Assembly: GCF_006345805.1 (NCBI RefSeq) | Contig: NW_021823863.1 | Location: 1-20,427, forward strand | Source: Octopus sinensis | Taxonomy: Eukaryota | Length of the DNA stretch: 20,427 nt | Reading direction: 5' to 3' | Shown: piece by piece, positions 1 through 20,427 of the stretch | Layout: the number at the start of each line of letters is the position of its first letter | Position numbering within the stretch: position 1 is the stretch's first letter | The notes under the pieces: model-generated | Databases searched by the model: none | What the model was told of the DNA's origin: nothing | Seen by the model: the letters and a program-made list of their open reading frames with translations, nothing else | Program-made: the position numbers and the translations under genes

Positions 1-428
1 TACATACAACCGATTGACACGTACACACTCATACGCGCACACATATATGTAAGTATCTATATATATAAATACATACACACACACACATATATATATATAT
101 ACACACACACATACCCTTCCACAGTGACATATAAATACGTCTAATCCGCCGAGACACCTATAAATACCATGAAACTGCCTTGCTAATCGCTTTGCTTACA
201 AAGAAAATATTCTCTCTGTAATAACTACAGCGTGTTTCTTTATTTAATTACTTTAACATCTCATTTCCGGAAGTTAAGTTTTAATTTTTTGTAATTTTAA
301 TATAGGCTTCGAAAGTTCGTGCACTCTAGCGACTCTGTTCGCATAACAAATTGAATTTCTGTTCTCGAAATATATATATCGCTTGTCTTTTTTTTTCCGT
401 TCATCACAAACGTGTGCACAAAGACGAT

Positions 429-537
429 TATATATATATGTGTGTGTGTGTATATATGTGTATATATATATATAATATGTGTGTGTGTGGTGTGTGTATA
501 TATATATATGTGTATATATGTGTTATGTATATATGCG

Positions 538-580
<43 letters not shown>

Positions 581-728
581 TGTGTGTGTATATATTATAT
601 ATATATGTGTGTATATATCTGTGTATATATATATATATATGTTGTGTTATATGTGTTTGTATATAATGCTGCCATCTTAATATATATATATATATATATA
701 ATATATAAATATATATAGGCTACATCCT

Positions 729-760
<32 letters not shown>
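429..760. repeat. (TA)n/(TG)n compound microsatellite
   Basis: Directly visible dinucleotide runs. The overlapping Y/I/C/V-rich ORFs are artefacts of this repeat. Confidence 0.95.
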
Positions 761-762
<2 letters not shown>

Positions 763-1099
763 CAAATATGGCAGTATTAGCGCCAAGCAGTGATTAGAAA
801 TAAAAAAAAAAGTCTAGTTAAGATATTTGTGACATATTTGTAATTCTAAAAGTTAAGTTTACTGCAGTTACCGGGGAGAAAAAAAATTTCTTATCTTGTG
901 GTAAAAGGTGAGAAAACATCGCATCTGCCCAGTGCTTCCATCTAACGGATTCCAAGGTGCGTGTTTCCGACTCTTTGTTTCTCCTCCGTGGAGAAATACC
1001 AGCCCTGGGCAAATTCAAAGCCTTTGCTTTAAGGCAAGACAAATACCTCAGATTTCAGATATCAAAACCTGAGACAAATAGCAAAGGTTATGCCTCTGG

Positions 1100-1690
1100 A
1101 CATTACTAGACTGTGTGAAACTAAAATTTCACTAAAACGTGGTTTTTATCCTTATGTAGTTGGGCATTGTTGTAAAACCAACCATTTACAAGGTTTTCTG
1201 CTTTTTTCTCAAAATGTCATTTCTGACTATGAGTAGCAATCTTTAGGTCACGATATCTCCGAGAATAATTGATGTAATAAACTGAAATTTTGAATGTGTA
1301 TTACTTTAATATTTGCCTAGATGCTGTTATAGTGTGATTAGATACACTTTATTTGTCCATCTTCCAGAGACACTTGAATGATACTACCTACAGGTCAAAA
1401 ACGCTTGATCTGCTGCATATGGCTATGAGCGATCCCACAACGAAATCTAGGCCAACTTCATCAATGTCTTTGATTCAGCATCAAGGCTGTATCCCAATCT
1501 ATCGGTATTCCACGTTAGAGCATATTATCTTTGATCGTATGGTATAAAAATTGACCTAAAATAAGGGTGCGTTTCCCTTATCGGTCATTTTGAATTTATA
1601 ATTAAGTCATGAATACAGAATGTGGACATTTGAATTTTGTTTTTTGATGGAACTAACATTGTTCTTGATGTATGCCATATCTGGCTTGCC
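1100..1690. mobile_element. possible internal fragment of an unclassified non-autonomous DNA transposon
   Basis: Non-microsatellite stretch with MITE-like phrases (GATATCTCCGAGAATAATTGATGTAATAAACTGAAATTTT) and a small hairpin ATAAGGG-N7-CCCTTAT at 1561-1581. No TIR pair or TSD found, so this is a weak call. Confidence 0.25.
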
Positions 1691-1707
1691 TGAGTTTTAT
1701 TACCGCT

Positions 1708-1884
1708 GAGTGAGAGAAAGTTGTGGCGAAAGAGTCAGCAGAAGTTCGCCATTACCTTCTGCCGGAGCCGCGTGGAGCTTTGGTGTTTCGCTCATAAACA
1801 CACACATCGCCCAGTCTGAGATTCGAACCCGTGATCCCTCGACCGCGAGTCCGCTGCTCTAACCACTAGGCCATGCGCCTCCAC
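1708..1884 (-). mobile_element. tRNA-derived SINE family A, 3'-truncated
   Basis: Minus strand has A box TGGCCTAGTGG and B box GGTTCGAATC. About 94% identical by hand alignment (about 8 substitutions and 2 indels) to the first ~180 nt of 5316-5587. Confidence 0.9.
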
Positions 1885-2249
1885 ACATATGTAAATAGTT
1901 TCGTCTATTATTGCTTTCAAACATTTACTAATACCATAAGCTTACGAATAGTTCTCCTATTTACAAAGAAAATGATCCTTATAATAACGTCCCCAAAATT
2001 TACGATTCACCAACTGGGTTCATTTTTCAACCATACATAACATTACGTTGTCATAATATTACATGGTTCAACCCACCGTTTTCTTTTTTTTACTAAATAC
2101 GTCAGAATAATTTTTCGCTGACTGTATCAGTGTCATCAACCTACAGACACCGGAAGTCATTGAATCGTAGCACATTCTAGGTCAATAACCGCTGAACACC
2201 CAAAAGCAAAAACATATGAAAATAGTTGCTTATATTAAGGAAGCTGGAG

Positions 2250-2620
2250 AAATTCCAACTACGTTTCGTGGTTCGCTACCTCAACAGCTTCTTTATAGGA
2301 TCCAGTGGCTAAAGACATCACCAGGAGGAACCGCGTCCGGTTTCAGCCCCTAATCCTCTACCGTTTTCGATGTGGCGGGGTCCCTTCTTTCGGAGGCGTC
2401 TTCAGCTCTGGTGTTTGGTGGGGTTCATCTTTCTCCTTTTTTTGTTCTTTGGTTTCTTCGATGCAGCGTCAACGAATGTCAGCAGGCGAATGACCATCCT
2501 TCCAAATTCTCCTTTAAATACTCAATAGTAGGCTCCGGCAGCCAGCACCTACTGTCACGTGACACTATGCTCCAACTGACCAATGGCGTGTTGACCTTCG
2601 TGAAGCAATGCGCCGAGTGA
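2250..2620 (-). mobile_element. possible LTR or Penelope pseudo-LTR-like fragment
   Basis: GC-richer island. The minus strand carries CCATTGG, the palindrome GTCACGTGAC, a TATTTAAA box, and two degenerate CTGANGA...GAAA-like motifs. No coding homology recognised. Confidence 0.3.
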
Positions 2621-2643
2621 CTTTGCTGTATTTACTTCACAAG

Positions 2644-2761
2644 TTTTACTCTTTTACTCTTTTACTTGTTTCAGTCATTTGACTGTGGCCATGCTGTTGC
2701 ACCGCCTTTAATCGAGCAAATCGACCCCAGGACTTATTATTTGTAAGCCTAATACTTATTC
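2644..2761 (-). mobile_element. SINE family B, 3' fragment with (GAGTAAAA)n tail
   Basis: Reverse complement of about 5040-5152 (TAAGT..CCTGGGGTCGATTTG..TCGA..GGCGGTGC..CAGCATGGCC.CAGTCAAATGACTGAAAC). Confidence 0.9.
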
Positions 2762-2778
2762 CTCATCACCGAAAATAC

Positions 2779-3002
2779 GATATTGTGCATCGAGAATTCA
2801 TCCCCCAGGGTCAGACCGTCAAACGAGAGTCCTAGTTCGATGTTGTGAAGCGTTTGAGGACATTCGGTGAAAGCAACCGGATCTGTGGAGCTTGGAGGAT
2901 TGGGTTCTTCACGAGGACAATGTACTTTGACTCCAAGATCTCCTCACCGAAAACAACATGGTATCGCTCCTGCATCTGCCCTATTCACCAGATTCAGCAT
3001 CT
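2779..3002 (+). mobile_element. decayed mariner (Tc1/mariner) transposase, catalytic domain, part 1
   Basis: With stops and frameshifts it translates as DIVHREFIPQGQTVKRES*FDVVKRLR / DIR*KQPDLWSLEDWVLHEDNV / QDLLTENNMVSLLHLPYSPDSAS. This matches the mariner motifs GIVHxEFxPxGQTVN, WxLHHDNA and YSPDLAP. Confidence 0.88.
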
Positions 3003-3540
3003 TATTTCTTTACTGTCCACAAGGACAGACAAATGGATTCAGTCGATTATATCGACCCCAGTGCGTAACTGGTACTTAATTTATCGATCCCGAAAGGATG
3101 AAAGGCAAAGTCGACCTCGGCGGAATTTGAACTCAGAACGTAATGGCAGACGAAGTACCTATTTCATGACTATCTACAAGGGGCTAAACACAGAGAGGAC
3201 AAACAAGGACAGACAAAGGGATTAAGTCGATTACATCGACCCCAGTGCGTAACTTGTAGTTAATATATCGAACCCGAAAGGATAAAAGTCGACCTCGGCA
3301 GAATTTGTACTCAGAACGTAACGGGAAACGAAATACCTATTTCTTTACTACCCACAATGGGCTAAACACAGAGGGAACAAACAAGGACAGACAAACGGAT
3401 TAAGTGCGTAACTGGTACTTAATTTATCGACCCCGAAAGGATGAAAGGCAAAGTCGACCTCGACGGAATTTGAACTCAGAACGTAGCCGCAGACGAAATA
3501 CCGCTAAGCATTTCGTCCGGCATGCTAACGATTCTGCCAC
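3003..3540 (-). mobile_element. head-to-tail trimer of tRNA-derived SINE family C
   Basis: Three units at 3003-3159, 3160-3337 and 3338-3540, homologous to the full copy at 19159-19390. Only the 3338-3540 unit keeps the A-box head (TGGCAGAATCG); B box is GAGTTCAAAT. Confidence 0.92.
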
Positions 3541-3816
3541 CAGATTTCTCCACTGTAGTCTTCCATGTCTTCTCCAAGATGAAAATTCAACCCAAAGGTC
3601 ACCGTTTCAACATCGTTATCAAGATCCTGAGCGAATCGCAGAAGGTCTTCGACTCGCTTACGGAAAACGGCGTCCGGACCATATTCCAAAAGTGGCAGGT
3701 ATCGCCACGCAAGGTAACTATTTCGAAGGAGATAATGTTAAAACCCAGGTAAACAATATATTTATTTTTTTATTAAACATAACTCGTCCGGGAACCTGCT
3801 CTAATCACAGACCTGT
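3541..3816 (+). mobile_element. decayed mariner, part 2 (transposase C-terminus and probable degenerate 3' TIR)
   Basis: Translates as PDFSTVVFHVFSKMKIQPKGHRFNIVIKILSESQKVFDSLTENGVRTIFQKWQ / IATQGNYFEGDN, matching the mariner PDLAPxDFxLFPKLKxxLKGxRF ... CIxxxGxYFEGD C-terminus. It continues part 1 across the SINE insertion. Confidence 0.85.
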
Positions 3817-4043
3817 TTTAATTCAATCAATAACGATCAAGATCTAAAGAACGACATACACCGACATTCTGCCATGCACTACCATAACACCACACCGCAC
3901 CACGCCACGCCATACCACATTCTGTACTGTTATTAACCGCAGGATGTGACTAATCCCCCAATTACCGTATTTAAGTTGGAACTTGCCGGTTTCGAATCCA
4001 CCTCCCGTACCCATTTCTCTTCCAGTGACATACTGACAGATAT

Positions 4044-4450
4044 CACACACACATACACGTCCATAAACACACACACACATATATATATATATGCACATAT
4101 ATATATATATATATATATAATATATATATATATTATATATATATATATATACATAATATATATGTGTGTGTGTGTTTGGTGTATTGCATATATATATAAC
4201 ACGTGGTTTTGTGCATATGCATATATATATATATGGTTATATATATATAACACGTGTGTTTGTGTAAATGCATATATATATAACACGTCTGTATGTGTAT
4301 ATGCACACACACACACATATATATATAATGAAATATTTTACACATCTACACACAAATATACACCGTACGCAAACAGAGCTGCATATATATATACACAGTT
4401 ATAAACACACACATACACATACATGAGTACAGTCACATACACATAGACAC
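4044..4450. repeat. (CA)n/(TA)n microsatellite with a cryptic TATATATAACACGTG unit (3 copies)
   Basis: Directly visible. Confidence 0.9.
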
Positions 4451-4504
4451 GTTAATTGAAACCCGCGGATAAAGTACACATCACACGCTGAAGATGCAGC
4501 CTCT

Positions 4505-4655
4505 AAGCAGTGGTTAATAAGGTCACTTTGCGGCCACAAGGATTCAGGTTCGATCCCACTGCACGGCACCTTGGCTTCTTACTTCTATGGTCCCCCAGAC
4601 CGACGAATATGTTTGAGTGATTTGGTAGACAGACTGTGTGGCAACTTGTGTGTGT
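4505..4655 (+). mobile_element. old diverged SINE-B-related 5' fragment
   Basis: GGTTCGATCCCACTGCACGGCACCTTGG...GACCGAC...GATTTGGTAGAC aligns to 4810-4900. Confidence 0.7.
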
Positions 4656-4689
4656 GCATGTGTATACATACATACAGACATACATACAG

Positions 4690-4759
<70 letters not shown>

Positions 4760-4760
<1 letters not shown>

Positions 4761-5152
4761 GCGTAGGAGTGGCTGTGTGGTAAGTAACTTGTTTACCAGC
4801 CACATGGTTCCGGGTTCAGTCCCACTGCGTGGCACCTTGGGCAAGTGTCTTCTGCTGTAGCCTCTGGCCGACCAAAGCCTTGTGAGTGGATTTGGTAGAC
4901 GGAAACGGAAAGAAGCCCGTCGTATGTATATATATATATATGTTTGTGTGTCTGTGTTTGTCCTCCTAGCATTGCTTGACAACCGATGCTGGTGTATTTA
5001 TGTCCCCGTTACTTAGCGGTTCGGCAAAAGAGACCGATAGAATAAGTACTGGTCTTACAAAAGAATAAGTCCCGGGGTCGATTTGATCGACTAAAGGCGG
5101 TGCTCCAGCATGGCCGCAGTCAAATGACTGAAACTAATAAAAGAGTAAAAGA
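4760..5152 (+). mobile_element. full-length tRNA-derived SINE family B
   Basis: A box TGGCTGTGTGG, B-box-like GGTTCAGTCCC, a CORE-like segment ACCTTGGGCAAGT, an internal (TA)n, a LINE-like 3' tail and a TAAAAGA repeat end. Several further copies occur in this window. Confidence 0.93.
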
Positions 5153-5315
5153 TATACATATATATATAGGAAATAGTGGCACAACAAAGGACTGATGTTT
5201 GCTAGAAATAGCAGCCGGTAACTGTATAATGCTAGATAAAGCTTTACTGAATTATAGAGGCAAAGATGTGTGCGGTAGGCGAAAATAAAAAAAATGTTCA
5301 TTTTACCCGTAGAAA

Positions 5316-5587
5316 GTGGAGGCACATGGCCTAGTGGTTAGAGCAGCGGACTCGTGGTCGAGGGATCACGGGTTCGAATCTCAGACCGGGCGTTACGTGT
5401 GTTTATGAGCGAAAACACCTAAGCTCCACGCGGCTCCGGCAGAAGGTAATGGTGAAACTTCTGCTGACTCTTTCGCCACAACTTTCTCTCACTCTTTCCT
5501 CCTGCATCTTGTAACTCACCTGCGACGGACCGGCGTCCCGTCCAGGTGGGGAATCTATACGCCAAGGAAACCGGTAAACCGGTTTCC
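5316..5587 (+). mobile_element. near full-length tRNA-derived SINE family A
   Basis: tRNA-like head with A and B boxes. The body contains CCTGCGACGGACCGGCGTCCCGTCCAGG, which from memory resembles a conserved central domain of metazoan SINE superfamilies (unverified). Second copy at 1708-1884. Confidence 0.9.
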
Positions 5588-5610
5588 ATAAATATATATA
5601 TATATATATA

Positions 5611-5851
5611 AACTTAGATATGTTTCGACCAATGATTGGTCCAGGCCATGTCTAACTTAATAGCACCACCTGATAGGATTATTTGAATCCTGTTTAAGTC
5701 AAGTTTTGTTTATGGTCCATTCGTGTAGTGAGTTCTTGTTGGGTGAGTTGTATCCAATTATGGGTGGCTTATCTGGTATTCCTTGAAGGAATCTATCCAG
5801 ACTCCGTTTAAAGTTGATGGGATCCTGTTCCTCTTTGATCTCTTTCGGGAT
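5611..5851 (-). mobile_element. 5'-truncated CR1/L2-group LINE (ORF2 C-terminus and 3' UTR) inside (TA)n
   Basis: 5848..5699 translates as PKEIKEEQDPINFKRSLDRFLQGIPDKPPIIGYNSPNKNSLHEWTINKT* (FKxxLDxFLxxIPDxP...NSL), homologous to the C-terminus of the 11708 ORF. It has a structured 3' tail and (TA)n on both sides. Not in the supplied ORF track. Confidence 0.85.
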
Positions 5852-6019
5852 ATATATATATATATATATATATAATATGAATAAAAAATGGAGTTAACGC
5901 AGGTGTAATCAGATTTTTGCTGCCCTGGTAACTATATATATATTTTTTTCCGTGTTAATTGTTAACAAGGTAAAAATACACTCATCTATTTATAATATAT
6001 ATATATCTATATATATATA

Positions 6020-6059
<40 letters not shown>

Positions 6060-6068
6060 CATACATAC
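5851..6068. repeat. (TA)n-rich low-complexity region
   Basis: Directly visible. Confidence 0.8.
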
Positions 6069-6229
6069 ACGACAAGCTTCTTTCAGTTTCCATCTGCAAA
6101 ATCTACTCACAAGGCTTTGGTCGGCTCGAGGCTATAGTAGAAGACACTTACTTACCCAAGGTGCCACGTAGTGGGACTGAACCCGGAACCATGTGGTTGG
6201 TAAGCAAGCTACCTACCACACCTGTGCCT
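6069..6229 (-). mobile_element. SINE family B, 5' half
   Basis: Reverse complement of 4760-4922. Confidence 0.92.
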
Positions 6230-6969
6230 ATGAATGGTCGCAGCGTATATTGGGCATAATAATTTTAATTATTTTAAGTGTTCCAAACATTTGGCCAAAA
6301 CTGTACACACACACACACCACACACACACACAACACACACATACAGAGGCATTTATATGCGTCTATCTGTGCGTATGTGTACATATGTATTCGCACGCTT
6401 GTCAAGAATGTGGAGCGATCCTCACCGCGCATAAGCGGCGTGCAGAAACTCGACCGTGCGTTATGCTCATCAGAGAGATTTACTCCATCTCGGGCGACAC
6501 GCTGTCTACCTTTAGTTCCTTGTTAAGTACCCATATTATTAAAAGATAGTGTAGCCTTGTTCAGCTTTTTTCTTCTTTCTCGTATTTTCGCATTTTCTGA
6601 AAGCGATTGCTGTCACAAAATGTCACATCTGTTCATATATTTAAAAAAAACAAAAAAAAAATTATATTATTTTCTTTCAATTTAAAAAAAAATATATTTT
6701 TCGTAATTATTTTGTTTTGTTTTTCTAAAATTTTGACTGATTCAGTCTTAAGAAATTGCAGAGTTAGGTTTGTGTGTGTGTGTGTGTGTGCATTTAATTT
6801 AAAAGAAAGAAAAGGTGAAAAAAGAAAAACTGAATTTTTAATTTTGGCACAATAATATGGAACCATAAAATCGATGCCAAATTTTAAAAAAAAATATTTT
6901 TTGCGTTATTATTATTTTTTGTCGCTCCATGTGGCAGCTACGTGTTCCATATTCTATCGTCCACGTCCT

Positions 6970-6978
6970 TAATAATGA

Positions 6979-7028
<50 letters not shown>

Positions 7029-7045
7029 TAGTTATTATTATTATT
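6970..7045. repeat. (TAA)n-(TTA)n inverted trinucleotide microsatellite
   Basis: A TAA run switches to a TTA run at about 7003. Confidence 0.92.
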
Positions 7046-7201
7046 TCTATTCTAGGCACAAGGCCTTGAAAATTTTTTGATGAAGGGGGCTAGCCGATTA
7101 CATCGACCCCAATTCGTAACTGGTACTTATTTAATTGATTCTGAAAGGATGAAAGTCAAACTCGGCGGAATTTGAATTCAGGACGTAGTGGCAGACGAAA
7201 T
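7044..7201 (-). mobile_element. SINE family C, variant 3' tail, lacking the head
   Basis: CGATTACATCGACCCC...CTGGTACTTA...AAAGGATGAAAG...CTCGGCGGAATTTGAA. The tail differs (GGCCTTGTGCC on minus) and ends in (TAA)n. Confidence 0.88.
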
Positions 7202-7349
7202 CATAGTAATGATTGATAATAATAAAATACCATTCATACCTTGATGGAATACCAGGTCACTGGCTCTCATGGCGTCTGATCTTAACTGATTGGAAGTGTT
7301 ATCATGTACATTGTTTTGTCCTGGTGTAAAAGATGGGCTACAGCAAATA

Positions 7350-7552
7350 TATTTCTTTATTGCCCCCAAGGGGCTAAACATAGAGGGGACAAACAAGGAC
7401 AGACAATGGGATTAAGTAGATTGCATCGACCCCAGTGCGAAACTGGTACTTTTATTTATCGACCCCGAAAGGATGAAAGGCAAAGTCGACCTCGGCGGAA
7501 TTTGAACTCACAACGTAACGACAGACGAAATACCGCTAAGCATTTCGCCTGG
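7350..7552 (-). mobile_element. SINE family C lacking the first ~30 nt
   Basis: Aligns to 19159-19390 and to the 3003-3540 units. Confidence 0.92.
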
Positions 7553-7657
7553 AGGCTATAGTAAAAGTCTCTTGCCCAAGGTGCTACGCAGTGGGACTGA
7601 ACCTAGAACCATATAGCGGGGAACCAAGCTTCTTATCACACAGCCACGCCAGCGCCT
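7552..7657 (-). mobile_element. SINE family B, 5' ~105 nt, fused to the SINE-C body
   Basis: Reverse complement of 4760-4864. It abuts SINE-C with no spacer. Confidence 0.9.
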
Positions 7658-8059
7658 ATACCAAGATCTTTTAATCTATGACGAACGATTCCGTGAACTG
7701 TCTTGTGAAGGGCTTTAGCAGAATAAAGGTATATGCTGATGGTGCCCACTCACTTTAAAAGATTGTTACCAATACTCAAATAGTGCTTGTGTCAGAATAC
7801 CTCGCCCTGTCCGAAAACCATGCTGTGTATCACGTTAGAAGTTTTGTTTTCCTCAAGATTATCGAATATACTTTTCCATGTCTGTGTATTCTTTAATCTT
7901 AGATGTGTCTAAAGCGAAATGATATAGGGCTGTAGCTTGTAGCCTCATCTCTGCTACTTCATTTGTGAAGAAGTGTGGCTATTATTTCTTTTTGTCGTTC
8001 TGGGAATATTCCACTCTCCAGAGCTTTGGAATGGCAGCGTTAATACTACGGGAAGGCTA

Positions 8060-8567
8060 CGTATATATCTATGTATGTCTGTGTGTATATATATTCATGT
8101 ATGTACATATGTATACACACATATACATAGATTAAATGCACGTATGATATATTCATATACACATACATATGTGCATACGTAGAGACAGACACATGTATGT
8201 GTGTACACACGTATATACCCATACGTGCATGCATATATAGGTATATGTGCACATGATGACTCTATACGCATGTGTGCATGTATATGAATTGTATATTACA
8301 CACACATACATATATATACATATATATACATATATATACATATCTATATATCCATATATATATTATGTATATATATGTATATATGTATATATATATATGT
8401 ATATATATGTATATATGTGTATATATATGTGTATATATGTGTATATATATATGTATATATATATATGTATATATATATATGTATGTATATATATATATTT
8501 TGACCTAAATGTATAGATATGTATACATATGTAATATATACCTATATACTCATACACATATATGTAA

Positions 8568-8617
<50 letters not shown>

Positions 8618-8845
8618 TATCCGTGAATATATATACTTTGGTTACATATACATACATGCCTAACTACGCGTGCACATACACAACTACATTCACGTATATG
8701 CACGTGTCTAGGGACGTATATATATATATCCGTATAATATAGAGAGCCAACTTTGAATATGTTAACTCTAGTGCTAGAAATAGCTCCACCGGTAGTCGCC
8801 ACGATAATTCCACATAGAAATAGCACTACAACCCCTCATTATTGA

Positions 8846-8879
<34 letters not shown>

Positions 8880-9069
8880 GCACCCATGCATACCCCCCAC
8901 CCCCCACACACACACACATAATATATATATATAACACAACCTATATATATATATATATGCGTGTGTATATACACATACATACATACACACCACAACACAC
9001 ATAATATATACATATATATATATATACATAACATATATATATATACATATATACATATATTATATATAC

Positions 9070-9110
<41 letters not shown>

Positions 9111-9190
9111 TATATATATATGTATATATATATATATACACATATATATATATATATACACGTATATATATACATATATATATATGAAAC
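8060..9190. repeat. large compound (TA)n/(TG)n/(CA)n microsatellite field
   Basis: Directly visible, interrupted by a ~120-nt unique spacer at 8730-8850. Confidence 0.93.
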
Positions 9191-9349
9191 ATTATCATCT
9201 CATATACATTTCACATTGCAAATTGCTATTTTCTTCGCTTCTCTTTCATCATAAATTTTTTTATGTGATGTTTTGGCGGTTTTAGTTTCGCTTTCATTCG
9301 CATTTCATTCTTATCTCAGCTTTCTTCAAAAGCTCACTTTATCGGCCTA

Positions 9350-9495
9350 TAACACACACACACACACTCACACACTCACACACACGCACAGACACACACA
9401 TATATATAAACTCATACACATACGCATGCGCCGTGTGTTTCTATCCCATTCTCTTTCTGCGAAATACGCTTACACACACACATACCTATGTACAT

Positions 9496-9544
<49 letters not shown>

Positions 9545-9730
9545 TACACACACGCACATATATATCAAGAAGAAAAATAAAAAAAAAGAGCAAATAGCAA
9601 GTACGAAAAATAAGATAAAAAAATACAATAAAGGAACAGAAAAAAATAAAAGAACGAAAGATATAAAAGAAAATGATAGAAAAAGAAATAAAGAAATAAT
9701 AAAAAAGAAAAAAATTAAAAAAAAAACAAA
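9350..9730. repeat. (CA)n tracts followed by an A-rich polypurine tract
   Basis: (CA)n at 9352-9400 and 9500-9560, A-rich tract at 9565-9730. This explains the TH-repeat and poly-K ORF. Confidence 0.9.
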
Positions 9731-10111
9731 ACCCGTTATAACCCTTTATCCGATATCTCATTTGAACCGTTGACCCATCAATTTGCCGTTATTACCAACC
9801 CTTGTTCCTTCAGCGTCAGCCACGCTTCTCCCCCGCCTTATGTATTTTTTTATCGCTGTTTTAACAGATCTGCTGTCTTAGTTCCTGACCCGATCCGAGG
9901 TTAGCAAATTTGGTGTAATTTTTCTATATAACCTGGCAGAAGCGATAATTATTGACGCTTCGTAAAATGGGTTTTCATCAGTTTGCGGAGGGGAGGCAAT
10001 CAGACAGATAGGGGTGGGACAAAAAAATGTTTAAATTTTTTTGCTTGTTTTGTTTTTTTGTTTTAAATTTATACTTTAACTACACCTACATGCGTATTGC
10101 TTGTGTGTATA

Positions 10112-10157
<46 letters not shown>

Positions 10158-10160
10158 ATA

Positions 10161-10360
10161 CGCAGATCAGATGCCATGATAGATCGTTAGCCACTACACA
10201 CATTTTTTCTCTCCTTGTTTCTTCTGTGTACCTTTCTGTAGAAGAGCGTAGGTTCGAAACATAAAATACTTTTTCTATTCCTGAGCGCTATACTAATACA
10301 TCTGTTTGTTTTGTACACCACCTGTCTTCGTCTTTTGTTTTTTTTCGTAAACTTTCCCTA
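10161..10360 (+). mobile_element. probable Penelope-like terminal-repeat fragment inside (TA)n
   Basis: (TA)n-flanked segment with CTGTAGAA-GAGC-GTAG-GTTC-GAAAC, a hammerhead-like stem II plus GAAAC signature of the kind found in PLE repeats. The family assignment is inference. Confidence 0.45.
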
Positions 10361-10455
10361 TATATATAGTGAATGTATATGTTTGTATATATATATATTT
10401 ATTTATTATCTATTTATTTGTATATACATGCACACATAGATGAATATATATTTTA

Positions 10456-10617
10456 TACCATATTTTAATGTGTATAAGTAACCCTTTTTTGTCAAAAATT
10501 AGGTTTATAAAATATGGGTGTTTCTTATACATGGATAGTATTATATTCCCTTACAAACGCTTTTTAAAGTTTTAAACCCCCAAAATTAGGGGATTCTTAA
10601 ATATGTTAAAAACGGTA
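10456..10617. mobile_element. pogo/Tigger-type MITE (Tc1/mariner superfamily), ~160 bp
   Basis: Degenerate inverted ends TA-CCATATTTTAATGTGTATAAG ... CTTAAATATGTTAAAAACGG-TA, TA target dinucleotides, and an internal CTTATAC subterminal motif. Confidence 0.6.
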
Positions 10618-10822
10618 TGTATATATATATATATATATACACACACACATACATACACACATTATATATATAAACATACATTTTATCTATCTCTCTCTCT
10701 CTATATATATATACACACACACATACATTTTATCTCTCTATATATATACACACATACATTTTATCGATACATACATATATATATATATACGTACTTATAA
10801 GAACACGCACACATTATTATGG

Positions 10823-10965
10823 TTTACTTCTTAACCATCAGTCTGCGGCCATGCTGCAGTTCTGCCTTCAAGACATTTTAGTCGAATTAATTGACCTTAA
10901 AACTTTTTGAACTTATTTTATCAAAACCTTTTTGCCGAACCGCAAATGTAAGGGGACTTACAGAA
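10823..10965 (-). mobile_element. old SINE-B 3' fragment
   Basis: CTGCGGCCATGCTG...TTTAGTCGA...TTTTGCCGAACCGC..GTAAGGGGAC matches the reverse complement of 5000-5135. Confidence 0.75.
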
Positions 10966-10974
10966 AGCCCCTTC

Positions 10975-11130
10975 TTGCTAACGATTCTGCGAAAAAACCC
11001 ATCCTTTTCGGTTGATTCTTTATTCATCAGTTCTTGTAATGACAAAAACGATAAATTGACATCAGCGAGGTTTGAACTCAAAGCCCACGAAACTGTTACA
11101 AATATCGCACGGTATTCTGTCTAACACTGC
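10975..11130 (-). mobile_element. highly diverged SINE-C-related fragments
   Basis: GCTAACGATTCTGC (SINE-C head) and TTGACATCAGCGAGGTTTGAACTCA (B-box region). Confidence 0.5.
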
Positions 11131-11680
11131 CCGTTTTCCTCCTCCCTCACTGGATTATAGGACAATCAGGCGATAATCCGAACGAATGCGGACGTTTCAT
11201 TTCTCCAACTCTACCGAAGAAACGAAAACGTAAACATCCACGGTCTTAAGCCAAACGGATTATTAAAATTCAGATATAAAGATTAGATTAGAGCAGATTA
11301 GATTAGCTTACCATATTACATGTACCTTACGGTGTCCTATTATTATCGTGTTTTCAGTCAAAGCATTCTGGATAATCTGTGTCGCTGTTCTATCTCGCAT
11401 TCTAATATTAAACATGTCGCCATTTTGAACACAGGACACCACAGAATATGTTTATCGCAATCTTGTCATTGTAACTTTTTTCTGTGTATTTTTGTGTTAT
11501 TCTAAACACTTAGTTATCACATTCCAGGAACCGTCTTATCTTTCGTCCTTACATATAAGTCTCTCTTTCTAGCTTCTTCTAAACACGTTGTCATCTTAAA
11601 TACATCACGTTACATCACAAATTTGATCTCATTTTGACATTCGTCTTAACGTTGGGAACTTTTCATTTTTTTTTATCAAC

Positions 11681-12148
11681 CTGGAGCGAAGGCGGGAGAG
11701 ATATGCAATGATATACATCTGGAAAATCCTGGAGGGTCTTGTCCCAAACTTTGGCATCCAAAGTTACCCCAACCGCAGAACGGGGCGCCACTGCATGGTG
11801 CCAAAGATTCCAACATCACCATCAAAATACAGGACCAGATACTGCAACAGCTTGGTTTTCAGAGGACCACAGTTCTTCAACATCCTCCCTAAATGCCTGA
11901 GAGACTTGCATGGTGTGGATGTGGGTTTCTTTATAACTAAACTGGATCTCTTATTGTCGGGAGTCCCAGATGAATCTACCTCACGACAGGAGACGCGGAT
12001 GCGGGCAGCAGCATCGAACTCCCTTGTTGACCAAGTGCCACGTATCAGAGGTGGTTTCACATACTAGTGTAGCTCATTCCACGGTGGTGCCCCAGCATGG
12101 CCGCAGCCTTCGGGCTGAAACATTTTTAAGGATTTAAGGATTTAAGGA
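11681..12148 (+). mobile_element. 5'-truncated CR1-group LINE: ORF2 C-terminus, 3' UTR and (TTTAAGGA)3 tail
   Basis: Open frame 11681-12067 reads LERRRERYAMIYIWKILEGLVPN...GPQFFNILPKCLR...KLDLLLSGVPDE...SNSL, a typical CR1-like post-RT region. The 8-bp tandem tail is at 12125-12148. Confidence 0.92.
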
Positions 12149-12289
12149 ATCCCTTAAAAACATCCCAATATCACCCGATTTTTTCTTTTTCTTAACATCA
12201 CACAACTCTTTCATAGTACCTGATCCTGAACACGTGACCATCTCGATAAACAACAAAATGAATCACATTGTCTGTTCGTCCCTAAATTA

Positions 12290-13001
12290 TCTCTCTATAT
12301 ATAAACGGCAAAATGTCTGCGTGTGTGTCCTTTATACAAATCCACAATTTTTCAGTTAGAGGCCTCGCACTTTCTATGGTCATTCAAAACCGTCCAAGGG
12401 TGGTCGTGCACATCTTTACATTTCCCCAGTCACCCCACAAAGCCATTAAAAAATAAATAGAATTGACTTTTTCTTGTGAATTTTCTATCCAAAACCCAAT
12501 CAAAATGCCCGAAACTTGATACGCCAATTGAATGCCAGCTAGCTGTATGTGATTGGTCGGAGACTTGGACAGTACTCGCCTGTATGTGCGCACGTATACA
12601 GCTGTATATGCATACATTAGAACTATGGCCCGGCAACGGTTATGGGATATGCTAGAAACAACAGCCAAATCTCCCTTAAATGGTACGCCTTCTCGTCTGA
12701 AAATATTTACCTTTTTTTATTGAAAAGTCTTCAATAGTTTTTAAGAGCTTAGTGCCCACAGAATCGACTAAAATTACCTATCACTGACGTCCGCCAAATT
12801 ATTTTCTAGAAGTGACTTTTTGTGAATTTTCTATCCAAAACCCAATCAAAATGCCTGAAACTTGATACACCAATTGAATGCCAGCTAGCTGTATGTGATT
12901 GGTCGGAGATTTGGACAGTACTCGCCTGTATGTGCGCACGCACGCAGCTGTATATGCATGCAGTAGAACTATGACCCAGCAACGCCGGGTCACAGTGCAA
13001 G
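12290..13001 (+). mobile_element. non-autonomous Helitron with a duplicated 3' region
   Basis: 5' end A|TCTCTCTATATATAAACGGCA. A ~180-nt segment is present twice (about 12458-12638 and 12807-12984). The 3' hairpin TGACCCAGC-AAC-GCCGGGTCA is followed by CAAG|T, a degenerate CTAG. Confidence 0.82.
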
Positions 13002-13480
13002 TCCTTCATCTTTATGCATCACAGCTTTCTATTCATCATCTCCTAAATATTCTAAACTCATCACAACTTCACCCAATCTTTTTCCTTCATCTTAACGCCT
13101 CATAGTCTTATCTCTCAAGCTCAGCCAAAATATCTTAAACGCATCTTAAGCACATCTTAAACACATCAAAACTTTACTCCGTTTTTTATTTCATCTTAAT
13201 GCTTCACAGGTCTCTCGTTCTAGCTTATCCTAGACACCTTAAACGCATTAAGAACCACTTAAGCACATCTTAAACACGTTCAGAACATCTTAAACACATT
13301 ATGAATACCATAAATTATTACAGTTCTATCTAGCTTATCCTAAACATATCCAGAACGCATCTTAAGCATATATTGAGCAATTATTAAACACATGTTATAC
13401 ACTTCTTAAACATATATTAAAGGCATCTTAAACACATATTGGATCTTTAACACATCTTGGACACATCTTAAACACGTATT
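13002..13480. repeat. degenerate 11-bp minisatellite (CATCTTAAACA)n
   Basis: Recurring CATCTTAAACA/CATCTTAAGCA units. Similar sequence lies at about 11500-11660 and 12150-12290. Confidence 0.8.
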
Positions 13481-13506
13481 TGCAAAAATGTCCATTTGAA
13501 TTTAAT

Positions 13507-13990
13507 TATGTGTATATATACATGTATACATGCACCTGTTTATATATATGCATGTATATATATGCACAGAGAGATATGTAGATGCATGTATATATATATA
13601 TATATATATATATAAATATGTGTGTGTGTATAAATATATATATAGAATAATGTATAAGTATACGTATATATATATATAAAGAGAGAGATGTATAAGTACA
13701 CGTATATATATATATATATAGACGTATAAATATATGTATATACCTATATAGATGTATAAATATGTATATATATAGATGTATAAATATATGTATATATATA
13801 ATGTATAAATACATGTATATATATATAGATGTATATATATATATAAATATACGTATATATATATATATATAGACGTATAAATATATGTATATACCTATAT
13901 AGATGTATAAATATATGTATATATATATAATGTATAAAACATGTATATATATATATATATATATATATATGTTTATATATAGATGTATAT

Positions 13991-14028
<38 letters not shown>

Positions 14029-14434
14029 GATGTATAAATACGTGTATGTATGTGTGTGTATATATATATATATATACATATACATAGATGTATAAGTACA
14101 TGTATGTATGTATATTATATATATATACATAGATGTATAAGTACATGTATGTATGTATGTATATATATTATATATATATAAATGCATGTATAAATACATG
14201 CATGTATATATATATAGATGTATATATTTATATATACACACACACATGTAAGTATATCTGTATAGGTAAATGTGCGTGTATACATATATATAGAACAGAT
14301 AATATATATTACGCATGGTTTACACTACATATATATTATATATCCCAAGGAATATGTATGTATATCTCTGCGTACAACATTTCGTATATACACATCGTCA
14401 TTGGTACATAATTAAAATTCAACACACACACACA

Positions 14435-14478
<44 letters not shown>

Positions 14479-14480
14479 TA
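13507..14480. repeat. (TA)n-derived microsatellite field with a cryptic ATAGATGTATAA unit
   Basis: Directly visible. Confidence 0.93.
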
Positions 14481-14925
14481 GACAAGAAATAACAGCTAAA
14501 TCTCCCTCAAATCAGAACAATAAAATGGCGTACGACATAGCTCTAATATTCCACCATTTTTGTCTCCATCTTGTGGAGACGCTCAGTCTGCTTAGCTGTC
14601 AACAGGTATTCGCAGTGTGTAAGCATTATATTTGACATAAACGCGCCACTGTCCCGTGAAATCTGGTCTTGTAATTAGCTAATTAACATCATTAAGATGA
14701 ACTCCATAGATCGGCCTGGTTTCGTGTGGCGGTGGATGTTTGTTTAGCCCTCGTCACGCCTAATTGAACAATTTGCACGCTTGATTGGGCGCCGACCATG
14801 ACCTCCACGTCGTTCTAGTTGTATAGCTTGGATTAGGTTAAGTGGTATGTCACTTATGAATTTGTTTATTTAGTTATCTATTTCATTTTATTCATTTATT
14901 TATTTATTTACCTGTGCATGATATA

Positions 14926-15143
14926 GGTACGGGCGTGGCTGTGTGGTAAGAAGCTTGCTTCCCAACCACATGGTTCCGAGTTCAGTTCCTTTGTGTGGTA
15001 ACTTGGGAAAGTGTCTTTTACTAAAGCAGCAGGCCGACCAAACCTCCAGAATGGATTTGATAGACGGAAACTTAAAGAAGCCTGTTGTATATATATATAT
15101 ATTTTTCTAAATGGTATAATTTAATTTTCCATTTTTTTTTCTA

Positions 15144-15176
<33 letters not shown>

Positions 15177-15400
15177 GAAATTCAGGGTGAATACATACAT
15201 ACATATATACATACATAAGTTTGCGTTTGTTCCCCATTGTTTGTCAACCGATATTGGTGTATTTATGTCCCCGTAACCTAGCGGTTCGGCAAGAGAGACC
15301 GACAGGATAATTACTAGGCTTACAAATAAGTCCTGATTTGTTCGACTAAAGGCGATGCTGCAGCATGGCTGCACTTAAGTGACTAAAACAAATAAAGGAA
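14926..15400 (+). mobile_element. full-length SINE family B with an expanded internal AT-rich spacer
   Basis: 5' half 14926-15088 and 3' half about 15219-15400 are colinear with 4760-5152. Confidence 0.9.
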
Positions 15401-15409
15401 TATATATAT

Positions 15410-15758
15410 GGAGGCAAGACTGTGTAGTTTCGAAGGTCACCTTACACTTGCATGGTTCCTAGTTCAATTCCGATGTACAGAATCATGGGTCAGTTTTTTT
15501 CTACTATGATACCAGACCGACTTATACCTTGTTAGTGAGTTTGGTAGACTATGTGGGTGCTGCCACATACATGCATGTGCGTGGGTGATACATACTTGTG
15601 TTTGATAACCAGCGTTGGTTTGTTTACGTCCCTGTATCTAAGCGGTTTTGGCAAAAGAGACCAAAAGAATATGGAGCAGACTAGAGGTTTGGTTCGACTC
15701 ATCCTTACAATGCAGTGCTCCAGTATGACCACACAGTTTAAAAACTGAAACAAGTAAA
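15410..15758 (+). mobile_element. old diverged full-length SINE-B-related copy
   Basis: GACCGAC..CCTTGTTAGTGAGTTTGGTAGAC, TTTACGTCCC..AGCGGTTTTGGCAAAAGAGACC, and tail GTGCTCCAGTATGACC..CAGTTTAAAAACTGAAAC. Confidence 0.82.
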
Positions 15759-15809
15759 TCATCAAAGACAAAGTACAAAAATGAGTACATTACTATAAAT
15801 AACATAGCT

Positions 15810-16183
15810 GAAATTGGTACAATCTACTTTAAACTTTCTTTCTGTCATACATATGTAGTATCTGTGTACTACTTTACGATATATTTTAGTTTAGTGGAAG
15901 TGACTCCGCTTCATATACAATTATCTCGGCCTTTCATATATTATTGATTGTTCACATGTCGGTATATCCGCAAATCGAGCTGCTTTGGCCTCATTTCTCA
16001 TTTATGAATTGTAACATTCTTCATATTACTGGTGGAATTGTATCTCAACTTTAGATTATTCCCACTGTATAATTCCCTACATTTATGGTTGGTGGGGAAA
16101 TGTTTTTATCAACTATAGCCATCAGGTTCTTGTCACTATTTGAGTTAATATTTAACGAGTACGAAGCTGTGAACAAGATTATA
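15810..16183 (-). mobile_element. decayed Penelope-like element: RT-to-endonuclease linker and GIY-YIG endonuclease remnant
   Basis: Frameshifted minus-strand translation IILFTASYSLNINSNSDKNLMAIVDK / HFPTNHKCRELYSGNNLKLRYNSTSNMKNV / EIIVYEAE / YYICMTERKFK. This matches the PLE consensus IIWFNPPYSxNV..KHFPxxH..IKLSYS..N, then VY.A and YIG.TE..FK. Confidence 0.75.
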
Positions 16184-16576
16184 TATATATATATATATAT
16201 ATATAATCTGCGTCACGTTTTAGCTCTAGCTGGCTTAGATGAAGAGAATATTATCTTTGAATCTGCTGGTTTCGAAGGATTTATTAAATAGGAGATCACT
16301 TTATGGGAAATATAGAAAATAAATGAGATACCCTACAGCTAATATTAATTATAATTTTCGAAAACTATATTTGGATGAGTAAACCCTTCGACAGATTAAA
16401 CATAGTAATAATAAAATATATGAAACATATTGGGTATTTTAAGTTTTATAAAACATATACGCATTTCGGCAAATCGCCTGACACTTTTAGATAATTGTGT
16501 TTTTGAAAATTATATGATATTAGGAATTTACCTCCACGGTGTTTTGGCCAAAATTAAAATGAACACTTTAAGTCGC

Positions 16577-16629
<53 letters not shown>

Positions 16630-16747
16630 TGTTGTATTTAGGAATGGTAATTTTTACCAGTTTAGTCAATAAAAACACACGCACTATATATTTGGTGTTA
16701 CTTTGCTTCAGCGTTATTATTTTTTATATTAATCTTAATCTTATTTC

Positions 16748-16792
16748 GGCCAGAGTTTTTTCGTCACACTGCTGTGACCTCATCAGTGGTCC
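16748..16792 (-). ncRNA. minimal type I hammerhead ribozyme candidate (PLE-type)
   Basis: Minus strand reads GGACCA CTGATGA G GTCACA-GCAG-TGTGAC GAAA AAAC TC^TGGCC: intact core, perfect 6-bp stem II, 1-bp stem III, and stem I GGACCA/TGG-CC. Confidence 0.7.
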
Positions 16793-16965
16793 TTTACTTT
16801 CTTCTTTCTTATTTGTGTGTCTCTCCTTACTAACGGTCAGCCATTTTGTATTTTGCTAAATTGGCAAAATGACCATTCCTAAATACAACAATATGTTTTA
16901 ACACACGATTTCACATAAAAAAACTTGTAAAACAAATATATAAACGTATATATATATATATATAT

Positions 16966-17326
16966 AGACGTGAACGTTTTGATTGGTAAGAATTCTAGTT
17001 CCCATCCACATGGTTCTGGGTTCAGTCCCACCGTGTGGCATCTTGGGAAAGTGTCTTCCACTATAGGTTCGGGCCGAACAAAGCGTTGTGAGTGGATTTT
17101 GTAGGCAGAAACTGAAAGAAGCCCGTCGTGTATATAATTGCATATGTATGTGTGCCTGAACACCGCATGACAACCGTTGTTGGTGTGTTTACGTCCCCGT
17201 AACTCAGCGGTTGGGCAGAAGAGAGACAGAACAAGTATCAGGCTTAACGAAAAATAAAACTTCAAAGCGCAGCCCCAGCATGGCCATAATGTAATAAGTG
17301 AAGTAATATAAGATAAAGCATAGAAA
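16966..17326 (+). mobile_element. diverged full-length SINE family B
   Basis: Colinear with 4760-5152 (CCACATGGTTCTGGGTTCAGTCCCAC...GAAAGAAGCCCGTCG...CCCAGCATGGCC). Confidence 0.9.
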
Positions 17327-17419
17327 GAGCGAGAGAGAAAATTGGATTTTCGTAAGGTTTTCATGAAGTTTTTCTGTGGGATCTTAGTTCAGTTGGTAGT
17401 AATACCTAAGAAATATTCA

Positions 17420-17572
17420 GGCAAAGGAATAGCTGTGTGGTAAGAAGCTTGCTTCCCAACCACATTGTTCCGGTTTCAGTCCTACTGCGTGACACCTTGG
17501 GCAAGTGTCTTCTATTGCCTCGGGACGACCAATACCTTGTGATTGGATTTGATATATGGAAACTAAAAGAAG
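17420..17572 (+). mobile_element. SINE family B, 5' half, joined to a 28S rRNA fragment
   Basis: Colinear with 4760-4915 up to GGAAACTAAAAGAAG. Confidence 0.92.
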
Positions 17573-17585
17573 ACCAATCGAGCCG

Positions 17586-17628
<43 letters not shown>

Positions 17629-17759
17629 CGCCAGCGGGAGAACGACACGCAATTCCGTCCGGTAAAGCGAACGACTGGAGGCCCCGGGGACGTTGACGGC
17701 CTCGATCTACTCTCGAACTCAGAACGGGCCGCTCCTCTCCCAATCGGAGGCGGCAGAAT
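17570..17759 (+). rRNA. isolated 28S (LSU) rRNA-derived fragment, domain II; pseudogenic, not an rDNA unit
   Basis: Contains the eukaryotic LSU signature TCTAGTAGCTGGTTCCCTCCGAAGTTTCCCTCAGGATAGCTGG, then TCCGGTAAAGCGAA and a CTCAACCTATTCTCAAACT-like motif in the correct order. The flanks are not rDNA. Confidence 0.93.
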
Positions 17760-17761
17760 AT

Positions 17762-17786
17762 CGTGTGTGTGTGTATGTATATATTT

Positions 17787-17817
<31 letters not shown>

Positions 17818-17866
17818 GTATACACACACATACAGAAACACACACACACACACACATATATATATA
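17762..17866. repeat. (TG)n/(TA)n/(CA)n microsatellite
   Basis: Directly visible. Its position corresponds to the internal microsatellite of SINE-B. Confidence 0.9.
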
Positions 17867-18399
17867 GGTGTGGGTGGGTGGTAAGGGGCTTCCATTGTCC
17901 CATACTCATTCTGTTCTGAAACGGCCCAATGCTTTCTAATGAACCCATGGCTCTGCTGAGAGAGATCTTCTGCAGTATTATGTGGGTGTGTCCTATATTT
18001 ATTTGAGAGGGTCGTTCCTGAGCGTCTCCGCCCAGTGATGGAATCTCGGTTCTGCGAAAGCCAAAGGAAAATAGTAACCATATGTTAATTTTAGGCCGGA
18101 AGTATTGAATATATTAATGTGTTTAGAATATATGCATTGGCGCATTATATCCTTAATGGCTACATAAGTCAGTGTATCACGGGGTAAATTCTTTATTTAC
18201 TACATCTAAGTTTTATATATATATATATTATATATATATATATAATATATATATATATACCTACAAGTTCACATACTACTACACTATCGTATGCCCCCAT
18301 ACTTACATCAAAACAACCCTGCCTGCTTGTCACTTTTTTTTAAAACCTAATTTGAATCTGTCAAAATATAAGAGTCTTTTTAACATGAATGTAAATGAT

Positions 18400-18618
18400 A
18401 AGTATTTTGTTGATGCAGTACGGAATTTTGTCAGTGAACAGGTCGTGGTCTCAAAGCGACGAAAATATTTTGGTTAATTAAATTTAAATGTTGCAGTGAA
18501 TCTAACGGTTTTTGTGTGTTTCTTAAATGGCTTATAAACACCTTCCAAGCTGAAATTATTTTCGTTCCAGCACATGATCTCAGATCAGGTCACTTGCTAT
18601 GCAAGTACATCTCCGTAA
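18400..18618. mobile_element. possible unclassified transposon terminal fragment
   Basis: Ends in a hairpin ACTTGC-TAT-GCAAGT followed by ACATCTCCGTA next to AT-rich DNA. No partner end found. Confidence 0.3.
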
Positions 18619-18730
18619 TATATAATACTATGTCTTCAGAAATTTTAAGACATTGATTAGTAGGGATTGAGATATTGAGGGTTTAAAAAACTTGACTATA
18701 TCAAACTGGGTGGGTCTTAGGGTAATTATA

Positions 18731-19107
18731 TCTCTCTCTATATAAACGGCAGTTTGTCTGTCTGCGTGTCTGTGCGTCTGTTAGGTTGTACCCTCACCCT
18801 GACCACGGCTTTCAACTGATTCTGATGAAACTTGAAACACACATAGCCCAATGTCATAATTCAAAACTAACGCAGCGAAAATTTTGAAAAGTTCCCCCAG
18901 TTCTGAATAAAATCGATAAATTCGACATGGGGTCAAGAATCAGAAACACAAACCACAGACTGTCTAGGGGACGCAACTCTACCTTTTTAACTAAAATTTA
19001 CCATCATTTTTTCCCCATTTTTTTGCTATTTTTTGGCTATAACTCTCTAAAAATGCTTTATAGTTATTTCCCTTACAAACCCGAGCAACGCCGGGCGATA
19101 CTGCTAG
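18731..19107 (+). mobile_element. complete non-autonomous Helitron (377 bp)
   Basis: 5' end A|TCTCTCTCTATATAAACGGCA, (GTCT)n-like subterminal repeat, 3' hairpin CCCGAGC-AAC-GCCGGG at 19080-19095, and CTAG|T end. AT target with no TSD. Confidence 0.92.
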
Positions 19108-19158
19108 TTTATTAATACTACTGCTCCAACTCTTCCACCAATATCGACACTGCCTTTG

Positions 19159-19390
19159 GGCGGCGAGCTGTCAGAATTGATAGCACGTCGTACGAAATGC
19201 TTAGCAGTGTTTCGTCTGCCGTTACTTTCTGAGTTCAAATTCCGCCGAGGTCGCCTTTGCCCTTCATCATTTCGGCGTCGATTAAATAAGTAGAAGTTAC
19301 GCACTGGGATCGATGTAATCGACTTTATCCCTTTGTCCTTGTTTGTCCCCTTTGTTTAGCTTCTCCCTTCTGTTGGCAATAAAGAAATAA
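19159..19390 (+). mobile_element. full-length SINE family C (AAAGAAATA tail)
   Basis: GGCGGCGAGCTG head, B box GAGTTCAAATTCC, central GCC.TTCATC.TTTCGG.GTCGAT.AAATAAGTA domain. Confidence 0.92.
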
Positions 19391-19401
19391 ATATACTTTA
19401 A

Positions 19402-19614
19402 GGTGGCGAGCAGGCAGAGTCGTTAGCACGCCGGGCGAAATGTTGATCGGTATTTCGTCTGTCTTTACGTTCTGAGTTCAAATTCCGCCGAGGTCGGCTT
19501 TATGTTACATCCTTTTGGGGTCGATTAAATAAGTACCAGTTACACACACTGGGGTCGATGTAATCGACTCATCCCCTCGCCCAAACTACTGCCCTCGTGG
19601 CAAAATTTGAAACC
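19402..19614 (+). mobile_element. full-length SINE family C, alternative tail ending in (ATT)n
   Basis: Same head and body as 19159-19390, with a different tail CCCTCGTGGCAAAATTTGAAACC. Confidence 0.92.
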
Positions 19615-19628
19615 ATTATTATTATTAC

Positions 19629-19660
<32 letters not shown>

Positions 19661-19689
19661 GATTATTATTATTATTATTATTATTATTA
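19615..19689. repeat. (ATT)n microsatellite
   Basis: Directly visible. Confidence 0.95.
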
Positions 19690-20285
19690 CTGTCATTATA
19701 TCAAAACTCACAGCTTATTTTGCTGAATATGATGGAAAGTGTCAGCTGTCCACAGCCAGCAGATAAAGGTGACACTTGTTTATTTGCCAGGCTTCAAGAA
19801 TCCTGCAAAGAACTCTTACAGTTCCAAGCAATGCTGATTTTTATAGGTGTTCTACCTTCACACTTGCACCGATCTTTTTCAGCCATGTTGGTAGTTAAGT
19901 GCTGATACTTCCAAATGCACCAATCACTATTAGTACCACGTCTACCCTCCCCATTGACCACGACCTTCGTATTTCCTACATCAAATTGTTGTACTTGTTT
20001 ATTTTTCCTTCTTCTTTCTCATTGATCCTGTTGTCACCGGACTTGCTACGTCGATTATCATACATATTCTGTTTTTTTTCTATTCATCACAACAATGTCC
20101 GCTTTCCAATGTCTGTTCAAATGATCATACTGGATCATCGCATCCCACAGGACCTTGCAGTTCTCATTTTCGGTGACCCCTTCTTGCTCATATCACGTCT
20201 TTGCTCCTTGTAGGCCGTGATTTCCACAGAGCTCCCAATGGATCATTCTTGCCACATTGTCATGGCGTATTTTGTATTCATTTGT
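19690..20285 (-). mobile_element. 5'-truncated R4/Dong-like (RLE-type) non-LTR retrotransposon: restriction-like endonuclease region and 3' UTR
   Basis: Minus translation with stops and shifts: EYKIRHDNVARMIHWELC..ENENCKVLWDAMIQYDH..KADIVV../CMIIDVA/PGDNRINEKEEGKINKYNNL..EIRRSW..VVLIVIGAFG..KSALLGTVRVL. These are the RHD, LWD, PD..D and KY motifs of RLE LINEs. Confidence 0.9.
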
Positions 20286-20328
20286 ATTATTATTATTATT
20301 ATTATTTTGTTATTATTATTATTATAAT
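20286..20328. repeat. (ATT)n microsatellite
   Basis: Directly visible. Confidence 0.9.
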
Positions 20329-20427
20329 TGAGTGAGAGGGTAGTGCATGCCATCAAAGTGACACTGGGGTAAATATACGAAGCCCAATAACCCATCATGA
20401 CTACCCGTCTGATAAGGGTACCCAAGG
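20329..20427 (-). mobile_element. probable 3' end of another retroposon, cut by the window edge
   Basis: Non-simple sequence that would end in a (TAA)n tail on the minus strand. Single copy in this window, recognised only loosely. Confidence 0.35.

What the first reader, a model, noticed from the sequence alone, without database searches (positions are those of the whole stretch)
17420..17775. SINE-28S rRNA chimera: ~190 nt of LSU rRNA embedded in a tRNA-SINE
Seen: SINE-B runs to ..AAAAGAAG and switches at a 3-nt AAG microhomology (28S GAAAGAC) into sense-strand 28S domain II. After ..GCGGCAGAAT it returns to TCGTGTGTG, the SINE's own (CCCG)TCG-microsatellite position, with only about 4 SINE bases lost. 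No TSD or poly(A) is visible. Established: rRNA-derived SINEs and RT template-switch chimeras are known in other animals. Inference: either a double template switch (SINE-rRNA-SINE) or RNA/DNA-templated break repair. Because it lies downstream of a Pol III promoter, it could be the seed or a member of an undescribed tRNA-28S composite SINE family.
Basis: partly seen in the sequence, partly recalled or inferred. Interest (0 to 1): 0.75.

Follow-up and report, generated by a model that had tools for sequence, protein, structure and literature searches.

The report
Lone 28S scrap inside old SINE
A 190-base scrap of the animal's own ribosomal RNA gene sits inside one older copy of a common short jumping element, likely pasted in later during repair of a DNA break; it occurs once in the assembly and is ordinary genomic debris, not a new family of mobile elements.

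Summary
The layout is real: SINE head and core (17420-17572), sense-strand host 28S rRNA (17570-17763), then a microsatellite, with 3-nt overlaps at both joints, 4 SINE bases lost and no TSD or poly(A). It is not a family: each junction motif occurs once in the 2.7-Gb assembly and both flanks are single-copy. The insert is much younger than the SINE (4 of 193 substitutions versus 19-22 of 153; p about 1e-4 to 2e-5), no close parent SINE was found, and the SINE's 3' tail is missing. This argues against one template-switching event and for a later templated patch, like human class 2 TSIPs. It is one of at least 97 dispersed short rRNA pieces sampled here. One other piece (L122) sits independently at the same SINE site and in the same orientation, but 1 of 96 against 0.25 expected (p = 0.22) does not show a hotspot. 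Read support for the junctions could not be tested. The scan's earlier notes describe similar one-off rRNA/SINE nestings elsewhere in this genome.

The parts
17420..17572 (+). 5' part (tRNA-like head and CORE/Ceph-like core) of an abundant SINE; old copy, 12-14% diverged from consensus; one substitution in the B-box-like motif
   Evidence: 5 further copies in the window at 75-82%; consensus alignments; best other genomic match 89%. The conserved heptamer named for CORE/Ceph domains in PMC5786205 section 21 is present. B-box reading is by eye.
17570..17572 (+). 5' microhomology (3 nt) shared by SINE core end and 28S
   Evidence: alignment with 29 rDNA-type copies and SINE consensus
17570..17763 (+). 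Host 28S rRNA piece, sense, about LSU positions 1303-1496 of the host unit used as reference; 9-nt deletion; 3' end fits the older type-B variant
   Evidence: Rfam RF02543 86.8 bits; position; 2 of 185 substitutions versus type-A majority; 4 of 193 versus majority of 21 type-B pieces
17761..17763 (+). 3' microhomology (3 nt) shared by type-B 28S and the SINE's pre-microsatellite motif
   Evidence: depends on assigning the last 9 nt to type B with 2 mismatches
17764..17866 (+). TG/TA/CA microsatellite, likely the SINE's central microsatellite; no SINE 3' tail follows
   Evidence: tail search of 17761-18700 empty at E 10; 17870-18210 single-copy

Best explanation
A 190-nt piece of the host's own 28S rRNA gene lies once in the assembly inside an old SINE copy, and it was likely inserted long after the SINE, as a templated patch during microhomology-mediated repair of a DNA break at the core/microsatellite boundary. 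Shown: identity of both parts, single copy, 3-nt overlaps, 4-nt loss, no TSD or poly(A), large age gap, about 100 similar dispersed rRNA pieces. Inferred: germ-line break, end joining through the 3-nt overlaps, and a template that was reverse-transcribed rRNA or an rDNA fragment (not separable for this copy). It has no predicted function and, lacking the SINE tail, would not be mobilised as a unit.
For: Single copy: 5' junction motif 1 hit with up to 1 mismatch, 3' junction motif 1 hit, right flank 1 hit, left flank only at the window. Age: insert 4 of 193 substitutions versus type-B majority, SINE part 19, 20 or 22 of 153 versus three consensus choices, Fisher p 1.3e-4, 6.7e-5, 1.6e-5. L122 shows the same order: insert 2 of 94, SINE head 17 of 125, p 0.003 (the 17 of 125 counted by eye from the alignment). 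No parent copy above 89% among 40 scored of 4934 candidates. Background: 97 independent short rRNA pieces kept of 180 loci examined, median 135 nt; 1 of 97 has an A-run, 7 of 97 pass the duplication score. Signature matches class 2 TSIPs: no TSD or poly(A), microdeletion, microhomology (PMC5110952, passages). Against a library chimera: two CpG-type changes, a deletion and a type-B end that the long rDNA units examined do not carry.
Against: No reads or second assembly were laid across the junctions, so misassembly is argued against only indirectly; the window is a whole unplaced 20-kb contig. Public runs hold up to 0.87 of the sampled words of 17240-18220, but only 9% of its words need the chimera, so this does not test the junctions. 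The 3' overlap depends on the type-B assignment; the last 6 nt could be filler or a short duplication of SINE bases. No empty allele was seen, so the pre-insertion state is taken from the consensus. The parent-copy search scored only 40 of 4934 candidates. Earlier notes report many LINE-made small-RNA fusions in this genome (unchecked), which raises the prior for RT template jumping.
Confidence: 0.72

Rival explanations
1. Endonuclease-dependent retroposition (tailless retropseudogene): a LINE enzyme nicked the old SINE, primed on the rRNA fragment through the 3' overlap and copied it in; the duplication was lost or never formed.
For: 7 of 97 pieces pass the duplication score versus 1 of 582 swapped-flank controls, 4 clear by eye (L209, L212, L214, L222). 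Two pieces start within 3 nt of the modelled 28S 5' end (L146, L157), pointing to RNA templates. 28S tailless retropseudogenes are known in human (10 cases, PMC5322556 passages).
Against: This insert has a deletion, not a duplication, and at about 2% divergence a TSD should still be visible. PMC5322556 ties tailless forms to L1 machinery.
Confidence: 0.13
2. Double template switch: one reverse transcriptase copied SINE 3' part, jumped to 28S, jumped back to the SINE RNA, and the whole was integrated at once.
For: Sense orientation and near-exact return to the SINE position in both the window and L122. 28S/LINE-1 chimeras are mostly sense (83% of 18; bioRxiv 10.1101/2025.02.02.635956, passages). 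Earlier unchecked notes describe such fusions in this genome.
Against: Six-fold age gap between the parts; no close parent SINE; no 3' tail and no SINE TSD in the window copy.
Confidence: 0.08
3. Member or seed of an amplified tRNA-28S composite SINE family.
For: A Pol III-type head lies upstream and no run of 4 T interrupts 17420-17762, so read-through is possible. L122 is a complete SINE with a 28S piece at the same site.
Against: One copy of each junction; L122 carries a different piece and is the only SINE-core neighbour among 96 other pieces; the window copy lacks the tail that 60 of 77 sampled copies keep.
Confidence: 0.02
4. Assembly or library chimera between an rDNA read and a SINE locus.
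For: Small unplaced contig; junction reads not examined.
Against: Private CpG-type changes, a 9-nt deletion and an older-variant 3' end; exact placement at the SINE boundary; a second natural case (L122).
Confidence: 0.05

Closest known systems
Class 2 templated sequence insertion polymorphisms (Onozawa and Aplan, PMC5110952; passages read)
   Same: Short patch from a distant, transcribed locus; no TSD or poly(A); microdeletion and microhomology at the joints
   Different: Described in human; polymorphism and RNA origin not tested here; the passages seen do not mention rRNA donors
Dispersed LSU fragments and SINE28 (Longo et al. 2015, PMC4994717; abstract and section 9 part 1 of 2 read)
   Same: About 100 dispersed 28S pieces per genome (109 in human); 28S pieces nested in an otherwise intact transposon are shown there
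   Different: SINE28 comes from the 3'-terminal 500 nt of 28S and has an A-rich tail and TSD; this piece is internal, tailless, without TSD and single-copy
Tailless retropseudogenes (Noll et al. 2015, PMC5322556; passages read)
   Same: Truncated structural RNA without poly(A), 3' complementarity to the target; includes 28S-derived cases
   Different: Defined by 8-35 nt TSDs and L1 target sites; none here
[quoted passage not shown]
   Same: Sense-oriented 28S piece of similar size (median 269 nt there) joined to a retroelement
   Different: There the parts integrate together, with rRNA 5' of a LINE 3' end; here the rRNA is internal to a SINE and younger than it

Membership tests
Composite tRNA-28S SINE family | Multiple copies of the same unit with different flanks | tested here: not met
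   1 hit per junction motif; flanks single-copy
Composite tRNA-28S SINE family | 3' tail for LINE recognition and TSD around the unit | tested here: not met
   no tail within 940 nt; longest exact repeat of the 5' flank downstream is 7 nt, 490 nt away
Composite tRNA-28S SINE family | Pol III transcript spanning the junction | not testable with these tools
   no reads could be laid on the element; RNA runs listed hold only small shares, which is not evidence either way
SINE28 | Derived from the 3'-terminal ~500 nt of 28S | tested here: not met
   Rfam alignment ends at model position 1118 of 3401
SINE28 | A-rich tail and TSD | tested here: not met
Tailless retropseudogene | No poly(A); 3' complementarity to the target | tested here: met
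   3-nt overlap, conditional on type-B assignment
Tailless retropseudogene | TSD of 8-35 nt | tested here: not met
   duplication score 0 for L001
Class 2 TSIP-like insertion | No TSD, no poly(A), microdeletion, microhomology | tested here: met
   target state inferred from the SINE consensus
Class 2 TSIP-like insertion | Donor locus intact elsewhere | tested here: met
   rDNA units with 18S, 5.8S and 28S
Class 2 TSIP-like insertion | Presence/absence polymorphism (empty allele) | not testable with these tools
Template-switch chimeric retrocopy | Both parts of equal age (co-integration) | tested here: not met
   2.1% versus 12-14%, Fisher p 1e-4 to 2e-5

The most novel reading that the evidence does not exclude
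The core/microsatellite boundary of this SINE is a recurrent capture site: rRNA pieces are repeatedly patched in there, in sense orientation and through 3-nt overlaps (window and L122), placing 28S sequence under a Pol III head and, in L122, ahead of an intact tail, which would show how SINE bodies acquire new modules after insertion.
Probability: 0.12. Interest if true: 0.5.

Novelty: new member of a known kind. Interest (0 to 1): 0.2.

Why it matters
As found, little: one dead insertion among many. It is a tidy dated example that a SINE-rRNA-SINE layout can arise by nesting rather than by template switching. If the site proved to be a hotspot, it would offer a DNA-level route for module gain in SINE evolution. 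The dispersed pieces also keep a record of an older 28S variant, which could date rDNA turnover.

Tried and rejected
Read or contig support across the junctions was not obtained, so that check stays open. Hotspot at the SINE core end: 1 of 96 pieces excluding the window, 0.25 expected, p 0.22, not supported. Preference for microsatellites: 13 of 96 versus 12.2 expected, p 0.45, rejected. Foreign origin of the rRNA: rejected, it matches host rDNA. The type-B comparison used one sequence because of a faulty pattern (15 of 85, p 0.3-0.6) and was replaced. The SINE-neighbour column was empty through a script fault and was redone. Rfam microRNA hits are microsatellites below gathering score. Seven literature searches listed no paper on a cephalopod tRNA-28S SINE; the library lacks most subscription papers and no supplements were read.

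Full report
Observation. At 17420-17572 lies the head and core of an abundant SINE with five more copies in the window and 109 hits in 600 kb of sampled genome. From 17570 to 17763 the sequence is sense 28S rRNA (Rfam RF02543, 86.8 bits). It is the host's own: it matches units that also carry 18S and 5.8S with 2 of 185 substitutions, both CpG to CpA, and one 9-nt deletion. The joints share 3 nt at each end and 4 consensus SINE bases are lost. There is no TSD or poly(A).

The 3' end. The last 9 nt do not fit the 28S in the long rDNA units (type A) but fit, with 2 mismatches, a second variant (type B) found at 23 dispersed places by one motif and in 32 fetched loci, some of them the same place. 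The 3' overlap depends on this assignment; filler bases or a short duplication of SINE bases remain possible.

Family test. The 5' junction motif, which holds only consensus SINE and rRNA letters, occurs once with up to 1 mismatch; the 3' junction motif once; the right flank once; the left flank only here. None of the 29 other loci has a SINE at the same 5' joint. The SINE's 3' tail, kept by 60 of 77 sampled copies, is absent downstream. So this is not an amplified unit.

Order of events. The SINE part differs from consensus at 19, 20 or 22 of 153 sites, depending on the consensus used (93 cores, nearest 15, or 11 older-type copies); the insert differs from the majority of 21 type-B loci at 4 of 193. 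Fisher p is 1.3e-4 to 1.6e-5. A chimera copied from an already diverged SINE transcript would leave a near-identical parent; the best other match is 89% among 40 scored of 4934 candidates. The insert therefore most likely entered an old resident SINE.

Background. Motif searches at four 28S positions gave 23, 38, 75 and 78 places. I examined 180 loci; 44 were dropped because an end lay outside the locus, 30 for a GC-rich flank, 3 for length over 1200, 1 for no rRNA at the centre and 5 for a shared flank, leaving 97 pieces, median 135 nt. A few of these begin with R2-like 3' sequence rather than pure rRNA. One of 97 has an A-run and 7 pass a duplication score (control 1 of 582). Two pieces start within 3 nt of the modelled 28S 5' end while others reach into ITS2, so both RNA and DNA or precursor templates may contribute. 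Human has a similar load, 109 LSU fragments, with some nested in transposons (PMC4994717, section 9 part 1).

A second chimera. L122 (G000:C10876 near 14600) is a SINE with head, core end, about 100 nt of type-B 28S from just downstream of the window's piece, microsatellite and intact tail. The insert is again sense, at the same boundary, with short overlaps by eye, and younger than its host (2 of 94 versus 17 of 125, p 0.003). It is a separate event. Excluding the window, 1 of 96 pieces follows a SINE core end, against 0.25 expected from 30000 random positions (p 0.22); microsatellite neighbours are not enriched (13 of 96 versus 12.2). A hotspot is not excluded but not shown.

Mechanism. No TSD, no poly(A), a small deletion and microhomology are the features of class 2 TSIPs, read as break repair with a templated patch (PMC5110952, passages). 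I give this 0.72; LINE-primed tailless retroposition 0.13 (PMC5322556, passages); a double template switch 0.08 (bioRxiv 10.1101/2025.02.02.635956, passages); misassembly 0.05; composite family 0.02. The enzyme and the RNA or DNA nature of the template are inferred, not shown.

Limits. No reads were laid across the junctions, so the assembly is supported only indirectly, and expression is untested. Run shares cannot decide it. Other papers seen: PMC5786205 (passages and section 21), PMC4758252 (passages), PMC13282606 (passages; no rRNA mention), PMC9115989 (passages), PMC6007223 (abstract). No supplements were read. Seven searches listed no cephalopod tRNA-28S SINE. A word look-up of earlier findings gave nothing; the look-up by genome gave eight unchecked notes, five of them on rRNA or small-RNA pieces and fusions.

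Verdict. A real, single-copy, later insertion of host 28S into an old SINE: a new member of a known kind, interest 0.2.

Noticed in passing
L122 = G000:C10876:13105-16126, around locus 1300-1830: Second, independent SINE-28S-SINE chimera at the same SINE boundary, with a different type-B 28S piece of about 100 nt and an intact tail; the core also has a short internal rearrangement.
   Followed up: yes
L025, L028, L029, L112-L134 versus L002-L023: Two 28S variants differ just after the window's piece: type A in long rDNA units, type B in dispersed, more diverged pieces; likely a record of an rDNA variant that has since been replaced.
   Followed up: partly
L034-L051 (C1, C2, C3, C18, C19, C20 and unplaced contigs): Multi-kilobase rDNA units (18S-ITS-5.8S-28S) are scattered on many chromosomes, some inverted or rearranged.
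   Followed up: no
L170:3-932, L184, L165, L168, L190, L036: Several different elements end at the same 28S site (recalled as the R2 target); L170 has a 309-aa open frame with a weak zf-RVT hit (E 0.008, below cut-off). Likely several R2-like families in dispersed rDNA copies.
   Followed up: partly
L209, L212, L214, L222: Short 28S pieces (43-99 nt) flanked by 12-40 nt duplications and without poly(A): tailless-retropseudogene-like insertions.
   Followed up: partly
L146, L157: Pieces that start within 3 nt of the modelled mature 28S 5' end with non-rDNA-looking left flanks, suggesting RNA templates; L157 lies 115 nt behind a SINE core.
   Followed up: partly
L013, L015, L016, L018: Duplicated locus on C18 and an unplaced contig where an antisense SINE part abuts a long 28S piece.
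   Followed up: no
window 3019-3540, 7090-7550, 19160-19570: A second SINE-like repeat family, partly in tandem 178-nt units, on both strands.
   Followed up: no
window 13132-13480: Degenerate 11-nt tandem array.
   Followed up: no
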